Shown here: positions 1 through 64,000 of the stretch, one piece after another | Layout: every line of letters begins with the position of its first letter | How positions within the stretch are numbered: the first letter of the stretch is position 1 | Source: a virus | Direction: 5' to 3' (one strand) | Length of the DNA: 64,000 nt | Virus record (IMG/VR): IMGVR_UViG_3300006052_000009 | Location: 8,895 to 72,894 of that record | Translations under genes and position numbers: made by a program | Notes under the pieces: model-generated | Databases searched by the model: none | What the model was told of the DNA's origin: nothing | What the model saw: only the letters and a program-made list of their open reading frames with translations

Positions 1-791
1 CCGCAGATAGTATTAGACTTAGCCCGAAGGTAAAGACCTCTGGCTGGGTTGACTGGACTGAATATAGCCTTACCAAACTCGTGTCCATGGACAAGGTTCA
101 ACTTGCCCATCTTCATCACCCTCTTCTTAGTTACGATTTCAATATTTCTTTTCTTCGCAAGTTCTCTTTCATCATCGGTAACACCGTGAAGATTAAACAG
201 GTAATTGAAATTTAAAATAGGAAAGTCGGCTACCTCTGGGTGCTTTCTGAGCCACCTCTCAAATCGTTCATCGTGGTTTCCTATCTTAAAAATAATGGCT
301 GCATCAGGAAAATTATTTCTCAAGTCGGTCAAGAATCCCATACACATTCTTAACTCCTCCCACGTACTTATTCTCTCCTCGGGATCCTTCTCGAAGTCTG
401 ACATCTGATAGAAGTCCATCAGGTCACCGCCAAGGATTATCGTATCAACCTTAACCTTTTTAAAATAATTAAGGGCCAACTCAATGGCCCTTTTATCGTG
501 GTAGGGAATATGTATGTCAAACAGTATTCCTATATTTTTTCCGCTGACTATGAATGGTGTGTAATCATTTTTTTTGCCCTCCGGAAGATTATGCGAAATG
601 TAAAATTCCTTGTGAGTCTCTTTCAGTCTAACACTTCGGCAGCCACCGGTTACTGCCCTTATATAAACCCTACCTTCCTCGGCATCCTTAAAATGTGTCG
701 GATGATATTTATACAACAACTCACCCAACTTTTTTTTAGAAAGTGTAGGATACTTTTCGATTAAAGCTCTGGCTTTGTCTGCCTTAGTCAT
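1..791 (-). CDS. Calcineurin-like metallophosphoesterase (runs off the left window edge)
   Basis: Manual translation from ATG 791 (MTKADKARALIEKYP...) contains FDIHIPYHD, GGDLMDF, IGNHDER and VHGHE motifs. It is absent from the ORF track because it has no stop in the window. Confidence 0.85.
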   Translation of the reverse strand, partial: MTKADKARALIEKYPTLSKKKLGELLYKYHPTHFKDAEEGRVYIRAVTGGCRSVRLKETHKEFYISHNLPEGKKNDYTPFIVSGKNIGILFDIHIPYHDKRAIELALNYFKKVKVDTIILGGDLMDFYQMSDFEKDPEERISTWEELRMCMGFLTDLRNNFPDAAIIFKIGNHDERFERWLRKHPEVADFPILNFNYLFNLHGVTDDERELAKKRNIEIVTKKRVMKMGKLNLVHGHEFGKAIFSPVNPARGLYLRAKSNTIC

Positions 792-795
792 TAAC

Positions 796-803
796 CAAAG
801 GTA
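796..803 (-). promoter_or_regulatory. Bacteroidota sigma-A -7 box (TACCTTTG)
   Basis: Matches TAnnTTTG directly upstream of ATG 791. Confidence 0.5.
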
Positions 804-825
804 ATATTTTATAATTAACTGATTG

Positions 826-987
826 TTACCAAATAAGCGTCAGTGACTCGGGCAAGTAGTATCTGATGTATCCTAAAAATCGGCCACACTTGATCTTGAC
901 CTTGTAGTATGGCCAATCGGTACCTATATCTTCCATAATCACACCAAAACCATCGTACCCAGCCTTAACGAAGTCACCGACCTTCAT
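826..987 (-). CDS. Small hypothetical protein (53 aa, MKVGDFVKAG..., KOW/SH3-like start)
   Basis: Manual translation. ATGA overlap with the stop of 984..1244. Confidence 0.6.
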   Translation of the reverse strand: MKVGDFVKAGYDGFGVIMEDIGTDWPYYKVKIKCGRFLGYIRYYLPESLTLIW

Positions 988-1244
988 TTTAAAAGGCGTT
1001 TCAGCGATAACATCAATTCTTCTTTGCGCTCCCTGTTTTCGATAAGACGGTGTAAAATTTCCTCCATTTCCTCCTCATTATCTCTTTCTTTTGCCATTCT
1101 ATGCCACTCCCTTAATGGCATCGAAATGCAATGACCGCCCACATCGATGGTTATCCATCGATTTTTAGTGACATATATTTTATCCGAGTAGTAGTCCTCA
1201 GAATACTCATATATCAACTTATCTTCGTTTTTAGCCTCACTCAT
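984..1244 (-). CDS. Hypothetical protein
   Basis: ORF track. Tightly packed leftward operon. Confidence 0.7.
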   Translation of the reverse strand: MSEAKNEDKLIYEYSEDYYSDKIYVTKNRWITIDVGGHCISMPLREWHRMAKERDNEEEMEEILHRLIENRERKEELMLSLKRLLK

Positions 1245-1245
1245 T

Positions 1246-1434
1246 TCAAAATGTTCCGTAGTTTCTCTCCTGCTCTATAGCCGACCATCTGTTCATGGCT
1301 TCGATAGCACCATCGATCATCAACTTAAGTTCACCTTCAGTCTTTATCTCTTCCCACTCTTCATCGGAGATGTCCTCCTCAAGCGCGAGTGCCTTAACCC
1401 AACACTCCTTCAATATTTTTTCTTCTTCACTCAT
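1246..1434 (-). CDS. Hypothetical acidic protein (MSEEEKILKEC...)
   Basis: ATG 1434 overlaps the TGA of 1431..1784. Confidence 0.65.
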   Translation of the reverse strand: MSEEEKILKECWVKALALEEDISDEEWEEIKTEGELKLMIDGAIEAMNRWSAIEQERNYGTF

Positions 1435-1784
1435 CGCCTCGCCCCTCCAATCTGCCTCCGATTCCCCCACAACGATGGATCCAACTGCGCTGCTTTTGAC
1501 CAGATCGTGTTCATCGCCACCTTACGGCAACCGACCTCTCCGTGGGCCATCTTCGTGACCTCACTCTTCACCCTCCCACTCTGCGTGATGTGGCTCTTGG
1601 TCCTGTTCAAAGCCCAACGCCAGCGGCCTTTACGCACCCTGTGCACAGCGAAGTGCATGCTGTTCACCCTGGCGGTAAGTGCTCGGGTGCCAGAACCCTC
1701 CCAGATGACATTAGGCATTCTTCCCAACAAATTGAATGTTATTGTTGCATTTGTCCCCTTGATCGGTGCATGCTCTACTATCAT
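1431..1784 (-). CDS. Hypothetical protein
   Basis: ORF track. ATGA-coupled on both sides. Confidence 0.65.
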   Translation of the reverse strand: MIVEHAPIKGTNATITFNLLGRMPNVIWEGSGTRALTARVNSMHFAVHRVRKGRWRWALNRTKSHITQSGRVKSEVTKMAHGEVGCRKVAMNTIWSKAAQLDPSLWGNRRQIGGARR

Positions 1785-2002
1785 GGCTTCAACTTATTGA
1801 CATGCATCTTGATGTTGTCCTCCGTGCTACGGATGGCACTGCGCACCTCACCGCTGACACCAGTAACCTTGGCCATCAGCCGTGTCTCGAGTTGCTCGAG
1901 TTTGACCTCGAGTTTATGAGCCTTGTCTTTCACAGAGTTGCTCACAATAATGCCCACAGCAAATCCTATGCTCAGGCAAACGACAATAATGATCATAATC
2001 AT
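1781..2002 (-). CDS. Small membrane protein with coiled coil
   Basis: Hydrophobic N-terminus MIMIIIVVCLSIGFAVGIIV. An AACTAACC leader lies upstream of ATG 2002. Confidence 0.65.
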   Translation of the reverse strand: MIMIIIVVCLSIGFAVGIIVSNSVKDKAHKLEVKLEQLETRLMAKVTGVSGEVRSAIRSTEDNIKMHVNKLKP

Positions 2003-2095
2003 AATTTTTGGGTTAGTTGGTTGTCTTCTTCTTACCGAATACAGCGAATGGTGCGGCAATGAGCGCGACCAGCGCAATGAGAAAATTTTTGCGTT

Positions 2096-2371
2096 TCATG
2101 GTTGATTGGTTACGTCCTCAATCCTTATAGCTGGCTGAACAGTCACCCTGCCACCGTCATTCTTTCGGATCGTAAATCCCTGCCCCTCCACCGAGAATGT
2201 GTCACCCACCTGAAGTTCATAATGATTGCTCATCAATGGAGGATTGTTCAACAGGTCGCACTCCAGTTCGGCTGCCTCATGTAACCTCCACCTTGAGGAT
2301 ATCACGCCCGACTCATCCTGAACGGACCACGATCCGTCTTCCAGGCCTACTACTTTATATATCATCACCAA
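2096..2371 (-). CDS. Hypothetical protein
   Basis: ORF track. Protein-like composition. Confidence 0.65.
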   Translation of the reverse strand: MVMIYKVVGLEDGSWSVQDESGVISSRWRLHEAAELECDLLNNPPLMSNHYELQVGDTFSVEGQGFTIRKNDGGRVTVQPAIRIEDVTNQP

Positions 2372-2477
2372 TTGTTTTCATCGAAGTCCTTGAACATCCA
2401 CATGCACCACCAGAAGTAGGCGATCAACAAGACCAACCCACCCGTAATCACAAACCCAAGTATCTCTAAAAATTCTT

Positions 2478-2867
2478 TCATAAAATGCCGTCTAGTGAAA
2501 TGTCGTCTACTGGCTGAACCTTCATCGCCTCCTTACCAACTGGATCAACAACCTCTTGGCTTTGCTCGGTCGTGTGAACCGTTACCTCTCCTTTCGTGAT
2601 CAATGTTCTGAACATCTCGTCATTGACATGGTGTGAAGTCAAAGTACCTGTCTTCAATGTGTCCTTCGCCATCTTCACATTATCCGGATGAGTAAAAATT
2701 ACTGGCTTGTCAGTCTCCGTGGCATAGTACCTCGTCCGCACCTCATCAAGCAAAAACTCCTTCACTCCCTTGAATCCTCCGTCCTTCACCATCCGTCCGA
2801 TCGCCACCGCCTCGGCCTCACTCACCCTGAAGCTCAGCACCAAACTTTTCTTCTTCTCTCTTGCCAT
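2478..2867 (-). CDS. Ribbon-helix-helix-like DNA-binding protein
   Basis: N-terminal KKSLVLSFRVSEAEAVAI fits the RHH beta-strand/helix pattern. A TACATTTG box lies upstream on the minus strand. Confidence 0.6.
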   Translation of the reverse strand: MAREKKKSLVLSFRVSEAEAVAIGRMVKDGGFKGVKEFLLDEVRTRYYATETDKPVIFTHPDNVKMAKDTLKTGTLTSHHVNDEMFRTLITKGEVTVHTTEQSQEVVDPVGKEAMKVQPVDDISLDGIL

Positions 2868-2921
2868 ACAACAAATGTATAAAAGTTGTTTACAAATACA
2901 AATGCTTTTGTATCAAAGTCC

Positions 2922-3302
2922 TCACTCTTCCCCCAACATGTCCTTCATCCAATCCTCCTGCTCCACCTTCGGCTTCTCCGTACCCCTGATCCTGGCAAGT
3001 CGCTCCTCGCGGGCCTCATTCTCCCTCTCGAGCCTGATCTTCTCCCTCTCGTCCTCACGTATCGCCCTGAGCCTCTCCCTCATCCTCTCCTTCTCCTCGA
3101 GGTCGGCACCCTTCGCGCTAACCTGCTGATCCCTCTGGTGCTTCCTTACCATACCCGCCACATCCGTGCCCTGCGGAATACCCGTCAGACACAGATACTC
3201 AACCATCTCCCTCAGCCCTACCCCGTGCGCCCGACACAGCTCCGTCAGCCTCGCATCATCCTCAAAAGTCAACCGAAATGTCTTCACAACTGTCGTTACC
3301 AT
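2922..3302 (-). CDS. RHH-like regulator with C-terminal charged coiled coil
   Basis: VVKTFRLTFEDDARLTELCRAHGVGLREMV fits the RHH pattern. Start moved to ATG 3302. Confidence 0.6.
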   Translation of the reverse strand: MVTTVVKTFRLTFEDDARLTELCRAHGVGLREMVEYLCLTGIPQGTDVAGMVRKHQRDQQVSAKGADLEEKERMRERLRAIREDEREKIRLERENEAREERLARIRGTEKPKVEQEDWMKDMLGEE

Positions 3303-3309
3303 AGCTTTT

Positions 3310-3537
3310 TTATTTATCGTACTCCCATAATGGACCATCCAGATACACATACCAAACGTCATCGTGCACCGTGTTCAGCCTACCCCTCAACTGAGCCTCC
3401 GTGCACCCGTAATACTCCGCTGCATCCCTGTAATTATCAAACTCCCGAGGCACACTCCCCCCATCCTTATCCAACATCTGGATAAATGCCCTCACCCCTC
3501 GCACCCATACACCTGGCAGTCTTCTCCTCTTTATCAT
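3310..3537 (-). CDS. Small HTH-like protein
   Basis: EFDNYRDAAEYYGCTEAQLRGRL resembles a NUMOD1/HTH segment. Confidence 0.55.
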   Translation of the reverse strand: MIKRRRLPGVWVRGVRAFIQMLDKDGGSVPREFDNYRDAAEYYGCTEAQLRGRLNTVHDDVWYVYLDGPLWEYDK

Positions 3538-3827
3538 AATCCAGCCTCCTCGGCCTCAATCTTTGCCTTCACCTCCGCTAATATCCTCCTCCTGCGCTCC
3601 TTCTTCGCCTCCTTCTCCTCCTTCCTCCTCTGCTCAAGGAACATCGTCTCGTAAGACCTCATGTTCCACAACTTTTTCTTCACATCATCCTCGTCAAATC
3701 CGAACTCATACCTACCAACAAATTGAAGCAGTTCCGACACCGTCATTCCGTACTTCTCACAGACCCTGTTTACATTCAATTTATTGTGCTCTAAGAACCA
3801 CACCGCGATCATCTTTTTTTTCTCCAT
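3534..3827 (-). CDS. RHH-like regulator with charged C-terminal helix
   Basis: KKMIAVWF...VNRVCEKYGMTVSELLQ. First gene after the leftward promoter. Confidence 0.55.
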   Translation of the reverse strand: MEKKKMIAVWFLEHNKLNVNRVCEKYGMTVSELLQFVGRYEFGFDEDDVKKKLWNMRSYETMFLEQRRKEEKEAKKERRRRILAEVKAKIEAEEAGL

Positions 3828-3858
3828 AAAAAACACTGAATTGCTCCGAGTATACTTG

Positions 3859-3866
3859 CAAATTTA
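3859..3866 (-). promoter_or_regulatory. Bacteroidota -7 box (TAAATTTG), leftward promoter
   Basis: TAnnTTTG about 30 nt upstream of ATG 3827. Confidence 0.6.
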
Positions 3867-3982
3867 AGATTAAAAATATAAAATCAAAATACTTTTTTAA
3901 AAAATACTAAAAACACGACTTTTTTAAAACCGCTTTTTTACATGTGTATACAAAGAAAAAATCAGACCCCGAGGAGAAATGT

Positions 3983-4060
3983 GATCACCACAGATTAATA
4001 GGATTTTTGAAGTATACTGTATAAGATATACATAAAAATTCCTATTAAACTGTTGTGATC
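3983..4060. repeat. Imperfect inverted repeat with ~33-bp arms
   Basis: GATCACCACAGATTAATAGGATTTTTGAAGTATA pairs with TATACATAAAAATTCCTATTAAACTGTTGTGATC. Confidence 0.85.
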
Positions 4061-4106
4061 GTTTTTGTAATACAAAATCCTTTGAAAAATGACCGAAAAA
4101 TCACCA

Positions 4107-4136
4107 TGTTTACAGAAATGTTTACAAATGTCTACA
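4107..4136 (+). repeat. Three tandem TGT(T/C)TACA boxes
   Basis: Copies at 4107, 4119 and 4129. Related boxes lie near 2888 and 5143, next to promoter-like sites. Confidence 0.55.
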
Positions 4137-4139
4137 AAT

Positions 4140-4162
4140 TTGTTTAGAATCATTCCAAATAA
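4140..4162. promoter_or_regulatory. 23-bp palindromic operator, copy 1
   Basis: TTGTTTAGAATCATTCCAAATAA against the consensus TTATTTAGAAnnnTTCTAAATAA. Confidence 0.55.
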
Positions 4163-4455
4163 GCACCAAAATCCCAGAAATCAGCGTGTAACAGTAGTTT
4201 TAACACCCAAAATCACCCCCAAATTTGCTTTTGACAAAAATCACCCCTATTTTCACATAAAATGACACCAAAATTCCGCACGCTTACGTCAATGCACCTC
4301 CCGCACCAATGTCCCCCCGCGAGTCCCGAATTGGGCTTTTGGTTTTCTGAGGGGTGGGGAGTCGATTTTCCCAAAAAGAGAATCCAAAACATAATGCTTT
4401 TATCTGATTGTCAGCCGGTTACAAACTATTTAACATAATACAAATTATATAACAC

Positions 4456-5022
4456 ATGGAAACTGATGGGTTGAATGGCCAAAAGCCTGTTTCTGATGGG
4501 GTTTCACGTGAAACGCGAGCGAGCGCGAATGATGGAGGCACATGGTTATTTAGAAACAGTCTAAATAGGAGGGATATACGACTCAACAGGATTGACGAGA
4601 GGATAATACACATCAAGACAAAGAGGAGGCTTTGTACTTACTTTGGATCTCTTGGATATGAGACAAAGTTTTATTTGACTGATCGAGTATTGAACACGTT
4701 GGGAATATTTGAATTATGGTGTGTGATGAATAATAAAATTGCTGGTAGTATCAAGAACATTGTTCATTGGTCGGGTTACTCTTCATCGTGGGTGAGGGAC
4801 TACACATGGGGAATGAATAAGTGTGTTGAGTTAGGATATTTGGAGAGGATAAAGTTCAAGAGGGGTTATGTAATTGGATTGACTGAGAAGGGACAGAGAA
4901 TAATTGAGATGTACGATAAGATGTGGGATGTAGTGATCAAGGAGATTGAGGGTAGGGGAAATGTATTGATCGAGAAGAGGGGAAATAAGGCAGTTTCATT
5001 CGAGCGCAAATCTGCAGCGTAA
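4456..5022 (+). CDS. Winged-helix DNA-binding protein (true start uncertain)
   Basis: C-terminal MNKCVELGYLERIKFKRGYVIGLTEKGQRII is a MarR-like wing. The 5' part overlaps the parS-like and operator palindromes. Confidence 0.6.
   Translation: METDGLNGQKPVSDGVSRETRASANDGGTWLFRNSLNRRDIRLNRIDERIIHIKTKRRLCTYFGSLGYETKFYLTDRVLNTLGIFELWCVMNNKIAGSIKNIVHWSGYSSSWVRDYTWGMNKCVELGYLERIKFKRGYVIGLTEKGQRIIEMYDKMWDVVIKEIEGRGNVLIEKRGNKAVSFERKSAA
4501..4514. promoter_or_regulatory. parS-like palindrome GTTTCACGTGAAAC
   Basis: Perfect 14-bp core of the chromosomal parS consensus TGTTTCACGTGAAACA. Confidence 0.65.
4546..4568. promoter_or_regulatory. 23-bp palindromic operator, copy 2
   Basis: TTATTTAGAAACAGTCTAAATAG. 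Confidence 0.55.
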
Positions 5023-5034
5023 AAAAAATCCAGG

Positions 5035-5057
5035 GTAATTAGAATGGTTCTAAATAA
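5035..5057. promoter_or_regulatory. 23-bp palindromic operator, copy 3
   Basis: GTAATTAGAATGGTTCTAAATAA, upstream of the early operon. Confidence 0.55.
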
Positions 5058-5197
5058 TACGTGTTGGTTCTCAATGCGTTGAGTTGCATGTAATATTGAT
5101 GTAAGGTTATTTCTACAAGATATTTTGTAGTTCAAAGAATTTTGTAGACATTTGATGTGTCAAGTGAGGGATAAAACACTTCTAAACGATCAAGAAT

Positions 5198-5534
5198 ATG
5201 AACACACATTTCGACATTAATGAGCATGGGTGCAGAGACTTCCCGAAAGAGTCTCAATTAGAATTGGTACGTGCGATGGCACGTTCACAGATAGTATGGT
5301 CATGGGGTGCGCATGCATGGGCAAACGTATATGACAAGGGATTGAGGTTTTAGAGTCAATGGTCACCATCACAAAGGTCTTGTGTACATTGTTGTGAATG
5401 GTAGCGACTTGTTCGATGTGTATCTGACTGACAACAAAGGTAAGATCAAGGAGAGTCTGATTGATGTGTATGTTGAAGACTTGATTAACACGATCGATCA
5501 GAGAGTTGAATACATTGATGCATACAAATTTTAA
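5198..5534 (+). pseudogene. Hypothetical protein split by a 1-nt frameshift at AGG TTT TAG (~111 aa if joined)
   Basis: Frame 1 reads MNTHFD...VWSWGAHAW...KGLRF*. The +1 frame continues RVNGHHHKGLVYIVVNGSDLFDVYL...DVYVEDLINTIDQRVEYIDAYKF* with no start of its own. Confidence 0.7.
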
Positions 5535-5553
5535 TCTTAAACAATAAACGATC

Positions 5554-5706
5554 ATGAAAACGATTAGCACAACTGACGAGTTAGTTGCCATGAAGGCGAG
5601 ACTCACACATTTCGAAGATGCGTATCAGGCATTAAATTCTGCTTGGATAAATGCGGAGTATGAATTTAATGATGGCATTCTTAATACTAATAATCCTACA
5701 GACTGA
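5554..5706 (+). CDS. Hypothetical protein (50 aa)
   Basis: Manual translation MKTISTTDELVAMKARL.... AAACGATC leader. Confidence 0.55.
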   Translation: MKTISTTDELVAMKARLTHFEDAYQALNSAWINAEYEFNDGILNTNNPTD

Positions 5707-5858
5707 AGACGGATTAAAGACGAGTGTTCGAATAGAGGAGCATCAATTTAAAGAAATACTGAACACATTTAAGAGGTGAATTACCATCCTGTGGGTGATT
5801 GGTTTTGCCCACAGGAGCAATGCGAATATTCGCAGATATTAAAAACAATAAACGATCT

Positions 5859-6563
5859 ATGGAAACTTATGTAGCGACAAGGGAGCAATTGATGGGAGTA
5901 TCATTGCCCGAACAAACGAAGACTTACAAACCTGTAAGCCATGCACAATTGATTGACTTGACATTGGAGTCTATTGACAAGTCAGGATTTAAGTTAGCGA
6001 GTGAGGAGTATTCAGCATCACAGAATGGTCAGATTGCCAACGGCAAATTTGCGATTGCAAACTTGTTTGACACAGAGATGCAATTACAGATCGGATGGCA
6101 GAATAGTTACAACAAAAAACTGACCTTGAAGTTTGCCATTGGTTCGCGCATCTTCATCTGCTCGAATGGATGTGTACGTGGTGACTTTGGTAGTTTTAAA
6201 AGAAAGCATGTGGGTGATGTGCAGGAATTCACACCAGAGGCGATCACGGAATACATCAAGAGGAGTTCGGATGTGTTCACCTTGATGCAATCAGAGAGGG
6301 ATGCCATGAAGTCTGTGGGACTGACGGCTCGCGATCGTTCTACCTTGGTGGGTAGGATGTTCTTGGAGGAGGAATTGATCACAGCGACACAGCTAGGCAT
6401 CATTGCACGGGAGATCAAGGCACCGACACACGATTATAATGCCGAGGACAGTCTATGGGAGTTGTACAACTACACCACGTTTGCCTATAAGGAGATTAAC
6501 CCAGCATTGTGGATGAGTCAGCATATGAGTGCGCATGAGTTTTTTGTGTCACTCACCAAGTAG
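5859..6563 (+). CDS. DUF932/DUF945-family protein
   Basis: TKTYKPVSH...NSYNKKLTLKFAIGSRIFICSNG...SLWELYNYTT motifs. ATG 5859 follows an A-rich leader. Confidence 0.8.
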   Translation: METYVATREQLMGVSLPEQTKTYKPVSHAQLIDLTLESIDKSGFKLASEEYSASQNGQIANGKFAIANLFDTEMQLQIGWQNSYNKKLTLKFAIGSRIFICSNGCVRGDFGSFKRKHVGDVQEFTPEAITEYIKRSSDVFTLMQSERDAMKSVGLTARDRSTLVGRMFLEEELITATQLGIIAREIKAPTHDYNAEDSLWELYNYTTFAYKEINPALWMSQHMSAHEFFVSLTK

Positions 6564-6601
6564 AATGGTTCGTTGGGGAGGTTCGACTCCTCCCCTACTT
6601 G
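6557..6601 (+). ncRNA. tRNA-like minihelix (acceptor-like stem plus T-arm)
   Basis: GGGGAGG-TTCGACT-CCTCCCC hairpin (6575-6595) enclosed by CAAGTAG/CTACTTG. No D-arm or anticodon arm. Confidence 0.5.
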
Positions 6602-6621
6602 CAAACTAATTTTTAACGATC

Positions 6622-6801
6622 ATGTACACACAACTAACCATTGAACAGGCCTTGGCTGAGCTGATCAGCCTCCACGGAGTATTGATTAAGATTAAGGACG
6701 CGCCAGGCATTGAGCCGGTGCTCAAGACATTGGATTCTGCCTACAAGGCATTGGACGACATGGCTCAGGATTATGCAAACTATTTGGAGGAAAGGAGGTA
6801 A
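6622..6801 (+). CDS. Hypothetical helical protein (59 aa)
   Basis: Manual translation MYTQLTIEQALAELISLHG...YLEERR*. Confidence 0.65.
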   Translation: MYTQLTIEQALAELISLHGVLIKIKDAPGIEPVLKTLDSAYKALDDMAQDYANYLEERR

Positions 6802-6805
6802 CGCC

Positions 6806-7465
6806 ATGAATACAAAAACGATTAACGGAATCAAATACATCGTTTACGAGGCTGGTATGGTCTTAAGCGATGAAACAAAATCATACTATTTCGAAAATGA
6901 TTTGGATTATGATGGGGATTTGAAATGCTTGTATTTGTATGCAATCAAAAGCGTAACGGTCCGAGGCAATCAGGATGTCCGAGGCAATCAGTATGTCGGA
7001 GGCAATCAGTATGTCGGAGGCAATCAGGATGTCCGAGGCAATCAGTATGTCGGAGGCAATCAGTATGTCGGAGGCAATCAGGATGTCCGAGGCAATCAGT
7101 ATGTCGGAGGCAATCAGTATGTCGGAGGCAATCAGTATGTCGGAGGCTATCAGTATGTCGGAGGCAATCAGGATGTCCGAGGCTATCAGTATGTCGGAGG
7201 CAATCAGGATGTCCGAGGCCATCAGGATGTGAGGTACCTCATTGTTTACTGTTTTTGCAAATATCCTATTAGATTAGATAGAGATTCCGATGAAATAAAA
7301 ATTGGATGTGTCTCTAAAACTACGGATGGATGGAATGACTTTTTCGATAATAAGCAAACTATTTCTATGAGTGCAGAGGATAGAAACTATAAGAAACTGG
7401 CCGCTGCTTTGAATGCTGCCATTGCGATGAGGGATGTTTTAAAAGTTATGAACGATAAGCCATGA
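6806..7465 (+). CDS. Hexapeptide-repeat (beta-helix-like) protein
   Basis: 15 x V(R/G)G(N/Y/H)Q(D/Y) followed by an IKIGC...W domain. Start moved to ATG 6806. Confidence 0.8.
   Translation: MNTKTINGIKYIVYEAGMVLSDETKSYYFENDLDYDGDLKCLYLYAIKSVTVRGNQDVRGNQYVGGNQYVGGNQDVRGNQYVGGNQYVGGNQDVRGNQYVGGNQYVGGNQYVGGYQYVGGNQDVRGYQYVGGNQDVRGHQDVRYLIVYCFCKYPIRLDRDSDEIKIGCVSKTTDGWNDFFDNKQTISMSAEDRNYKKLAAALNAAIAMRDVLKVMNDKP
6959..7228 (+). repeat. 15 x 18-bp tandem repeat
   Basis: Unit GTC(C/G)GAGGC(A/T/C)ATCAG(G/T)AT. Confidence 0.95.
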
Positions 7466-7575
7466 TCGTCATCTATTGGAACGGTCATCGCTGGGAGTTT
7501 AACGATCAAGAGGGATATGCATTCCTTGAGTATTGGAAGTTAAAGGGTGATGGCGCAAATGTATTTAAGAAATGA
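7462..7575 (+). CDS. Small hypothetical protein (37 aa)
   Basis: MIVIYWNGHRWEF.... ATGA-coupled on both sides. Confidence 0.55.
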   Translation: MIVIYWNGHRWEFNDQEGYAFLEYWKLKGDGANVFKK

Positions 7576-7757
7576 GGAAAACCAAAAAACCTGAATGGAT
7601 CAAGAAAGCAATTCGCAATCAAAATGCGAGGAAGAGATACTTTATGAAACGATATGGTAATCTTGATCGCATGGAAGTGATTGAGGCAAAATTTCAACAC
7701 ATGATGGATGAATGGTCATTCAATGATGAACTTAAAAAAATGGAAGATATTAAATGA
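7572..7757 (+). CDS. Hypothetical basic protein
   Basis: ORF track. Confidence 0.6.
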   Translation: MRKTKKPEWIKKAIRNQNARKRYFMKRYGNLDRMEVIEAKFQHMMDEWSFNDELKKMEDIK

Positions 7758-7759
7758 CT

Positions 7760-7824
7760 AGGTGGTAGCCTTCGGGCGCACGTTCATGTTTTACTTGATC
7801 GTTTTCATGGACGGCCACCTTTTT
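7760..7824 (+). ncRNA. Three-way-junction RNA element/terminator with a loop antisense to early-gene leaders
   Basis: Outer stem AGGTGGT/GCCACCT, a GCC-TTCG-GGC tetraloop, a CGTTCATG/CATGGACG stem with a 17-nt loop, and a 3' T-run. Confidence 0.6.
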
Positions 7825-7839
7825 AACTGCAAACTAATT

Positions 7840-8145
7840 ATGGAAAAGAAAAAACTTTTAGGCGATTGGACAAGAAAAGAATTTGAGGCTCTCCCATGTA
7901 GAGCATGGGATGAGGAGATTGAATTCACTTCTATGGTTATACTACCAACAAGACGCATTCATGATTCGGGCTACAGATGCATGGATTTTGTTGCGTGCAA
8001 AAATCAGGTTCCTTTCGTTCGTCTTTCAGGGTGCTCTGATGTAATCCACGTTGATGGCATCGGTGGTTATGGTAAGGACTGGCTAAACTCACATCGGATG
8101 ACATGCGGTAGTGCGCTATCTTCATTTGAATTATACAGTTTATGA
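7840..8145 (+). CDS. Hypothetical protein
   Basis: ATG 7840 follows an AAACTAATT leader. Contains HDSGYRCMDFV and GCSDVI motifs. Confidence 0.65.
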   Translation: MEKKKLLGDWTRKEFEALPCRAWDEEIEFTSMVILPTRRIHDSGYRCMDFVACKNQVPFVRLSGCSDVIHVDGIGGYGKDWLNSHRMTCGSALSSFELYSL

Positions 8146-8233
8146 AACCGCTACCTGCATCTTTACTGACTATCTTCATCGGCTATATATTGGCCTTTGT
8201 GATCTTTGTTTTACTAGTTAAATTGATATCGCT

Positions 8234-8407
8234 ATGAAAACACATTTGAAGACGATAGGGGTAATGATGTTGATATTCACATATTGGATATTAATCTGGT
8301 GGGCAATGGCTGAGTTTAAATGGCTGGCATGGGCAGTAATATGGATTTTAGGTGGAGGATTACTTGTTTGTTTATATGTCATTATTTACAAATCTCTGAA
8401 GCCATGA
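8234..8407 (+). CDS. Small two-TM membrane protein
   Basis: MKTHLKTIGVMMLIFTYWILIWWAMAEFKWLAWAVIWILGGGLLVCLYVII... Confidence 0.55.
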   Translation: MKTHLKTIGVMMLIFTYWILIWWAMAEFKWLAWAVIWILGGGLLVCLYVIIYKSLKP

Positions 8408-8601
8408 AAATAAGAATCGAAGTACAATGTGAACTTTGCAAAGGCAATGGTTATGTTGATAGAACATTATGTCCTTACTGTGATGGTAAGGGATGGATTA
8501 AAATGCCAATGATATTAAGTCAAAAAAGATATGTTCCTGATGATGAGACTTATTTGGTTGTTGAGTTTTTAATTGATAATAAACAAGAAGTAGAACTATG
8601 A
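8404..8601 (+). CDS. DnaJ-type zinc-finger mini-protein
   Basis: Two CxxCxGxG motifs: CELCKGNG and CPYCDGKG. Confidence 0.7.
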   Translation: MKIRIEVQCELCKGNGYVDRTLCPYCDGKGWIKMPMILSQKRYVPDDETYLVVEFLIDNKQEVEL

Positions 8602-8756
8602 CCTACGATGTTCGCGAATATAACTCAGGGCGACTAGTCCGCACGGTAAGGTGGAATTTGCCCATTGGCATGGCTCGCTTTTATAAGCGATTACTGGAGA
8701 ACTCTCCGCACATGGATGGCAGTAAGTTTGAGATTGAACTAAACAAGAAGGTATGA
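8598..8756 (+). CDS. Hypothetical protein (52 aa)
   Basis: MTYDVREYNSGRLVRTVRW.... ATGA-coupled at both ends. Confidence 0.55.
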   Translation: MTYDVREYNSGRLVRTVRWNLPIGMARFYKRLLENSPHMDGSKFEIELNKKV

Positions 8757-9061
8757 GAATAAATCTGGCTGAACTTCTAAAACAAAATGGGGTAGCATTA
8801 ACCCGAGGGAGCAAACTATTTTTACTTTTCCTATTGTCTGGCTGCATCACAAGCAACAATCGATTCTACAACACGATTACTGACTGCAAACTAATTGTGC
8901 TCGACAAGAGGTACGTACCTGGCTTTCAGTCTCCAGATAAATATCTGCTGAAAGTGTACGAAAGTGGTGAGTATCGGTGGCTAAGTTCATCGGTGTCACA
9001 GTACAAAGTTCTTGCCATTGGTGATACGCTGAAGACAACACTAATACAGAAGGTGCAATGA
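8753..9061 (+). CDS. Putative lipoprotein
   Basis: Hydrophobic LFLLFLL followed by the lipobox LSGC. Confidence 0.6.
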   Translation: MRINLAELLKQNGVALTRGSKLFLLFLLSGCITSNNRFYNTITDCKLIVLDKRYVPGFQSPDKYLLKVYESGEYRWLSSSVSQYKVLAIGDTLKTTLIQKVQ

Positions 9062-9252
9062 GTTGGACACAAGAATTTAAAGGGGCTGCATTTCTTTTTA
9101 CGAAAAAAGATGAATCGACAGAACTTCATCCATTACAGAATTTTCAATATCGCTTTCGCAACGGCCAGTTCGTGATCGCTTTGAATGAAGACCACGCTCG
9201 CTTCCTCACTGGCAACAAGACAGAAGTATTTTCATGTAATCCATTAAACTAA
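9058..9252 (+). CDS. Hypothetical protein
   Basis: ORF track. Coupled to the previous gene. Confidence 0.55.
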   Translation: MSWTQEFKGAAFLFTKKDESTELHPLQNFQYRFRNGQFVIALNEDHARFLTGNKTEVFSCNPLN

Positions 9253-9264
9253 CCAATTAAAACT

Positions 9265-9702
9265 ATGAGTGAATTTGAAAGACAACAAAAACTAGAAGAA
9301 AAGGAGCAACTTAATACCATCTTTCGCATCACGCGATTTGTTGGTACTTCTTTAATCCTTGTAATCGGACTGCTGATGTGGGGGTGTCCCAACTACAACG
9401 TATATCAGCAGAACTTAGAAGGTGAGGCTGAACTCGCAAGAGCCACTCAGAACAGGCAGATTAAAATTCAGGAGGCCAGAGCAAAGATGGAGGCTGCAAA
9501 AGATTTGGCCACGGCAGAGATCATTCGTGCCGAGGGTGTTGCTAAGGCAAACGCAATCATCGGTGAGAGTCTTAAGAACAATGAAAGCTACTTGCGCTAT
9601 CTTTGGATCGACAACATGGATAAGACTGAGAACCAAGTGATCTACATTCCAACTGAGGCTGGCTTACCTATACTTGAGGCAGGGAGACTGAAGAAACCAT
9701 GA
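9265..9702 (+). CDS. Membrane-anchored SPFH/band-7-like coiled-coil protein
   Basis: TM helix, then EAELARA...AEIIRAEGVAKANAIIGESL...YLRYLWI...YIPTEAGLPILEA. Confidence 0.75.
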   Translation: MSEFERQQKLEEKEQLNTIFRITRFVGTSLILVIGLLMWGCPNYNVYQQNLEGEAELARATQNRQIKIQEARAKMEAAKDLATAEIIRAEGVAKANAIIGESLKNNESYLRYLWIDNMDKTENQVIYIPTEAGLPILEAGRLKKP

Positions 9703-10190
9703 CTTTCAAAGACACCGACATCTTCAAAAAGTACAAGCATCCGAACAAGGAGAAGGTGCTCAAGTACGTGGAGTTCATGAACGACAAGAACTCCACGTAC
9801 ATACGCATTGAGAACATTGAGGAACGCAAGAAGGCATGCCAGCATGCGAGTGGATTGGATATCGTACCTGAAGACAAGGACTACAAAGACTTGGTGGTGT
9901 ACTACCTGAGTTACTGGCAACATCACAACAAGTTCTCGTTGCTTAGAACAAGGGAGGATTTGCTGATTGAAACCTTAAAAAACATGAATGAGCCAATAGA
10001 TGAGAAATCAGATGAGGATCAACGATTAAAAAATGTTAAATTGAAACTTGATTTGGATATTCTTGCAAATCGATTAATCGAGGGGATTGAAGAATTATAC
10101 AATTCTATTTATGGTGATTTTAAAAAAGAAGGTGAGGAGCACATAAAACAAGCATTAAGCCCTGAGCAAAGACTTAAAAATAAAAAATAG
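9699..10190 (+). CDS. Putative terminase small subunit or conserved hypothetical protein
   Basis: Helical 163-aa protein upstream of TerL. The call is positional only. Confidence 0.45.
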   Translation: MTFKDTDIFKKYKHPNKEKVLKYVEFMNDKNSTYIRIENIEERKKACQHASGLDIVPEDKDYKDLVVYYLSYWQHHNKFSLLRTREDLLIETLKNMNEPIDEKSDEDQRLKNVKLKLDLDILANRLIEGIEELYNSIYGDFKKEGEEHIKQALSPEQRLKNKK

Positions 10191-10976
10191 ATGCAAACTG
10201 GAGTTTACACTATTACTAATAAAATAACCAATCAGATTTATGTTGGTTCCACTGGTAAAAGTTTTAAAGAAAGATGGTGGAAACACAAAAATCAATTCAA
10301 GCTAGGTAACCATTACAATCCATATTTAAGATACGCTGTTGCTTTTTATGGGATAGATAATTTTGAGTTTGAAGTTTTAGAAGAATGCGAACCAAGTCAT
10401 TGCGTATTCATGGAGCAGTATTGGATGAATTTACTTTGCTCATATGATTTAAATTTTGGATACAACTTTAAAACCAATGTAACTAGCAATTTAGGTGCAA
10501 AGCATTCAGAAGAAACCAAGCGAAAAATTTCATTAGGTAATAAAGGAAAAATAAGCCCAATGCGTGGAAAAAAATTGTCTGAGGAAACAAAGGCAAAAAT
10601 GAGTAAGTCTCAATCTGGACGTAAAATGAAGGAAGAATTTTGTATTAAAAATGGATTAAGAAAAAAAGGTAATAAATACTGGTTGGGTAAAAAACATTCT
10701 GAAGCCACAAAAAAAAGATTGTCGCAATATAGAACAGGCAAACAATCGCCCATGAAAGGAGTAAAATTTTCAGAAGAACGCATCAACCAAATGATTACAA
10801 ACCCCATCAGAAAAAAAACAATTTTACAATTTAATAAAGAAGGAGTTTTTATAAAAGAATGGCCATCAATAAGAGGTGCAGCAAGAATTCTAAATTTGCA
10901 ACATTCAAATATTGCCTCTTGCGCAAAAGGAATAGCTAAATCTTGTGGTGGATTCATTTGGAAATTTTATTCCTAA
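10191..10976 (+). CDS. GIY-YIG homing endonuclease with NUMOD3 and NUMOD1 repeats
   Basis: GVYTITN...YVGS, several KHSEETKRKIS-type repeats, and C-terminal EWPSIRGAAR...SCGGFIWKF. Very AT-rich. Confidence 0.9.
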   Translation: MQTGVYTITNKITNQIYVGSTGKSFKERWWKHKNQFKLGNHYNPYLRYAVAFYGIDNFEFEVLEECEPSHCVFMEQYWMNLLCSYDLNFGYNFKTNVTSNLGAKHSEETKRKISLGNKGKISPMRGKKLSEETKAKMSKSQSGRKMKEEFCIKNGLRKKGNKYWLGKKHSEATKKRLSQYRTGKQSPMKGVKFSEERINQMITNPIRKKTILQFNKEGVFIKEWPSIRGAARILNLQHSNIASCAKGIAKSCGGFIWKFYS

Positions 10977-10981
10977 CTTTG
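10974..10981 (+). promoter_or_regulatory. -7 box TAACTTTG
   Basis: 6 nt upstream of ATG 10988. Confidence 0.5.
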
Positions 10982-10987
10982 TCTACT

Positions 10988-11617
10988 ATGAAAAAGATTA
11001 TCTTAACACTTACACTCGTTGCAATAGCATTCTATTGCTATGAGTCACCGTTGCGAGATCGAAGATCACACCTAGCCAAGCCTCAAGCCTCCTTCTTGGA
11101 GGCTTTCGCATTTATAAAGGGGCATGAGGGACACTACGCAAATGATGTTTCAGATAGGGGTGGTGAGACATACACAGGCATCACTCGCAAGTGGAACAGA
11201 GATTGGAAGGGCTGGAAGTTCATCGATCAGGCCAAACCACTCAGGCAAAATGATAGCGTTGGTGGACTTGTTCCTCACTACGTGCTCGACTACTACCTCA
11301 CCATCTGGGTGCGCGAAGGCTTTTATATGATAAGAGATCAGCAGGTTGCTAATTATGTGATGGACTTCCGGCTCAATGGAACCATTGGCACAATGATCAC
11401 CAAGCGAGTGATGAGGGAGATGGGTGCAAAGATTGTAGTTAATAACGTGATGGACGAGGCAACTTGTATACAGATGAATAGATTGGATAAAAAAGAGTTT
11501 CTTAAAAGACTTAGCAATCGCAGGGTGCAGTTCTATCAGAATGTAGCAAGGCGCGATCCGAGTCAGAAGAAATTTCTAAACCACTGGCTGTATCGTGCAA
11601 GGCGAGTTCAAGTTTGA
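10988..11617 (+). CDS. GH108-family lysozyme with an N-terminal signal peptide or anchor
   Basis: HEGHYANDVSDRGGETYTGIT catalytic motif, C-terminal SQKKFLNHWLYRA, and the leader MKKIILTLTLVAIAF. Confidence 0.85.
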   Translation: MKKIILTLTLVAIAFYCYESPLRDRRSHLAKPQASFLEAFAFIKGHEGHYANDVSDRGGETYTGITRKWNRDWKGWKFIDQAKPLRQNDSVGGLVPHYVLDYYLTIWVREGFYMIRDQQVANYVMDFRLNGTIGTMITKRVMREMGAKIVVNNVMDEATCIQMNRLDKKEFLKRLSNRRVQFYQNVARRDPSQKKFLNHWLYRARRVQV

Positions 11618-11625
11618 TATCTTTG
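11618..11625 (+). promoter_or_regulatory. -7 box TATCTTTG (terL promoter)
   Basis: TAnnTTTG 15 nt upstream of ATG 11641. Confidence 0.6.
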
Positions 11626-11640
11626 TGGGACTAACTGACA

Positions 11641-13779
11641 ATGTTTACTCCGACAAGTAATCCGTACAAGTTTCAATATCTCGTTACAGGCATCTCAGGT
11701 CCTGGCATTGAACAAGTATATCTTCCCGAGCAGCCAAAGAAACTTCATTTCGAGAAAGAACAGAAGTTCATCAGACCAACTCCTCCAGAGTATTTAAGGG
11801 ACTGGATGGATGAGTTTGAACAAGAACGTGAACTGGATGATAACTACATTCACCCTCATCAGGCCGAGCTAAACAAGTGGGAGGAACAAGAGTTTGAAAG
11901 AGTAACAAATGGGTTCTGGTTCTGGAACAATGGAACACCAACCTATCTCACAGGTGATTACTATAAATACTTAACTCAATGGCAACCGTTGTTTGGCCAT
12001 CCAGACTTTAGGGAAGCAGACAAAGAAGTATTCTATTGGATAAAATATTGGGAGGAGGATCCCGAGTGTTATGGGGGAGTTTATAATACTCTTCGCAGGG
12101 CTGGTAAAAGCACAACAATGGGATTCTGGATTCTTAACAGAACATCCACCAACTTCAAACATCTCTCCGGAATGCAGGGAGAGGATGACACCAAGATCAG
12201 AAATTTTTACAATGAAATGGTGATTGATCCATTTTATAAACTTCCATACTACTCCAAGCCTACATACGATACCACAACGCTACAGAAGAAAGGAATTATC
12301 TTCAAAGATCCACCCAAGCGTAACAGACGCAGAATAGTATCAAAGGATAAGTTAGTCCTTGAATCTAAAATGGATTTTAGAACAAGCGAAGCCAATAAAT
12401 ATGATCAGGCTAAACTTCATTCATACCTGATGGAGGAGCCTGGCAAAACAATTTCGGTTGATGTATCTCAACGATGGGCATTTGTGAAGCCTTGTTTAAG
12501 ACTTGGTAAAAAAATAATTGGCAAGGCATTCTGGGCAACAACTGTTGAGTTCATGGATGCGGCTGATCGTGGAGGTCGAGCCTATAAGAAAGTTTGTTTC
12601 GAGTCTGACTTTGACAGGCGCACTAAACTTGGACAGACTAAGTCGGGAATGTATGCTGCTATGATGCCTGCGGACTGTGCATACGAAGGATTCATTGACG
12701 ATTGGGGAAGGCCAATGCGTGAGAAGGCAAGACAAAATATTCTCGATGAGCGTGAAGCATACAAAGACAATCCTAAAGATTACTCTGCACTCATCAGAAA
12801 GTTTCCTCTCAATTGGAACGAAGTATTTTACATCTCTGCCGACAAGTGCGAGTTCAATGCGACTATACTTCAAGACAGGAGATCAGAATTATTGATGAAC
12901 CCTCCTCAATTGCGTTTGGTCAATCTACGATGGGCAGACAATGAACGGTTCTCTCGCGTCCAATGGTTTGACGATCCTGACAATGGGTGGCTTAAGCTCG
13001 GATGGCTTCCAAGAGATGAGAAAGAAAGAGAGTGGCTCAACAATGTGGAAGAAAGGTTTGAGAATGGCAGAACGAAATATATTCCAAGGAACACCAACAT
13101 CTTCGGTTCAGGTGTTGACCCTATCGATCACGGTGTGGTGGTAACGGATTCCATGACCAACGATAGTGAGTTTGTGTCCTCACGCAGATCGCGTCCTGTT
13201 CTATTCGTCAAACGCAAGTACGACTCGTCTATCGATGGACAGATAAGCCAAGAACTTCTCGAGCAACGGGCAAGAGAAAAATATCCATACGTCACAGGCA
13301 AATACATCGCCATGATGGACCGCAGGCCGAGTGACCCTAACGTCATGTTCGAACGTGCGCTCATGGTGTGCTGGCTGTTTGGCACTCAACTCAACGTAGA
13401 GCACCAGAAGCCTGGCATCATCAACTGGTTCAATGATGCAGGCTGTGAGGAGTTCCTTCAGGACAAATACGTTCCCATCGAAGCTCTACGCAAAAAATCC
13501 GATGACCAGAAGGGCACACCAGCCTCAGCGATGATGATCCAAGAGTATACCTCTGCCATCGCCACCGATGTAGAATACTTTGGACACACCTACATTTTCC
13601 TCGAAATGATTGACGATGACCTTGTCTTTGATCCACTTAACACCAAGGTGCATGACTACACCGTGGCTCAGGGAATGACCGAGATTGGGTGCAAGATCAG
13701 ACCGAAACAAGTTGCATTGCCTGTAAAGGACATCACAGACTACTTCAGAGTATACAAAAAGCCAGAAAGGAAGTATTAA
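11641..13779 (+). CDS. terL: Terminase large subunit
   Basis: Walker A LRRAGKST, Walker B-like YLMEEPGK, nuclease GVDPIDH and VHDYTVA. Immediately precedes the portal gene. Confidence 0.9.
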   Translation: MFTPTSNPYKFQYLVTGISGPGIEQVYLPEQPKKLHFEKEQKFIRPTPPEYLRDWMDEFEQERELDDNYIHPHQAELNKWEEQEFERVTNGFWFWNNGTPTYLTGDYYKYLTQWQPLFGHPDFREADKEVFYWIKYWEEDPECYGGVYNTLRRAGKSTTMGFWILNRTSTNFKHLSGMQGEDDTKIRNFYNEMVIDPFYKLPYYSKPTYDTTTLQKKGIIFKDPPKRNRRRIVSKDKLVLESKMDFRTSEANKYDQAKLHSYLMEEPGKTISVDVSQRWAFVKPCLRLGKKIIGKAFWATTVEFMDAADRGGRAYKKVCFESDFDRRTKLGQTKSGMYAAMMPADCAYEGFIDDWGRPMREKARQNILDEREAYKDNPKDYSALIRKFPLNWNEVFYISADKCEFNATILQDRRSELLMNPPQLRLVNLRWADNERFSRVQWFDDPDNGWLKLGWLPRDEKEREWLNNVEERFENGRTKYIPRNTNIFGSGVDPIDHGVVVTDSMTNDSEFVSSRRSRPVLFVKRKYDSSIDGQISQELLEQRAREKYPYVTGKYIAMMDRRPSDPNVMFERALMVCWLFGTQLNVEHQKPGIINWFNDAGCEEFLQDKYVPIEALRKKSDDQKGTPASAMMIQEYTSAIATDVEYFGHTYIFLEMIDDDLVFDPLNTKVHDYTVAQGMTEIGCKIRPKQVALPVKDITDYFRVYKKPERKY

Positions 13780-13791
13780 TAAGTTTTTAAT

Positions 13792-13799
13792 TAACTTTG
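13792..13799 (+). promoter_or_regulatory. -7 box TAACTTTG (portal promoter)
   Basis: TAnnTTTG upstream of GTG 13816. Confidence 0.6.
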
Positions 13800-13815
13800 G
13801 GAAAATTGCTTCTTA

Positions 13816-16218
13816 GTGAGTAATAATTCCCAATACCCATTTCCTGATGAGTGGGCACCGCCCAAGAAAAAAGAAAGCATGGAGTACGGCCTTCAAGCAG
13901 CAAAGGCTATATACTTCTCAACCAACAGATACGGATATAGATTGTTTAATGATACGAGTTCATTCAATGCACTTGTAGAACTTGCTCAAGGCCGCCAGTC
14001 TTCCGATAATATTTACCGAATGCTGGGCTTTTATCAAGACCGTGGCCTCACCAATGATGACAATGGTTCGCTTGCATACATCGATGTGCAGGTGCTCAAT
14101 CTGATTACGAAATATGTGAACAGAGCTGTTGCGAAGTTGCAGCGGTATAAGTACGATGTTTCTTTTACGGCAGTTGATCCATTGAGTGTCGATGAGCAGA
14201 AGCAGAGGAGTGCTCAGATCAAGACGCTGTATGAACTCAAGGATTGGTTTACAAAGTTGAAGGTCGATCCGCAACAGATGTTTCCAGAACTGGAAGTGAA
14301 TCAATTGCCAGAGTATCCAGACGAGTTGATGTTCAATCTGTCGGCCAACTCGAAGATCAGAAAGATTGTCGATGCGGAGAAGACGATGAAGCTGGTTAAT
14401 GGGACGATCAACGACATGGATCAGGTGATGAGGGAGATTGATTGGGACTTGACGGTGATAGGAAGAGGCCATGCGCATTGTTACTTAGATGAGAATGGCA
14501 TCCCAAGGACGAAGAGGATTAATCCCAAGTTCTGGGGTGGAAGCTATGTAGAGAATGAGAATTTTACTAATCAGGAATATGCGTTCTTCATTGATTTCAT
14601 TACGAGAAATCAGTTTAAGACGGAGGCGCAAGGACTACTGACGCAGGCCGAGATGGATGAGGCGATTGCTGCCCATGCGTATCCGAACACAGCAGCAAGT
14701 TTCGGAACATTGCCACAGTATTACGACAACTATGACGGTCTGGAGTACATTCCAGTGATGAGGTATTACTTCCTGAGCAATGACAATGTTGCCTATAAGA
14801 TTTGGGACAACAAGGAGACAGGCAACAGGATGATGGACATGACGCACTATGACTACAAGCCTACGCAGGCGAGTACGAAGGACCAGAAGATAGTGCAGAA
14901 TTCTTTCACCAGCGTTTACGGTGGAACTTGGATAGTCGACTCCGAACTTGTATACAATCATCGGAGGGTGAATATGCCACGCACGGCACTGGTTAACTCT
15001 CGCCTGCCGATCATTACGTTCGCACCGAACATGAAGGAGGGCAGGATCGTGAGTGTGGTGGCGCAACTCGAGGAGATGGCCTTCATGCTCAATGTTGCCT
15101 GGAATAGGATGAAGGATATCTTGGCTAAGGGCAGAATGGGTGTGATCGAGTTGAACCTGACAGCCATTGAGAACATTGCACTCGGCAAGGGTGGCAAGCA
15201 GTGGACCGAGAGAGAGGCTGTCGACTTCTTCTTGCAGAGCAACATTTGGGCAACAAGACAGAATACGAATCAGTACGGCCAGAACATAGGCAACTCGCTG
15301 AAGGAGTCTTCGGCTGGGCTTACGATCACGGACTATTTGCAGACGATTACTACCTGCATCAAGATGATGGACGAGATCACGGGATCCTCGGTGGTGGAGT
15401 CGGCTACGTTGCCTGATCGGTTGACCACTGGTAACATGGAGGCACAACTAGCCGCAGGCAGCGATGCGATTGAATACTTGATCAATGGCCGTCAGCAGAT
15501 ATTCAAGCAGGTGTGTCACATGAATATGTTACTCACCCAACAGGCGAAGTTGAACAAGGTGCACATTCAGGGCATGATACCCGCGCTAGGTACATCAACG
15601 ACTGAGTTCTTTGAGGTGCCCGATGAGATTGCATATTGTGACTACGGTCTTCAGATGCAGCCATCGCCAGGACAGGAGGAGTGGAATCAGTTCTTCATGG
15701 AACTCATGGAGGCACAGAAGGAAGGAAGAGTTAACGCATCGGATGCGGCATTCATCAGGCAGGTTAAAGATTTGACGTTGGCTCGTTATGTGCTGGCCAC
15801 TCGCGAGAAGATCAACGAGGCCAAGAATCAGAAGATGGCACAGCAACAACAACAGTTCCAGATGCAGAGTGCAGATCAAGCCAACCAGTTAAGGTTGCAG
15901 ACAGAGATGCAGTTGCTTGAGAAGAAGAAGCAGGACGAGCAGGAGAACATGCTGATACAGGCAAGGATCGATGAGGCATTGCTACAGCGTAAAGCAACAT
16001 TTGATGCTGAGATCAATAAGATGGCCGATGCTATGAAGGCAACCATCGCCAAGCAATCGGGCATCGACACGGTGCTCAAGGAGGCAATGAGAAGCAAGTC
16101 TAATGACTACAAGTCGGACAAACAGCATGAGGCCAAGGTGCTCGATGCACAGACAAAACTGGCGACCGCTGCACTTCAGGCAGCCTCTAAAAAGAAAGAA
16201 AAAGCGGAAGCAAAATAA
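13816..16218 (+). CDS. Portal protein
   Basis: 800 aa after TerL. Begins FPDEWAPPKKKES, contains the AVDPLS motif, and ends in a Gln-rich barrel coiled coil. Confidence 0.85.
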   Translation: MSNNSQYPFPDEWAPPKKKESMEYGLQAAKAIYFSTNRYGYRLFNDTSSFNALVELAQGRQSSDNIYRMLGFYQDRGLTNDDNGSLAYIDVQVLNLITKYVNRAVAKLQRYKYDVSFTAVDPLSVDEQKQRSAQIKTLYELKDWFTKLKVDPQQMFPELEVNQLPEYPDELMFNLSANSKIRKIVDAEKTMKLVNGTINDMDQVMREIDWDLTVIGRGHAHCYLDENGIPRTKRINPKFWGGSYVENENFTNQEYAFFIDFITRNQFKTEAQGLLTQAEMDEAIAAHAYPNTAASFGTLPQYYDNYDGLEYIPVMRYYFLSNDNVAYKIWDNKETGNRMMDMTHYDYKPTQASTKDQKIVQNSFTSVYGGTWIVDSELVYNHRRVNMPRTALVNSRLPIITFAPNMKEGRIVSVVAQLEEMAFMLNVAWNRMKDILAKGRMGVIELNLTAIENIALGKGGKQWTEREAVDFFLQSNIWATRQNTNQYGQNIGNSLKESSAGLTITDYLQTITTCIKMMDEITGSSVVESATLPDRLTTGNMEAQLAAGSDAIEYLINGRQQIFKQVCHMNMLLTQQAKLNKVHIQGMIPALGTSTTEFFEVPDEIAYCDYGLQMQPSPGQEEWNQFFMELMEAQKEGRVNASDAAFIRQVKDLTLARYVLATREKINEAKNQKMAQQQQQFQMQSADQANQLRLQTEMQLLEKKKQDEQENMLIQARIDEALLQRKATFDAEINKMADAMKATIAKQSGIDTVLKEAMRSKSNDYKSDKQHEAKVLDAQTKLATAALQAASKKKEKAEAK

Positions 16219-16249
16219 TTTGTGCAAAAAGCATAAAATATTTTTTATC

Positions 16250-16257
16250 TATCTTTG
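16250..16257 (+). promoter_or_regulatory. -7 box TATCTTTG
   Basis: Upstream of the AACTAACC leader and ATG 16278. Confidence 0.6.
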
Positions 16258-16277
16258 AATAACTAACCAACAATTTT

Positions 16278-17501
16278 ATGGCAGAAGAAGTAGCGGAAGT
16301 AAAGGAGATGGAGAAAGTATACGATATCTCCCAAGGCAAATATGTAGAGAAAGAAAAGGAGCCTGTCAAAATAAAGGAAAAGCCATCCAACCCTATTCCG
16401 GATTACGATGAAGAGGGCAAGGAAGTAAAGCCTGTCAAAGAATCCAAAGCAAAAAAAGAACCAGAAGAAGAGGAGGAAGTTGAAGAAGTAGAGGCGAAAG
16501 AGCCTGACTTTAACTCCTACCTTAAAGAAAAATATTCCATCGATGATGAGGATCAACTTCAAAAGATTCTCGATTCAAACCAAAAATTTGAGGCGCAGAT
16601 CGAGGAACTTAAGAAGGCATCAAAGGATCCTGTATACAAATCAGACAAGCAGAAAAAATTGATCGAATGGCTTGATCAGTCTGGTTACGATCTCGATAAA
16701 ATAGGTGACGGACTCGAGTCTGCCGCCACGCTCATGAACCTCAATGTCGAGAAACTAGAGGACCGCAAGGCACTCGAGGAGGCATTCATCATCGACAATA
16801 CCGACATCACCAGAGAAGAGGCGAAGAAGTTATTCGCTAGGGATTACAAGAAATATAACCTCAACGAGGAGGATTTCGCTGACGAGGCTGAGTTCAAAGA
16901 AGCTCAGGAACTGGCCGACATCCAACGTAAGAAGGATGTAGCGAAGGCAAAAAAAGTTCTTTTGGCCAACCAAGAAAAACTCAAAGCCACCGAGCCAGAG
17001 AAGAAAAAAGAAGAGGCACCGAAAGAAGTTACTGCACCGAAGGAGGCTGTGGAGTTCTATTCAAAGCAAATCAACGACATTTTTACCCAGCCTGACGGAA
17101 AGAAATTTGATCGGTTTATCTTCGAGGATGACAACGATCCCAACATCAAGATCACAGTAAAAATCCCCGAAGACAAGTTGAAGTTCTTGAAGGAAATGTC
17201 TATTGACTACCTCAAAAACACGACCTTGTATGATCAGAATAAAAAAATTCCTAATTTTGATCCGCAGAAACATATCAAGCAAGTCTTCGATGCGCTGTAT
17301 GGCGATTGGAAAGATGAGCAGATGTTCAAGCAAATAACCACACTTGCCAAATCACTTAGAGCCGAGCAGTTAGCTGGCTTCAAGCCAACGAAAGAAAGCA
17401 AGAGTGGAGGAAAGGGAGATGGTATTCCATCATACAGCGATCAGTTTAAGGAACTGGCACGTAAAGCGAAAATAGATAGAGAGAGAAGCGGAGTACGCTA
17501 A
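16278..17501 (+). CDS. Putative capsid scaffolding protein
   Basis: Acidic, disordered N-terminus and helical body. Lies between portal and capsid genes. Confidence 0.6.
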   Translation: MAEEVAEVKEMEKVYDISQGKYVEKEKEPVKIKEKPSNPIPDYDEEGKEVKPVKESKAKKEPEEEEEVEEVEAKEPDFNSYLKEKYSIDDEDQLQKILDSNQKFEAQIEELKKASKDPVYKSDKQKKLIEWLDQSGYDLDKIGDGLESAATLMNLNVEKLEDRKALEEAFIIDNTDITREEAKKLFARDYKKYNLNEEDFADEAEFKEAQELADIQRKKDVAKAKKVLLANQEKLKATEPEKKKEEAPKEVTAPKEAVEFYSKQINDIFTQPDGKKFDRFIFEDDNDPNIKITVKIPEDKLKFLKEMSIDYLKNTTLYDQNKKIPNFDPQKHIKQVFDALYGDWKDEQMFKQITTLAKSLRAEQLAGFKPTKESKSGGKGDGIPSYSDQFKELARKAKIDRERSGVR

Positions 17502-17547
17502 TTTTTTAAGTCAGGGAGAATTTTTTATCAAAAAAAAATAATCCCCA

Positions 17548-19029
17548 ATGGCAACGCCAATAACAACAGTAAATACCTATCGGGATTTCTCGTTTGCTTC
17601 TTCGGAGCAATACCCAGTTATCTCCAACATTGAGTTCCTTTTGGAACCACAGATCGTAAAAGAACTTTTCAACATCAACCCACTCCAGACCGACATCGGT
17701 GACTTCATGAAAATGGGGTTAATGGAAAAAGTGGAAGGTGAAGAAATCATCCACCGTGAAATGCGTCAGATTTTGTCTGCGCCATTTGTAAACACGGACA
17801 CCACGCAGACCAACGTGTACGGAACTGCATCGGTAGGTAACGGTGACCCCGCTGCCTTCTCAGGTTTGCAGTACATTCAACTTTCAGCCGCATCTCACTC
17901 CCCAGGTACCGGTGTTAACTCGCTTGACTTCTCATATCCTCGTCAGGGGATGGTGATCGAATTCAACGGTCAGCAGTTCTGGAGAGTACAAGGTAAGCGC
18001 GACTCACAAGGTGGACTGTATGCAGGCGCACACCGCTTGTATATCACCCAATTGATTGGAACCTCGCTTCCTTTATCGAGCATCATCAACCTGAACGGTT
18101 CTACCTACGGTGGTAACCAGATCACGGTACCTGCTCCAGCATTTGAAGAAGCTACCTACGGTATGCAACAAGGGTTGATTCCTACCTTCACCAACATCAG
18201 GTCTTACCTGACTACTTTCGGTGAAGTGTACACGACCACTGACAAGCAGTTGACCAACAGGTCATATCCTATCGTCAACCCTGCAACGGGCGAGACTATC
18301 AACTTCTGGTATGTTCTCGGAAGCCGTACAACTGAAGAGTTGTTCATGCTTCAAATGGCAATGGGCTTGTTCGTGATGCCATCTGCCGATGCAAACGCTG
18401 TGGCTTACGATCCAGTATCCGGAACAAACAAGTCGCTGACCACCTCTGGTGGTTACATCCCTACACTTCAAGCCAATGCGCCTCTGAAGCAGTACGATGA
18501 TCAAGTGACGCTGACCTTGTTCAAGGATTTGTATCGCTTGAGAAACCGTTTGAACCAATCAGGCGACACCCTGATGTGGCATGGTCCTGAATTCGCGTTC
18601 AGAGTTTCTGACTTGATCACTCAGTTAGGAGACAATGGTTCGATCATCTATGATCGCCCAGCAGTCGACCTTGAGATCAGCACCATCGCTCTGCCTGGCG
18701 CGAAGTTCCACTTGAAAGGTCTTCGTATCCTTGACAATCCTCAGTTGACCAACATCCCTGGCCGTCCTTACCCATGGTACTTCATCGCGAAGCCTATGGA
18801 CAAGAAGGAAGATGCCAAGACTGGTATTCCGATGGATTGCTTTACCATCATGTATAAGCAACAGATGGGTGGTGGCGCAAGGGGCTACTACAAGGTATGG
18901 CAGACTGGTGCCTATGCACCCGTTCCGACCTCTACTCAACGTGTGTGCCAGACCAACTACGCTTCCGAAGAAGGAATCCGTGTTGTGGCTGCATCCAAGC
19001 ACATCTTGGGACAAGGTTCTCAGTTCTAA
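17548..19029 (+). CDS. Major capsid protein
   Basis: 493 aa, in the expected position, with highly biased (high-expression) codons and a strong terminator after it. Confidence 0.8.
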   Translation: MATPITTVNTYRDFSFASSEQYPVISNIEFLLEPQIVKELFNINPLQTDIGDFMKMGLMEKVEGEEIIHREMRQILSAPFVNTDTTQTNVYGTASVGNGDPAAFSGLQYIQLSAASHSPGTGVNSLDFSYPRQGMVIEFNGQQFWRVQGKRDSQGGLYAGAHRLYITQLIGTSLPLSSIINLNGSTYGGNQITVPAPAFEEATYGMQQGLIPTFTNIRSYLTTFGEVYTTTDKQLTNRSYPIVNPATGETINFWYVLGSRTTEELFMLQMAMGLFVMPSADANAVAYDPVSGTNKSLTTSGGYIPTLQANAPLKQYDDQVTLTLFKDLYRLRNRLNQSGDTLMWHGPEFAFRVSDLITQLGDNGSIIYDRPAVDLEISTIALPGAKFHLKGLRILDNPQLTNIPGRPYPWYFIAKPMDKKEDAKTGIPMDCFTIMYKQQMGGGARGYYKVWQTGAYAPVPTSTQRVCQTNYASEEGIRVVAASKHILGQGSQF

Positions 19030-19036
19030 TTTCAGT

Positions 19037-19070
19037 GAGGGGATGGAACTAACCATCCCCTCTTTTTTTT
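19037..19070 (+). terminator. Rho-independent terminator
   Basis: GAGGGGATGG-AACTAA-CCATCCCCTC followed by T8. Confidence 0.9.
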
Positions 19071-19088
19071 ACTTAACCGACAAAAACA

Positions 19089-20093
19089 ATGACAAAGGTA
19101 ACCGACAGTGCCTTGGATGAATTCTTAGTAACGAAATCACCAGCACCATTAAAAACAGAATCGAAAGCCAAACCAAAGGGCACCCGTTTCGGGCGATTCA
19201 GAATTCCTCCCTCAATTAATCTATCTCCTCAGATGTTGCCGCCACTCACCAGAAACAAGATGGCAATCTATGAAGTTGTCAATGTGGCTCGCGATGGCAG
19301 GCAGTTGACTAGAGAAGTGAATGGGAAGACAATACAGGTAAACAACATTGGAGAAATTCCACCTGTACAACTTTCGCCTGTATACAAAATTTACGACAGG
19401 TTCGAGGAGGACTTGGCTCGTAGAATGAAGACAATGGTCTTCTCGGATGAAATCAATGTTCAGGAATATTTCAACACAGTTGCAAAAAACATTGATCCGA
19501 CAACGACAATGAAATTGGAGATGCCTGAATTGTTGAATGGACAGGTAATCGTTGATTGCGAGGCCAATTACACAAAATACGTGTGGTGGGAACTACACCC
19601 TTTGAACGACAGTAACAAGTTCAGAGATAAAACAAAGACTCCTTTATTCAAAAGAGCCGATGTTCATTATTCTTCTCCTCATCTTCAATTGATGAAGATG
19701 GACTTGCAACGTGATGCGGAAGAATATGTAATCAAATTGAATGCTGAGAAATTGATTAATCTCGCCTCTGCATTTGGAATTCCATCCTCTGTTTCTATTC
19801 AGGACATGAGACTTGATCTTCGTATCAAGGCCAAGAATAATCCGGAGGAGGTATTGTTCAAGTCTCCCGAGAAACATGCGGCCACACTTCGGTTGGCGGT
19901 AAGTTGCATGGACTTGTCCATCATCGATTACAATTCAGCGACACAGGAATTCTTTTTCCCTCACGCTGACGAGCCATTCTTTACGGTGCCATTGGATCAG
20001 ACACCACTCGAGGCATTAGCCAAGTGGCTTACCACCGAGGAGGGAGAGGAAGCTAAAACTTATTTAGAGACAACTGTCTCTTTCTGGAAATAA
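19089..20093 (+). CDS. Conserved head-module protein downstream of the capsid gene
   Basis: 334 aa with an ELHPLN motif. Position matches the post-MCP gene of crAss-like phages. Confidence 0.65.
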   Translation: MTKVTDSALDEFLVTKSPAPLKTESKAKPKGTRFGRFRIPPSINLSPQMLPPLTRNKMAIYEVVNVARDGRQLTREVNGKTIQVNNIGEIPPVQLSPVYKIYDRFEEDLARRMKTMVFSDEINVQEYFNTVAKNIDPTTTMKLEMPELLNGQVIVDCEANYTKYVWWELHPLNDSNKFRDKTKTPLFKRADVHYSSPHLQLMKMDLQRDAEEYVIKLNAEKLINLASAFGIPSSVSIQDMRLDLRIKAKNNPEEVLFKSPEKHAATLRLAVSCMDLSIIDYNSATQEFFFPHADEPFFTVPLDQTPLEALAKWLTTEEGEEAKTYLETTVSFWK

Positions 20094-20155
20094 GTTGTAA
20101 TTTTATCTCGCGCCTGACCAGCGTTACGTTCTTACAAAGCCTAGTACGTTTATTG

Positions 20156-20186
20156 AAAGCCCCACATCTTACGGTGGGGCTTTTTT
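20156..20186 (+). terminator. Rho-independent terminator
   Basis: AAAGCCCCAC-ATCTTACG-GTGGGGCTTT followed by TTT. Confidence 0.85.
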
Positions 20187-20218
20187 ATTGGCATCAATTT
20201 TATCCTTAACTTGCAATT

Positions 20219-20947
20219 ATGTCTGATAATGCTGGAATTTATGCTATTACATCTCCTTCAAATAAAGTCTACATCGGACAAAGTCATAATATAAAAAAAA
20301 GGTATAAGCAATACGCTTATCTATCAAATAAAGAACAACCAGCCATTCATAATTCTATTTTAAAGTATGGTTGGGAGACTCATAAATTTGAAACAATTCT
20401 ATATTTAGATGAACGCATAAATCAATCTCTTTATGATTACTGGGAATGTTTTTTTATAGAGCATTACAAGCAACAAGGTTATACTTTACTGAATTTAACC
20501 TCTGGAGGAGGTCATTGTAAGATGTCAGAAGAAGCAAAAATAAAAATGTCAATCGCTGCAAAAGGCAAAGTTAAAAGTGCTGAATGGCGAAAAAAAATAT
20601 CTGATAGCAATAAATTAACAAGGAAACTAGGACTTCATAAACCCAGTATTTATTGGTTAGGTAAGGAAAGAAGTCAAGAGACAAAAAATAAAATAAGTAA
20701 GTCAAGCATTGGTAAACAATTATCAGAAGAACATAAAGCAAAAGTTGGACGACAGGGTGAAAAGCATCACAAATCCAAACTATCAAATGAACAGGTTAGA
20801 ATAATTATGCATGCTTTAAAATTTGGTGCAATAGGAACTGAGTTAGCTAAAATTTTCAATATTGGCAGCACTACTGTTTATGAAATAGGTAACGGCATAC
20901 ATTGGTCTCATGTTACAGGAATACCTAAAAGGAAAAATTATCAGTAA
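20219..20947 (+). CDS. GIY-YIG homing endonuclease with NUMOD3 repeats and a C-terminal HTH
   Basis: GIYAITSPSNKVYIGQS, LLNLTSGG, SEEAKIKMS repeats and GEKHHKSKLSNEQV. AT-rich. Confidence 0.9.
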   Translation: MSDNAGIYAITSPSNKVYIGQSHNIKKRYKQYAYLSNKEQPAIHNSILKYGWETHKFETILYLDERINQSLYDYWECFFIEHYKQQGYTLLNLTSGGGHCKMSEEAKIKMSIAAKGKVKSAEWRKKISDSNKLTRKLGLHKPSIYWLGKERSQETKNKISKSSIGKQLSEEHKAKVGRQGEKHHKSKLSNEQVRIIMHALKFGAIGTELAKIFNIGSTTVYEIGNGIHWSHVTGIPKRKNYQ

Positions 20948-20969
20948 ATTGCAACTAAATTTATAAATC

Positions 20970-21641
20970 ATGGCCTTAACATTTGTGACCGCTATACAAC
21001 AGGTAACAGTTGACTTATCTCATGGTTATTTGGTTGATTATACAGTTTACGGTGGATCTAACGTAGCCCGTAATACTCTTTCAATTTTCGTTTACATCGC
21101 AAAACGGGACGTTAACAACAACGACACTTTCTTAACTATCGATAACTCATCACCACTCACAGCAACGCAGTGGTACTTTTCTATGCCTGCACAGGACGGA
21201 AATTTTGTGGCAAGTATTTTTGCTTTCAACATCTGGTCGGCAGGATCTTATACTTTGAATGCATGCGTATACTACTCACCAAATTCGAGTTATTACATCG
21301 CCAACACAGGAACATCGAGCACACCTGGTGCCGATGGAACGTGGACTTTGATCACCAACATTCTTCAGACTTGCTCTGGTAATTCATCTGTTCAACAGGC
21401 GCAGACTTACAATTTCTCTGCTGCCGTTGCTCAGGCTGGCGCATTGTCGCTGGCTCTTGCCGACTTTGGTAACAACGTGAAGTTAGGACGCTATAAGAGT
21501 TGGGAGGATGCCGCACAGGTGCTGATCGGCCCAGCATTAATTCAAAGTGCTCTTACGAATTTCAGACAAGGGAACTATACTAACTGTCAGTCGATAATGG
21601 ATTATGTTGACGCACAGACACAAACTACTTATTCTGCATAA
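20970..21641 (+). CDS. Virion structural protein (hypothetical)
   Basis: Beta-rich, with a WSAGSYTLNACVYY...TPGADGTW carbohydrate-binding-like motif. Confidence 0.6.
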   Translation: MALTFVTAIQQVTVDLSHGYLVDYTVYGGSNVARNTLSIFVYIAKRDVNNNDTFLTIDNSSPLTATQWYFSMPAQDGNFVASIFAFNIWSAGSYTLNACVYYSPNSSYYIANTGTSSTPGADGTWTLITNILQTCSGNSSVQQAQTYNFSAAVAQAGALSLALADFGNNVKLGRYKSWEDAAQVLIGPALIQSALTNFRQGNYTNCQSIMDYVDAQTQTTYSA

Positions 21642-22325
21642 ATGAGTCTTCCAATTCGCGCAGCCTCGGAGATTACCGTAATCATCAATAACGCTCAGGC
21701 CGCTGTTAGTGGCCTAGGTAAGCAAATTGTTGATGAGAAAAAGCGTGGCCTCAATGCATCCAACAGAGCACACCGCGATAAAATCTATAGACTCATTCTT
21801 CTTATTAATTACTTACAAACTCTACTTGATGACAACGGTAATGTAAGGAACTGGTACAGTAACAATGCCGCCACCTACAACCAGATGCTTGATGGTGTGG
21901 TGAAGCTCTCGGGAATATTCCAAGGGCCATCGATACCATTGATGACCAGTGTGAACATCCCGATTATTCTTTATCAGGGATCAAGCAACTCAGACATTGA
22001 CAATGGTGGCATAGGCACAGCGATAAGTAAAACCGTTAATAGCCCATCGACTATTGTTGATTCATTTACCGCCATAGGTTCGTATGCTTTTTATGTGTTG
22101 GGTGTCTCTGGAGTGAATGCGGGTGAGGGTAGCAGAACGTCAACTTTATTTGTTACGATAAGAGGATCCAGCACCCCCACTTGGACGGAGACAAAGACTA
22201 CCGACTTAGGTGGGATTACGACACCTATAGTTTTTAGTTTTACAAATTCTGGTGGAAATATAAATTTAGTTGCGACTGCTTCAACAAATAACTGGTCTGT
22301 TAATGGTTTCAGATTAAATGGCTGA
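21642..22325 (+). CDS. Virion structural protein (tail hub or fibre attachment candidate)
   Basis: Helical N-terminus and beta C-terminus. Overlaps the start of the fibre gene. Confidence 0.55.
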   Translation: MSLPIRAASEITVIINNAQAAVSGLGKQIVDEKKRGLNASNRAHRDKIYRLILLINYLQTLLDDNGNVRNWYSNNAATYNQMLDGVVKLSGIFQGPSIPLMTSVNIPIILYQGSSNSDIDNGGIGTAISKTVNSPSTIVDSFTAIGSYAFYVLGVSGVNAGEGSRTSTLFVTIRGSSTPTWTETKTTDLGGITTPIVFSFTNSGGNINLVATASTNNWSVNGFRLNG

Positions 22326-25300
22326 TGCACTCAAAATATCCAATGGCCTCATCTTTGACTTCTCCATTAATGGTGCGGGGCCAAGTGATGTCTTGTTGTT
22401 TAGTGATTCGAGTGGCAACCTTACCCAGGCATCTTCTCTTGCTGTCAACAGACTTGTAGCTCAGACACCATCGAAGGCAACTGTATTTGATGCAAGTGGA
22501 TTCATCACCGCATCATCTGTAACGGCTACCGAGTTAGGATATGTTTCCGGTGTCACTTCATCGATACAAACACAACTTAATGCCAAGCAACCAACGATCA
22601 GTCTCACCGCTAATCGCGCTGTGGTCACTAATGGATCTGGTGTCCTAATTGCATCGGCAACACTTGATACAGAGATAGGATATGTGTCGGGGGTTACATC
22701 GTCAATACAGACTCAACTTAATGCAAAGCAAGCAACCATCACTGGTGGTGCAACAACTATAGTATCATCTAACCTGACTGCATCTCGAGCACTTGTCTCT
22801 GACGGTAGCGGAAAGGTAGCGGTCAGTAGTGTGTTGTCTTCAGAACTTGCCTATGTATCTGGAGTTACTTCTTCGATACAGACGCAGTTAGGAACTAAGT
22901 TGACGGTTACAATAACATCGCCTACCAGTGGACAGATAATTTCTTACAACGGTTCAGCGTGGGTTAACTCCTCTGCCGGTGCGGGTACGTTACCAGTAGG
23001 TGGATCGGCAAATCAGTATCTCACTAAGATTGACGGAACAAATTATAACACTCAGTGGTCAACATTGATCACCGCAAACATCACCGATCTAACTGCTACT
23101 TACAGTGAGATAAATATTCTGCATGGTGTTACAACTACTACTGCACAGTTAAACTACCTCAATACTACTACCTCCGATGTTCAGGTTCAGATAAATAACA
23201 AGTTAACAAACTCGTTAACGCTGAACTCCATCTGGGTTGGTAATGGTGCCAATGTTCCTGCCCCATTGTCTACTGGTCCTAACGGATATGTTCTTAAGAG
23301 TGTATCTGGTGTTCCTACATGGCAACCGTACTTGGCTACTTCTTTTATTGGTCTTACCGATGTACCTGCGTCTTATACGGGAGCAAATAGTTATCTCGTT
23401 CAGGTTAATGCAGGTGCCACAGGTCTTCAGTTTGTCGCAACGAATAGTGTTGGTTGGCCGCTGACTGGATCGGCTACTATCACTGGCAACGTAACGATGA
23501 CTCTTCCTGCGGCAGATGTGGTCTACTTCAATGCCGCTGGATACACAGATACCAATACTTTCTTCCAATGGACAAGCACGGCCACAAGTTATAATCAGAA
23601 CATCATACAGAACCTCAGTTCTGCGGCCACTGCGAGTACGAACTTCATTGTAAGTAATAACCTAGGAACTGCTACTACCTATTATTTTGAAATGGGTATG
23701 AACAGTTCAGGATTTACTGGCAGTGGATCATTTAACATAGCCAACGCTGGATATCTTGATGTTACCAATGGTGATCTGGTGATCGGAACACTTACCTCTA
23801 ATGCGATACACTTTGTAATTAATGGGGGGAGTGTGAGCACCGATGCGATGTTGATCGACACGCATGGGAAGGCGACATTTTATCCATCGGCTACGTACAC
23901 AGGTCTTAATGTTGGAACGGGCAGTGCCGATCCATCTACTCCTAGTGGTGGAGATTTATTCTATAACACTACGCTGACTGCATTGAGGGCATACATCAAT
24001 GGTGCGTGGGTAAGTTTAGGTGCTGGCGGCGGGGGAGGCACACCCGGAGGTTCTAATACACAGTTGCAGTACAACAACTCAGGCGCATTCGGGGGAACGA
24101 GTGCAACGTATAGTAGTGCGACTGGTAAGGTGACTTTTACACCGACCGCAACGTATTCAGGGATGAATATTGGCACTTTAGCTGGCAATCCCTCTACATT
24201 GAGCAATGCCGATATTTGGTATAATTCAACAACATCTCAATTTGTAGGTACTGGGTTTGGTTCTGGAATAACTTCCACTTTTCTGGGAGGACAAGCAGTG
24301 CCAGCAGGTCAAGGTCAGATACCTTATAACGTAAGTGCTAATTCAGCGGTGTTAAGTTTTAGTTCAAACTTCACTTATAATACAATTAAATTCAATGTAG
24401 GAGGTGCCGCCCAATCCTCAGGCGTAAACTCTCTAGCCGTCTTCACTGGCCGTGCTGATACGGGCATCACAACAACTACGGAACAGATCGACATCGACTT
24501 CGCGCTGAACAGAACTGTGACGTGGGCATCGTCATCTACAGTAGCTACTCAGCGACAGATTTATGTCAGGGGCGTAACGTTAGCCGCTGCATCGGCAGGC
24601 CAAGTGTTCACCAATGCGTATTCACTGTATGTGGATCCACCAGTAGCGGGAACGAATGCGAGTATAGGAACTGCTTGGGCAGCAGGATTTAATGGGAATA
24701 TGTGGTCTAATGGACAAGTTTTATTTGGCCCATCAGGAACAGCTTTTTATAGCGCATCAGAAATATTAAAAATTAGAAGTGATCAGAATAATGGGGTTAT
24801 ATCATCAGTAACCAATACTACTGCTGGCACATCTGCCTATGCGGGATTTTTTGCGTCCACCAGCTCTAGTTTTTCAGGTGCACTGGTGATGATAACTTTA
24901 TCATCATCTTACGCTACGAGCGGAATTTTAGTGGCAAACTCATCATCGGTTTATTCTAATACTGGAGGCGGCCTAAATTTAGGTACCAATATTGCACAAC
25001 AAACCAGTCTTTGGACTAATGCTACAAAGCGTCTAGCTATTGATGGCTCAGGTAACACTGTCTACACACAAGGCGCATTGTCTTCTTCATGGACCTCATC
25101 TTGGAATTATATCTCAGGCAACCACACCATAATCCCTGCCAGTTCCGAACTAGCAGACTTCATCTTCAACTCGGCTAGTGGTGACAATACCTTCAACTCA
25201 GGTGGTTCTCTCGCAGTAGGTACACGCACGAAGGCATGGGCAAGTGGTGCAGGTACGGTAGCGACTCAGCGCGATATCTACATCAGAGGCACGATCTACA

Positions 25301-27363
25301 GTTCGGCAGGAAGTAGTACAACGATAACTAATGCGTACACATTGTATGTCGATGCACCAAGCACGAACACTTCGGCAGGATTTGCGCCTACAGTGACAAA
25401 TAATTTTGCTGCTGGTTTCAATGGCAATGTTGCTGTATTAGGTAATTTCAATGTGACAACTTCTTACAGCACAATTATAAGTGCAGGCCAGACAATTTCA
25501 TTTACAGCTAGAGCATTTAACAGTTTTGGAGGTACAACTTCTTTTAATTTCACACCAGGTGCAAGTACAAATATTGCCACTACCAGTGAGCAAAATAATT
25601 TTGTAATTACTGGCGTTACTTTACAGTGGGCTGCTGGCACTGTGGTTATCCAAAGAGATAACCTTATAAAGGCTAATACATTAACTGGTGCTGCCGCAAC
25701 AGCAATATTTACAGATGCAGCAACATTTGCAATAAATGGAGCACCTATAAAAGGAACCAATGCATCAATAACTAATGCTCACGGATTACTTATCCAATCG
25801 GGATCAGTGGGTGCTGCAACCAACTCCTTCGGCCTCACTGTTAACGCTCAAAGTGGTGCTACCAACAACTACGCAGCGCAGTTCTTAGGGGGCACTGTGA
25901 TCTTTAAAAACGTGTTATCATATACCGACACCGACATCTTCACGATGGCCGCCAGTTCGGTGAACAGTTTCAATCAGCACATCATTCAGAATACCAACAG
26001 TGGCACAACTGCATCGACTAATCTGATCGTCAGCAACAACAACGGAACCGCCACGACATACTATGGCGAGTTCGGCATGAACTCTTCGGGCTTCACTGGA
26101 TCAGGTTCATTCAACCAGCCCAACTACGTATACTTGGACTCCACCAGCGCAGATCTCGTAATAGGAACGACCACATCGAATGCGATTCACTTCGTAATCA
26201 ATGGCAACAGCGTCACTACGGATGCCATGGGAATAGCCACCACTGGCAAGGTTCTCCTCTATCAGACCGCATCCTATGCGGCCTTCAACATCAACGGATA
26301 CACTGCTGACCCAAGTACGCCTACGGAAGGCGATCAAGCCTACAATACGACTTCACATGTAATGAAGTTCTATAACGGCAGCACTTGGGTATCAATGGGA
26401 GGCGGTGGAGGAATTACTAACAGTGCATCGAATACCGAACTCATGATGAGTGACGGTACAAACGCCACACACTCTGGTTTATTTGTCAGTACCCAAGGTA
26501 GCCTCGACTTAGGTTCAACAAGTATCGCAGGTGACAGAGTAATACACAACATAAGTTCTAGCACAGATTCTTATTTGAGCCTTCAGCCTAAAGGAGTTGG
26601 AATCGTTAGAATTTATAACGGATCCTTTGCTGTTTATGATACTAACACGCCAGGAACATTTAATAATTATTTAATATTTCAAGCAGATAATGGATCTGGC
26701 TATTCAATCGGCCCAGGGGTACCTACCAGTGCAAATGTTAGATCATTTACCATCAATGGTGCCCAAGGGAATGCGACAACAACAAGCGGTGCTGATTTAA
26801 TTTTAACTGCTGGAGCTGGTTATAGTGTTGGTAACACTAATGGCGCAAATCTGTATTTAAAGGGAGGGGCAAAGAATAGTTCGGGAACAAATGGTAATGT
26901 TGGATTTTTTACTACCTCTGGTAGTTTCGGTGGTGGCACTGATGTTGCATTTATTCATGATGCTACAACTAACCCATCCACAAATCCAACGGCAGGATAC
27001 ATTCTATATTCCGATGGATCAAACCTGTCTCATCCAACGGTAAGGGTTCCATCAGGGGCAGTTGCCGATATATATCAAGGTGGGTTTGTTGTCGGTACAG
27101 TTTCAGCGACTACTCAAACATTGGATAGAACACAAACTGTATGGGTCTTTACTGGATCTTCGGGATCAACTTGGACTCTTCCTGCTTTATCGGGCAATAC
27201 AAACTTGATTTACTTCATTAAAAATAGAGGCACTGCGAACATCACCTTGCAAAGAGCAGGCGCAGATAATATCTTTGATACTGCGGTGGTGACCTCTGTA
27301 ACCATTCTGCCTGGAAGCGCAGTGATTGTAAGTAATGACGGAACCTACTGGAACATAATGTAA
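22318..27363 (+). CDS. Long tail fibre or receptor-binding protein (1681 aa)
   Basis: S/T/G/N-rich, with 3 x E(L/I)xYVSGVTSSIQTQL, GGGG hinges, and duplicated ~140-aa and ~55-aa modules. Confidence 0.8.
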   Translation: MADALKISNGLIFDFSINGAGPSDVLLFSDSSGNLTQASSLAVNRLVAQTPSKATVFDASGFITASSVTATELGYVSGVTSSIQTQLNAKQPTISLTANRAVVTNGSGVLIASATLDTEIGYVSGVTSSIQTQLNAKQATITGGATTIVSSNLTASRALVSDGSGKVAVSSVLSSELAYVSGVTSSIQTQLGTKLTVTITSPTSGQIISYNGSAWVNSSAGAGTLPVGGSANQYLTKIDGTNYNTQWSTLITANITDLTATYSEINILHGVTTTTAQLNYLNTTTSDVQVQINNKLTNSLTLNSIWVGNGANVPAPLSTGPNGYVLKSVSGVPTWQPYLATSFIGLTDVPASYTGANSYLVQVNAGATGLQFVATNSVGWPLTGSATITGNVTMTLPAADVVYFNAAGYTDTNTFFQWTSTATSYNQNIIQNLSSAATASTNFIVSNNLGTATTYYFEMGMNSSGFTGSGSFNIANAGYLDVTNGDLVIGTLTSNAIHFVINGGSVSTDAMLIDTHGKATFYPSATYTGLNVGTGSADPSTPSGGDLFYNTTLTALRAYINGAWVSLGAGGGGGTPGGSNTQLQYNNSGAFGGTSATYSSATGKVTFTPTATYSGMNIGTLAGNPSTLSNADIWYNSTTSQFVGTGFGSGITSTFLGGQAVPAGQGQIPYNVSANSAVLSFSSNFTYNTIKFNVGGAAQSSGVNSLAVFTGRADTGITTTTEQIDIDFALNRTVTWASSSTVATQRQIYVRGVTLAAASAGQVFTNAYSLYVDPPVAGTNASIGTAWAAGFNGNMWSNGQVLFGPSGTAFYSASEILKIRSDQNNGVISSVTNTTAGTSAYAGFFASTSSSFSGALVMITLSSSYATSGILVANSSSVYSNTGGGLNLGTNIAQQTSLWTNATKRLAIDGSGNTVYTQGALSSSWTSSWNYISGNHTIIPASSELADFIFNSASGDNTFNSGGSLAVGTRTKAWASGAGTVATQRDIYIRGTIYSSAGSSTTITNAYTLYVDAPSTNTSAGFAPTVTNNFAAGFNGNVAVLGNFNVTTSYSTIISAGQTISFTARAFNSFGGTTSFNFTPGASTNIATTSEQNNFVITGVTLQWAAGTVVIQRDNLIKANTLTGAAATAIFTDAATFAINGAPIKGTNASITNAHGLLIQSGSVGAATNSFGLTVNAQSGATNNYAAQFLGGTVIFKNVLSYTDTDIFTMAASSVNSFNQHIIQNTNSGTTASTNLIVSNNNGTATTYYGEFGMNSSGFTGSGSFNQPNYVYLDSTSADLVIGTTTSNAIHFVINGNSVTTDAMGIATTGKVLLYQTASYAAFNINGYTADPSTPTEGDQAYNTTSHVMKFYNGSTWVSMGGGGGITNSASNTELMMSDGTNATHSGLFVSTQGSLDLGSTSIAGDRVIHNISSSTDSYLSLQPKGVGIVRIYNGSFAVYDTNTPGTFNNYLIFQADNGSGYSIGPGVPTSANVRSFTINGAQGNATTTSGADLILTAGAGYSVGNTNGANLYLKGGAKNSSGTNGNVGFFTTSGSFGGGTDVAFIHDATTNPSTNPTAGYILYSDGSNLSHPTVRVPSGAVADIYQGGFVVGTVSATTQTLDRTQTVWVFTGSSGSTWTLPALSGNTNLIYFIKNRGTANITLQRAGADNIFDTAVVTSVTILPGSAVIVSNDGTYWNIM

Positions 27364-27364
27364 C

Positions 27365-29074
27365 ATGGCAAGATACGACAACATAACACTTCTAGCAGGT
27401 TCTAACACCACTCAGGTGAGTAGCACAACTGTGCAGTTATCTCAACTAAGTTTTGTTGGTGCCGGTGGATTATCTGTTGGCGTAAGTAATGGCTCGGTAG
27501 TTATCTCTGGAGCCGCAGGTGGTGGTGCAGCAATATCGGCAGGCACACAAAGCACGAATGGAGGAACAGTCGTTTTCTCCAACTCGAACAACGTAACATT
27601 TGGGATGAGTAACAGCAGTATTGTAACTGCTTCGTTTTCTCAATCAAATCAAAATGTAAGTTTATATGCTGTTGGAAACACAACAATTAATAGTTCTCTC
27701 GGACTTACTCTTCCTACTCTATCTTTTGATGGAGCCGGTGCGGCCTACGTTGGATTCAATAATAACAGTGTAGTTATAAATGTACAAAGTAGCCTAAGTA
27801 ATATAAACGTCAGCGGAGGAACAACATCTAACAACTTAAGTAACCTTGTCTTTTCTAACAGTAACAATGCCACGTTCGGATTAAATGGTTCTACCATGAC
27901 AGTCAGTGCCCCTGTGAATTTCTCAGCGGGCACAACAAGTGGTAACCTAACCCAGATATCTTTTTCGAATGGTAGCAACGTAAGTTTTGGATTGAATGCA
28001 GGAACTATTACTGCCTCAGTAGCAACATCACTTACCAACATTAACGTAAGTGGTGGAACAACATCGAATAATTTATCAGCTATAACTTTTTCAAACGGAA
28101 ACGGTATTTCATTTGGATTGAACGGTTCCACTATGACGGCCAGTATAGCCACCAGTCTCTCTGTCGTTAACTTCTCGGCAGGTACAACAAGTGGTAACTT
28201 AGGCTCCGTAGTCTTCAGTAACAGCAACGGTGTATCTTTTGGACTCAATGGTAGCACGGTCACAGCCAAAGCTGGATTCCTATCATCATATGAGCCGTTC
28301 CAATTGCAGTCTAACATCACCATGACTTTAAACGGTGCATCTGTATCGCATGCCGCTGCCTTTATTCTTCCATCGCCTATATCTGCATCATTCTTGAGAA
28401 TACCTGTGGTGATGTCTACCAACAGTACCACGCTTGCAACTGCGGCTCAGTCATTAAGTGATTCGGCTGCCGTGTACAGCACTTGGAATGCTGTAGTCTA
28501 CTCACTCGGAACAGGGGCAAGTTCTCAAAGTTTAATCTCTGTAGCTTCTGGATCTATAGGCTGGACTGATCTGAACTCCATCAGCATGAGTGCTAACGGA
28601 ACACAGTACAGTATAACTCAAGCTATCTCTGGATACGCTAACGGTGCAGGAACGACTTTGACAACGCAATATTCTATTTCAAACACCAACATCTCTTTAA
28701 CGACAAACCAGATAGCAACTATCTTCTCAGGATCAAGATTCCTAGATATAAACTTTGCCAACTCCCTCTCCGCTGGTGCGTACTGGATAATCTATGGTTA
28801 CAGTTCATCATCTGCTTATGGCGGTGATGCCAACAGCACACAGTTCTCTAACGCGACACAAAGAAGAGTTTACTACTCTAACCACTACGGGTTATCTCAA
28901 GCAAACATCGCCTTTGGAATTATGGGTTCGACAAACTTTACATCTGGCGGTTTGTTAGGTGCAGGTTCATTCTCTACCGCTGGTGGTGGAACAACAAGCG
29001 CATTACCTATCTCTGCAATATCATCAAGCGCAAGCAACGTAAGACCTTATTTTCAAATGTTAAGATCAGCATAA
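27365..29074 (+). CDS. Ser/Thr/Asn-rich repeat fibre protein
   Basis: About five ~40-aa repeats SxGTTSxNL..FSNxNxxSFGLNGSTxTxS. Almost no charged residues. Confidence 0.75.
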   Translation: MARYDNITLLAGSNTTQVSSTTVQLSQLSFVGAGGLSVGVSNGSVVISGAAGGGAAISAGTQSTNGGTVVFSNSNNVTFGMSNSSIVTASFSQSNQNVSLYAVGNTTINSSLGLTLPTLSFDGAGAAYVGFNNNSVVINVQSSLSNINVSGGTTSNNLSNLVFSNSNNATFGLNGSTMTVSAPVNFSAGTTSGNLTQISFSNGSNVSFGLNAGTITASVATSLTNINVSGGTTSNNLSAITFSNGNGISFGLNGSTMTASIATSLSVVNFSAGTTSGNLGSVVFSNSNGVSFGLNGSTVTAKAGFLSSYEPFQLQSNITMTLNGASVSHAAAFILPSPISASFLRIPVVMSTNSTTLATAAQSLSDSAAVYSTWNAVVYSLGTGASSQSLISVASGSIGWTDLNSISMSANGTQYSITQAISGYANGAGTTLTTQYSISNTNISLTTNQIATIFSGSRFLDINFANSLSAGAYWIIYGYSSSSAYGGDANSTQFSNATQRRVYYSNHYGLSQANIAFGIMGSTNFTSGGLLGAGSFSTAGGGTTSALPISAISSSASNVRPYFQMLRSA

Positions 29075-29089
29075 ACTAACCAACTAACC

Positions 29090-29815
29090 ATGAAACCACA
29101 ATTGATCACTCTTCAGACCGAAGGATTCCACAACAAAGATTTAGTTAAGACATCAACTCGATTGATGAAGGGAGGTTCTTGGAAGAAGCAAAGAGTGATA
29201 AGTTTAATTCCGGCAGGAGAAAGTATTCCAACTAAAGTTTATTTAAGTCATCTCGGTTTGATCTTCCCTCCTAATCAAGCGGCTCACCGAATGGTTGCCA
29301 TGGGCATGGAGGTAGGGGAGGCATTCTCTAACGCCATCGCTGAAATTCTCGCCAATCCAGAGTTAAGCAAGTGGGAGTATCTGCTCACCATAGAGCACGA
29401 CAACATGCCTCCACAAGATGGGCTGATTAAGTTGATTGAACAGATGGAAAACAATCCTAAACTTTCTTGCATCGGTGGACTTTATTACACCAAAGGAGAA
29501 GGAGGCGTAGCCCAAATCTGGGGCGATCCGAACGATCCGATCATAAACTTCAGACCTCAAGTTCCCGATCCGAAGGGTGGCTTGGTTGAATGTTGTGGCA
29601 CAGGGATGGGATTTAATCTTTGGAGATTATCGATGTTCAAAGATGAAAAATTACCTCGTCCTTGGTTTAATACACAAAACGGTAAAGAGGGGAAAGGCGT
29701 AGGCACCCAGGATTTAACTTTCTGGAGCAACGCAAGGAAGCATGGATACCGTTGCGCTATTGATTGTAGCATCCGAGTGGGCCATTACGATCAATTAGCG
29801 GATTTTGTGTGGTGA
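29090..29815 (+). CDS. GT-A fold glycosyltransferase-like protein
   Basis: EYLLTIEHDNMPP (DxD-like), GTGMGFNLW, TQDLTFW...GYRCAIDCSIRVGH. Confidence 0.75.
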   Translation: MKPQLITLQTEGFHNKDLVKTSTRLMKGGSWKKQRVISLIPAGESIPTKVYLSHLGLIFPPNQAAHRMVAMGMEVGEAFSNAIAEILANPELSKWEYLLTIEHDNMPPQDGLIKLIEQMENNPKLSCIGGLYYTKGEGGVAQIWGDPNDPIINFRPQVPDPKGGLVECCGTGMGFNLWRLSMFKDEKLPRPWFNTQNGKEGKGVGTQDLTFWSNARKHGYRCAIDCSIRVGHYDQLADFVW

Positions 29816-29841
29816 AGAGAAACTAACTAACCGATTAATAC

Positions 29842-31548
29842 ATGAAAACTAAAAAGAAAACTTACTCCGACAAAGTAAAGAACAAACTGAACCCGACATC
29901 GATTAAACCGATTCGCATTGATTGTGGATGTGGTAAGAACAAACGCAAGGATGGAGATTGGATTGGTGTAGATGTGATCGCCTTCGAGGGAGTCGACATA
30001 GTGATGGATTTAGGCAAGAATAAGTGGCCATGGAAAGATGGTTCCGTTGACGAGGTTCATGCTTCACACTTTGTCGAGCACCTGAAGCCAGAAGAAAGAA
30101 TTCATTTTGTAAACGAATTGTACCGAGTGTTGAAGGATCCTAAATATGTTGACGGCAAGCGTGTAGAAGGATTCGCCACCATCATTGTTCCTCACTGGGC
30201 AAGCCAACGGGCTTATGGGGATTTAACTCATTGTTTTTCTGAGGACACAGAAATATTAACTGAGAACGGATGGAAGTCAATATCAAAAGTTAATATTGGT
30301 GAAAAGGTATTGTCTTTAGATTTAAAGACTGAAGAAAGTCATTTTGAAGAAGTTATCGGTGTAATCAATGAACCTTACATTGGTCCAATGTTGCATTTTG
30401 AATCAGAATGTCTTGATTTAAAAGTTACACCAAATCACGATATGGTGTGGAGAGCAAAAACTAATAGTTCCCCAGGCTACTATAAAAGAAAAGAAATACC
30501 TCATCCAAGACCAATATTAAGAAAATCTCAAGCAGATACTTTTGAAAAAATGGGTGGACATCATCCACGTTGTGGAACTGCTGTAATTAATTGGAAAGGC
30601 GAATTCCATGAAAAAATACGTATTGCAGATGATGAATTAAGTCTAGGTAGAGTTTTAAATGCTGAATATAAATCAGAAGACTTTGCTGAATTTATGGGGT
30701 GGTTTATTGCTGAGGGGCATGTTGATTTAAGTAGTAATAATCACTACAGAATTACTATTGCTCAAAGTAGTTCTGCAAATCCACATAAAGTGGAACAAAT
30801 AAAGAATTTATTGGACAGAATGGGATTTACTTATAAAGTATATCCTGATAGAATAAGATTTGATTCAAAACCACTTGCTTTATATCTCAAAAAATTAGGA
30901 TTAAGCCATGAAAAGTTTATTCCGAATGAGATTAAATCTTTATCACCCAATCTATTGAGAATATTTTTAGATTCTGCCATAAAGGGTGACGGTAGAACTA
31001 ATAGTAGTAATGGATGGGAGTACGCAACAGTATCGTTAAGACTTGCAGATGACATACAAGAAGTTGCTTTAAAGGCTGGATACAGGACATCATTAAGGAA
31101 AGATAGGGTCGCTGGAACATCAGGTGGAGTTGTAAACGGACATGAGGTAATAAGCCAACATGATCTTTATATGGTTGGGATTTATCAAAATACTGATTTA
31201 TGGTACCCTAAGCCAAAAAGAATTGAATATTCAGGTAAAATGGTTTGTGTAACATTAGCTAATCATAATAATATTTTTGTAAGAAGAAACGGGAAACCAA
31301 TTTGGTCTGGTAACTGCTGGCCACCAGTGTCTGAATTCTGGTTCTATTACCTCGACAAGGATTGGAGGGCGATTAACGCTCCCCACAACGATAAGTATAC
31401 ATGCCACTTCGGATGTAACTGGTGGTACAACATGAAGGAGGAGATACAGTCGCGCAACACCGAATACCAGACCAATGCGGCTTTATACTGGAAGGAGGCA
31501 TGTTCAGATACAATAGCTACCTTTGAGAAAAAACCTTTAACCAAATAA
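29842..31548 (+). CDS. Class I SAM-dependent methyltransferase (type 11-like) interrupted by an intein
   Basis: IDCGCG, GVD, WPWKDGSVDEVHASHFVEHL...ELYRVLK, then AYGDLTH|intein|CWPPVSE. The spliced product would be 207 aa. Confidence 0.85.
   Translation: MKTKKKTYSDKVKNKLNPTSIKPIRIDCGCGKNKRKDGDWIGVDVIAFEGVDIVMDLGKNKWPWKDGSVDEVHASHFVEHLKPEERIHFVNELYRVLKDPKYVDGKRVEGFATIIVPHWASQRAYGDLTHCFSEDTEILTENGWKSISKVNIGEKVLSLDLKTEESHFEEVIGVINEPYIGPMLHFESECLDLKVTPNHDMVWRAKTNSSPGYYKRKEIPHPRPILRKSQADTFEKMGGHHPRCGTAVINWKGEFHEKIRIADDELSLGRVLNAEYKSEDFAEFMGWFIAEGHVDLSSNNHYRITIAQSSSANPHKVEQIKNLLDRMGFTYKVYPDRIRFDSKPLALYLKKLGLSHEKFIPNEIKSLSPNLLRIFLDSAIKGDGRTNSSNGWEYATVSLRLADDIQEVALKAGYRTSLRKDRVAGTSGGVVNGHEVISQHDLYMVGIYQNTDLWYPKPKRIEYSGKMVCVTLANHNNIFVRRNGKPIWSGNCWPPVSEFWFYYLDKDWRAINAPHNDKYTCHFGCNWWYNMKEEIQSRNTEYQTNAALYWKEACSDTIATFEKKPLTK
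30232..31314 (+). mobile_element. Intein with LAGLIDADG homing endonuclease (361 aa)
   Basis: Block A CFSEDTEILTENGWK, block B KVTPNH, LAGLIDADG-like FMGWFIAEG and FLDSAIKGDG, and block G VRRNGKPIWSGN followed by Cys+1. More AT-rich than the exteins. Confidence 0.92.
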
Positions 31549-31552
31549 AATT

Positions 31553-31957
31553 ATGGCACAAGTAGTAATGACAGACGAACAAAAGGAACTGCTTATCGCG
31601 GATCCTAATTTTGTAACGGCAGTAAAGTGGTCTATCCTGGCGCAGGCAGACTATGAAAGAGGAGTTGATGGAACTGGAGTTAGCGGAGCCGCTAACCTAA
31701 AGCAATGGGCACAGTGGAGGCCGTTAGCCGCACAGATAATTGCAAATCCGGCAATCATCAATGGTGGTGCAGCGCAGTTCTTTGTGAACCAAATCTCTGT
31801 TCAGAGTTTAACCTGCTGGGATAATGTTTCTAACCTTACTGCCGATGCCATCCAATGGTTATACGGCAACCACGGTGGAAACTCAACTAATTACTTTGGA
31901 GCTAATTCATTAGCCCAGGCATGGTTCGCTCAACAAGTGTTAACTTCTCCTTGGTAA
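31553..31957 (+). CDS. Hypothetical protein (tail module)
   Basis: ORF track. Confidence 0.65.
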   Translation: MAQVVMTDEQKELLIADPNFVTAVKWSILAQADYERGVDGTGVSGAANLKQWAQWRPLAAQIIANPAIINGGAAQFFVNQISVQSLTCWDNVSNLTADAIQWLYGNHGGNSTNYFGANSLAQAWFAQQVLTSPW

Positions 31958-31960
31958 TCA

Positions 31961-33679
31961 TTGGCAGACGCATTAAAGATATCGAACGGATTAATATTTG
32001 ACTTCACTATCCCTAGCGCAGGTGGTAGCGATCTCTTACTATTCTCCGATTCCAACGGTAACTTAACGCAAGCGTCTTCTCTTCCAAGTAGCAGAGTCTC
32101 TGGCGGTGGCAATCTAACGGAGGCAACATCTTCAGTTCTAACCATAACTGGTGGAACTGGATCGGTGCTCGGATCAGGTGTAAGTATTCAAGTAAAGCAG
32201 GCCACTACATCTGTTTCAGGTTACCTGTCGAACACCGATTGGAATACGTTCAACAACAAACTAGGAACTTCGCTCACTTCGGCATATATCTTTGTTGGTA
32301 ACGGCTCAAACGTAGCCACTGGAGTTGCCCCTTCTGGTGCCATAGCAATAACCAATGCAGGGGTAACTTCTATCAACACCAACTACATCACCGACACGAT
32401 GGTGAACTCATCGGCTGCTATTGCCTTTAGCAAGATGGCCGCACTATCAATCAACAGTGCCGTTGTCACAAATGGCTCGGGATTCATTACCACAAGCGCA
32501 ACAACAGCCACACAGATTGGATATTTAAGTTCTCTATCGGGTGACATCGCTACTCTCTTTGCTACCAAGTTAACCGTGACCATAACCTCTCCATCCAACG
32601 GACAGGTCATCAGTTACAATGGTTCTGCATGGGTTAACTCTTCTAGTGGAGGAACTTTACCTACGGGAGGTACAACTGGCCAGTTCTTGGCAAAGAACAG
32701 TTCAACTAACTATGACGCAGGTTGGTTTACATTGACGGCATCCAAGATCACGGATCTGACCGCAACGGCCACCGAGATCAACACTCTTCATGGCGTAACG
32801 ACAACGACAGCTCAGTTCAATTATCTTAACACGACCACGAGTGACGTTCAGGTTCAATTAAATGGTAAACTGAATAATTCTCTTGCCTATAATTCAATCT
32901 GGGTAGGTAATGGAGCCAACCAACCAACCCAATTGGCCGCAAGTTCCAATGGTTACCTTTTAACTATTGTCTCAGGATCACCGCAGTGGGCACCGATACC
33001 ATCTGGCCTTGTTCCATTCACTAATGCAAGTTCTCCTGCCACGATTCAGAATTTCTCAAGAGGATGGTATTACCTAGACATGCTCACCACCAACAATATT
33101 GTTTTTGGTGGCGGTAATGATGTTGGTACAATCGTAACGCTTACAAGGACAACAGCGGGTACCGATGGCGTTGTCCCTCCAGATTCATCGTACAGCAACA
33201 CGATAACTCCTAACGGATCGGCATCCTTAAATTACAAGGGTAGATATGTAACCAGCATCCCTGTAAGCTCCAGAAACATCACAATGATGATGGTTGCCAA
33301 CGCTGGCGGTATAAACTACTGGAAATGCATCGGTGAAGATTTAGCGGCTCCTACGACTGGTGTTTGGACCTCGGTAAGTTCATTCTCAGGTTCTTGGACA
33401 GGGTCTAACGTAAGGTATCGCCTTGATGGGTCTGGAATAGTTTATCTTTGCGGAGTTCTTACTTATAATGGAGGAACAACTCAAGTAACAGCTAACTCGG
33501 CTTTCCCTAATGCAGTCAGTTCAAATACTCCTAATCTTTTAGTTCTGGCATTAGGAAGCAGTGTATATGGGTACGTTCAGATCACCACCGCTGGAAGAAT
33601 GAATATTGTCAACGTTTCCTCAGCATTTACTAATGGTGACCAATTCTCTTTGAATGGCTTGATTTATACTACCGTATAA
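31961..33679 (+). CDS. Second tail fibre, paralogue of 22318..27363 (TTG start)
   Basis: Shares MADALKISNGLIFDF...GNLTQASSL and a ~140-aa TKLTVTITSP...SIWVGNGAN block. The C-terminal head differs. Confidence 0.8.
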   Translation: MADALKISNGLIFDFTIPSAGGSDLLLFSDSNGNLTQASSLPSSRVSGGGNLTEATSSVLTITGGTGSVLGSGVSIQVKQATTSVSGYLSNTDWNTFNNKLGTSLTSAYIFVGNGSNVATGVAPSGAIAITNAGVTSINTNYITDTMVNSSAAIAFSKMAALSINSAVVTNGSGFITTSATTATQIGYLSSLSGDIATLFATKLTVTITSPSNGQVISYNGSAWVNSSSGGTLPTGGTTGQFLAKNSSTNYDAGWFTLTASKITDLTATATEINTLHGVTTTTAQFNYLNTTTSDVQVQLNGKLNNSLAYNSIWVGNGANQPTQLAASSNGYLLTIVSGSPQWAPIPSGLVPFTNASSPATIQNFSRGWYYLDMLTTNNIVFGGGNDVGTIVTLTRTTAGTDGVVPPDSSYSNTITPNGSASLNYKGRYVTSIPVSSRNITMMMVANAGGINYWKCIGEDLAAPTTGVWTSVSSFSGSWTGSNVRYRLDGSGIVYLCGVLTYNGGTTQVTANSAFPNAVSSNTPNLLVLALGSSVYGYVQITTAGRMNIVNVSSAFTNGDQFSLNGLIYTTV

Positions 33680-33689
33680 AATTAATCGC

Positions 33690-33697
33690 TATTTTTG
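33690..33697 (+). promoter_or_regulatory. -7 box TATTTTTG
   Basis: Followed by an AACTAACTAAC leader and ATG 33720. Confidence 0.5.
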
Positions 33698-33719
33698 TAT
33701 AAACTAACTAACAAATCAT

Positions 33720-34082
33720 ATGAAAATTAATCTCAATCATCAGTTCAAGACCCTCGGGGGTAAAGAGTACGACAAAGTAGATCAGGCAGGTAATCTGATC
33801 GAACCACATCACATGGCCAAGTGCCTCGGCCTCGCTATGTGGCAGTTTGCTGACAAGAACATGAAGTTCAAACTGTGGGCTGAGTCACTCTATAAGACTG
33901 GCGAAATGGAAATCGACAACGTAGACTTCGACCTCATCGTAGCATGGCTCGAGAACTACGGCACCGATCCACAGAAGCAATGGATCCCTTGGTTCTGCCA
34001 AGTAGGTATCAAAGGACAGGTGATCGACTCCATCAAAGAACAAAAGGAGGGATCCGAAACAAAGTTGAAGAAAGTTAAATAA
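33720..34082 (+). CDS. Hypothetical protein
   Basis: ORF track. High-expression codon usage. Confidence 0.7.
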   Translation: MKINLNHQFKTLGGKEYDKVDQAGNLIEPHHMAKCLGLAMWQFADKNMKFKLWAESLYKTGEMEIDNVDFDLIVAWLENYGTDPQKQWIPWFCQVGIKGQVIDSIKEQKEGSETKLKKVK

Positions 34083-34747
34083 TGACTATCGATCGCGCTT
34101 ATCAAATTTTGCAGCTACTGTTCAACAAACAGCAAAATGGAAATATTGCGCCTTCACAATTCAACGCTGCCGCACCAGTTGCGCAGATGTCAGTCATTAA
34201 CAAAATTCTCGGCAACGAGCAAGAGTACACGCCAGGTCATCCCGTAGCACGTTACGGGATTGGCCTTACTCAAAAAATCATGGAGGACTTGGGTCAGTTG
34301 ATTTCCACGCCTCAGTCATTATCTTTCTCTTCAGGCATCGCTACCTATCCTACCTCATCATTGTATTTATACACAATGGTTGATGCTCAGGGTTATATCA
34401 TCAAGCCAGTTCAACATGATGAGGCGGTGATACTTAATCAGTCCGTCATCAAACCACCTATAGTCAACAAAGCAATTTACTACGTGCTTGGCACAAGCAT
34501 TTATATTCTTCCTTCATCGATCACTACAGCGAATGTTTCGTATGTAAAGATTCCTACTGATCCTTACTGGAATTACACCATTACAAATAACTCACCTGTT
34601 TATAATTCATCTGGCAGTCAAGATTTTTCTGTCGGTCCAATGTTGCAGTTAAGAGTTATACTTGTAATGGCACAAATGTTTGGATTAAATTTGAATCTGG
34701 CAGATGTAGTTCAGGTATCCCAGGCGTTGGAACATCAAGGGGCATAA
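34082..34747 (+). CDS. Tail tubular or ring protein
   Basis: IDRAYQILQLLFNKQQNGNIAPSQFN and YVKIPTDPYW, resembling P22 gp4-like crAss ring proteins. Confidence 0.7.
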   Translation: MTIDRAYQILQLLFNKQQNGNIAPSQFNAAAPVAQMSVINKILGNEQEYTPGHPVARYGIGLTQKIMEDLGQLISTPQSLSFSSGIATYPTSSLYLYTMVDAQGYIIKPVQHDEAVILNQSVIKPPIVNKAIYYVLGTSIYILPSSITTANVSYVKIPTDPYWNYTITNNSPVYNSSGSQDFSVGPMLQLRVILVMAQMFGLNLNLADVVQVSQALEHQGA

Positions 34748-34750
34748 GAT

Positions 34751-35455
34751 ATGGCACTGAACAGAACCAAATTGTGGTACGGAGAGCAGGTGCTTAATCA
34801 GCTAACCGATTCTAATCGCAACAGAGATGAGAAGATTGACCTTCGTGAAATTTACATCCAACTCGACAACGCTGTTAACTCTCTCGCGAAAACAAACCAT
34901 CTCGAGAATTGGATAAAGTATGGTAATGGTCAGGTAGACGAGGGGTGGAAGACAGTCTTTGGGCCAATCACCATCACAGACCCGATTAATTATGGACCAT
35001 CTTACTTTCAGATTCCTGCGAACTATGTCGGATTAAGACGCAACGAGGGTATAAGCGAGGTTTACTTCACCAACGATCCAACGGCCGTAACTCAGAAATA
35101 TTATGATCCGATCCATGTAATATCGCAGCGCGATAGTATCGTGTATCGTAACAACATGGCTGGACAACTTGCAGGCAGATTAAGTGTGTTCCCTCTCAAT
35201 GGTAATCTAGTATTTAATCAACCAAACGTGGGTGCTGTTTTTGGTACAGTCAATGTGTCGCTTGTAATAAAAGACTCTACACAGATACTTGAGACTGCGC
35301 CTTACCCTGTGCCAGCCGAGTATGAAGACATCATCATAAAGCAAACCGTTGCCTACTTCCGTGAGCGCAGACAGCAGCCGACAGATTTAGTGCGCGATAT
35401 GAACGACAGTAATGACGCTAAGGAGCCGAGATACAGAACAACACAAACTGCATAA
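34751..35455 (+). CDS. Tail ring protein
   Basis: Second of three ring-size genes, with a C-terminal PYPVPAEYEDII motif. Confidence 0.6.
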   Translation: MALNRTKLWYGEQVLNQLTDSNRNRDEKIDLREIYIQLDNAVNSLAKTNHLENWIKYGNGQVDEGWKTVFGPITITDPINYGPSYFQIPANYVGLRRNEGISEVYFTNDPTAVTQKYYDPIHVISQRDSIVYRNNMAGQLAGRLSVFPLNGNLVFNQPNVGAVFGTVNVSLVIKDSTQILETAPYPVPAEYEDIIIKQTVAYFRERRQQPTDLVRDMNDSNDAKEPRYRTTQTA

Positions 35456-35458
35456 GGT

Positions 35459-36286
35459 ATGTCGATGTTATTTTTTAATGAGCCAGGGATAGCCGATATA
35501 AACGAAGAGGACAATAACTTCTTCAAATTGTCAGCCGTTTGCGATCAGGTTGCCATCGATCTTGACTTACCTTCGTCACAATACTTTAATCGTTTTTTGA
35601 GCTGGGCGAGTTTGGGGTTACTCGAGATACATTTTGATGCGTGTGAGGAAATCAAGACTACTACATTGCCAGTAAGTGCAGTGCTCACGGCTCAGTGCCC
35701 TATTGATATGGTCGACTGGATTTCTATTGGCATTCAACAAAATCAGTATGTCACTAAGATGTCTGTTAATGACCAATTAGATCCATCACCAAGAACTGTG
35801 GCAACATTTAATCCAACGGATGCACCTCCACCAGGATGGTTGCCTAATGATACAAACATTGTCGGCTACGGTGGCTTTGCCTTCTCTAACCCAGGTGGAC
35901 GGGCATTGTTCTCTGGAGCAGGTGGACTCCCGCAGACAGGAAACTTCAAGGTTGTCAATAGACCTGACGGCCACAAGGAGATATTACTTGACTCGGGCCT
36001 ATGCCTACCAAACAGTATAATTTTCTTGGAGTATCTGGCAACTGGTATTAATCCATCTGGTGAAACGATCATCTCTCCTTACTATTACAATTATGTTCGT
36101 GCCTATATCCACCACCAGTGGGCAAAATTCGGCAAGGGTGCCCAGAAGACGGAGTCTGAAATCATACGCACAGGCCGAGAATTATGGCACGAGGAGATGA
36201 AGGTAAGGGGCAGAACCAGCGCAATTGACATCAAGTCCCTTCTTACTGTGATGAGGAAGAATTACCGACTAACGGCACATGCCTAA
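35459..36286 (+). CDS. Tail ring protein
   Basis: PIDMVDWISIG and IFLEYLATG...ISPYYYNYVRAYI motifs. Confidence 0.6.
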   Translation: MSMLFFNEPGIADINEEDNNFFKLSAVCDQVAIDLDLPSSQYFNRFLSWASLGLLEIHFDACEEIKTTTLPVSAVLTAQCPIDMVDWISIGIQQNQYVTKMSVNDQLDPSPRTVATFNPTDAPPPGWLPNDTNIVGYGGFAFSNPGGRALFSGAGGLPQTGNFKVVNRPDGHKEILLDSGLCLPNSIIFLEYLATGINPSGETIISPYYYNYVRAYIHHQWAKFGKGAQKTESEIIRTGRELWHEEMKVRGRTSAIDIKSLLTVMRKNYRLTAHA

Positions 36287-36322
36287 TTTTTAATTAACTT
36301 TACAATCTAAAACCAATAGCAT

Positions 36323-36646
36323 ATGAAAAGCATGATCGGATTCGAAAGCGGTAATAAAGCCAATGCACCAGGTAAAGGAGGTAGTTCCTTGCCAACAGGT
36401 AAAACATCAAGCGAAACTTCGCTTAAGGGAAAAAATGACAAATTGAAGGATTACGGCAAGAGAAATGAGTCTCCCGATGAGCCCTCAAAAGATTCTATCT
36501 CAGATTTGATCAAAGGTGTGCATCATGTGCATCACAGTGGAGGCAAATTCCATGTTTCTACTCAAGGTGGAACAAAGAGCTACGGAGCCGACACAAAATT
36601 GTCTGAAGCATTTGGACATTTAGTTGAGCCTGATTCCGGAGAGTAA
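36323..36646 (+). CDS. Small Gly/Lys/Ser-rich protein
   Basis: Has its own TAACTTTA box and AAAACCAAT leader. Confidence 0.6.
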   Translation: MKSMIGFESGNKANAPGKGGSSLPTGKTSSETSLKGKNDKLKDYGKRNESPDEPSKDSISDLIKGVHHVHHSGGKFHVSTQGGTKSYGADTKLSEAFGHLVEPDSGE

Positions 36647-36654
36647 TTTAACGT

Positions 36655-39600
36655 GTGGCTGAAGAAATTTACATCGCCCCTACGGGCGGCCTGAATACCG
36701 ATGACTCGCCACTCTCAGGTAGCGCAGAGAATCCTAATGTCTCAGATTACCAGCAAGGGGACTACCGTTACGCCTTAAACGCTCGTATAAGTGCATCATC
36801 TCAAGGTAATTCGGGTGGACTTGAGAACATCCCATCCACTTTATTAATTAATAATTATTACACTTGGAACGGCTCCTCATTTGTCTCGGGTTCTCCACAA
36901 TCAGGAACAAACACAGCCATCAACAAATATGAAGACCGACAGAATGGATTAGTTTTTTGGTTTGTAAAAAATTCTAATGGTCATCACGCCATACTTCAGT
37001 ACAACAGGGTAACTCAACAGATTTGGGAGTTACTACAGTGGGACGGATTATTATTTTCAAATTGGATTTCATGCACCAAGATTGATAAGTATTTGCTATT
37101 CACTGATGGCAACACCACGCTAGGTACTGGCAATCCTCCTCGCATCATTGATGTTACTTCTATTTATACTTTGAAGTATACATTAGGAAGTAATTTTTCT
37201 GAGTATCATATCAGCCTATCCAAGTGGGCACCAGTTGCGCCACCTATAATCAACGTGACAGGTCAGGCGGCAGGTAACGTATTTATCAAGGTTGGTATTT
37301 ATCAGTTTGCATACCGGTATATTTATATTGGTGGCTTCCGTTCAACCTGGTCACCAGCCAGCAACTTTGTAAGCAACGAATTACTTGGTTATGTTAACAC
37401 ACCGTCATCTAATCCACTTCAAGGACCATTTACAAACTTTGGAGTAAACACCAATGGCTTTATTTTTGATTACACTACTCCTGCCAACACAGCATTCCCT
37501 CACAGCGATTCAAGATTTTACACATTTGTCGATACTATTGAGTACGCTTATCGTGACTCGGCAAATGCATCATGGAGAGTGTTCAGTAGAGTTCAACTAA
37601 ATGGATCGGCTCCAGCTACCGATATAACTTTTGCAAATAGTGGCGCACTTTATAATGTTGCAGACAGTGACATTGGCCAGCCATACGATGCTGTTCCTTT
37701 ATTAAGTCAAACAGTTGAAGCTATTGATAACAGGCCGATGCTTGGTAACAACTTGGATGACCTTGCACCAATGTCAAACTTTGCTGTGACTAATGTTCAG
37801 GTGTACTCGGTGTCATATACTAACGCGAGAAATGACTGGTTTAATTATTCTGGTGGGGCATTACCTGATAAAACAGCTCAGTGGTTTTCTTTTAAAGAAA
37901 ACGGTATCTACAAACTTGGAATAATATTCAAGCATTACGATGGACGCAGTGGTCTTGTGCAGACTTTGGATTACTGGACTTATAATATTCCTGTTAATTT
38001 AGCACAGAATCCATGTGCTCAGGAGGACCTTCATGCATTAGGATTTAAGATTGCCGCAGGACTTCAGCCACCAGTTTGGGCTGTAGATTATCAGATCGTA
38101 AGAACGAATTGTTTGAACATTGATATGTTCATCATTGGACAAGTGGCAGATATAATATTTCTAACTGCTGGACCAACTACAGATTTATCTACCGGACTGA
38201 ATGCCTCTGTTCAATCGGCATTCTCGGATTATTATAACAACTATAATACTGGTGGCTCTCAGTATCCATTGATCTCAAGAATAATTAATGCAATTAGTAC
38301 CAATGCGGCGGTTTCCTCTCCATTATCTGCTTCTTTAATCTATTTTGACATAAAGAATTTCACGATTTCATCAAACATTGGATTTGGTATTAGTTCTTCT
38401 TCAAATAGTGTCTATTACAATTGGCAACAAGGTGATAGGATAAGATTTTATGCCTCAACAACTTCAAATTTTAGTGGCCCTTATGTTCAATTTGATCAGT
38501 TGATTTTGTACTACAGTGGAACTGGAATAGCGGTGGCCATTCCAGATAATTTTAGTTCATATTACATGGGAAGTAGAACCACTGTAAAGGCAAGTGCAAC
38601 ACCCTCAGCATCCAAATTGTTTTCAATAGAAATCTATCGGCCAAAAAAATATTCTAAAGACAACGATGTTGTTTATTATGAGATGGGTGAATGGTATCCT
38701 GTGTTGCAGCCAGGAACTGGGAGTAGGGCGTTTAGTAAAACTGACTTTACTTGGTCTGGTACTGGATCAGTTACAACATCAACAGTAAACGGGTTCAATT
38801 ATTATAATACATATCCCATTATTAATGGTGACGTTTGGCTTGTTGTAAAAAATTTCTATTACCCATTTGCTGGAGGTGGTAATAACACTGTCTTCAGCGG
38901 GTACTTGGGTGGATTCCAAACAGGTGGATTCAATATTATTACTGACTATCCTTTATTCCCTCAGATGAATCAGGATAGGAATAATGCTGCTGGTATATGG
39001 GAACACAATGTTGGGAAACCGCTGTCGGCCTATAAGTACAACGCTGTTCAACTGAATAAATACAACCAAGTTAGATTTGGTGGTAAGTTTTTAGAAGATT
39101 CAATATTCATAGGCATAAATAATTTCAGAGATGAAAACCAATTCCTCTATCCGTCTGAATATGGAAAGATTCGGGCGATGGTTAATACGAGTAATACGCA
39201 GGTTAAAAACGTGGGTAATATACTATTGGTGATCGGTGAAGAGGAGGCTTGGAGTGTTTATGTAAACAGAACAACGCTCGAGGATCTCAGTGGTAATACC
39301 CAAGTTAGTTTGAGTGACAAGGTACTTGGTGCCTACAATACTTTGCTTGGATCATTCGGTACATTAAATCCGGAAAGCGTAAGCAAGCGCAACTCGAGGG
39401 TTATTTACTGGAATAACAAAAAGGGGACATGGGTTCGTTACAGTGAAGATGGTCTTACTCCGATTAGTAAGTACAAGATGGGCACTTGGTTTAAAAACCT
39501 TGGAATAATAATGTCACCTAGCTTTGCGGCTGGGAATACGCCAGCAACTGCATTGTCTGTGTATGATAATTATTACGATGAATGGATTACATTATTCAGT

Positions 39601-40191
39601 TCATCGTATCTGCCAGGAACATATCAGGGCTACTCCTCATACAAATCAGCAACATTCTCTGAACTTCCAATGGAACACGGAGGCAAAAGGTGGAAGTCTT
39701 TCTTTGATTACAGCACCGATATATTTGCGGCATTGGAAAATGAAGTTTACTCAATCATTGGAACTAATGTTCATATTCATTACGGAGGCACGGATTTCAA
39801 TTCATTCTACGGTTCTAAGAAAGATACTTACTGGCAACCGATAGCCAATCCAGAAATCAGGCGTAAAAAGATTTGGAAAAATGTGCAGGTAGGTGCTCAG
39901 GATAACTGGTCTTTCCCGACAATTACTGGTGACCCTGTCAGTAACGGTGGAACACAGCAACAAACTAGCCTTTTGCTTGCCAACATGAATCAAATTGAGG
40001 GTGACTACTGGTCAGATATCTACCGCGATCAGAATACACCCAATGTTTCCAATGCGATTGTGGAGGGACAGCCGATGAGATCGAAGTCCTTGTCATTGCT
40101 TATGAAGCTAGATCCATCGGTTACTTGGTATTCATTTTTAAGTTGGCTTATGGTGTATTACGACATAAGCGAGAAGACGGCAAAAAAATAG
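36655..40191 (+). CDS. Tail stabilisation or nozzle (muzzle) protein
   Basis: GGLNTDDSP...GDYRYALNAR and YQFAYRYIY...STWSPAS, typical of crAss-like stabilisation proteins. Confidence 0.8.
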   Translation: MAEEIYIAPTGGLNTDDSPLSGSAENPNVSDYQQGDYRYALNARISASSQGNSGGLENIPSTLLINNYYTWNGSSFVSGSPQSGTNTAINKYEDRQNGLVFWFVKNSNGHHAILQYNRVTQQIWELLQWDGLLFSNWISCTKIDKYLLFTDGNTTLGTGNPPRIIDVTSIYTLKYTLGSNFSEYHISLSKWAPVAPPIINVTGQAAGNVFIKVGIYQFAYRYIYIGGFRSTWSPASNFVSNELLGYVNTPSSNPLQGPFTNFGVNTNGFIFDYTTPANTAFPHSDSRFYTFVDTIEYAYRDSANASWRVFSRVQLNGSAPATDITFANSGALYNVADSDIGQPYDAVPLLSQTVEAIDNRPMLGNNLDDLAPMSNFAVTNVQVYSVSYTNARNDWFNYSGGALPDKTAQWFSFKENGIYKLGIIFKHYDGRSGLVQTLDYWTYNIPVNLAQNPCAQEDLHALGFKIAAGLQPPVWAVDYQIVRTNCLNIDMFIIGQVADIIFLTAGPTTDLSTGLNASVQSAFSDYYNNYNTGGSQYPLISRIINAISTNAAVSSPLSASLIYFDIKNFTISSNIGFGISSSSNSVYYNWQQGDRIRFYASTTSNFSGPYVQFDQLILYYSGTGIAVAIPDNFSSYYMGSRTTVKASATPSASKLFSIEIYRPKKYSKDNDVVYYEMGEWYPVLQPGTGSRAFSKTDFTWSGTGSVTTSTVNGFNYYNTYPIINGDVWLVVKNFYYPFAGGGNNTVFSGYLGGFQTGGFNIITDYPLFPQMNQDRNNAAGIWEHNVGKPLSAYKYNAVQLNKYNQVRFGGKFLEDSIFIGINNFRDENQFLYPSEYGKIRAMVNTSNTQVKNVGNILLVIGEEEAWSVYVNRTTLEDLSGNTQVSLSDKVLGAYNTLLGSFGTLNPESVSKRNSRVIYWNNKKGTWVRYSEDGLTPISKYKMGTWFKNLGIIMSPSFAAGNTPATALSVYDNYYDEWITLFSSSYLPGTYQGYSSYKSATFSELPMEHGGKRWKSFFDYSTDIFAALENEVYSIIGTNVHIHYGGTDFNSFYGSKKDTYWQPIANPEIRRKKIWKNVQVGAQDNWSFPTITGDPVSNGGTQQQTSLLLANMNQIEGDYWSDIYRDQNTPNVSNAIVEGQPMRSKSLSLLMKLDPSVTWYSFLSWLMVYYDISEKTAKK

Positions 40192-40192
40192 C

Positions 40193-40200
40193 TAAATTTG
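40193..40200 (+). promoter_or_regulatory. -7 box TAAATTTG
   Basis: 7 nt upstream of ATG 40208. Confidence 0.5.
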
Positions 40201-40207
40201 AATTATT

Positions 40208-40798
40208 ATGGATTCAGAAGAAGGTACAAACATTTTTAATGGTGCTCTTTCTGGCGCGGGAGCAGGTGCCGCTTTAGGTCCAGAGGGTGCATTAGTTGGT
40301 GGAGTTATTGGTGCTGGATTAGGATTATTAAAACCTAAGCGTCCAAAATATAACATTGCGCCTGAAGTAAATGAAAATAAAGCATTAGCATCTGAATCTG
40401 CATTTGGTGTAAACCCAGAAATTGAAAGAGGGATCCAGTCTCAGGATCAAAATATGGCCAGTACCGTCAGCCAAGGCCAGCAGTACACCAACAATACTGG
40501 ATCTATTCTTAATCTTCTTCGTTCGGCCAATACTGCCCGTAACCAAGGAGTTAATTCTTTGCTTGCCGAAAGTGGTAACCTTCAGTCCCAAGGACGCAGT
40601 CAATTAATGGGTGCCAATCAGCAGGGAGAGGCAGCTAGAGACAAAGCATTCGAGTATAACCAAGCCCAGCCATTCAAATATCAAACTGAGAGCATCGATA
40701 ACATGGTTAAAGGAACATCTCAAAATCTATGGAAGATGCTTGATGCACAGAAGGCCGCTGGTATAATGAAGGAAGCTAACAGTAGTATTGATATTTAA
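40208..40798 (+). CDS. Ejection or pilot protein with Gly-zipper TM
   Basis: GALSGAGAGAALGPEGALVGGVIGAGLGLL followed by Gln/Asn-rich helices. Confidence 0.7.
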   Translation: MDSEEGTNIFNGALSGAGAGAALGPEGALVGGVIGAGLGLLKPKRPKYNIAPEVNENKALASESAFGVNPEIERGIQSQDQNMASTVSQGQQYTNNTGSILNLLRSANTARNQGVNSLLAESGNLQSQGRSQLMGANQQGEAARDKAFEYNQAQPFKYQTESIDNMVKGTSQNLWKMLDAQKAAGIMKEANSSIDI

Positions 40799-40801
40799 TT
40801 A

Positions 40802-42691
40802 ATGGCCTACCAAGAATTTGCTAATCCTAATGCAGCCGAGGCACCAGATATTGGTGACATGCCTCGGACGCTACAGGCATTGCAATATGTCAATCAGCAA
40901 AAGGAGAGAGCACTACAAGCTAGAAGAACCGCTGCTCAGAATTTAAAGGAATTTACTATAAACGGTAAGGATACGCCTAGTGTTGAGAGATTAACAAAAG
41001 AAGCTCAAGACGTTAAAAATGAAACGGTGAATGATATTATGAATTATGGTTCACCAAGGCCAGAGACTATAAAAAAACGAGATAAGATCGAACTGGCTCA
41101 TAATATAATGAAGACCGTTGATGAACAGACAAAATCTACTCTTGAAGAAATAGGAAAGTGGGATAAGTATATGAATAAGGGTAAGGCTATTGGTGAACTT
41201 GGTGAAGTAGCTACTTTTAATCCACCGGAGAACATGGATTTAATGGAGCATCAGCATGAGAGGGCTAATAGACTTTTAGATTTTCAGAACAAAGTAAATT
41301 CCGCTGTTAAGGGTGGTGATCACACTCCTGAATACTATAATAATGATTTGTTTACTGCTGACTGGGTAACTAAACAACACGAAAAAAATAAATCAAAATG
41401 GGGAGTAGGAACCGATGAAGAGGGTAAAAATTCTGGATCAACTGAAGCTCCACTAGTTGATTCAAAAGGTAATCCAAATGTTGAACCGCACATCAATGCT
41501 TACTTGGAATCTGATCCAAGAGTATTGCCAACAATACAACATGAGGCTATGCAACAAATAGAAAAAAATGTTGAAAATAATATTGCCTCTGATAAGAATT
41601 GGTTGGACAAGGCGGGGAGAGCACTGTATGGGAAACCTTTTCAAAGTAAAGAAGAAGCTATAAATGATTTATTCAATCACCCAAATAATAACATTGTACC
41701 GGAAACAGGTGAACTACAGCCTAGCGCGACAGATGAAAATGGTAGGATATTGAAATTTAATGACAGAGTTAGAAATATTGCAAAAGAAAAACTTGAAGAG
41801 TATAATAATAAATCAAGTGAATACCTGCATGACGTGAGTAAAAACAATCATTCATTTGGTGCTAATAAAAATTCTTCAGTTAACGTACAGTACGATAACG
41901 GAAGCACTGCACCTGGCCTTGGGCTTATTATCAATCATAAAGACAAGCCGATTCCATATGTTAACTTTCAGCCTAATAAATACTACAACCTATCAACTGG
42001 ACAGAATGTTAAAAATGTAAATCATCTTGATTTTAACGCTAACAATTATGTGCTTGTTTTGCGTAAAAAAAATGGTGATTTAGTTCCATTCAAAGCGCAA
42101 GATCACGATCAGTTATTAGAGGAAATAAAGAACACTCCAGCCAAAGATTTAATAGGTAGTGACTTAACGTGGGCTATGAAAGGACAGGCTATAAATAAAG
42201 CCAATGAGTCATCAGCCCTCGATGCAATGTCGGCAGAGATGGCAAAAAATCCATCTCCTGCATTAGCCGCTGCCATCCAAGCATTAAAAGATTTTAAAAG
42301 TGGTGCCTCTGGAATTTCCCCCGAGCCACTTGCTGTAATGCAGAAATTAAGTGGGATGCCAAATATGATTACTGATATGATGATCGAGGTACCCAGAAAT
42401 GGAAGTGCTGAAGCTAATTTGAAGGGATTCACTGGCGTTAATTTACACGATCCAAAAATTCTGAATAGGCCAGAGTTTAAAGATGTAATTGATTCATTCA
42501 ATCAAAAAAAGAAAGAATCCAAAATACCAGAAGAGGCAGTAAAATCATATTGGGAGTCTCCAAAGGGGAAAAGTGATTTATCAAAAATAAAAAATACAGT
42601 AACACAAGATGAATGGAGCAATAAATGGAAGTCATTGAAAAGCGGAGAAAAAATGATCGGATTGGACGGTAAAGAATATACTAAAAAATGA
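40802..42691 (+). CDS. Internal virion (cargo/ejection) protein
   Basis: 629 aa, helical, between the pilot and giant protein genes. Confidence 0.6.
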   Translation: MAYQEFANPNAAEAPDIGDMPRTLQALQYVNQQKERALQARRTAAQNLKEFTINGKDTPSVERLTKEAQDVKNETVNDIMNYGSPRPETIKKRDKIELAHNIMKTVDEQTKSTLEEIGKWDKYMNKGKAIGELGEVATFNPPENMDLMEHQHERANRLLDFQNKVNSAVKGGDHTPEYYNNDLFTADWVTKQHEKNKSKWGVGTDEEGKNSGSTEAPLVDSKGNPNVEPHINAYLESDPRVLPTIQHEAMQQIEKNVENNIASDKNWLDKAGRALYGKPFQSKEEAINDLFNHPNNNIVPETGELQPSATDENGRILKFNDRVRNIAKEKLEEYNNKSSEYLHDVSKNNHSFGANKNSSVNVQYDNGSTAPGLGLIINHKDKPIPYVNFQPNKYYNLSTGQNVKNVNHLDFNANNYVLVLRKKNGDLVPFKAQDHDQLLEEIKNTPAKDLIGSDLTWAMKGQAINKANESSALDAMSAEMAKNPSPALAAAIQALKDFKSGASGISPEPLAVMQKLSGMPNMITDMMIEVPRNGSAEANLKGFTGVNLHDPKILNRPEFKDVIDSFNQKKKESKIPEEAVKSYWESPKGKSDLSKIKNTVTQDEWSNKWKSLKSGEKMIGLDGKEYTKK

Positions 42692-45600
42692 AAACAGGGA
42701 AAGACAATCCTAAGAACTGGACTCCACCAGATGATGCCGTAGAGGTAATGGAGAAGCCATCATGGACTCCTCCTGAAGATGCTATTCCTGTAAAAAAAAA
42801 AGACCATACCGTAAGCGAAACCGCATCTCCAAGTACATCAGCACAACCTGGCTCGGGCGAGTCATCCGTGGCCTTCGAGCAGCCAAAAAAGCCTTCTGGA
42901 AAAGCTACAGAACCCAACATCCTTAATGCGCCTTCCGTCAAGGCAATGCAAGAGGTTGACCTAAGCAAGCCTGAAGAAGAAACAAATATATGGAAGGAAC
43001 TCGGTAAGTTTTTAATCGGAGATACTCAGAATAAACTTTTCCAACAGAAACAAACCAAGGAGCAGAAAGTCAAATCAGAGTTCTTCAAAGAGGCTGGTGA
43101 AGAAGAGGATAAATCTTTATCACATCAAATAGCGCAGGGATTAAAGCAAGTCGGTCCATCTCTTGACAAGGCTGCTGTTGAAAATATTTCAATGCTACCG
43201 AAGGCTTTAGCCATGGCACAGCATGGTGTTGAACTCGGCATAGAAAAGATCACAGGTGCCAAAGCACAACCAATAGAGAATTTATTGCCGATGCAGGCAG
43301 GTAAATGGATTGATGATAAGGCAAGAGAGTTAGGCATCGGTGTGATTGATCCTCGCCACGCAGGATTTTTGAATAGTGAAATTCCTCACATGTTCGGTAA
43401 TATGTTACTCCTTTACATGACAGGCGGTGCATCCGCCGCAGGTAAGGCAGGACAACTCGCAGAGGGACTTGCTAACGAAGGATTGAAGGGAATGACCAAG
43501 GAGGCCATCAAGCATGTAGGGCCGACTGCCGCAGTTGCTGGTGCTCAGATGGGAGTAGCTGAATTTGAGAAAGCAAAAGAAATGGGTGCCTCTGATGATG
43601 CTGCCTTCAGAACTTTCCTTGGCACACTTCCTGCAAGTGGCTTTTATGCTGTACCTCTTGCAAGACAAATAGAGAGAATCAATAATCTTACTGGTGGTGG
43701 TATTGTAAATGCACTTAAGACAAAAGGGATCAACTCAATCGAGATGGCTACTCAGTCGGCAGTGTATAACACCATGTCTAATGCCATTGCTAAAAATCAA
43801 TACGATCCTAACCGAGGATACTTGGAGGGATTGAAAGAGTCTGTAGGCACTGGTGCATTCGTTGGATTGATAATGCCTGGAGTGGTTAAGGTGGCGAAGG
43901 AAAATCCTAAGTACAGAGATGAAATATTGAAGGAGGCAAGAACCGTCCTTGAGAAGCCAGATGTGGTTAAATCACCAGAGCAGACGATCAGTGATGCTCA
44001 GGATGAAATAAAATCTTCTGGTGATCTTGGGAATATAAATCAGAAAGCCGAAGAAATAGTCGATAACCTTAAACAACAAAGCAATGCCGTACAAGAGCCT
44101 AAAGCAGGAGAGGTACTTCAACGCGAACAAGAGCAAGTTGGAGGCACAGGGAGTGAACGTGGACGAGTGGAACAAAGCGTCCAAGGGAAAGAAACTTCCG
44201 GAGAGAGCAATGTCCAAGAGCCACGCACGGAAGAAACTGGCAATGGTGGCGTTGGCAAACAAGAGGAAACATTAAACCAACAACAAAATGAAAATGAAAC
44301 TGGGAACGGGGAAACGCTTCAAAGCAGGCGTGAACAAAATCGAGAAGAAGGAGGGACTGAGCAAGGAGTCAGCCTCAGCGATAATGGCCAGCGCAGGGAG
44401 GAAGAAGTACGGGGCGAAGAAAATGGCGGCCTGGGCGCACAAAAAGTAAATGAGTCAACAATTGGATTTGCACCATATCGTTCGAAAAATGTTAAAACGA
44501 TTAAGGAAGACAGCGAGATTCGTCAGTCGGAAGACTACAAAGCTCATCAAGAGAATGTACAAAAGATTGCAGACGGACTGGGAATAAAGATCGTTGACAA
44601 GGCCGATACGTGGGGTGGATATGTGGACAGCGAGACAGGTGTTCCTGTGCAGGAGGTGTCCAACATGATCCACGTAGAGGGACCGCCAGAGAAGATCAAA
44701 TTGATGGCTGCCTTGCTTGGTAAGACATCCCCAGAGATGCAGGACTCCGTGCTCATCGGTGGCTATAAAAATGAGGGTAACGGGGTAGAATATCGATTTA
44801 ATTTGGGTGATTTTAAGCAGGGTGAAAAAGCCGTAAAACTGCTAAAGGAGAATGGATTGGAGTATTTTACCCTAGATACCAAGACGGGGCAATTGACAAT
44901 TTTAGATCCTGAGAACACGAATACAAAAAATATTGTTACATTTACTGAATCTCTCAAGAAAAATGGAATCGCACATGAACTCAGAGCCAGCAAAATCGAA
45001 GCCGAATTCATCGGATCACAAGATTATGATCGAATTATTGGAGAAGGAGCACGGACTCAAGTGGGAGCAGAGAACGGGTTCGATATTAATGCCCATATCA
45101 AAGGGGCTGAAGGAAAGTATGAAGGGATCAAAAACTCCAAAGCCCTAGAGAAGTTCGGTGTCCAACCAAAGGACATTCCTGCCACAAGCAGTTTACTCAC
45201 AAGACTATTCGAAGGATTAAAGCAGTCGGGAATTACGACAGCTAAGAATGTGTCCGATTGGGTAAGTATTGGTAAGGCAGCTAAACAAAGGGTATCCGCT
45301 TTATTCCAACCAACCATTTACGGACTAAGTAAAATTACGAAAGAACCTGCTTTTGATAAATCGAACTTTGAAAAAGATATTGCCAGTGGTCGCGTATCGT
45401 TTAAAGAACCAAGTGAATCATTGGAGGATAAATATTTTGCAATCACCCATCCAGATGATTTTTATACAGGCAGTACCAAAATAGGTAATAAAAAAATATC
45501 AGAGGGTGGTGGTGGTGTATTTTTCACGCTGGCCAGAGGTGGAAAAGGTGATGTGTGGGCATCTGTTTCTGAAAATGGAGCCAAGAATTTCGCTAAACAA

Positions 45601-48600
45601 TTGAATGAATCATTAGAAAAAAATAATGGCGAAGGTATAGTGATTCTATCTAAACGTGATGATACAAAACACTCAACATCGCTACAAGCTAAAGTTGGAT
45701 TTGTTAAAATGCTTTTGCATTACGGAAAGGATAAAAATGGTTATGACGGATTGATTAAAGCGATCAAGGATATCTATAGCATAGGTAATACAAAAGACGC
45801 TCAAAAAGTTATAGATCTTTTTGATAATTACCTCCATGGTGGTCGAATGGCAGACGGACAAACCATGAACGAGGCAAAGACATCATATCAAAATTTCAGA
45901 GCATCATTAATAAAAAATGCTAATCCATTAATAACTCAGATGATGAGAGATATGGGTTATGAAGGTCCAGAATTTTTTGATGCAACCCAACTAAAAAAGG
46001 GTATCTATAAAGCAACTGGGAAAGGGATTGATACCATGTTTACTGACATTGGTCAGGAAGATTTTTTAAAAGGTGTTGCGCCTGGTTCAGCCTACGCTGC
46101 GATAAAAGTTAACAGTAAAGTCATCGTTGAACCTAACAAAGGACATCCCTCTTATCCATTTTTAATAAAAACTGCGGATGGCTCACCAGTGAAACTAGAT
46201 GTTTTCAAAAGAACATTTATGACTCACGGTAAAAATCAAGCTATCAATGGACGATCTAGTGAAAAGGGAAGTTTTGGAGTAGTAACAACAACAAAGCCAG
46301 ATTACACATTCAATAAAAATGCTGATTTAAATAACCCATCATCAAAGTCATTAATTGATCCGCTTAGTAAATATGGAGCAATTGATAGAACGAATGCCTT
46401 AAAGCAAAACGCTAACGCTCAATTCCGTGTCAAGAACGGTCAGAAGATCATTGAGTCACTCAAAGACTTCAGCCGTGTAAAGAACAAGGCCAAGGCTGTC
46501 GTTGCCTTCACCCACGAAGTAATGCATGGCACAGTTACATCTATCCTCGATGCCGCATCAGAGGGAAATGAGGTTGGACTTAAGCATGCTAATACCATCG
46601 TTGAAGAGTTCAATAAAGCAACTGGTAAGAATATCACCCGCGATCAGTTGCTACAAGGTAATGAACAGTTCAAGCAAGGTAAGACCACTGACTCGTATCG
46701 TGCTGTGCAGGAGTTCATCGCCAGATCGTGGGAACTTTATAACCGCAAGGGACCGAAAGGGTTCAGCGAGTCATTCCAGAAAGTCCTCGATGCGATATCT
46801 ACTTCGTTCCGTCAGGTGTACAAAGCCTGGAAAGGAAGCGAGATCGATGTGCCACTCTCGAAAGAACTCGAGGGTATGTTCAATGAATTATTAGGAAAAG
46901 AAAATGAAAAAACTGAAACCCAACGAACTGGAGAAACTACAGGAGGAGAGCCAGTTTCAGAAACTGCCACACAAGAAGCACTTCCTCCACAAGAAAACAA
47001 AGAAGTCCAAGGAACAGAAGGACTGAAGCAAGAGGCACCTGAGCAAGGACAAAAGAGCCTTTTAAATCGTGCCTATTTTGGCGCAACTGAAGAAACGATA
47101 AAATCGGAAATTGAAAAACAAGGACTACAATATCCGATTGAGTCACATGAAGAAGCTCGAAGAAAGGCTGATGAATTTATTAATTCAGTTGGAATTGACA
47201 ACGCTCTTAATGCGGTTAGAAATAATGAAGTAGAGGATGGTGCCGCTGCTTACATCTGGGCAAAAGCAATTGATTCAATGGATAATAATCCTGTTGAACA
47301 GGCTAAACTATTGGGTGAGTTCGACACTAAAATGCGTTCAAGTGGTAGGCTTATTTCGGCACTTGGTGATGTATACAAAAGTTCTGATTTCAATTACAAT
47401 GTAGAAAGACAAATAAGTCAATTTAAAACATTGAACAATGGACAGATACCTATTGAAGTTGAAAGAAAGTTCCGTGAACTTGATCAGAAACTGAAGGAGG
47501 CTAATGATAAAATCAAACAACTTGAGGCTAACCAAAACTCCTTCAAAAGAATAGCCGAGCACGAAAAGGAGGAACGTAAAAAATTAATAACTGAAAAAAA
47601 GAAAAAGGAGATAGTCAACTTTTTTGATGCTCTGAAAATCGATACCAAAAACAACATTGCAACCGCATCAATATTGCCAATAGGGGTTCTTCCTCATGTA
47701 TGGAATGCGACAGTTGATGTTATTAAACAGGCTGTATTAACAGGTGCCGATGTAGCCAATGCTATTCAGGCGGGTATTGATTACATTAAGGCAAATCAAA
47801 AAGAGCCATTTGATGAAAAGAAATTCAGGGAAGAGTTTACGCCTGAAATTCAAAAGATCATTCCTAGGAAAGAGCCTGTTAAAATGCCTTCCGTTGAACA
47901 AGGAAAAATTAAAATTCCAGACAGTTTAATAAAAGAACTTGTAGCCAATGGGGCATCTACAATTGAGGAACTTACAGATCAGGTTCATTCTCTAATTAAA
48001 GAAACCAATCCGGAGATCACCATTAGGGAGGTGAGGGATGCCATTACAAAGTACGGACGTACTGCTTCAATGAGCCAGGAAGCTATCGATGTAGAGATAC
48101 GTAAGATGAAGAGAATTGGCCGACAGTTGTCAATATTGGAAGACATTCAAAAGAAACAACGTCCACTACGTTCTGGACTTCAGCGGGATAAATTATCTGA
48201 TCATGAAAGAAGACTTCGTAAAGAAATAAACGAGGGCTTAAAAGAATTGCCATTAGATAAAGAGGAGGAGGATAGACAATGGAGGACGGCACTTGATGCT
48301 GTTAAATCACGGCTTCAAAATCAGATATCGGATCTCGAGCATCAAATCGAAACTGGCAAGAAGACACCAAAGAAAAAAGGTATTGAATATGATGCCGAAG
48401 CGATAGCGTTACATAAAAGAAGGGACGAATTAAAAAGCATCATTGAAGAAATTGAAGGGAAACAAGGTGTCCCCGATGAGACAAGATTAAAGAATGCAAT
48501 CAAGGCTGCCGAAAATTCTCATTATGAATACGAAAGAAGAATCAGAGAAAAAGATTTCTATAAAAGAGAAGGGAAGCCTCTTCCTGAATCAGAAGAATTA

Positions 48601-50145
48601 AAGATAGTAAAGGAACAAAGAGATCAGGCCAAAAAGATTTACAATGAATTGAAGGAAAGCGAGGGTGTAGCAGAGGCGCAAAGAAGAGAATCGAGAAAGA
48701 AAGCAATTCGTAAATCGATCTCCGAATACGAAAGAAGAATTAAAGAAAAAGACTTTGTAAAAAAAGAGCCAAAGAAAACTTCTGTAGACGAAGAATTGAA
48801 ACGACTGAAGATTCAAAAGAATCAGATCAAAGAACAATTTGATATTGAGCAAGAGAAAAACAGACTTGCTAATAGAACGAAGTCTGAAAAGGCTTGGGAT
48901 GCAACTTTGGATATTTCTAATCTTCCAAAGTCTTTGTTAGCATCAATTGATATGTCGGCCCCACTTAGGCAAGGAATAATATTAAGTGCTGGTAATCCTG
49001 TAATTGGAGGTAAATCTTTTGTTGAAATGGTTAGACAAGCATTTTCAAAAGAAAGAGCATCCCAATGGCTTCATGAATTAAGGATGACTGATGAGTATCA
49101 ATTAATGAAGGAATCGAAATTATTCCTATCTGAGCCAAGCGTTTCATTGTCTGCCAGAGAAGAATTTTTCATGTCTAATTTAGCTGAGAAAATTCCTGTT
49201 TTAGGAAAATTAGTCGCTGGTAGTAACAGGGCTTATACTGGGTTCTTGAATAAGTTGAGAGCCGATGTTTTTAATTATGGTGTAAATAATTTAAAAGATC
49301 AGGGAATCACAATTGAAAATAATCCAGAGGTATATAAAGCATGGGCATCATTTATCAATAATGCTAGTGGTAGGGGTGAGTTAGGAGCACTAGAAAACTC
49401 TGCAACAGTTTTAAATACTGTATTTTTTGCACCACGATATGTAGCATCAAGGATTAATCTTTTGAATCCTGTAACCTATGCAAAGATGCCACAACCTGTA
49501 AGGATAATGGCAATGAAAAATATGCTTTCATTTCTTGGATTTTATGCCATTACAGCGATGATGATGTCGGCGGCAGGAGCCGAGGAAGAAAAAGATCCTC
49601 GTAGCACTGATTTTGGTAAGTTCAAATTTGGCGATACACGTTATGACATACTCGCTGGATTCCAACCAATCATTAGATTGATTGGTCAGTTAGCAACAGG
49701 TGAGGTTAAAAGAAAAGGTAAGATTCAATCTTTGACATCACATGAAAAGAATGGAAAAATTGTACAGCCACAAGAAACAAGGGCTGACATTTTATTAAGA
49801 TTCGGAAGAAGTAAATTATCGCCAGCATTGGGAGCCGCTGCTGATCTATTGACGGGAAAAGATATGGTTGGACAGCCTGTTACTTGGGACTCAGAACTGC
49901 TTAAAACAGTTACTCCTCTGTACATTCAGGACATCCACTCAATTTATAAGAGCGAAGGAGCCACTGGAGTCTTAACATCGGCCATTCCTGCGTTCTTTGG
50001 TGTTGGAGTTCAGAATTATCCAGAGAAACCAGAAAAACAAAAGAAATCATTATCATTAAGACAACAGATAATGAAGCCATTTAAGGAGGCCATGCATCCA
50101 ATGGATAGTACCTTTAATAAACTGAAGAAAGACTTGAGAAAATAA
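42688..50145 (+). CDS. Giant internal virion or polyvalent protein (2485 aa) with a zincin HExxH domain
   Basis: Gly/Ala-rich membrane-like region, low-complexity linkers, HEVMH at 46513-46527, long coiled coils and a C-terminal DPRSTDFGK region. Confidence 0.8.
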   Translation: MKTGKDNPKNWTPPDDAVEVMEKPSWTPPEDAIPVKKKDHTVSETASPSTSAQPGSGESSVAFEQPKKPSGKATEPNILNAPSVKAMQEVDLSKPEEETNIWKELGKFLIGDTQNKLFQQKQTKEQKVKSEFFKEAGEEEDKSLSHQIAQGLKQVGPSLDKAAVENISMLPKALAMAQHGVELGIEKITGAKAQPIENLLPMQAGKWIDDKARELGIGVIDPRHAGFLNSEIPHMFGNMLLLYMTGGASAAGKAGQLAEGLANEGLKGMTKEAIKHVGPTAAVAGAQMGVAEFEKAKEMGASDDAAFRTFLGTLPASGFYAVPLARQIERINNLTGGGIVNALKTKGINSIEMATQSAVYNTMSNAIAKNQYDPNRGYLEGLKESVGTGAFVGLIMPGVVKVAKENPKYRDEILKEARTVLEKPDVVKSPEQTISDAQDEIKSSGDLGNINQKAEEIVDNLKQQSNAVQEPKAGEVLQREQEQVGGTGSERGRVEQSVQGKETSGESNVQEPRTEETGNGGVGKQEETLNQQQNENETGNGETLQSRREQNREEGGTEQGVSLSDNGQRREEEVRGEENGGLGAQKVNESTIGFAPYRSKNVKTIKEDSEIRQSEDYKAHQENVQKIADGLGIKIVDKADTWGGYVDSETGVPVQEVSNMIHVEGPPEKIKLMAALLGKTSPEMQDSVLIGGYKNEGNGVEYRFNLGDFKQGEKAVKLLKENGLEYFTLDTKTGQLTILDPENTNTKNIVTFTESLKKNGIAHELRASKIEAEFIGSQDYDRIIGEGARTQVGAENGFDINAHIKGAEGKYEGIKNSKALEKFGVQPKDIPATSSLLTRLFEGLKQSGITTAKNVSDWVSIGKAAKQRVSALFQPTIYGLSKITKEPAFDKSNFEKDIASGRVSFKEPSESLEDKYFAITHPDDFYTGSTKIGNKKISEGGGGVFFTLARGGKGDVWASVSENGAKNFAKQLNESLEKNNGEGIVILSKRDDTKHSTSLQAKVGFVKMLLHYGKDKNGYDGLIKAIKDIYSIGNTKDAQKVIDLFDNYLHGGRMADGQTMNEAKTSYQNFRASLIKNANPLITQMMRDMGYEGPEFFDATQLKKGIYKATGKGIDTMFTDIGQEDFLKGVAPGSAYAAIKVNSKVIVEPNKGHPSYPFLIKTADGSPVKLDVFKRTFMTHGKNQAINGRSSEKGSFGVVTTTKPDYTFNKNADLNNPSSKSLIDPLSKYGAIDRTNALKQNANAQFRVKNGQKIIESLKDFSRVKNKAKAVVAFTHEVMHGTVTSILDAASEGNEVGLKHANTIVEEFNKATGKNITRDQLLQGNEQFKQGKTTDSYRAVQEFIARSWELYNRKGPKGFSESFQKVLDAISTSFRQVYKAWKGSEIDVPLSKELEGMFNELLGKENEKTETQRTGETTGGEPVSETATQEALPPQENKEVQGTEGLKQEAPEQGQKSLLNRAYFGATEETIKSEIEKQGLQYPIESHEEARRKADEFINSVGIDNALNAVRNNEVEDGAAAYIWAKAIDSMDNNPVEQAKLLGEFDTKMRSSGRLISALGDVYKSSDFNYNVERQISQFKTLNNGQIPIEVERKFRELDQKLKEANDKIKQLEANQNSFKRIAEHEKEERKKLITEKKKKEIVNFFDALKIDTKNNIATASILPIGVLPHVWNATVDVIKQAVLTGADVANAIQAGIDYIKANQKEPFDEKKFREEFTPEIQKIIPRKEPVKMPSVEQGKIKIPDSLIKELVANGASTIEELTDQVHSLIKETNPEITIREVRDAITKYGRTASMSQEAIDVEIRKMKRIGRQLSILEDIQKKQRPLRSGLQRDKLSDHERRLRKEINEGLKELPLDKEEEDRQWRTALDAVKSRLQNQISDLEHQIETGKKTPKKKGIEYDAEAIALHKRRDELKSIIEEIEGKQGVPDETRLKNAIKAAENSHYEYERRIREKDFYKREGKPLPESEELKIVKEQRDQAKKIYNELKESEGVAEAQRRESRKKAIRKSISEYERRIKEKDFVKKEPKKTSVDEELKRLKIQKNQIKEQFDIEQEKNRLANRTKSEKAWDATLDISNLPKSLLASIDMSAPLRQGIILSAGNPVIGGKSFVEMVRQAFSKERASQWLHELRMTDEYQLMKESKLFLSEPSVSLSAREEFFMSNLAEKIPVLGKLVAGSNRAYTGFLNKLRADVFNYGVNNLKDQGITIENNPEVYKAWASFINNASGRGELGALENSATVLNTVFFAPRYVASRINLLNPVTYAKMPQPVRIMAMKNMLSFLGFYAITAMMMSAAGAEEEKDPRSTDFGKFKFGDTRYDILAGFQPIIRLIGQLATGEVKRKGKIQSLTSHEKNGKIVQPQETRADILLRFGRSKLSPALGAAADLLTGKDMVGQPVTWDSELLKTVTPLYIQDIHSIYKSEGATGVLTSAIPAFFGVGVQNYPEKPEKQKKSLSLRQQIMKPFKEAMHPMDSTFNKLKKDLRK
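44084..44275 (+). CDS. Nested small basic protein in the +1 frame of the giant gene (63 aa)
   Basis: MPYKSLKQERYFNANKSKLEAQGVNVDEWNKASKGKKLPER.... A-rich leader TTAAACAACAAAGCA like those of stand-alone genes. Confidence 0.65.
   Translation: MPYKSLKQERYFNANKSKLEAQGVNVDEWNKASKGKKLPERAMSKSHARKKLAMVALANKRKH
44288..44449 (+). CDS. Second nested small basic protein in the +1 frame (53 aa)
   Basis: MKMKLGTGKRFKAGVNKIEKKEGLSKESASAIMASAGRKKYGAKKMAAWAHKK*. Leader ACCAACAACAAA lies 12 nt after the previous stop. Confidence 0.65.
   Translation: MKMKLGTGKRFKAGVNKIEKKEGLSKESASAIMASAGRKKYGAKKMAAWAHKK
46904..47026 (+). CDS. Possible third nested basic peptide in the +1 frame (40 aa)
   Basis: MKKLKPNELEKLQEESQFQKLPHKKHFLHKKTKKSKEQKD*. 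Coincides exactly with a low-complexity linker of the host protein. Confidence 0.4.
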   Translation: MKKLKPNELEKLQEESQFQKLPHKKHFLHKKTKKSKEQKD

Positions 50146-50161
50146 ACATTAACTTTTTACT

Positions 50162-50169
50162 TAACTTTG
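50162..50169 (+). promoter_or_regulatory. -7 box TAACTTTG
   Basis: Upstream of ATG 50186. Confidence 0.6.
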
Positions 50170-50185
50170 TTAAAAACCAAGCATT

Positions 50186-50704
50186 ATGGCCGAATTAGCA
50201 TACGCCCTTCATAAAGAAGTTGAAACCTATAGACTCGTTATGGGTAACAACTCGACAACTGTTCACCCTGTGCTTGGTACATTCCCAATAAAAGGATGCA
50301 TACCACTTCCAGTCACTGACTCAACGAGAAACCCTGGCACCATCACCACCAATGCAGGAACGCCAACCGTTGTTGTAGGAACGGGAACAACGTTTCTTTC
50401 CTATTATACACCTGGAGATTTTATCGCTGACGGTAATGGTGTATGCAGAAAGATAACACAGGTTAACTCGGACACGCTTTTGACTGTTGAGGCGGCATGG
50501 CCATCTCCCCTCAGCAATGCTACTCCAAACAGGGTTAAGCCTTTGTACTCTTCGATTGAAGCTCATAATACTAGCGCATCCGTTGCGGCTGTTCTTCTTG
50601 AACAAACATTTCCTGCTGGAGATACATTCGTTAATAGCGGAGCACCTGTCTCCTACGATGTAAGCACGGCCTCAAGTCAGATTTCTTTCACCCTACACGT
50701 TTAA
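50186..50704 (+). CDS. Structural or fibre-like beta protein
   Basis: VVGTGTTFL...GDFI...ITQVNSDTLLTV motif typical of tail-fibre N-terminal modules. Confidence 0.6.
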   Translation: MAELAYALHKEVETYRLVMGNNSTTVHPVLGTFPIKGCIPLPVTDSTRNPGTITTNAGTPTVVVGTGTTFLSYYTPGDFIADGNGVCRKITQVNSDTLLTVEAAWPSPLSNATPNRVKPLYSSIEAHNTSASVAAVLLEQTFPAGDTFVNSGAPVSYDVSTASSQISFTLHV

Positions 50705-50710
50705 AATTTT

Positions 50711-50989
50711 ATGGAACCATTTCTCAACGGATCATTCAACCCCAATTGGGTATTCAGCGGAATAGTAACAATTTTATGCCTTCTTGTGTGGCGAATGTTG
50801 ACGAAGATGGAGAAGAACGTGGAGAAGCATGCAGAGAAATTGGAAATACACCACACAGCAATTCAACTTCATGAACAGAAACTTGAAGATCACGAAAACG
50901 ACCTGAAGACACACCGCGAGACAACACGCGAACTAGCCGAAGAAGTTGTACGGAAAATGCAGATCGCATTTGATGTAAGAAAGTTATGA
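50711..50989 (+). CDS. Putative holin (one TM plus coiled coil)
   Basis: TM WVFSGIVTILCLLVW. Coupled to the endolysin gene. Confidence 0.55.
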   Translation: MEPFLNGSFNPNWVFSGIVTILCLLVWRMLTKMEKNVEKHAEKLEIHHTAIQLHEQKLEDHENDLKTHRETTRELAEEVVRKMQIAFDVRKL

Positions 50990-51465
50990 ATCTCACCGAC
51001 CACATAAGTAAGTGGTGCTCGTATGGTGAGGCCATCCATTCACAGAATGCAGAACGGTTAGGTATTATCAATATTCCAAGCGATGAAGTTCTCGAGGATA
51101 TGAAGTACACCGCTACTCATATTTTCGATCCAGTGAGGGAATTCATCAATGAGCCATTAACAGCATCTAGTTTTTTTCGTTGTGCTGAATTGAATGGCAA
51201 TACGCCAGGAAGTAGCAACACAAGTCAACATGTGCTCGGACAGGCTGTCGATATGTATTCGACAGGAAGGCTTGTCGATATATTTAAGTTCGTAAGAGAC
51301 CACCTTGAGTTCGATCAATTGCTCTGGGAATACGGATCCACAGTTGTCCCTGCATGGGTTCACGCCAGCATCACATCACACAGAGCGAACAGAAAGCAAA
51401 TTCTCCGTGTGTACGTTGACGAGAACAAACAGATTCACTACATACCATTTGATCTACACATATGA
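50986..51465 (+). CDS. Peptidase M15 endolysin
   Basis: SFFRCAELN...SQHVLGQAVD...FDQLLWEY...WVHAS (zinc ligands H, D, H). Confidence 0.88.
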   Translation: MNLTDHISKWCSYGEAIHSQNAERLGIINIPSDEVLEDMKYTATHIFDPVREFINEPLTASSFFRCAELNGNTPGSSNTSQHVLGQAVDMYSTGRLVDIFKFVRDHLEFDQLLWEYGSTVVPAWVHASITSHRANRKQILRVYVDENKQIHYIPFDLHI

Positions 51466-51905
51466 CAGCCTTCATCTTCATTGGAATGGAACCTGACTTT
51501 GGCATCCAGCCTATCAGTCTCGCATTACTTTTTGTGCCTTTGTTATTCAGATTGTACTTGGACTACGAGACAATAGTTATTCATAATGAAAGGCCTAACC
51601 ACTCGCTACATACCGCAATTACTGGTGCGTTGATGGCTGTGCTTTCTGTTATAGTATGGTACATTGAACCGGTGAAATACTGCTGGCAGCCGTTTTTATT
51701 GATGTGGGGAATCTTTGGATTGTTTTTTGATTATTTACTCAACATACTGAGAAAAAAGGAATGGTACTACATCACTGTTGACAATCCTGGCATATTTGAC
51801 AGAGCTTTCCTTGCCATCGGAGTATGGGGAGAATTGTTCTTTAAGTTGTGGTGGCTACTGACCACGTTCTCGGTTTACTTCTACATGAGTTATATTACAG
51901 GATGA
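51462..51905 (+). CDS. Multi-pass membrane protein
   Basis: Four hydrophobic segments. Confidence 0.65.
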   Translation: MTAFIFIGMEPDFGIQPISLALLFVPLLFRLYLDYETIVIHNERPNHSLHTAITGALMAVLSVIVWYIEPVKYCWQPFLLMWGIFGLFFDYLLNILRKKEWYYITVDNPGIFDRAFLAIGVWGELFFKLWWLLTTFSVYFYMSYITG

Positions 51906-52267
51906 AAGTCTGGATGGCGATAGCTGTTGTCATCAGCATACTAGGTACGCTGGGACTACTCGTGAAGGGTGTTAAATTTTTCCATGGTCTTATTGATTCA
52001 CTTACTACTGAGCAGGGTGGATATAGCGCAAGAAAGATTGTTGCTTATTTCGGAGTGATAATGGCTGGAATACTAAGCGTCAAACACACCAATCATGAAA
52101 ATGCTGACTCTATTATAACTACTTGGTTGGTATTTGTATCCGTGTGCCTTGGTATAGTTACCGCATCACAACTTATTCAATTGAAGTTGGGTTCATCTTC
52201 CAGCGCACCATCCGACAAAGATGGCGACAGGAATCCAAAACCATCGGACGGCCTTCCTGTGGGATAG
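51902..52267 (+). CDS. Holin-like membrane protein
   Basis: Three TM segments and an SARKIVAYFG motif. ATG 51902 is coupled to the previous stop. Confidence 0.55.
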   Translation: MKVWMAIAVVISILGTLGLLVKGVKFFHGLIDSLTTEQGGYSARKIVAYFGVIMAGILSVKHTNHENADSIITTWLVFVSVCLGIVTASQLIQLKLGSSSSAPSDKDGDRNPKPSDGLPVG

Positions 52268-52564
52268 TTTTACGATAATCTCATCCTTATAGTCCATTGC
52301 TTTGTGTAGGTTCTGAATAACAGAATCCTTTGCAACAATTTGTTGCCCTTTAAGTAATGAGATTGAATCGTACTTGTTGATTTCTTTTGTCAATCCCTGA
52401 ATGTGTTTCTCCTGAATTCTGATGAGCGTATCCTGAGCGTCTTTGATCTGTAAGTCGCGTTGGATAAGCCTTCCGATCCTGAGCGTTGTGCATACCGTTG
52501 AGTCCTGAGCTTGTACAGCGAAGGCACCAAGCGTGAGGATTAGTGCGAGTATCTTTTTTGCCAT
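52193..52564 (-). CDS. Spanin-like protein (signal peptide, coiled coil, C-terminal TM)
   Basis: MAKKILALILTLGAFAVQA, coiled coil, and WFWIPVAIFVGW. Confidence 0.55.
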   Translation of the reverse strand: MAKKILALILTLGAFAVQAQDSTVCTTLRIGRLIQRDLQIKDAQDTLIRIQEKHIQGLTKEINKYDSISLLKGQQIVAKDSVIQNLHKAMDYKDEIIVKLSHRKAVRWFWIPVAIFVGWCAGR

Positions 52565-52878
52565 AATGAATCGAGTTGAGAGGCCTTGTATTTTATCGTT
52601 GGCATGAAGGTGATATGATTAACCACAACGTGCTCTATCTTGGAAAGAGAGTCACTTTGATGGGCAAGTTTAGAGATGTCCTTTGTTAGATCGGCAATGA
52701 ACTTGTCTTTACGTGCTGCCGAGTCTTCCCATGCCTTGGCTTTCATCTCATGGAACTTTGCTTCTGCCTTGTACTTGGCAAGCAGGGCATCCTGATTGGC
52801 CGAGGAGCGTCCTAAGAAGTAGGCACCGCCTAATACGATAGTAAAGACAGCCCAGAAAATTATTTTTTGCGCATCCAT
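52540..52878 (-). CDS. i-spanin-like protein (N-terminal TM plus coiled coil)
   Basis: IIFWAVFTIVLGGAYFLG followed by a helical region. Overlaps its partner gene. Confidence 0.55.
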   Translation of the reverse strand: MDAQKIIFWAVFTIVLGGAYFLGRSSANQDALLAKYKAEAKFHEMKAKAWEDSAARKDKFIADLTKDISKLAHQSDSLSKIEHVVVNHITFMPTIKYKASQLDSLWQKRYSH

Positions 52879-53600
52879 ATATTTTCTTCAAGCATGACGT
52901 AGTAATCCACTCCCTCTATTTTAATAATCCAATCCGATGCCTCTTGGTATAAGATCACATCTCCGGATTTCAAATCAAAACCCTTACGGCAGAATGCGAT
53001 TGTTCCTTCGTAAAGTTTAGCCTCGACTTCATCCTTAACGATCAACCCTGTCTCACTTTTAAGTTCATCTTCTGACTCGAGATTAGGTTTTACAAGGATG
53101 TACCCGCCTTGCGGACGTATGTCTCCATTCTTACCGACAGCGCAGATGATTTGATCTACGGTTGCCAGATACTCGTCATCGCCAATGAGATTCTCTGGTT
53201 CAGTAACAGAGGGGTGGAAGTAGACTTTTTCACCCACTTCACAGTCGATGGTAGTCCCGTAATCGGCAATAGTTGCGTAGTTGATTCGCTCGCAAATACC
53301 TGGATGATATTTAGTGTTGTCCCACTCGGGTTGAACACCTTGATTCCTTTGGGATTGGATGGCATCATGGCCAATGAATATTTTGGGGTTAGGGAAGCCT
53401 GGGTCGATGGGCATGTAATTCGTGTCCCTGTAGCCAATTGGTTTAGCTACAATCGTCCCTGTCAGTAGCTTGCGTTCATACCTATCAAGTTCCTTTTCTT
53501 CTCTGTACCACGCTGTATTGAGTCGTATCAGTCCAGTTTCTGTCGGGCGAGTGTCGTAGATGCTGTCTGCCTTGATAATGTGATAGTCGAGTAACTCCAT
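52860..53600 (-). CDS. Tandem (double-domain) GroES-like co-chaperonin
   Basis: C-terminal IRPQGGYILVKP...SETGLIV...GTI...KSGDVILY...IKIEGVDYYVMLEENI. The N-terminal half has TETGL...GTIVAKP...EVGEKVYF. Confidence 0.65.
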   Translation of the reverse strand: MELLDYHIIKADSIYDTRPTETGLIRLNTAWYREEKELDRYERKLLTGTIVAKPIGYRDTNYMPIDPGFPNPKIFIGHDAIQSQRNQGVQPEWDNTKYHPGICERINYATIADYGTTIDCEVGEKVYFHPSVTEPENLIGDDEYLATVDQIICAVGKNGDIRPQGGYILVKPNLESEDELKSETGLIVKDEVEAKLYEGTIAFCRKGFDLKSGDVILYQEASDWIIKIEGVDYYVMLEENIWMRKK

Positions 53601-53727
53601 AAATCAAAGATACTAAAAATCTTGTATTTTTTTATAAAAGAATTTTTTATACATTTGACCAAGACAAAAGCCCGATCATCCCGTGATCAGGCCGTAAACT
53701 AACCGACAATGTTGAGAGTATTGGGGA

Positions 53728-53762
53728 AGAGGGCTGGTAAATTAATATCAGCCCTCTATTTT
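53728..53762. terminator. Hairpin terminator (possibly bidirectional)
   Basis: AGAGGGCTGGTA/TATCAGCCCTCT stem followed by ATTTT. Confidence 0.65.
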
Positions 53763-53774
53763 GGGAATCAATTA

Positions 53775-54038
53775 TTAAGCAACCGTCTTTGCTTGGAGGG
53801 TCGCGATTGTATCGAGAACGAACAACTCCTGCTGAAGCCATGGCTGAGAGAGAATAATTTTTCCGTAAAGGTATGGAAGACCATATATGCTCTGGCCTCC
53901 GCGCACGTTCACAGGATACATCGCATTTATCTCATCCGTAGTCAAGACAAACGGATAGGAGTCTGTTACGAACCACGTACCATATGAATCTACGTTTCTT
54001 TCGATACGGTACACTTGGAGGTTGATTGCTAATGCCAT
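53775..54038 (-). CDS. Hypothetical protein (87 aa)
   Basis: A-rich leader, followed by the hairpin. Confidence 0.65.
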   Translation of the reverse strand: MALAINLQVYRIERNVDSYGTWFVTDSYPFVLTTDEINAMYPVNVRGGQSIYGLPYLYGKIILSQPWLQQELFVLDTIATLQAKTVA

Positions 54039-54081
54039 AATTTTTTATTTTAAAGTCTAAAGGTCGTTAAAAATATTTCGA

Positions 54082-54960
54082 ATGCCAAACAAGCCGATTC
54101 CTTTTAAGTTTTCCCTCTTCCCTGGCGATCTGATTAATGCGATGGCAGGCATCAAAGAAATTTGTACTCGCCTCAATACAACGGCAGAAATCTTCTTGGG
54201 ACTCGATGTAGAGTGGAAGGTAAGCGAGATCATCGCCAAGGGTAGAAAATCAAAATCTACCCTTACAAAGGAGACACTCGATATGCTCTCGCCACTTCTG
54301 CTAAGCCAAAAATACATTTCCAAAGTAAGAGACATCAACGAGGAGCACTCGGAATACTTTAAGAAGTGGATCGATGCCTTCCAAAACATGGATGACTTCG
54401 AGTATGCCGCCAAGTGGTATGCGCAGAATCAAGGTTCATTAATAGACCTAGACAAGCACCAGACTTATCCAATCAGCATGCCTTACGGCAACATCTTCCG
54501 TTGGAACTTTTATGTCTATCCTGACATGACTTGCGACTTATCTCAGCCATGGCTTGACGTGGAGGTGGATGACTTTGTGCCACACGATGCGATCATTGTC
54601 AACAGAACAGAGAGGGCAATCAATCCAACTATCTCTTATGCGTTCCTGAAGAAGTACGAGAAACGAATCATCTTTGCTGGCCACAAGGAAGAGTGGATAA
54701 TATTCTGCCAGCAGTTCAATCTAAACATCCCACGTTTGATTATTAAAGACTTTTACGAACTTGCGTCCGTGATACGATCAGCAAAACTATTCATCGGAAA
54801 TCAGAGCTTGTGTTTTTCTATTGCTGAGGCGGTCAAGGTACCACGCATCCTCGAGACTTGCCAGTATCTCCCCAACGTGATTCCCTGCGGAAAGGATGCA
54901 TACGACTTTTATTTTCAACAGCCATTCGAGTATATGGTCGATAAACTAGCCAACCAATGA
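54082..54960 (+). CDS. GT-B (GT9, heptosyltransferase-like) glycosyltransferase
   Basis: N-terminal PGDLINAM and C-terminal DFYELASVIRSAKLFIGNQSLCFSIAEAVKVPRILE. Confidence 0.75.
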   Translation: MPNKPIPFKFSLFPGDLINAMAGIKEICTRLNTTAEIFLGLDVEWKVSEIIAKGRKSKSTLTKETLDMLSPLLLSQKYISKVRDINEEHSEYFKKWIDAFQNMDDFEYAAKWYAQNQGSLIDLDKHQTYPISMPYGNIFRWNFYVYPDMTCDLSQPWLDVEVDDFVPHDAIIVNRTERAINPTISYAFLKKYEKRIIFAGHKEEWIIFCQQFNLNIPRLIIKDFYELASVIRSAKLFIGNQSLCFSIAEAVKVPRILETCQYLPNVIPCGKDAYDFYFQQPFEYMVDKLANQ

Positions 54961-55190
54961 TTTGCCCGAATACAGGTCAATTTTGTGTCTATAAAAATAG
55001 CAGTGCACCTTGTGGTCAAAATACGTGTAAATTTGGTGGTACCCCTGTAAGCATTCCAAGCCCAGCACCACTTATAGGTTGGATTTGTCCACGATGCCAA
55101 AGAGTGCACTCACCGTTTATACCTTCCTGTAGTTGTAATGCACCATATATTACTCAAGCAACAGTCTCACCCAAAACCACTACCGAATGA
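54957..55190 (+). CDS. Cys-rich zinc-binding mini-protein
   Basis: CPNTGQFC...C...C and GWICPRCQRVHSPFIPSCSC. Confidence 0.65.
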   Translation: MICPNTGQFCVYKNSSAPCGQNTCKFGGTPVSIPSPAPLIGWICPRCQRVHSPFIPSCSCNAPYITQATVSPKTTTE

Positions 55191-56584
55191 AGACACTTCC
55201 CGATGTTACCGTAGTTGTTGCCGATACAGTCTCTTACGGTGACTCCATCAGCGCAATCCAAAAGACTCTCCAACAAATAAAACCTGCCGAGGTAATATTC
55301 TTCACCGATGTGGAATTTCCATCGGATGACTATCGAATAGAAAAGATTCATCGCCTCACATCCAAACAAGACTACTCTTCATTCATGCTCAAGAAGTTGG
55401 GCAACTATCAGTGGCACACATCACATATCTTGGTTATTCAGCACGATGGATACGTGCTCGATGCAGACCAGTGGAGTGACGATTGGCTTAAGTATGACTA
55501 CATCGGAGCACCATGGCAATACATAGATGGACGCAATGTCGGAAACGGTGGCTTCAGTCTCCGTTCCACGAGACTACATACCATCCTTGCCGAGGACACA
55601 CACATTGGCAATTACCATCCAGAGGATGACACCATCTGCCGAGCCTACAGAAGATATCTGGAGGATAAGTACAACATCGTATTTGCCCCCGATGACGTGG
55701 CTGAGAGATTCTCCTACGAACTAAATGCACCTAAAGACAAAACTTTTGGATTCCACGGCAAATTTCATCAGCCATACAAGGAACCAATAGTCTTCAGGCG
55801 CAAGGGTGCCCTAGGTGATGTCATTGCTTTGGAGCCTGTCCTCGATTACTTCTTCTTCAAGGGGCATGAAATAGTCATTGATTCCGACTACTCATTAGTC
55901 TTTGCCAGACACTTTTTCCCGATTAAGAACTACAAGGACTTCGATCAAACAATAAAGCATCGCGTAATCAACTTAGATATGTCATATGAAGTGAAGCCTA
56001 AACAGCTCCACCTCAAGTCATACTTTGAAATGTGCGGTGTGACAGACTATAAGTTGAGGAACCCACACCTGAAGTGGGAGACTAACGATCATAACAAAAT
56101 ATTCAAGAAGTACGTGGTGATGCACATCGATTACCGAGACACTGCACATCGTAACATTCACAACGTATCGTTCTACAGGATAAAGACGGTGCTCGAAAAG
56201 ATGGGTTACACCGTCATCCAGATAGGCAAAGGAAAGCATGAGGAGGTAGGGTTAGAGTTCAACTGCCCTAATGAGCAGATGATGATGTATCTGATTGCCG
56301 GTTGCGACTTGTTCATTGGCATTGACTCGGGGCCAGCATCAATAGCTGTTGCCTTGGATAAGAAGTGCGTTCTATTTTTTGGATCAGTAAACCCAGAGTA
56401 CATTCATCCAGACCTTTCAAAGGTCATCGTCATCCAAGGAGAATGCCCTATAGGCAAGCAACACTGCTGGCATGAGAAGCCAGGCACCAGAGGCCAGGAT
56501 TGTGAAGTTGACCCAGCAATGCCTCCTTGCACCATAGGAGATACAGAGAAAGTAGTAGCAGCAATTAAAAAACAACTTTTATGA
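55187..56584 (+). CDS. DUF5672 (GT-A-like) plus GT9-like fusion glycosyltransferase
   Basis: LVIQHDGY...YDYIGAPW...VGNGGFSLRS...HPED, then RRKGALGDVI...FIGIDSGPASIAVAL...LFFGS. Confidence 0.8.
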   Translation: MKTLPDVTVVVADTVSYGDSISAIQKTLQQIKPAEVIFFTDVEFPSDDYRIEKIHRLTSKQDYSSFMLKKLGNYQWHTSHILVIQHDGYVLDADQWSDDWLKYDYIGAPWQYIDGRNVGNGGFSLRSTRLHTILAEDTHIGNYHPEDDTICRAYRRYLEDKYNIVFAPDDVAERFSYELNAPKDKTFGFHGKFHQPYKEPIVFRRKGALGDVIALEPVLDYFFFKGHEIVIDSDYSLVFARHFFPIKNYKDFDQTIKHRVINLDMSYEVKPKQLHLKSYFEMCGVTDYKLRNPHLKWETNDHNKIFKKYVVMHIDYRDTAHRNIHNVSFYRIKTVLEKMGYTVIQIGKGKHEEVGLEFNCPNEQMMMYLIAGCDLFIGIDSGPASIAVALDKKCVLFFGSVNPEYIHPDLSKVIVIQGECPIGKQHCWHEKPGTRGQDCEVDPAMPPCTIGDTEKVVAAIKKQLL

Positions 56585-57378
56585 TTTGGTCAGGTTTTAC
56601 CTTTTTCAATGAGTTAGACCTTCTTAAACTACGGTTGGAAGAAACTCGCGGACTCGACATTGTTCACATCCTTGTGGAGTCAAAGTATACTTTCAAGGGT
56701 GACGAAAAACCGTTATACTTTGATGCTGTCAAGGATCAATTCAAGGAATTCAACATCGCTCACGTTGTATGGTCACCTGCGCAGCCAGACAAAGATCCAT
56801 GGGTCAATGAGCGAAATCAGCGCAATGCAATGATGGCGGTCATGAAGAACGCTCGGCCTGATGACATTTGCATCGTCACGGATGTAGATGAGGTGGTCAG
56901 CAAGAACGCAATCATGCGCTACCCGAAGAAAGGGATTGCTAATCTTGAGATGAAAAAGTACGGTTACTACCTCAATTGCCTCGAGGGTGAGTGGCACATC
57001 GGCAAGATATTCATGGGTGCCGACCTGAAGAGAGGAACCCCCGATCAGATTCGTAACGCTGGTGCTGAGTTCACACTTGCTGATGCTGGCTGGCACTGGT
57101 CGTTCCAAGGTGGTGTCGATGCTATTCTCGAGAAGTTCGCATCGTTCTCCCATCAGGAAGAGGCAGTGCAGAGACATGCTAATAGAGAAATTTTACTCGA
57201 GAAATTTAAAACTGGTCAATCGATCTGGGGAGAAGACCACTGGAAGATGGTACCACTCGATGAGACATTCCCAAAGTATTTGCTTGAACATAAGGAGGAG
57301 TACAGGCATATGATTTATGAATTAAAAAATTCAGGAAGTACAGTATTAAATCCACAACCACCAAATCACGGGTATTAA
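56581..57378 (+). CDS. GT17-family (MGAT3-like beta-1,4-GlcNAc transferase)
   Basis: FTFFNELDLLKLRLEE, VESKYTFKG.EKPLYF, ERNQRN, TDVDE, GWHWSF. Confidence 0.85.
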   Translation: MIWSGFTFFNELDLLKLRLEETRGLDIVHILVESKYTFKGDEKPLYFDAVKDQFKEFNIAHVVWSPAQPDKDPWVNERNQRNAMMAVMKNARPDDICIVTDVDEVVSKNAIMRYPKKGIANLEMKKYGYYLNCLEGEWHIGKIFMGADLKRGTPDQIRNAGAEFTLADAGWHWSFQGGVDAILEKFASFSHQEEAVQRHANREILLEKFKTGQSIWGEDHWKMVPLDETFPKYLLEHKEEYRHMIYELKNSGSTVLNPQPPNHGY

Positions 57379-57379
57379 A

Positions 57380-58012
57380 ATGCGCAGCCTTGACGAAATC
57401 GCTATTGCCACTGGTACCGATAAAAACTCCCAGTGCCATAATTACACACCTTATTACAAGTTGTTCTTTGAGCCGATGAGACATCTTCCTATAAAGGTAT
57501 TAGAAGTCGGTATTTACCACGGTGACTCGCTTCGTCTTTGGAAAGAATATTTTCCGAACGCAACGATCTATGGTGTTGATATTGAAGATTGTTCTCAGCA
57601 CAATGAGGACAGGATCATAACCGATATCACCGACCAAAGTTCTGGCTACAGCCTGAGCATGTTCAAGGCTCGCTTCCCATCAATGGATATTATTATCGAT
57701 GATGGCAGCCACCAATGTAAGGATCAAATACTCACCTTTGAAAAATTGTGGTCAAGCCTTAACTCGGGAGGATTCTACGTATGTGAGGATCTCCTGTGCA
57801 GTTACTTTGGTCAATGGAGTAAGGATGGTGTGTCGATGATATCAAGAGTAAAGCAGATGGTTGACGAGGTAAACATGGGCGGCAAAGTCAATCAGAACTG
57901 GTTATGCTCGAATAAAGTAAATGAAAGAGAGAAGTATTCACTCAATGCATTCGAGCGAGAGATTGAGTTTGTATTCAATTCATGCGGATTGGTAATCGTG
58001 AAGAAGTTATGA
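57380..58012 (+). CDS. Class I SAM sugar O-methyltransferase-like protein
   Basis: TDK...HNYTPYY, VLEVGI..G.SLRLWKEYFPNATIYGVDI, DIIIDDGSH, GGFYVCED. Confidence 0.85.
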   Translation: MRSLDEIAIATGTDKNSQCHNYTPYYKLFFEPMRHLPIKVLEVGIYHGDSLRLWKEYFPNATIYGVDIEDCSQHNEDRIITDITDQSSGYSLSMFKARFPSMDIIIDDGSHQCKDQILTFEKLWSSLNSGGFYVCEDLLCSYFGQWSKDGVSMISRVKQMVDEVNMGGKVNQNWLCSNKVNEREKYSLNAFEREIEFVFNSCGLVIVKKL

Positions 58013-58728
58013 AAAACATAACTCTATTGACGATTTCTTGGAATCAGAAAGAAGTTCTTGAACTGATGTTAAAGTCATACTTAGACCATCATTACAATGG
58101 TGATCCGCTAAAGATTTGTCTTTGGGATAACGGATCAACTGACGGAACGGTGGAGTGGTTGATTGATAATAATATTCCTTTTTTAAAGTCGGTAACAAAC
58201 ATCGGACATGAGTCTGCGATTAATGTTTGCTATCCGTCCATTTCGACAAAATATTGTTTACTTGTGGATACTGATATTCTTTTCAATGGAAGAGTGTACG
58301 ACTTCATCGATTGGTTTGATCAGACAATAGTTGCCTGTGGAGATTTTATCGATGGTGATATCCTTAACTCACCCATCAAGGCAAGAATAGGTGCTTGGTT
58401 TATTTTATTCGACATCGAGAAATGCCGCGATCACGGAATCACTTATTTCAGAAATAAAGAGGAGGACTGGTCATACGATGTAGGATCTCAGTTCTACGAG
58501 AACATAAAGATGGCTGGACTTGACATCCATCCAATACATCGCATCCCTGGTGACATGGATCGAGATCAAATCGGCATGCGCTACGGTGCATTTGATCACC
58601 TTCTTCGGATGTCGTGGGATTGGAACAAGCACGGTGACCGCATTGGTGAGATTCAGATGAGACAACAGTTTGTAAAGAATAAATTGAAGGAGTACGAAAA
58701 CATTGACTTAAAAAATAAATTCTACTAA
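58009..58728 (+). CDS. GT2-family glycosyltransferase
   Basis: ITLLTISWN, WDNGSTDGT, NIGH, LLVDTD, YDVG. ATG 58009 is coupled to the previous stop. Confidence 0.8.
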   Translation: MKNITLLTISWNQKEVLELMLKSYLDHHYNGDPLKICLWDNGSTDGTVEWLIDNNIPFLKSVTNIGHESAINVCYPSISTKYCLLVDTDILFNGRVYDFIDWFDQTIVACGDFIDGDILNSPIKARIGAWFILFDIEKCRDHGITYFRNKEEDWSYDVGSQFYENIKMAGLDIHPIHRIPGDMDRDQIGMRYGAFDHLLRMSWDWNKHGDRIGEIQMRQQFVKNKLKEYENIDLKNKFY

Positions 58729-58729
58729 C

Positions 58730-59530
58730 ATGGCATCATTAGGAGGATGTACATTTATCATGAACGGTAATAAATTTGACTATTGTTACCGCGAGACAAT
58801 CCAGAACCTGAAAGACATGTGCGATCAGGTAGTAGTGGTTACCATTCAGACAGAGGACGGAACTGTGGAAGAAGTAAAACGCTTGGCTGATGAGAAAACC
58901 AAGGTGATTGTTCTTGATGATACGTTATGGAATTTACTAGGTGGCCATGAAGACCTCTTCAAGGGAAGAGATCGCCTTAGCCACTTCAGTAACATTGCAT
59001 TAGCTAACTTGGACACAGACTTCGCTATTTATGTTCAATGTGATGAGGTGATAGCTGAACAAAGTTTTCCCTTCATTCGGCAGGCTATCAATGAACCTAA
59101 CGCATCAGGATTTATGATCACCAGGATCAACCTTTGGGGTGACGCTTATCATGAACTCATCGCTAGGAATCAGCCATGCAGCCACCAGGTCATCAGGCTT
59201 GGCCGCAATATCCCTACATTCAGATGTGTTGACGATGCCGAGAGCTGTTCGGTGGTGCCATTGTCGTTCGACTACGTTGACAAGATCATTATGTACCATG
59301 TTGGCTTTGTGCGCGACTTCAAGATCATGAAGGCCAAGGTTAAAAACATGCTGGTGGATGTGTTCCAGTTCTCGGAGGCCGACAGGAGGCTTGCCAACCA
59401 CGATTACTACAATCCGTGGGATTACTTCACCAAGGAAGATGTGCGCCCATTAATAGGCCCACTTCCAAAGTACATTCAGAAGTGGGCCGAAGAAAGGAAG
59501 AGAAGGAATGAGATTTATATGCAGGGTTAA
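58730..59530 (+). CDS. GT2-like glycosyltransferase
   Basis: CDQVVVV...EDGT, YVQCDE, IMYHVGFVR. Confidence 0.75.
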   Translation: MASLGGCTFIMNGNKFDYCYRETIQNLKDMCDQVVVVTIQTEDGTVEEVKRLADEKTKVIVLDDTLWNLLGGHEDLFKGRDRLSHFSNIALANLDTDFAIYVQCDEVIAEQSFPFIRQAINEPNASGFMITRINLWGDAYHELIARNQPCSHQVIRLGRNIPTFRCVDDAESCSVVPLSFDYVDKIIMYHVGFVRDFKIMKAKVKNMLVDVFQFSEADRRLANHDYYNPWDYFTKEDVRPLIGPLPKYIQKWAEERKRRNEIYMQG

Positions 59531-59904
59531 AATGGCAAGTCGTCAGTGTCGCTTGCTGGTGGACTTACAGTTCTTGATCCATTCCAACCAAAACCATCAT
59601 CGCTGACAGGTGCACCTTTCTTTGGAGTCTTCGCTCCATAAGCAGTGACCTCGAGTTTGTATGCACTTATATTTGAGTACCATTTCCCATTATACTCTCG
59701 GCTCTCGAGATTGACTGATGCCTTGATAGTGTCACCCTCAGTTACCTGTAGGGTACTTTCACCCTTGCTGAACATCTGAAGGCATATCTTCTTAGGATAC
59801 TGGCCTTCCGTTTCAATTACGAACTCATGCTTTGTCCATGGTCCTTTCGCGCCACTACCAGACTGTGATGGTAGCACTTTAATAACTTTCCCTTGTACTT
59901 CCAT
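59527..59904 (-). CDS. DUF3127 OB-fold (Bacteroidota SSB-like) protein
   Basis: MEVQGKVIKVLP...WTKHEFVIETEGQYPKKIC...SREYNGKWY and acidic tail DDLPF. Start moved to ATG 59904. Confidence 0.88.
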   Translation of the reverse strand: MEVQGKVIKVLPSQSGSGAKGPWTKHEFVIETEGQYPKKICLQMFSKGESTLQVTEGDTIKASVNLESREYNGKWYSNISAYKLEVTAYGAKTPKKGAPVSDDGFGWNGSRTVSPPASDTDDLPF

Positions 59905-59905
59905 T

Positions 59906-60268
59906 TTAGTCTTGTTTAAATTTTCCGAAGACATCTTGTTCCCTAATGATAATATACTCCTCACCGTCAAGCACCACTCGAGTGCCTGCAAATTTGCCGT
60001 ACATCACTATATCGCCAGGTGCGAACTTGATTGTTCTGCCTGTCTCAATTAGCTTAACGACACGCTCGATCTGATCCATTACTTCTTGGGTGGCCACGGC
60101 ATCTACCTTCAGGTTGATGTTGTATAGGGGCACACCTGTACCGACTTCCATGACAGTACCTATTGGATCCTCTTTACGATCACCCTCGAGAAGTTCAAGA
60201 CCGGCAAGTTCCTCTGTCTTAGGATTTGGCTTGATTAATATTCTATCTCCTATTGGTTCGAAGTTCAT
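59906..60268 (-). CDS. groS: Co-chaperonin GroES with an insertion
   Basis: FEPIGDRILIKP, GTVMEVGTG, PGDIVMYGKFAGT, YIIIREQDV. Confidence 0.88.
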   Translation of the reverse strand: MNFEPIGDRILIKPNPKTEELAGLELLEGDRKEDPIGTVMEVGTGVPLYNINLKVDAVATQEVMDQIERVVKLIETGRTIKFAPGDIVMYGKFAGTRVVLDGEEYIIIREQDVFGKFKQD

Positions 60269-61866
60269 ACAGTCTTTGGTTTAGCGTTGAAGATTACGGC
60301 CTTGGTGGTGAGTAGCATGCCCGCGACTGAGCCTGCGTTCTCGAGTGCAAGGCGAGTTACTTTGAATGGATCGATGATGCCTGCGGCAATAAGATTCTCG
60401 TAGTTCTGTGTCTTTGCATTGAATCCAAAATTGTCAATACCACCTGAATTGGTAAGCACATTGTTAACCACAACATCACCATTTACACCGCAATTCTCAG
60501 CAATGGTTTTAATTGGCGTTAACAATACATCCCATACTATCTTTGATCCTATGAATTGATCTCTATTCATGTCTGTCGGTGTAGGAGTATATTTACTCCA
60601 TGTAAGCAGATAACCGATACCACCACCGATGATGATACCTTCATCCAATGCTGCTCGGGTGCTCTGAAGAGCATCGTCAATGCGATCTTTTTTTTCCTTA
60701 ATCTCTACCTGGGTGGTGCCACCGACATAGATCACTGCGATGCCGGATACCAATCGAGCAAGTCTGTCCTTTAACGAAACCTTGGCTTGTTCGTTGGTGT
60801 CTTCCATTTGAGACTTAATCGATTTAACCCTGTCAATAATCTCATCAGGATCCCCATGGCCACCGATGATGGTTGTTCTCCAATTTGTAACCTTTACCCG
60901 ATCAGCCTTACCGAGTACATCGGCATCGGCTGTCTTAAGCGTAAGACCTGTTTCTTTGGTGATGATTTTTGCCCCGGTAACTACAGCAAAGTCGCGCAGG
61001 TCTTCCTTCTTAACGTCACCGATTGGTGAAGGACTTTGAACACAGCAAACAGATATGTTCTGCTTCAAATGGTTCAAGGCAAGCGTTGCCAGACAGTCAC
61101 CAGTTACATCAGTGGCGATGATCAGCAATGGATAAGTCACTCCACGCTTCCTTATTCTATCGAGAAAAGGAGTCAGCATCTTGATATTGTCGAGGACTCC
61201 ATCGTAGATCAGTATCTCGCAGTTCCGGAACTCGACCTCTTGCTTTTCGTGGTTGGTGACAAAGTACGGAGAAAGATATCCCCTGTCGAAGTTCATACCC
61301 TCCACTCTCTTCACGTAGGAGTCAACGCCTTGGTGATCTTCAACCGACACAACACCTTCTCTTCCGACCTGTCCGATTGCCTCGTTGATCAACTTGGCTA
61401 TATCGGTATCCCCATTCGCTGAGATGGTTGCCACCTTAAGAATATCATCACCTTCAACTGGGGTAGCCAGTTTTTTTAGTTCTTCCACAACTCTTTTCAC
61501 CCCGATATCAATTCCTTTCTTTAGGTCAATCCTGTTCACGCCAACGGCAATTTGCTTCACTCCCTCGTTGAAGATTGCCTGAGCTAACAGTACCGATGTA
61601 GTAGTTCCATCGCCACCGAGTTCAGCGGTCTTGTTGGCGGCCTCTCTGATCACAGATGCACCCATGTTCTCAATCGGATCATCCAAGAAGATATCACGGC
61701 TGACAGTCACGCCATCCTTACTGATGTGTGGGCTTTGGCCTGGCTGACGTTCCATGGCTACGTTTGCCCCGCCAGGACCGAGTGTTACGGTCACGGCCTT
61801 GGCCATTTTGTTCACCCCGTCTTGGAGTTTTTTGAGTGCTTCCTGATCAAATGTAATCTCTCTCAT
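60265..61866 (-). CDS. groL: Chaperonin GroEL
   Basis: [63 protein letters not shown]. No GGM tail. Confidence 0.96.
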
Positions 61867-61939
61867 GGTTAGTTTATTTTATTTTGTTTAACTTTGATTC
61901 AACCTGACTTCATTTCGCTTTGATGTTCGGTTACTTAAA

Positions 61940-62425
61940 TCAGACGCGATGCACAGATAGTGGTCGCGTTTTTGATTTTATCAGTGGCTCCACTTGAAAG
62001 ATGAAATCTTCCCAAGTTTTCACAATGTAGTATTTGCCACCTGAGTTCTCAATTTCTTTCTGTGTCTCTTTCTGCACATCTGACTGCCGGTCTTTGCCGA
62101 ACTTCACCTCCCATGACGTGAATAGTCCATCGATCACGGCACTAATGTCACCCATACCTTTTGCTCCTTTGCTACGGGGAATGTACTTGCCTCTACCGAG
62201 AGTCACCGTGCGTCCCATTATGTTCTTAACCTCTGGTGCTGGCAGATATCGGCCATCGGAGCTTTCACGCCATGCCTTTACGCCAACCATCTCAAAATAT
62301 GCCAAGATGCTTTTTGTAAGTTCATTTGCCGAATTGTCAGAGAACTTACGGTTAGGTCTGGCATGCACAGGTATATCGGCATACTTTGTCATGTTGTAGT
62401 ATTCGGAAAATTCGCGCAACGTCAT
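61940..62425 (-). CDS. VRR-NUC-like nuclease (Holliday junction resolvase candidate)
   Basis: KGMGDISAVIDG...WEVKFGKDRQSDVQKE...GGKYYIVKTWEDF. Confidence 0.8.
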   Translation of the reverse strand: MTLREFSEYYNMTKYADIPVHARPNRKFSDNSANELTKSILAYFEMVGVKAWRESSDGRYLPAPEVKNIMGRTVTLGRGKYIPRSKGAKGMGDISAVIDGLFTSWEVKFGKDRQSDVQKETQKEIENSGGKYYIVKTWEDFIFQVEPLIKSKTRPLSVHRV

Positions 62426-62580
62426 AACACTTCCTCCTTCCAGAGTTTAAATAGTTGTTCGATGGTGTACTCTTCTTCGCCTACTTGCTTGGTGTAGACT
62501 ACAAACCCAGCATCGTACTCGAGGCGCATGTAGTTGGAGCATAGCCAGTCGGCAAATGCTAAGATTTCGGTGTGGCTCAT
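62422..62580 (-). CDS. Small hypothetical protein (52 aa)
   Basis: MSHTEILAFADWL...YTIEQLFKLW. ATGA-coupled on both sides. Confidence 0.6.
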   Translation of the reverse strand: MSHTEILAFADWLCSNYMRLEYDAGFVVYTKQVGEEEYTIEQLFKLWKEEVL

Positions 62581-63209
62581 TTTGTCGTTAATTTAATATC
62601 TTCCGGAGACAAGTCTCTCCATTGTTCCATTGCTTGAATTAATTTGTGTTCGCCCCATGCGTATACCTCGTCATGCTTCTTGATAACCTTCTTGAACATC
62701 AGATCGGGCTTCTTCTTGGAGATAGCCACGATGAGCATCATTTTCGCGCCCGTGCAAAGCATGTAATGAACGGCTGCGAGGTCATAGTTAAGCATATCTA
62801 TGCTCGCATCAAAGGCTTTTTTGTTGGTAATTGATAGCCCCTTCAGCTCTAAAATAGTGGACATGCCTACGCTTACACCGTCACACTTACACCTGGCATT
62901 GTATCGCATGCCACCAACCTCCACGGAACCATAAAATTCGTGTTCTCTGATGAAGTCATGACGAGAAACGATCATCTGGCAAATTGCATCTTTGAAAAAG
63001 GTATCTTTCATTTTCCTTGCCAGTGTCAAGTCCTCTGGATCGGCCTCTTTGTTAACATAGTGAGGCTCGAGTATCATCGAGTGGATGAGGGTGCCGAGGT
63101 CAAATATCTCTTGCAGGTTCTCTGGCTCAGGCGTAGCATTGCCATTCACCTGCTTGATGAACTTTTTGATGTCGGATGCTGAGATATATTCGTGCTCGAA
63201 ATAGTTCAT
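62577..63209 (-). CDS. PD-(D/E)xK RecE/DUF3799-like exonuclease
   Basis: ISASDIK, FDLGTLIHSMILEP, ARCKCD, ILELK, YDLAAVHY. Confidence 0.8.
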   Translation of the reverse strand: MNYFEHEYISASDIKKFIKQVNGNATPEPENLQEIFDLGTLIHSMILEPHYVNKEADPEDLTLARKMKDTFFKDAICQMIVSRHDFIREHEFYGSVEVGGMRYNARCKCDGVSVGMSTILELKGLSITNKKAFDASIDMLNYDLAAVHYMLCTGAKMMLIVAISKKKPDLMFKKVIKKHDEVYAWGEHKLIQAMEQWRDLSPEDIKLTTK

Positions 63210-63348
63210 TAAAGTAAAATACTGATTTTGTTATGTTAGTTTAAGTCGCTAAAGTAATATCAGGTTATAGCCTTAAAAATCAAATCATTCATCAGGCTAT
63301 AGCCTTATAGGGTATAGCCAATCATTTTTCACTTGATGCAATTACTTT

Positions 63349-63948
63349 TCACTGCCTCGTTAACTTGAATTTGGATTTTAACTCATTGAATTTAATTTCA
63401 TTTTCATATTCAAGATAATTGTAAATGTCTTCCCACATCTCATCTTGCCCTTCACTCTGTTTCTGCTCTGCCTTATCCAACAACCTAAGCATATCCTCAG
63501 GCATGTCAGGAGTGTAGAATTTCATTAGGGCAGATTTGTAGTCAGCTAACTTGCTTTCGAGTTGTAACCTTACGTCAAGTAAATGCGTTATCTCTTTACT
63601 TTGATCTTCAACTTTGCTTTCGAGTTGCTTGATTTTATTTTCATAAGCCATTTTATCAAATTCAACCTTTTCCTCTAAACGCCAATTCTCCTCTTCCATC
63701 TGCTTAATTGTTGCGTAAGCTGAATTTCTTTGTGCAATAGCGTGTTCATTATGAAGTCTTAATCCTTGATTCTCCTCTTTCAGCCTTTCAATCTCGCTCT
63801 GTTCGTTACCCTTTTCAAATGATCCATCTTTCGTAACTCCTTTTGAGATATTTTCATTAAAATTTTCTGTCCATTTCTCACTCTGTTCGTTACTAATAGT
63901 AATTTCTTCCCACGATAGAAATATTTCAAATAGAGTTTCAACGTTCAT
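63349..63948 (-). CDS. Coiled-coil hypothetical protein
   Basis: ORF track. Heptad-rich. Confidence 0.6.
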   Translation of the reverse strand: MNVETLFEIFLSWEEITISNEQSEKWTENFNENISKGVTKDGSFEKGNEQSEIERLKEENQGLRLHNEHAIAQRNSAYATIKQMEEENWRLEEKVEFDKMAYENKIKQLESKVEDQSKEITHLLDVRLQLESKLADYKSALMKFYTPDMPEDMLRLLDKAEQKQSEGQDEMWEDIYNYLEYENEIKFNELKSKFKLTRQ

Positions 63949-64000
63949 TAAATCATCATTATGAACATTACCGTTGGTTGATTCAATTTTCTTTTTGAAA

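Follow-up and report, generated by a model that had tools for sequence, protein, structure and literature searches.

Bacteriophage T4 RegA is a protein that represses the translation of many early messages by way of a short sequence at the start codon. At the level of RNA, the kissing contacts between 3′ and 5′ regions of plant RNA viruses provide a model for a 3′ end that is tied to initiation regions, and the enterobacterial CpxQ/SroC type exemplifies base-pairing sRNAs that derive from 3′ UTRs. The phage RNA c4 is encoded ahead of its targets and is released from the transcript by processing. To our knowledge, almost nothing is known about the timing of gene expression in phages of Bacteroidota, whose hosts lack both SD-based initiation and Hfq/ProQ.

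Further described systems also come close to the locus reported here. In the immI operon of phages P1 and P7, the loops of the c4 antisense RNA are described as complementary to the RBS region and as blocking translation, and sequence differences between the P1 and P7 versions as giving heteroimmunity specificity (PMC12197685, PMC8198154). The start-associated sequences (SAS) of Cluster K mycobacteriophages occur in one orientation at the starts of unrelated gene families, apart from a single inverted copy that four phages carry (PMC3203893), and in the accounts cited here their function is still open (PMC3203893, PMC12699233). Bacteroides thetaiotaomicron has 3′-UTR-derived and intra-operonic sRNAs, among which GibS is described as pairing across start codons without Hfq or ProQ (PMC7366714).

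Our locus resembles c4 in that its loop is complementary to initiation regions within the same operon, and loop and leaders differ between lineages in a compensatory way (14 of 14 leaders match their own class best). It differs in that c4 recognises essentially a single target region through two loops, whereas here one loop in a downstream terminator hairpin faces four to six separate starts. These starts belong to unrelated genes, and the likely host does not initiate by SD pairing; moreover, the element has no match to the Rfam C4 family. The likeness to SAS is a short asymmetric motif, rare elsewhere and in one orientation, that several non-structural genes from unrelated families have a few nucleotides from their ATG. 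Unlike SAS, which is described with the consensus GGGATAGGAGCCC, an SD core, a length of 13 bp and 11–19 copies, the motif here (wAAACGAyyA) is SD-free and unrelated in sequence, and judged by sequence the start tags are an analogue of SAS, not a member. Neither a hairpin-loop antisense copy nor co-variation of loop and leaders is reported in the SAS accounts cited above, whereas both are present here. As with 3′-UTR-derived and intra-operonic sRNAs, a putative RNA from the element would share the intrinsic terminator of the mRNA, and its loop is complementary to initiation regions. The seeds of such sRNAs are usually single-stranded 5′ parts and their targets are host genes elsewhere, whereas here the terminator's own loop carries the complement and the targets are a tagged gene class in the same operon. 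RegA is similar as one phage factor for many early starts, and different in that our candidate is an RNA loop with Watson-Crick specificity. The literature searched yielded no earlier account of phages in which a terminator loop serves as anti-leader to tags on several genes.

The hairpin element and the start-codon tags

We identified a terminator-type structured element at positions 7760–7824 on the plus strand of the window, by which we mean the whole 64,000-nt stretch of DNA analysed. The window is part of an IMG/VR virus record of 72,894 bases (genome G000). The element has a predicted folding energy of −23.8 kcal/mol (z −3.69), which was equalled by 0 of 200 shuffles, and the fold bore out the three-way junction with a UUCG hairpin and 3′ U-run that had been described in an earlier note on this DNA. 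An outer stem of 7 bp (AGGUGGU/GCCACCU, 7760–7766 with 7814–7820) encloses the mini-hairpin GCC-UUCG-GGC (7768–7777) and an inner stem of 8 bp (7781–7788 with 7806–7813), and a U5 run lies 3′ of the outer stem (7820–7824). The inner stem carries an apical loop of 17 nt at 7789–7805 with the anti-leader sequence TTTTACTTGATCGTTTT (UUUUACUUGAUCGUUUU when written as RNA), the core of which, ACTTnnTCGT, is kept in all five records that have this architecture. The minus strand of the same region folds poorly (z −1.7).

The element is flanked by an ORF of 61 codons (7572–7757), with its stop 3 nt upstream, and by the ATG at 7840. It thus has the layout of an intrinsic (Rho-independent) terminator, in which a stable stem is followed by U5 downstream of a stop codon and on the transcribed strand. 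A simple terminator scanner did not call it, because the loop limit of the scanner is 8 nt. No tRNA, tmRNA or known RNA family was found in the window by ARAGORN or by Rfam at the gathering score, and an Rfam search of 7700–7900 at E values up to 10 returned chance-level matches only. The contigs from three freshwater DNA runs were identical to the window wherever they overlapped it, so no micro-variation was obtained.

All of the loop complements that the earlier note had listed are present in the sequence at the positions it gave. The shared target motif at the starts is wAAACGATCA, to which the loop is perfectly complementary over 8–12 nt, and it is placed 0–6 nt before the ATGs of four consecutive genes (5198, 5554, 5859 and 6622). 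The longest loop complement, with 11 nt, is the leader tag AAACGATCAAG at 5184–5194, 3 nt before ATG 5198; the gene itself begins with ATGAAC (5198–5203). Two tags flank ATG 5554 within 5546–5564, namely AAACGATCA (5546–5554) and AAAACGAT (5557–5564, codons K-T-I). A 12-nt complement that spans this ATG (CATGAAAACGAT, 5553–5564) includes a CATG portion whose match lies in the 3′ stem, not in the loop. The tag AAACGATC (5850–5857) is located 1 nt before ATG 5859 of the DUF932 gene, and AACGATCA (6615–6622) overlaps ATG 6622. All of these tags are on the plus strand.

Besides these leader copies, an extra AAAACGAT(T) is found just after the ATGs of 5554 and 6806. In gene 6806 it forms a weaker tag (6815–6822, plus strand) within the coding region, 9 nt after the ATG. 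Five successive tagged starts had been proposed; four of them stand, and the fifth is this weaker copy. The core variants at 5559 and 6817 read GATT for GATC, and since both are C-to-U they would still pair as G-U. One 10-nt loop complement (7501–7510) lies inside a small ORF (7462–7575) and not at a start.

The hexamer AACGAT is common when taken by itself: the window has 28 plus-strand copies, 22 of which are away from the tagged starts. The heptamer AACGATC is over-represented in the window (18 copies against 8.0 expected, with 0 of 100 shuffles reaching 18). The related string ACGATCA is at a genuine start in 3 of its 17 plus-strand copies in the window, and the other 14 are not at starts. 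We also ranked all 8-mers with G+C of at least 3 on the plus strand of the 72.9-kb genome by the number of complementary start regions. The best 8-mer of the loop was among the top 37 of 54,297 positions, with a complement in at least three start regions, and the corresponding ranks across the four genomes were 37/54,297, 3/48,554, 32/54,467 and 10/50,376 (6e-5 to 7e-4).

When 42 window starts were ranked with correction for accessibility, the four tagged leaders took ranks 1–4 (−12.7 to −7.0 kcal/mol), with the leader of 5198 as the top predicted site (−12.7 kcal/mol), and the start of gene 6806 was at rank 7. A plain loop-only scan of duplex energies over both strands, genome-wide, did not place the leaders on top. 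The best leader was about 12th of the merged matches in G000, about 14th in the relative G002 and 2nd–3rd in G003, and none from G001 was among the 14 matches listed; G+C-richer chance sites in coding DNA score similarly and explain this result. Most loop-leader pairings are short and A/U-rich. RNAcofold of the element with a leader gave values of about 0 for most pairs, a method that is unable to model pairing by an intact hairpin loop.

Related phages and co-variation of loop and leaders

Terminase searches and one DNA pattern identified four related records from three further lineages. The terminase of the window phage is 62% identical to that of G001 (loci L037 and L038), 52% to that of G002 (L080, which is complete with direct terminal repeats) and 46% to that of G003 (L054). 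The fourth record is a metagenome contig (L045), in which the 103-aa protein beside the hairpin is 95% identical to its counterpart in L054. Each relative has one hairpin with a 13–17-nt loop and a T-run, followed by the junction motif GCAAACTAA and an ATG, on the same strand as the small non-structural genes. The fold z values of the four hairpins are −5.18, −4.01, −3.99 and −2.55. This shared layout (L080, L054, L045 and L038) supports the operon-terminal position that had been suggested for the element.

The loops of all five records retain ACUUnnUCGU, and the stems are unrelated in sequence among lineages. The stem is CGUUCAUG/CAUGGACG in the window, CCAGACCGG/CCGGUCUGG in L080 and CCGGGGGAG/CUCUCCCGG in L038, and in both L054 and L045 it is two-tier and ends in CAAGGU/ACCUUG. 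MAFFT was unable to align such unrelated stems, and loop-leader pairs were tabulated by script. The relatives have a plain or two-tier hairpin and only the window has the UUCG arm, so the three-way junction is peculiar to the window phage.

Two variable positions in the loop match the leaders of the same genome. We distinguished three classes, which correspond to two compensatory events and are drawn from four independent genomes plus one close relative. The window has leaders ACGATCAA and the loop TTGATCGT; L038, L054 and L045 have leaders ACGACCAA (3 and 4–5 copies) and the loop TTGGTCGT; and L080 has leaders ACGACTAA (6 copies) and the loop TTAGTCGT. For every one of the 14 leaders, the longest contiguous Watson-Crick complement is with a loop of its own class (8–13 nt, compared with 4–8 nt for loops of the other classes). 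Compensatory co-variation in related phages was a test set beforehand, and it was positive. The co-variation strongly supports a real functional link between the loop and the leaders.

The motif is concentrated at the early starts. Counts of the exact 9-mer AAACGAxyA inside versus outside the early region are 2 versus 2 in G000, 3 versus 0 in G001, 5 versus 0 in G002 and 4 versus 0 in G003. With a real start defined as the first ATG of an ORF of at least 50 aa, 3/17, 3/4, 3/8 and 5/6 of the plus-strand motif copies in the four genomes are at real starts, as against 0/19 on the minus strand. The leader copies are on the coding strand, at positions −14 to +13 relative to an ATG, and the distance between tag and ATG is 0 in 5 of the 14 leaders (GATCATG, GACCATG, GACTATG). 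Double tags, on both sides of the ATG, also occur in non-homologous genes of G003 and G002. The 14 tagged proteins had no cross-phage blastp match at E≤1e-3; thus, the tag follows the position or class of a gene and not the gene itself. Three non-homologous genes from three lineages begin with ATG-AAA-ACG-Ayy, and the tag is therefore embedded again as codons.

More distant relatives did not extend the comparison. Blastn between early regions across the element showed no similarity except for G001 versus G003, and blastn of 5000–9000 against phage GenBank gave no match. There was no similar element or tag in the relatives found via the protein encoded at 7840–8145 (23 loci), or in those found via the DUF932 gene (11 of 12 loci examined; L034, 381 nt, was omitted). 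Relatives found through neighbouring genes are too distant to help. The exact element strings had 0 matches in viral and metagenome contigs, and a terminase alignment search of genome contigs yielded no relative. The pattern CTTTTWAAN{1,3}GCAAACTAA matched 55 loci, of which the real ones were L080 and loci of known records only; L064 and L107 have a hairpin before the junction motif and were rejected, as the loop has no match. The pattern TTTACTTNNTCGTN{15,45}GCAAACTAA matched 8 viral loci (including the known L080 and L086) and 17 genome loci without a new member, the remaining loci being without hairpin context and without motif clusters. Among 122 other loci (1.01 Mb), a combined regex and folding scan picked out 6 weak hairpin matches, none with the arrangement. 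In the distant terminase relatives L039–L044 and L048, a crude search for further 7-mers associated with starts detected no analogous system.

The SD core is missing at 40 of the 42 window starts inspected, and the leaders are 73% A+T. Terminase matches at about 25% identity came from 85 phage records, assigned to Flavobacterium (68), Cellulophaga (15), Maribacter (1) and an unnamed Caudoviricetes (1), and the window DNA occurs in freshwater metagenomes. The terminase relatives and the SD-less starts point to a likely Bacteroidota host, probably of Flavobacteriia type. In Bacteroidia, the structure of the mRNA close to the start, and not SD pairing, is described as what tunes initiation (PMC6847099, PMC7797042). 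Bacteroides sRNAs are also described as pairing at start codons without Hfq, which makes pairing of this kind plausible here (PMC7366714).

A putative RNA switch and competing readings

We consider it reasonably probable that the loop of the operon's 3′-terminal hairpin pairs with the SD-less initiation regions and represses them, either in trans or in cis. In our view the element probably acts as an RNA switch, hitherto undescribed, on the translation of early genes. An intrinsic-terminator-type hairpin would close the block of small non-structural genes, which we call early from their position only, and its apical loop would act as an anti-leader. This loop is predicted to pair over 8–12 bp (−7 to −13 kcal/mol) with wAAACGATCA at the ATGs of four to five same-strand genes that lie upstream. 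Pairing would most likely block 30S loading, because initiation there needs an unpaired A-rich start region, and would lower the translation of the whole tagged gene class. By the trans route, a terminator-protected 3′ fragment would accumulate; by the cis route, the 3′ end would fold back on the same mRNA. The mechanism presumes that the RNA is transcribed and stable, that the pairing takes place in vivo and that it represses at a particular time in infection, and the sign of the effect is purely our supposition.

Four features argue that the signal is presented as RNA and read at the initiation region. The antisense copy in the loop is kept through complete replacement of the stem, the element is placed between a stop codon, which it follows closely, and a U-run, the tags are strand-specific at distances of 0–14 from ATGs, and loop and leaders have changed in concert. 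A tag-to-ATG distance of 0 fits a signal at the level of translation and not a promoter, and on this geometry (5 of the 14 leaders) we rejected a promoter reading of the leader tag.

Co-variation of all copies would be equally expected if the tag were recognised as DNA by a sequence-specific protein of the phage or the host, since the specificity of the protein and its sites would co-evolve. The tag could then be a repressor site, a roadblock or a short promoter element for a phage-directed polymerase, with the loop copy as one more inverted site. A further inverted copy of the core, GTGATCGTTTTTG at 4051–4066, lies in a divergent intergenic region and is unstructured (z +0.9), and the 188-aa gene that opens the operon (4456–5022) looks winged-helix-like from its sequence, with no match in Pfam. 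DNA-binding proteins are also the explanation that the authors preferred in the analogous case of the ESAS repeats of Cluster K mycobacteriophages (PMC3203893). We nevertheless regard a DNA signal as rather unlikely, as it fails to explain why the single inverted copy is in the apical loop of a hairpin-plus-U-run in 5 of 5 records with unrelated stems. The other copies are confined to the coding strand from −14 to +13 of the ATG, often at a distance of 0, at which a transcription start would not fit; the motif is asymmetric, with a length of only 9–12 nt, and the extra copy at 4051–4066 has no counterpart in G001–G003. Less probable by far is an ordinary intrinsic terminator whose complementarity is a by-product of recombination joints or linkers in a mosaic early region, the loop copy being an inverted remnant. 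The tag and GCAAACTAATT do flank non-homologous genes, as recombination linkers would, and AACGAT itself is common in the genome. A remnant, however, would have lost its match to the leaders over two independent compensatory changes and would not have stayed in the loop while the stems were replaced, and the per-genome rank of the loop 8-mer (6e-5 to 7e-4) also speaks against it.

The loop and the leaders may pair with an outcome other than repression. Such pairing could hold the 3′ end of the operon mRNA at its initiation regions, like the kissing contacts of plant RNA viruses, and lead to stabilisation of the mRNA, help with ribosome loading or guidance of a processing nuclease. The structure and co-variation data apply equally to such pairing, and the element is in cis, on the same strand and 1–2.6 kb downstream of its sites. 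One loop faces four to six sites per transcript, which counts against stoichiometric repression, and one loop per transcript suits a cis contact better than stoichiometric repression in trans. The same number also weighs on the other side, as a single loop in cis is unable to contact four to six leaders at once. A duplex over or next to the ATG of an SD-less mRNA would be expected to hinder 30S binding, as follows from what is described for initiation in Bacteroidia (PMC6847099), and specificity classes are more typical of trans antisense systems such as the c4 of P1/P7, going by the account of that RNA (PMC12197685). We therefore think a non-repressive outcome unlikely.

If repression through the terminator loop is true, an RNA within the operon's own terminator would control translation at multiple targets across a whole gene class. 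The system is compact and defined by sequence, with a start tag of 9–12 nt, one complementary terminator loop and the natural compensatory variants GATC, GACC and GACT, and swapping these variants in loop and leaders is a direct and cheap experiment that is now possible. It also offers a concrete hypothesis for start-associated sequences, the function of which has been open since 2011. We can further imagine, as a speculation that we hold to be doubtful, that anti-leader hairpins are a general address code of phages infecting SD-less Bacteroidota, in which the start-codon tag sets the gene class and one terminator-loop RNA switches that class. The tag/loop pair would diversify in the manner of immunity or incompatibility specificity, so that a resident or co-infecting phage would silence only relatives with the same code. 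If there is such a code, it would provide a testable mechanism for the single inverted SAS copy in mycobacteriophages. As a practical use, tag/loop pairs that are orthogonal could be turned into programmable switches of translation for Bacteroidota.

Gene junctions and other features of the early region

The gene-junction motif TGCAAACTAATT is on the plus strand at 7828–7839, directly before ATG 7840, with other copies at 6600–6611 and 8885–8896. In the form (T)GCAAACTAATT(T), the motif has these 3 copies in the window and 5–9 in each relative (L038, L045, L054 and L080), always on the coding strand, and its copies range over 1790–5751 in L038 and 8235–12868 in L054. It also follows the hairpins of the relatives directly, often encodes Ala-Asn-stop of the upstream gene, and is 0–20 nt before the next ATG; no antisense copy of GCAAACTAATT was found. 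The −7 box of Bacteroidetes is a promoter element. Reading GCAAACTAATT as such a box was unsupported, and at 7840 the ATG overlaps the would-be box.

Other leaders in the window carry other short sequences. AACTAA is found at most 25 nt upstream of 9 of the 42 starts, and many late or structural genes (leaders of 9265, 16278, 29090, 29842, 33720 and others) have a different tag, AAACTAAC(C)AA, in front of them, which suggests that leader tags may be class-specific. The only strong SD-like sequence among the 42 leaders is GGAGGAAAGGAGG (6785–6805), before gene 6806, which is unexpected where the genome is SD-less. A non-coding block at 4388–4457, upstream of the first operon gene (ATG 4456), is conserved in G001 and G003 (74–80% over 70–84 nt). 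It contains repeated ACATAAT and TTAACATAATA..AATTATATAACA and is a candidate early promoter or operator. The copy of the anti-leader core at 4051–4066 is on the same strand as the loop copy.

The ORF at 5198–5353 ends in TTT-TAG (5348–5353), and the +1 frame is open to 5534. Reading TTTT as one step in 5198–5534 gives a product of 111 aa, and two phage records match its residues 32–110 and 32–104 in a continuous frame across the junction. The run contigs (three DNA runs) have the same letters at 5348–5353. The site resembles a prfB-type stop-codon site for programmed +1 frameshifting; alternatively, a frameshift mutation may have become fixed there. This gene is also the one that carries the longest loop complement.

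There are two further hairpins in the window. The one at 6557–6603 (GGGGAGG-UUCGAC-UCCUCCCC) has a T-arm-like loop and no U-run, and ARAGORN calls no tRNA there. It is preceded by TAGAATGGTT, a second copy of which is at 5040–5049, and it is possibly a processing signal. The other is a strong hairpin at 5787–5834 between genes 5554 and 5859, with 12 bp (CAUCCUGUGGGUGA...) and the palindrome GCGAATATTCGC (z −4.18).

Gene 6806–7465 contains 12 copies of an 18-nt tandem repeat (GGCAATCAG...) at 6950–7225, which encode hexapeptide repeats. The gene has a weak Pfam match to an ice-binding-like adhesin, and the contig depth rises at the repeats.

What the first reader, a model, noticed from the sequence alone, without database searches (positions are those of the whole stretch)
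42688..42926. A10 slippery site near the start of the giant gene opening a start-less -1 frame encoding a basic amphipathic tail
Seen in sequence: after a tandem WTPP(D/E)DA repeat comes GTA AAA AAA AAA GAC (ten A, 42792-42801). The -1 frame is closed by TGA at 42774, has no ATG, and reads RPYRKRNRISKYISTTWLGRVIRGLRAAKKAFWKSYRTQHP* to 42926. The 0 frame there is Ser/Pro low-complexity. Established: A-runs of 9 or more promote transcriptional slippage, A_AAA_AAA is a -1 slippery heptamer, and phage tail chaperones use G/GT frameshifts. Inference: a programmed slip yields a ~79-aa short isoform with a membrane- or DNA-binding helix and sets the stoichiometry of the giant protein.
Basis: partly seen in the sequence, partly recalled or inferred. 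Interest (0 to 1): 0.75.

Follow-up and report, generated by a model that had tools for sequence, protein, structure and literature searches.

The report
Conserved poly-A slip site, giant phage gene
A run of ten A's near the start of a phage's 2485-residue virion-protein gene looks like a deliberate slip site, kept in several dozen related phage sequences, that makes a short second protein from another reading frame.

Summary
A10 lies at 42792-42801, 104 nt into the 2485-codon gene 42688-50145. A start-less -1 frame runs from it for 41 codons to TAA at 42924-42926.

It is not chance:
- The run is the longest homopolymer in the 64 kb window.
- The -1 stretch is the longest of 256 in the gene.
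- In 85 sources (1.52 Mb: window plus related phage loci), 10 of 10 A/T runs of 10 nt or more sit after the short N-terminal module of a giant gene.
- Elsewhere in 13 such genes, 0 of 23 KKK are spelled AAA AAA AAA; 11.5 were expected.
- In 26 loci (23 distinct tails) the -1 tail (..KIGFG..WFFGW..) varies at its own third codon positions, and none has a start codon.
- A roughly 90%-alike contig of the window's lineage keeps the -1 peptide while the 0 frame changes.

Best reading: a programmed slip, most likely +1 A by RNA polymerase, gives a 79-aa isoform. It is not universal: 74 of 80 distant homologues lack a run. No RNA or protein data were available, and the tail's function is untested.

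In four cultured Cellulophaga phages the deposited A9 splits the gene in two. Earlier scan notes report homopolymer slip sites in other viruses, but none with this cassette.

The parts
42688..50145 (+). Giant gene, 0 frame, 2485 aa (P0001). It lies in the late/structural block after a crAss-muzzle-like gene. Its relatives are polyvalent-type giant phage proteins.
   Evidence: ORF list and translation. Homologues P0002-P0026, some with Kinase-PolyVal or ART-PolyVal domains. Muzzle C-terminal domain, portal and terminase hits in neighbouring genes.
42688..42791 (+). N-terminal module shared by both products (M1 to V35). It holds two tandem WTPP(D/E)DA motifs, at 42718-42738 and 42763-42783.
   Evidence: the motif occurs only here in the window. 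The same kind of tandem [WF]xPPxD module precedes the run in L003, L096 and L107.
42792..42801 (+). A10 slippery run (GTA AAA AAA AAA GAC), encoding KKK in the 0 frame.
   Evidence: Longest homopolymer in the window. Runs of A9-A11 sit at the equivalent place in the related loci.
42774..42776 (+). TGA that closes the -1 frame just upstream of the run, so the -1 ORF can be entered only at the run.
   Evidence: In 26 of 26 related cassettes the -1 frame opens between 57 nt upstream of the first A of the run and 2 nt into the run, and holds no ATG, GTG or TTG.
42801..42926 (+). -1-frame tail ORF: 41 codons plus TAA, basic (+13) with two Trp. It is reached after a +1 A in the mRNA or a -1 ribosomal shift.
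   Evidence: In the related contig of run X4 the peptide is conserved (WLGRVIRGLRAA becomes WLGRILRGAKAA, with 4 synonymous codon changes). Over the same bases the 0 frame takes 6 replacements. The stop lies one codon earlier.
42803..42814 (+). +1-frame continuation (TIP, then TAA at 42812-42814). Loss of one A would give a 41-aa product.
40802..42691 (+). Upstream 629-aa gene whose stop overlaps the giant gene's ATG (ATGA), which suggests translational coupling.
   Evidence: No family hit.

Best explanation
The A10 run is a selected, programmed slippage site.

Most transcripts and ribosomes read straight through it and make the 2485-aa virion protein. In a fraction, RNA polymerase stutters on the run, which is as long as the RNA-DNA hybrid, and adds one A. 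Less likely, the ribosome shifts -1 on A_AAA_AAA. Translation then leaves the giant frame after residue 38 and adds a 41-residue basic, Trp-containing tail, giving a 79-aa protein. That protein shares the N-terminal WTPP(D/E)DA tandem module with the giant protein.

Shown by comparison:
- the run is kept at the nucleotide level;
- the -1 frame behind it is start-less and unusually open;
- in related phages it evolves as coding sequence.

Inferred:
- the slip is mainly transcriptional;
- the short isoform is functional, for example as a small partner or placeholder that uses the same N-terminal docking module and so tunes how much giant protein is made or packaged.
For: 1. Nucleotide-level conservation.
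- 6 of 6 loci of the 30%-identical P0007 clade have A10-A11 88-136 nt after the ATG. One of them (L007) encodes QKKN there instead of KKK.
- In 85 sources (1.52 Mb), 10 of 10 A/T runs of 10 nt or more lie after the N-terminal module of a giant gene.
- Elsewhere in 13 run-bearing genes, 0 of 23 KKK tripeptides are all-AAA, against 11.5 expected from codon usage.
- In the window's gene the other lysine runs are broken by AAG.

2. The -1 frame is open.
- In the window it is the longest of 256 -1 stretches.
- Over 8 lineages the combined Fisher p is 3.8e-5.

3. The -1 frame is coding. This rests on 26 cassettes with 23 distinct tails.
- The Gly codons of the IGFG motif are invariant at positions 1 and 2 and free at position 3 of the -1 frame (entropy 0, 0 and 1.7 bits).
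- pN/pS over 16 codons not fixed by the search pattern is 0.62 in the -1 frame, 1.17 in the 0 frame and 0.90 in the +1 frame.
- 0 of 26 -1 ORFs hold ATG, GTG or TTG.

4. The window's own lineage. A 349-nt contig of run X4 differs at 13 places within 42857-42878. The -1 peptide is kept, with 4 synonymous and 4 conservative changes. The 0 frame takes 6 replacements. The -1 stop moves by one codon.

5. Run and tail go together. L019 has the same N-module as L007 but no run, and its -1 frame is closed.

6. The run length is A9-A11, never merely 7, and no RNA structure flanks it (z -0.6 to +0.8). This fits polymerase slippage better than a stimulated ribosomal shift. The 9-10 bp hybrid is described in a passage of PMC5009743.

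7. A precedent: the A11 run of Citrobacter rodentium tssM1 is a proven transcriptional slip site whose two products are both needed (abstract of PMC4256274).
Against: - There are no RNA or protein data. No RNA run was listed and only contigs could be laid.
- The window's tail cannot be aligned to the well-sampled WFFGW tails (HMM score -3.1, E 0.43 for a single sequence).
- The window's tail is not itself Trp-enriched (2 of 41 residues; 0.05 against a 0.036 background).
- Evidence for selection in the window's own lineage rests on one low-depth contig (depth 2.6).
- The cassette is not universal.
  - 74 of 80 loci found through the shared C-terminal domain have no run at the start of a giant gene. 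One of them, L032, has an unexamined A9 270 nt into a 665-aa gene.
  - The two other accessible genes with a WTPP-type module lack it. L151 has A8 with only 8 open -1 codons, and L139 (GC 0.63) has none.
- Trp, Phe and Tyr in a -1 frame arise automatically from T-ending Ser, Thr and Gly codons. Composition alone is therefore weak evidence.
- The +1 frame behind the run is also somewhat open (Fisher p 0.0023).
- L013 and L085 share an N-module but not a tail.
Confidence: 0.72

Rival explanations
1. The entry into the -1 frame is real, but it is made by the ribosome: a -1 shift or sliding on A_AAA_AAA(A) lysine codons, not polymerase stuttering.
For: - In every cassette the run contains an in-phase A_AAA_AAA, A_AAA_AAG or A_AAA_AAC heptamer.
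- Ribosomes slide on iterated AAA codons in E. coli (PMC4363877; title and start of abstract seen in the listing).
Against: - Seven A would be enough for a ribosomal shift, yet the runs are A9-A11 in 33 of 33 cassette-bearing contigs.
- No stimulatory structure lies up- or downstream in the window.
- The block conserved in the related clade lies 55-75 nt downstream of the run and shows a coding pattern, not a pairing pattern.
Confidence: 0.15
2. The run is a DNA-level contingency (phase-variation) tract. Replication slippage switches the giant gene on and off in the phage population, and the -1 tail is incidental.
For: - Four cultured Cellulophaga phages (phi18:3, phi19:3, phi46:3, phi13:2) are deposited with A9. 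This puts the N-terminal module (gp122 in phi18:3) out of frame with the giant ORF (gp123).
- The X4 contig ends inside the run.
Against: - 22 of 22 metagenome-derived cassettes, and all 13 instances, are in frame.
- The four isolates are about 97% alike in this region, so they are not independent. They may carry a homopolymer miscall. I recall that they were sequenced by 454, but the paper is not held, so this is unverified.
- gp123 was nonetheless found in virions by MS/MS (annotation note).
- A pure on/off switch does not explain purifying selection on the tail.
Confidence: 0.06
3. Nothing is programmed. KKK is a protein-level linker or cleavage motif spelled with the preferred codon, and the -1 frame is open by chance in a low-complexity stretch. 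A variant: the run is only an attenuator that lowers output of a costly protein, and the tail is waste or a degradation tag.
For: - AAA is the preferred Lys codon, at 61% in this gene and up to 88% in relatives.
- The 0-frame KKK(D/E/S) motif is conserved in proteins P0002, P0007, P0008 and P0018.
- Low-complexity S/T/G/P coding opens other frames too (+1 frame p 0.0023).
- Tails of different lineages are not alignable.
Against: - 0 of 23 KKK elsewhere are all-AAA, against 11.5 expected.
- L007 keeps A10 with QKKN.
- The third-position pattern and the lowest pN/pS belong to the -1 frame.
- The X4 contig conserves the -1 peptide, not the 0-frame peptide.
- The attenuator-plus-degron variant is not excluded by any of my tests.
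Confidence: 0.07

Closest known systems
Thermus thermophilus dnaX (tau/gamma) by transcriptional slippage on an A9 run
   Same: A homopolymeric A-run inside a long ORF. The unslipped mRNA gives the long product. Slipped mRNAs run into nearby stops in the other frames and give a shorter product with the same N-terminus (passage of PMC5009743).
   Different: - Here the slip comes after only 38 of 2485 codons.
- The run is A10-A11.
- The -1 frame adds a 25-45-residue tail that is itself conserved, instead of a stop within a few codons.
- The gene is a phage virion protein.
- Slippage has not been measured.
Citrobacter rodentium tssM1 (type VI secretion), A11 transcriptional slip site
   Same: A poly-A tract of hybrid length in a gene of a phage-tail-like injection machine. 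It gives two length variants whose ratio matters (abstract of PMC4256274). The A9 form deposited for the Cellulophaga phages would work in the same way, because the long product would need the slip.
   Different: In the window the genomic frame encodes the long form, and the slip gives the short one.
Potyvirus P3N-PIPO and paramyxovirus P/V editing
   Same: Polymerase stuttering at a short homopolymer gives proteins with a common N-terminal module and alternative C-termini from an overlapping, start-less ORF. That ORF is under its own purifying selection (passages of PMC5009743).
   Different: Those are RNA viruses with a viral RNA-dependent polymerase and runs of 6-7 nt. Here a dsDNA phage is involved, with presumably the host or a phage DNA-dependent RNA polymerase and a run of 10 nt.
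Lambda G/GT tail-assembly-chaperone -1 frameshift
   Same: A phage late-gene recoding event thought to fix the ratio of two structural-module proteins that share an N-terminus (passage of PMC5009743).
   Different: G/GT is a ribosomal shift at a heptamer near the 3' end of G that extends the protein. Here the shift truncates a giant protein near its 5' end. The run is longer than a heptamer and no stimulatory structure was found.

Membership tests
Programmed transcriptional slippage site (dnaX of Thermus, tssM1, IS elements) | Homopolymeric A or T run of about the RNA-DNA hybrid length (9 nt or more) | tested here: met
   A10 at 42792-42801. Related cassettes have A9-A11.
Programmed transcriptional slippage site (dnaX of Thermus, tssM1, IS elements) | The run is conserved at the nucleotide level among homologues, beyond what the encoded amino acids require | tested here: met
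   - 6 of 6 loci of the P0007 clade have it, one of them with QKKN.
- 10 of 10 runs of 10 nt or more in 1.52 Mb lie at this site.
- 0 of 23 KKK elsewhere are all-AAA, against 11.5 expected.
- Not universal: 74 of 80 distant homologues lack it.
Programmed transcriptional slippage site (dnaX of Thermus, tssM1, IS elements) | The alternative frame behind the run is open, start-less and under selection | tested here: met
   - Related clade: third-position pattern, pN/pS 0.62 against 1.17, and 0 of 26 with a start codon.
- Window: longest -1 stretch of 256, and one related contig conserves the -1 peptide.
- The window-specific evidence is thin (n = 1).
Programmed transcriptional slippage site (dnaX of Thermus, tssM1, IS elements) | mRNA population heterogeneous in run length while the DNA is homogeneous | not testable with these tools
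   No RNA run was listed, and only contigs could be laid.
Programmed transcriptional slippage site (dnaX of Thermus, tssM1, IS elements) | Both protein products detected | not testable with these tools
   The only data are the GenBank note that phi18:3 gp123 (the giant ORF) was found by MS/MS in virions. No data exist on a short product.
-1 programmed ribosomal frameshift (E. coli dnaX, lambda G/GT type) | In-phase slippery heptamer X_XXY_YYZ | tested here: met
   A_AAA_AAA is in phase in the window. A_AAA_AAA, A_AAA_AAG or A_AAA_AAC is in phase in relatives.
-1 programmed ribosomal frameshift (E. coli dnaX, lambda G/GT type) | Stimulatory downstream hairpin or pseudoknot (or an upstream element) | tested here: not met
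   Folds of 42730-42791, 42802-42870, 42802-42930 and 42760-42860 give z-scores of -0.61 to +0.82 against shuffles.
DNA-level phase-variable (contingency) homopolymer tract | Run-length polymorphism among genomes that switches the gene out of frame | tested here: inconclusive
   A9, out of frame, in 4 closely related cultured phages. In frame in 22 of 22 metagenome cassettes and 13 of 13 other instances. A sequencing artefact is not excluded.
Polyvalent proteins of phages (Iyer et al. 2017, PMC5512222) | Giant multidomain protein encoded among virion genes, carrying effector or enzyme domains | tested here: inconclusive
   - Homologues carry Kinase-PolyVal, ART-PolyVal, ParB_N and 2'-5' RNA ligase domains.
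- The window's protein has no Pfam hit above threshold and no PHROG hit.
- Its position in the structural block fits.

The most novel reading that the evidence does not exclude
A portable recoding cassette has been shuffled in front of unrelated giant virion or ejected proteins of phages of Flavobacteriia and their relatives. The cassette is a short tandem-repeat docking module, then an A10-A11 polymerase-slip run, then a conserved start-less -1-frame Trp-rich or basic tail. The short transframe protein would be a distinct, so far unannotated phage protein. Through the shared N-terminal module it would compete or cooperate with the giant protein and set the giant protein's copy number in the capsid. 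In cultured Cellulophaga phages the giant protein itself may depend on the slip.
Probability: 0.3. Interest if true: 0.8.

Novelty: new member of a known kind. Interest (0 to 1): 0.66.

Why it matters
- It would add a conserved, testable recoding event to dsDNA phages. Apart from tail-chaperone frameshifts, few such events are documented there.
- It would reveal a small protein that gene callers cannot see.
- It would explain why the giant structural gene of four cultured Cellulophaga model phages is annotated as two genes (gp122 and gp123 in phi18:3).
- It offers a handle on how phages dose or package very large internal, polyvalent-type proteins.
- For annotation, homopolymer 'frameshifts' at this site should not be treated as pseudogenes or silently corrected.

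Tried and rejected
Close DNA relatives of the window
- None could be obtained.
- The search for related loci found nothing with the window's N-terminus, with P0002, or with the window+P0002 alignment A4 in viral, metagenome and genome contigs.
- A degenerate pattern for run plus window-type tail found nothing in metagenome, viral or genome contigs.
- blastn against the phage collection gave no match.
- P0002 (59% identical, with PLKKKDH) and P0018 are therefore known to me only as proteins.

Other blanks
- The tail as a protein query in the 5.8-billion-protein database (longer proteins only) gave no hit. This is weak evidence.
- tblastn of a WFFGW-type tail against cultured phages gave no match (the query is very short).
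- No RNA holder was listed. Only contigs could be laid, so run-length heterogeneity in reads could not be examined. Runs X2 and X3 gave no cover of the run itself.

Readings rejected
- I rejected homology between the window's tail and the WFFGW tails.
- I rejected homology between the window's giant protein and phi18:3 gp123 (E 0.7) and between their upstream genes. MS/MS support for gp123 therefore cannot be transferred to the window's protein.
- I rejected an RNA-structure reading of the conserved block, because variation falls on -1-frame third positions. I did not run a covariation test.

Literature
- Searches found no description of this site.
- PMC5512222 holds neither 'frameshift' nor 'homopolymer'.
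- The paper describing the Cellulophaga phages is not held.
- Supplements were not opened.

Not followed
- An A9 270 nt into a 665-aa gene in L032.
- The tails of the L011, L013 and L085 lineages among their own relatives.

Full report
WHAT IS THERE

The window is an uncultured-virus record (72.9 kb, estimated 68% complete). It has a late block holding terminase, portal, a gene with a crAss-type muzzle C-terminal domain, and large structural genes. The gene 42688-50145 encodes 2485 residues (P0001). Its ATG overlaps the stop of the upstream 629-aa gene as ATGA.

The N-terminus carries two WTPP(D/E)DA motifs. Then comes GTA AAA AAA AAA GAC, with ten A at 42792-42801. An S/T/P/G-rich stretch follows.

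The -1 frame is closed by TGA at 42774-42776. I saw no ATG, GTG or TTG in it. From the last A of the run it reads 41 codons to TAA at 42924-42926. One extra A in the mRNA, or a -1 ribosomal shift, gives a 79-aa product. Loss of one A gives a 41-aa product.

IS IT MORE THAN CHANCE IN THIS SEQUENCE?

- A10 is the longest of 34 A/T runs of 7 nt or more in the 64 kb. The next is an intergenic A9 at 17530.
- The gene uses AAA 158 times and AAG 101 times. All of its other lysine runs, KKKK and KKK included, are interrupted by AAG.
- The 49-codon stop-to-stop -1 stretch across the run is the longest of 256 in the gene (mean 8.7). Only 1.3% of positions have 41 or more open -1 codons.
- The tail has charge +13 and no acidic residue. 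Its best helical hydrophobic moment (0.70) is reached by 70 of 2000 shuffles, which is weak support for 'amphipathic'.
- No RNA structure stands out on either side of the run (z -0.61 to +0.82).

HOMOLOGUES

The protein database gave 25 relatives. Several are polyvalent-type giant phage proteins, with Kinase-PolyVal, ART-PolyVal and ParB_N domains. The nearest are P0002 (59% identity) and P0018.

For the 30%-identical P0007 clade, 6 of 6 loci that include the gene's start have A10 or A11 88-136 nt after the ATG. L007 is one of them, and there the residues are QKKN rather than KKK.

A search with the shared C-terminal domain returned 80 loci.
- Four have A9-A10 within 400 nt of the start of the matched gene (L011, L013, L018, L085).
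- Two have A10 in a large ORF just upstream (L016, L071; the L071 ORF is open at the locus end).
- L032 has an A9 that I did not follow.
- The rest have none. These are mostly smaller genes, other clades or higher GC.

In these 80 loci plus L002-L005 and the window (1.52 Mb), 10 of 10 A/T runs of 10 nt or more lie at this kind of site. Elsewhere in the 13 run-bearing genes, 0 of 23 KKK tripeptides are spelled with nine A, where codon usage predicts 11.5. Long A-runs are thus avoided in these genes except at this one place.

THE -1 FRAME IN RELATIVES

Behind the run the -1 frame stays open for 8-45 codons in 13 instances. Across 8 lineages this is longer than the genes' own background (Fisher p 3.8e-5). 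The +1 frame is also somewhat open (p 0.0023).

In the P0007 clade the tails share ..KIGFG(N/T)xxWFFGW.., followed by a stop 3-6 codons later. A pattern search for run plus WFFGW found 27 loci. Twenty-six are real cassettes, and six of those are the contigs already seen. There are 23 distinct tails.
- The runs are A10 in 20 loci, A11 in 2 and A9 in 4.
- The cassettes sit behind at least eight unrelated kinds of short N-terminal module.
- They sit in front of ORFs of 292 to more than 2600 residues.

The search fixed only the 15 nt of WFFGW. In the unfixed IGFG block, both Gly codons are invariant at positions 1 and 2 and vary freely at position 3 of the -1 frame (entropy 0, 0 and about 1.7 bits). 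Those third positions are second positions of the 0 frame, whose residues change accordingly.

Over 16 unfixed codons, pN/pS is 0.62 in the -1 frame, 1.17 in the 0 frame and 0.90 in the +1 frame. None of the 26 -1 ORFs holds ATG, GTG or TTG. All of them open between 57 nt upstream of the first A of the run and 2 nt into the run. In this clade the -1 frame is therefore a real coding sequence that can be entered only at the run.

L019 has the N-module of L007 but no run, and its -1 frame is closed.

THE WINDOW'S OWN LINEAGE

The window's tail is not alignable to the WFFGW tails and is not itself Trp-rich. Pooled over 8 lineages, the tails hold 20 Trp against 5.7 expected. Trp, Phe and Tyr in a -1 frame partly follow from T-ending Ser, Thr and Gly codons.

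The one piece of direct evidence is a 349-nt contig of run X4, about 90% alike at depth 2.6. It covers 42800-42913 and ends inside the run.
- It carries 11 substitutions and a compensating deletion/insertion pair within 42857-42878.
- Read in the -1 frame these give 4 synonymous changes (including two Arg CGN to AGA) and 4 conservative replacements (V to I, I to L, L to A, R to K).
- Read in the 0 frame they give 2 synonymous changes and 6 mostly radical replacements.
- The -1 stop lies one codon earlier (translation by hand).

The source contig (X1) shows A10 without variants, but contigs cannot show minor lengths.

Two other genes with a WTPP-type module lack the cassette. L151 has A8 and 8 open -1 codons, and L139 (GC 0.63) has no run.

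CULTURED PHAGES

Four cassettes belong to Cellulophaga phages phi18:3, phi19:3, phi46:3 and phi13:2 (Pachyviridae, Baltivirus). Their records have A9. The ATG-started N-module is therefore annotated as a 103-aa hypothetical protein (gp122 in phi18:3). The giant ORF is annotated from an internal ATG as gp123, 'structural protein', with an MS/MS note. One more A would fuse them, as in all 22 metagenome cassettes.

Either the homopolymer was undercalled or these phages need the slip to make the giant protein. I recall that the isolates were sequenced by 454, but the paper is not held, so I could not check. gp123 is not BLASTP-similar to the window's protein. The cassette therefore precedes non-homologous bodies.

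MECHANISM

The comparative data show a selected run and a selected, start-less -1 ORF behind it, so a slip at the run is the only route to that ORF. I favour polymerase stuttering for three reasons:
- The runs are of hybrid length (A9-A11) and never merely a heptamer.
- No stimulatory structure is present.
- There are proven precedents at A9-A11 (Thermus dnaX in PMC5009743, passages; C. rodentium tssM1 in PMC4256274, abstract).

The abstract of PMC6260861 says that E. coli RNA polymerase needs runs of at least 7 T, and more A than that. A ribosomal contribution is not excluded.

What the short protein does is inference. It keeps the N-terminal tandem module, which is plausibly a docking or packaging signal, and replaces 2447 residues with a basic tail. 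It could dose or partner the giant protein. Alternatively the tail could simply mark slipped products for removal.

COMPARISON WITH WHAT IS KNOWN, AND NOVELTY

The kind of mechanism is known: programmed slippage giving two products with a common N-terminus. The gene family, the position 38 codons into a giant phage gene, the modular cassette and the conserved tail are, as far as my searches reach, undescribed.

Earlier notes of this scan report homopolymer slip sites in giant viruses and in one lake phage, but none with this cassette. The same stretch was also noted in an overlapping window.

VERDICT

- Confidence is 0.72 for the window, and higher for the WFFGW clade.

Noticed in passing
L117 6053-6364 and 6376-12183 (KC821620.1, Cellulophaga phage phi18:3 gp122 and gp123); also L090, L102, L105, L115: In four cultured Baltivirus phages the deposited A9 run splits the N-terminal module (gp122, 'hypothetical') from the giant MS/MS-verified structural ORF (gp123, annotated from an internal ATG). 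A10 would fuse them. This is either a homopolymer miscall or a real dependence on slippage.
   Followed up: partly
N-termini of P0004, P0005, P0011, P0024, P0025 and of loci L013, L016, L035, L044, L049, L075, L085 and others: Giant polyvalent-type phage proteins very often begin with two to four tandem copies of a short motif of about 8-25 residues. The motif differs from lineage to lineage. This may be a general docking or packaging signal.
   Followed up: no
window 17530-17538: An A9 run, the second-longest homopolymer in the window. It lies between the ORF 16278-17501 and a virion structural gene starting at 17548. It is probably an A-rich leader.
   Followed up: no
L032 9392-9400: An A9 run 270 nt into a 665-aa gene that carries the shared C-terminal domain (residues MKKKG). 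An alternative frame of 32 codons spans it.
   Followed up: no
In my data the +1 frame of this gene has 7 stop-free stretches of 50 codons or more, the longest 123.
   Followed up: no
window 42800 (end of a contig of run X4): A related 349-nt contig from another study stops exactly inside the A-run. After 42913 it continues with unrelated sequence, so the relative's body downstream differs from the window's.
   Followed up: partly

Follow-up and report, generated by a model that had tools for sequence, protein, structure and literature searches.

The window, i.e. the whole stretch of DNA analysed here (64,000 nucleotides, positions 8,895 to 72,894 of IMG/VR record IMGVR_UViG_3300006052_000009), belongs to an uncultured phage that is known only from freshwater metagenome runs. 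It carries a giant gene encoding a protein of 2485 aa (P0003) and, wholly inside this gene on the same strand, two small open reading frames (ORFs) in the +1 frame relative to the giant ORF, 12 nt apart. This arrangement had been described in an earlier note on this DNA, and its coordinates were confirmed in the sequence. The features of the locus are as follows:

36655 to 40191, plus strand: 1178-aa ORF with the crassvirus muzzle C-terminal domain (crAss_MUZ_C, PF25729; E 8.2e-07, 29.8 bits, cut-off 27).
42688 to 50145, plus strand: giant host gene P0003, 2485 aa, in cargo position downstream of the crass-type muzzle-like gene.
44059 to 44083, plus strand: leader of gene 1, A-rich and without a Shine-Dalgarno sequence; ranked by leader score, within the top 8.4% of internal ATGs (n = 154).
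44083 to 44448, plus strand: host-frame spacer (host aa 466-587), acidic and of low complexity, between the N-terminal domain and the conserved TWGGYVDSETG module.
44084 to 44275, plus strand: nested gene 1 (ORF1, protein P0001), ATG start, TAA stop, 63 aa, pI 10.4, family 1.
44263 to 44287, plus strand: leader of gene 2, A/C-rich (..TTAAACCAACAACAAA), overlapping the end of gene 1; ranked by leader score, within the top 1.9% of internal ATGs (n = 154).
44288 to 44449, plus strand: nested gene 2 (ORF2, protein P0002), ATG start, TAA stop, 53 aa, pI 10.6, family 2.
44323 to 44427, plus strand: 105-nt segment (host aa 546-580) missing from the protein of the closest relative, P0004 (protein alignment A1).

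Gene 2 has a possible second start at 44294. The gene calls of the source contain the giant protein P0003 and neither small ORF, as anticipated by the suggestion that standard gene callers miss such genes. Codon usage does not separate the small frames from the host frame. The 72.9-kb record (estimated 68% complete) contains no second copy of family 1 or family 2.

The muzzle-domain ORF lies two genes upstream of P0003, which places the giant gene in the cargo position. P0003 has one full-length relative (P0004) and several partial ones (P0005-P0013). Across the nested stretch, the host frame reads NAVQEPKAGEVLQREQEQVGG..., with a pI of 4.5, a net charge of -12 and 12% hydrophobic residues. 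Searches for related loci with P0003 and with alignment A1 found no loci; a degenerate pattern derived from the spacer had no match in viral contigs, and a pattern derived from the adjacent domain gave six metagenome loci, of which 0/6 were related. Alignment A2 yielded three distant relatives (L008-L010) that lack this spacer and contain stops in the other frames, and they are therefore uninformative on the nested frames.

Both small proteins have close and numerous relatives. In phmmer searches of 5.8 billion proteins (self excluded), 770 of 772 candidates were relatives of P0001 (best E 1.6e-17, 82-90% identity), and all 27 candidates were relatives of P0002 (best E 1.5e-13, 82% identity). 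Searched against 1.84 billion proteins, the family-1 profile matched 735 representative clusters (E<=0.001). The family 1 consensus is MPYKS..Q.RYFNAN..LE.QGV.V.EWN.ASKGK.LP followed by a basic tail, and that of family 2 is KLG.G.RF...KIEKKEGLSK.SA.AIMA.AGRKKYGAKKM. P0001 carries 15/15 invariant columns of the family 1 alignment A3 (a 40-residue core from Met1), and P0002 carries 10/10 invariant columns of the family 2 alignment A4, including LG.G.RF and AGRKKYG. With its own ATG and TAA, P0001 has the length typical of its family, the free-standing copies of which range from 47 to 107 aa (median 59). The motifs MP[F/Y]KS..Q.R and GRKKYG, which the earlier note had offered, proved in these homology searches to mark two real and abundant families of small basic phage proteins.

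Named families and sequenced phages were less informative. Searches of Pfam and PHROGs with both peptides gave marginal matches only (phrog_9450, E 0.032; phrog_2621, E 0.086; RlmN_N, E 0.11), and the two PHROG matches were given no weight because the same models match 3 and 9 of 14 six-frame control genomes, respectively. All members of A3 and A4 stayed below the Pfam cut-offs. In tblastn searches of 50,697 GenBank phage records, P0001 had no match and P0002 had two matches at E=3, and no cultured phage carrying family 1 or 2 was identified among these records. The sole link of P0001 to DUF3008 (PF11450) is an Atlas feature neighbour at 0.83, a lead only; P0001 gave no match to this family at E<=10, nor did any of the 29 A3 members at E<=1.

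The absence of significant matches in Pfam, PHROGs and GenBank phages would suit a reading of the T-poor spacer according to which the ORFs arose by chance: the +1 frame would be open owing to the scarcity of T, and the peptides would be basic because GAA/GAG-rich codons read AAG in +1. The stretch contains 10.7% T, so openness of the +1 frame alone means little; the +1 frame of the giant gene has 15 open stretches of at least 40 codons (up to 123), and the minus strand is also open here. However, hundreds of significant homologues are called as genes elsewhere, and ten control alternative-frame ORFs of the giant gene gave 0 PHROG matches. In a six-frame search of the window, the family profiles, which include the window's own sequences, matched ORF1 (E 2.5e-33) and ORF2 (E 1.1e-27) and nothing else, and the other +1 ORFs at 44450-44587 and 46904-47026 showed no family signal. 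On its own genome, the family-1 profile, which contains the window's own sequence, gave E 1.6e-32. The homologues and the profile matches refute a chance origin, to which we attach practically no credence.

The distribution of the families was analysed in 160 IMG/VR loci, comprising the best 80 of 227 confirmed loci for family 1 and the best 80 of 180 confirmed loci for family 2. Sixty-one of the 82 family-1 copies in these loci stand alone, 9 are in-frame N-terminal fusions and 12 (11 distinct sequences) are nested, each lying within a same-strand ORF of 1283-4050 codons. Relative to the family frame, the host frame is +2 in 12/12 nested copies, each of which has its ATG and forms a small ORF of 51-82 aa. 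In L078 and L105, the giant ORF that contains family 1 also contains a nested copy of family 2. The question raised in the earlier note, whether homologues occur both free-standing and nested, was answered positively for both families. L078 and L105, both crass-like and deeply diverged from the window, share its gene order (muzzle, 196 aa, 629 aa, giant gene with both nested genes, 172 aa), with muzzle proteins 30-40% identical to that of the window and giant-gene flanks 12-27% identical. In six loci, the small genes lie 4-12 nt past the end of a homologous giant gene. Family 1 also forms the N-terminal module of many longer, variable proteins, and it adjoins portal, terminase or giant genes. 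A poorly resolved tree of the family-1 core (41 columns) required 9 changes of state, and 21/500 shuffles were as low.

The reading frames were compared between nested and free copies. Over the 41-codon family-1 core, the host frame is free of stops in 13/13 nested copies vs 4/54 distinct free copies; AT-rich free copies contain 4-9 stops in the equivalent frame, and the control frame (+1 of the family frame) contains 0-3 stops in nested copies. For family 2, host-frame stops are absent in 3/3 nested copies vs 5/69 distinct free copies. Among 12 distinct nested family-1 copies, pairwise identity averages 0.68 for the family frame, against 0.47 for the host frame and 0.51 for the third, non-coding frame; in the orthologous trio L087/L088/L091, the corresponding ranges are 0.72-0.84, 0.50-0.69 and 0.48-0.69. 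In nine nested pairs, the changed codons of the family frame comprise 8-14 synonymous vs 4-18 non-synonymous ones, and those of the host frame 0-4 synonymous vs 12-23 non-synonymous ones. The comparison of synonymous sites in each frame, proposed earlier as a check, is thus one-sided: about half of the changed codons are synonymous when read in the small frame, but hardly any when read in the host frame. Selection maintains both frames, in different ways. It is purifying in the small frame, whereas in the host frame stops are kept out and the encoded peptide is unconserved. The frame identities and the synonymous counts bear out the expectation that the nested frame is under selection and that the host frame, as a spacer, is left to drift.

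The location of the nested segment, which lies at module junctions and varies in position within the giant genes, would suit a recombination site, and the conserved entity could in principle be an RNA or DNA signal of this kind, or a packaging site, rather than a protein-coding sequence. However, variation is heaviest at the third position of the small-frame codons, both in 53 free copies (0.59 vs 0.26 and 0.22) and in nested copies (0.385 vs 0.28 and 0.22). This pattern is the signature of protein coding, and a nucleic-acid element is considered extremely improbable.

The small genes could also be relics, engulfed and no longer translated, whose intact appearance reflects a short elapsed time or slow drift of the spacer. 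Three observations lean this way. At the protein level, P0004 shows an in-frame loss of 35 codons (host aa 546-580) that would remove the core of gene 2, which suggests that gene 2 is dispensable or decaying in at least one lineage. The family-1 tree leaves room for one fairly recent origin. The sequencing runs listed as carrying the stretch are two freshwater DNA runs, with no RNA run among them (in the second of these, the contigs do not cover 43684-44380). Against a relic, the layout is kept at a flank identity of 12-27%, and every nested copy retains an ATG, a stop and the family length, together with ribosome-binding sequences or A-rich leaders. The one-sided synonymous pattern further implies that the spacer is not slow but constrained in one frame only. 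Loss of translation is accordingly judged unlikely.

The initiation signals were evaluated with a leader matrix derived from 41 of the window's gene starts and ranked against 154 internal ATGs. The claim that each nested gene has an A/C-rich leader holds, as both starts rank high by this matrix (top 8.4% and 1.9%), and the leader of gene 2 is similar to the TAAACTAACCAAC-type leaders that precede the phage's own genes. The 60-nt minimum free energy at the start of gene 1 is -1.5 kcal/mol, among the 1.3% least folded, and that of gene 2 is -2.0 kcal/mol, among the 1.9% least folded. Across the nested loci, GGAG lies 3-9 nt before the nested ATG in four loci with a G+C content of 0.44-0.63, and nine AT-rich loci have A-rich leaders.

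These signals also bear on a different route to the small frame, a +1 frameshift just upstream that would yield a fusion of the N-terminal domain with family 1 ending at 44275. The small frame of the window is open for 8 codons ahead of the ATG, and one database protein, P0243, has family 1 in frame at its C-terminus, which indicates that such a fusion can exist. However, a stop stands one codon ahead of the nested ATG in L087, L088, L090 and L091, the nested ATG is kept in 13/13 copies, the four GGAG sequences precede it, and the free copies begin at the same Met. Programmed frameshifting as an extension from the upstream gene was rejected because the shifted frame is not open that far (only the 8 codons in the window, and the stops in the four loci), and a frameshift product is considered very unlikely.

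We favour the reading, with a probability of roughly 85%, that the 366 bases of 44084-44449 are dual-coding, with two old small-protein genes in the +1 frame and the giant gene reading the same DNA as a spacer. The two families are old, widespread, basic and helical, with lengths of about 55-60 aa. In the giant cargo-position gene of this crass-like phage, the acidic, disordered spacer would join the N-terminal domain to the downstream modules. The earlier note had taken the nested peptides to be overprinted on the giant gene, and the direction is reversed here. The small genes probably represent the ancestral frame on which the giant gene's spacer was overprinted, as judged from their wider, mostly free-standing distribution and from the six loci in which they follow a homologous giant gene by 4-12 nt. 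The giant gene may have engulfed them through read-through or fusion at a module junction. Each protein would then be produced from its own ATG, through internal initiation on the late mRNA that is independent of the other, and the unstructured A-rich leaders without a Shine-Dalgarno sequence would aid such initiation in the style of Bacteroidota.

Dual coding of this type can be compared with several known systems. The two-component spanin genes Rz/Rz1 of phage lambda and its relatives may be embedded, overlapped or separated (Kongari et al. 2018, PMC6139136). The present locus shares with them a small gene contained entirely in the +1 frame of a larger gene on the same strand, a pair that is separated in other phages, and genes that default callers miss. 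Unlike in Rz/Rz1, there is a tandem of two embedded small genes that are unrelated to each other and probably older than their host, and the host is a 2485-aa gene in virion-cargo position that uses the overlap as a spacer only; the proteins themselves are unrelated to spanins. An Rz1-type o-spanin was rejected for P0001 and P0002, as both lack cysteine and hence a lipobox.

In viral overprinting, such as gene E within gene D of phiX174, the more widely distributed frame is regarded as the ancestral one (Pavesi 2021, PMC8227390). The present overlap is likewise internal and on the same strand. However, the novelty in the textbook case is the short embedded gene, whereas here the frame of the long embedding gene is probably the novel one and serves as a linker only. 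Out-of-frame remodelled genes, formed by out-of-frame fusion or fission in the E. coli pangenome, contain short, disordered regions (Watson, Lopez and Bapteste 2021, PMC8788219), and the spacer resembles them as a short disordered segment probably gained by reading another gene's alternative frame after fusion. The original frame would stay a functional gene inside the new one here, and the sections of PMC8788219 considered contain no such statement. In phi-crAss001, the muzzle gene gp44 is followed by the genes of the crassvirus cargo proteins gp45-gp50 (Bayfield et al. 2023, PMC10172136). P0003, similar in size to the 262-277 kDa cargo proteins and downstream of a muzzle-like gene, is likened to them by position and size; its gene contains two nested ORFs, whereas the passages of PMC10172136 considered here mention no nested genes. 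Within the search terms used, no paper was found that describes small genes within the giant cargo or polyvalent genes of phages.

Gene callers bar embedded genes, so two abundant viral families go unannotated when nested, and the 'linker' of the giant gene is misread as meaningless. The locus and its counterparts clearly and repeatedly show an overlap whose long gene would be the newcomer, and they point to one growth route of giant multi-module phage proteins, in which adjacent small genes are read through. A substitution silent in the host frame suffices to abolish the nested start codon, so that the arrangement lends itself to a clean test.

The family 1 product might be a virion-associated handle that serves capsid or portal targeting, or DNA binding via its basic tail. 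This is a low-confidence guess, prompted by the occurrence of family 1 as an N-terminal module of variable proteins and by its proximity to portal, terminase and giant genes. A broader and rather doubtful speculation is that the family-1 module could be a general virion handle (portal/capsid targeting, DNA tether) that is used free, fused N-terminally to variable enzymes or hidden out of frame, and that its DNA could be a junction at which giant cargo genes gain or swap modules. In that case, giant injected proteins in many phage groups might have been built by repeated read-through of small structural genes, which would survive inside them as unannotated virion proteins.

With regard to structure, Foldseek searches with the family-1 model (pLDDT 72) gave no PDB match and no viral match. 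The AlphaFold2 model of family 2 is a three-helix fold (pLDDT 84.5), the fold matches of which are uncharacterised viral proteins only. The Atlas neighbours of the small proteins are unnamed viral clusters.

The two small open reading frames (ORFs) and the giant gene that holds them on the same strand are located in the window as follows.

44084-44275: gene 1 (product P0001), ATG start, TAA end, 63 aa, +1 frame of the host ORF
44288-44449: gene 2 (product P0002), ATG start, TAA end, 53 aa, +1 frame of the host ORF
42688-50145: host ORF (product P0003), 2485 aa

Genes 1 and 2 are separated by 12 nt and encode basic proteins (pI 10.4 and 10.6), and the host-frame peptide over 44084-44449 is acidic and of low complexity (pI 4.5, net charge -12, 12% hydrophobic residues). 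Openness alone is weak evidence of coding, because T makes up 10.7% of the dual-coding stretch, 15 open stretches of at least 40 codons (longest 123) occur in the +1 frame of the host gene, and the minus strand is likewise open over the nested stretch. Codon usage did not separate the nested frame from the host frame, and no significant match to P0001 or P0002 was obtained in Pfam, PHROGs or GenBank phages (tblastn). A chance origin of both ORFs was favoured at first and was overturned by homologues in a collection of 5.8 billion proteins, in which 770 of 772 candidates (34-111 aa) were relatives of P0001 (best E-value 1.6e-17, top matches 82-90% identical) and 27/27 were relatives of P0002 (best E-value 1.5e-13). 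On these sequence comparisons, 44084-44275 and 44288-44449 are judged to be real dual-coding genes. The giant protein is present in this collection as a called gene of the window and both small ORFs are absent; the source annotation therefore missed both, as the earlier note had supposed of standard gene callers. A second copy of either family was absent from the 72.9-kb record, which is approximately 68% complete. Two further +1 ORFs with ATG starts were observed, one beginning directly at the gene 2 stop (44450-44587, 45 aa) and one within a second acidic spacer at P0003 aa 1405-1455 (46904-47026, 40 aa); PHROG and family-profile signals were looked for in both and not found.

The alignments revealed two well-defined families, so the peptide motifs given in the earlier note were right. 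Family 1 has a 40-residue N-terminal core with 15 invariant columns followed by a variable basic tail, and in family 2, 10 columns are invariant, among them those of LG.G.RF and AGRKKYG; neither family matched any Pfam model. When 1.84 billion proteins were searched with the family-1 profile, 735 representative clusters (50% identity) passed E ≤ 0.001. Of the best 150 representatives, about half carry family 1 as the N-terminal module of a longer protein (median 381 aa, maximum 1022 aa); many such longer proteins are in the set P0174-P0308. Ten of these longer proteins were scanned; eight had no Pfam match and one (P0188) carries NUDIX and DUF6321 domains beside the module. In a single protein, P0243, the core is C-terminal and in frame.

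The best 80 of 227 confirmed family-1 loci and the best 80 of 180 confirmed family-2 loci in IMG/VR were fetched, and their six frames were searched with the profiles of both families. Homologues both free-standing and nested, which the earlier note had proposed to look for, were found for both families. Among the 82 family-1 copies in these loci, 61 are stand-alone genes (47-107 aa, median 59), nine form the N-terminus, in frame, of ORFs of 133-395 aa, and 12 (11 distinct sequences) are nested in ORFs on the same strand that span 1283 to more than 4050 codons. All 12 nested copies start with ATG, encode 51-82 aa and lie between codon 49 and about codon 2000 of the host, whose frame is in every case the family frame +2, identical to the window. 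Locus L027, flagged as nested by a midpoint test, was found not to be nested. Within the loci examined, L078 and L105 alone have family 2 nested in a giant ORF of the same strand, and both also carry a nested family-1 copy. Some copies of both families are overlain by long antisense open frames. At six loci (L044, L047, L063, L066, L067 and L070), a free family-1 gene begins 4-12 nt past the stop codon of a giant gene with homology to the nested-host set, and this arrangement is likely an intermediate toward nesting. Other free copies have a portal gene (P22 or SU10 type) or the large terminase gene as neighbour; one such terminase gene (L014, 2533-4719) holds an intein splicing domain. In L135 (6001-6323; locus G+C 67%), family 2 precedes a divergent family-1 copy in reverse order, 29 nt apart, both free-standing. 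The family-1 tree on 41 columns gave branching without resolution.

The 41-codon family-1 core contains no host-frame stop in 13/13 nested copies (window included) vs 4/54 distinct free copies, and AT-rich free copies have 4-9 stops; in the other alternative frame, the nested copies carry 0-3 stops and resemble the free copies. For family 2, the host frame is stop-free in 3/3 nested copies vs 5/69 distinct free copies. Mean pairwise identity among the 12 distinct nested family-1 copies is 0.68 in the small frame (0.71 in free copies); the host frame, at 0.47, does not exceed the third, non-coding frame (0.51). In the orthologous trio L087, L088 and L091, identity is 41-84% for the flanks, 72-84% for the small protein, 50-69% for the host-frame reading and 48-69% for the third frame. 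Changed codons in nine nested-copy pairs were 8-14 synonymous vs 4-18 non-synonymous in the small frame, and 0-4 vs 12-23 in the host frame. The frame identities, stop counts and substitution patterns indicate that selection keeps the small proteins and that the host frame needs only to remain open, which agrees with the proposal that selection acts on the nested frame. According to PMC8227390, the more widely distributed of two overlapping frames is ancestral, a rule under which the small-gene frame would be the older one and the host frame the later addition; the overlap class observed here is the one tied to high disorder in that review.

Gene leaders in the window are A-rich (42% A, 12.5% G), lack a Shine-Dalgarno sequence and often resemble TAAACTAACCAAC. 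Among 154 internal ATGs, the leader scores of genes 1 and 2 rank in the top 8.4% and 1.9%, which bears out their suggested likeness to the stand-alone gene leaders of this phage, and in predicted folding both leaders are near the bottom of this set (least-folded 1.3% and 1.9%, respectively). Four nested loci with G+C of 0.44-0.63 have GGAG 3-9 nt upstream of the ATG. A frameshift fusion was ruled out in L087, L088, L090 and L091, since a stop lies one codon ahead of the nested ATG. The nested genes would be expressed from their own leaders, either A-rich and little folded or GGAG-bearing. An A/C-rich leader resembling TAAACTAACCAAC also lies, with no Shine-Dalgarno sequence, upstream of starts such as 9265, 16278, 29090, 29842 and 33720, and could be a late promoter or translation-leader motif of the phage.

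A crassvirus muzzle C-terminal domain (PF25729, E-value 8e-07) was identified in the 1178-aa ORF at 36655-40191; among the structural-block ORFs, nine other large ones had no Pfam match. The window, L078 and L105 have a common gene order, namely, muzzle, 196-aa gene, 629-aa gene, giant gene with both nested genes, and 172-aa gene. The muzzle proteins of L078 and L105 are 30-40% identical to that of the window, and the giant-gene flanks 12-27%. The three giant genes have a common N-terminal domain and C-terminal part (P0003 aa 1442-2444, 54% identical), and lineage-specific modules are inserted at the spacers, between genes 1 and 2 in L105 and after gene 2 in the window (aa 590-1404); the dual-coding overlap is therefore located at module junctions. 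P0004, the closest relative, is 70% identical to P0003 over the searched region (aa 150-1000) and lacks host aa 546-580, a loss that would delete the gene 2 core and that was counted as evidence against the dual-coding reading. In L105 (4933-6156), families 1 and 2 lie about 900 nt apart in one ORF of 1935 codons, and the inserted module of about 300 aa has an HExxH-like motif; P0003 has an HEVMH motif inside its own inserted region. The module at 44458-45135 (P0003 aa 591-815), with the invariant motif TWGGYVD.ET..V.EVSN, is common, at 41-54% identity, to giant proteins of 1788-3828 aa with otherwise differing architectures; a Pfam search of P0003 gave no family for it.

The family-1 model is predicted to be helical (pLDDT 72) and the family-2 model to be a three-helix fold (pLDDT 84.5), and structural searches with both gave no informative match. 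The conserved N-terminal handle on variable partners, near portal and giant genes, suggests, as a guess, a virion-associated role in targeting or DNA binding. The nearest architecture, described in PMC6139136, is the Rz/Rz1 spanin pair, which is embedded, overlapped or separated; unlike o-spanins, P0001 and P0002 have no cysteine, and this identity was therefore excluded. PMC8788219 provides the nearest evolutionary concept, out-of-frame gene remodelling, and the crassvirus cargo genes of PMC10172136 fit the host gene setting. In the literature searched, no description of small genes nested within giant phage genes was found; embedded overlapping phage genes are already known as a kind.

A 151-nt contig of run X1 resembles the window only over 44084-44128 (the opening 45 nt of gene 1), where six differences were counted. 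The likeness starts exactly at the ATG and follows unrelated, G+C-rich sequence; the contig is probably another organism's copy in the same sample.
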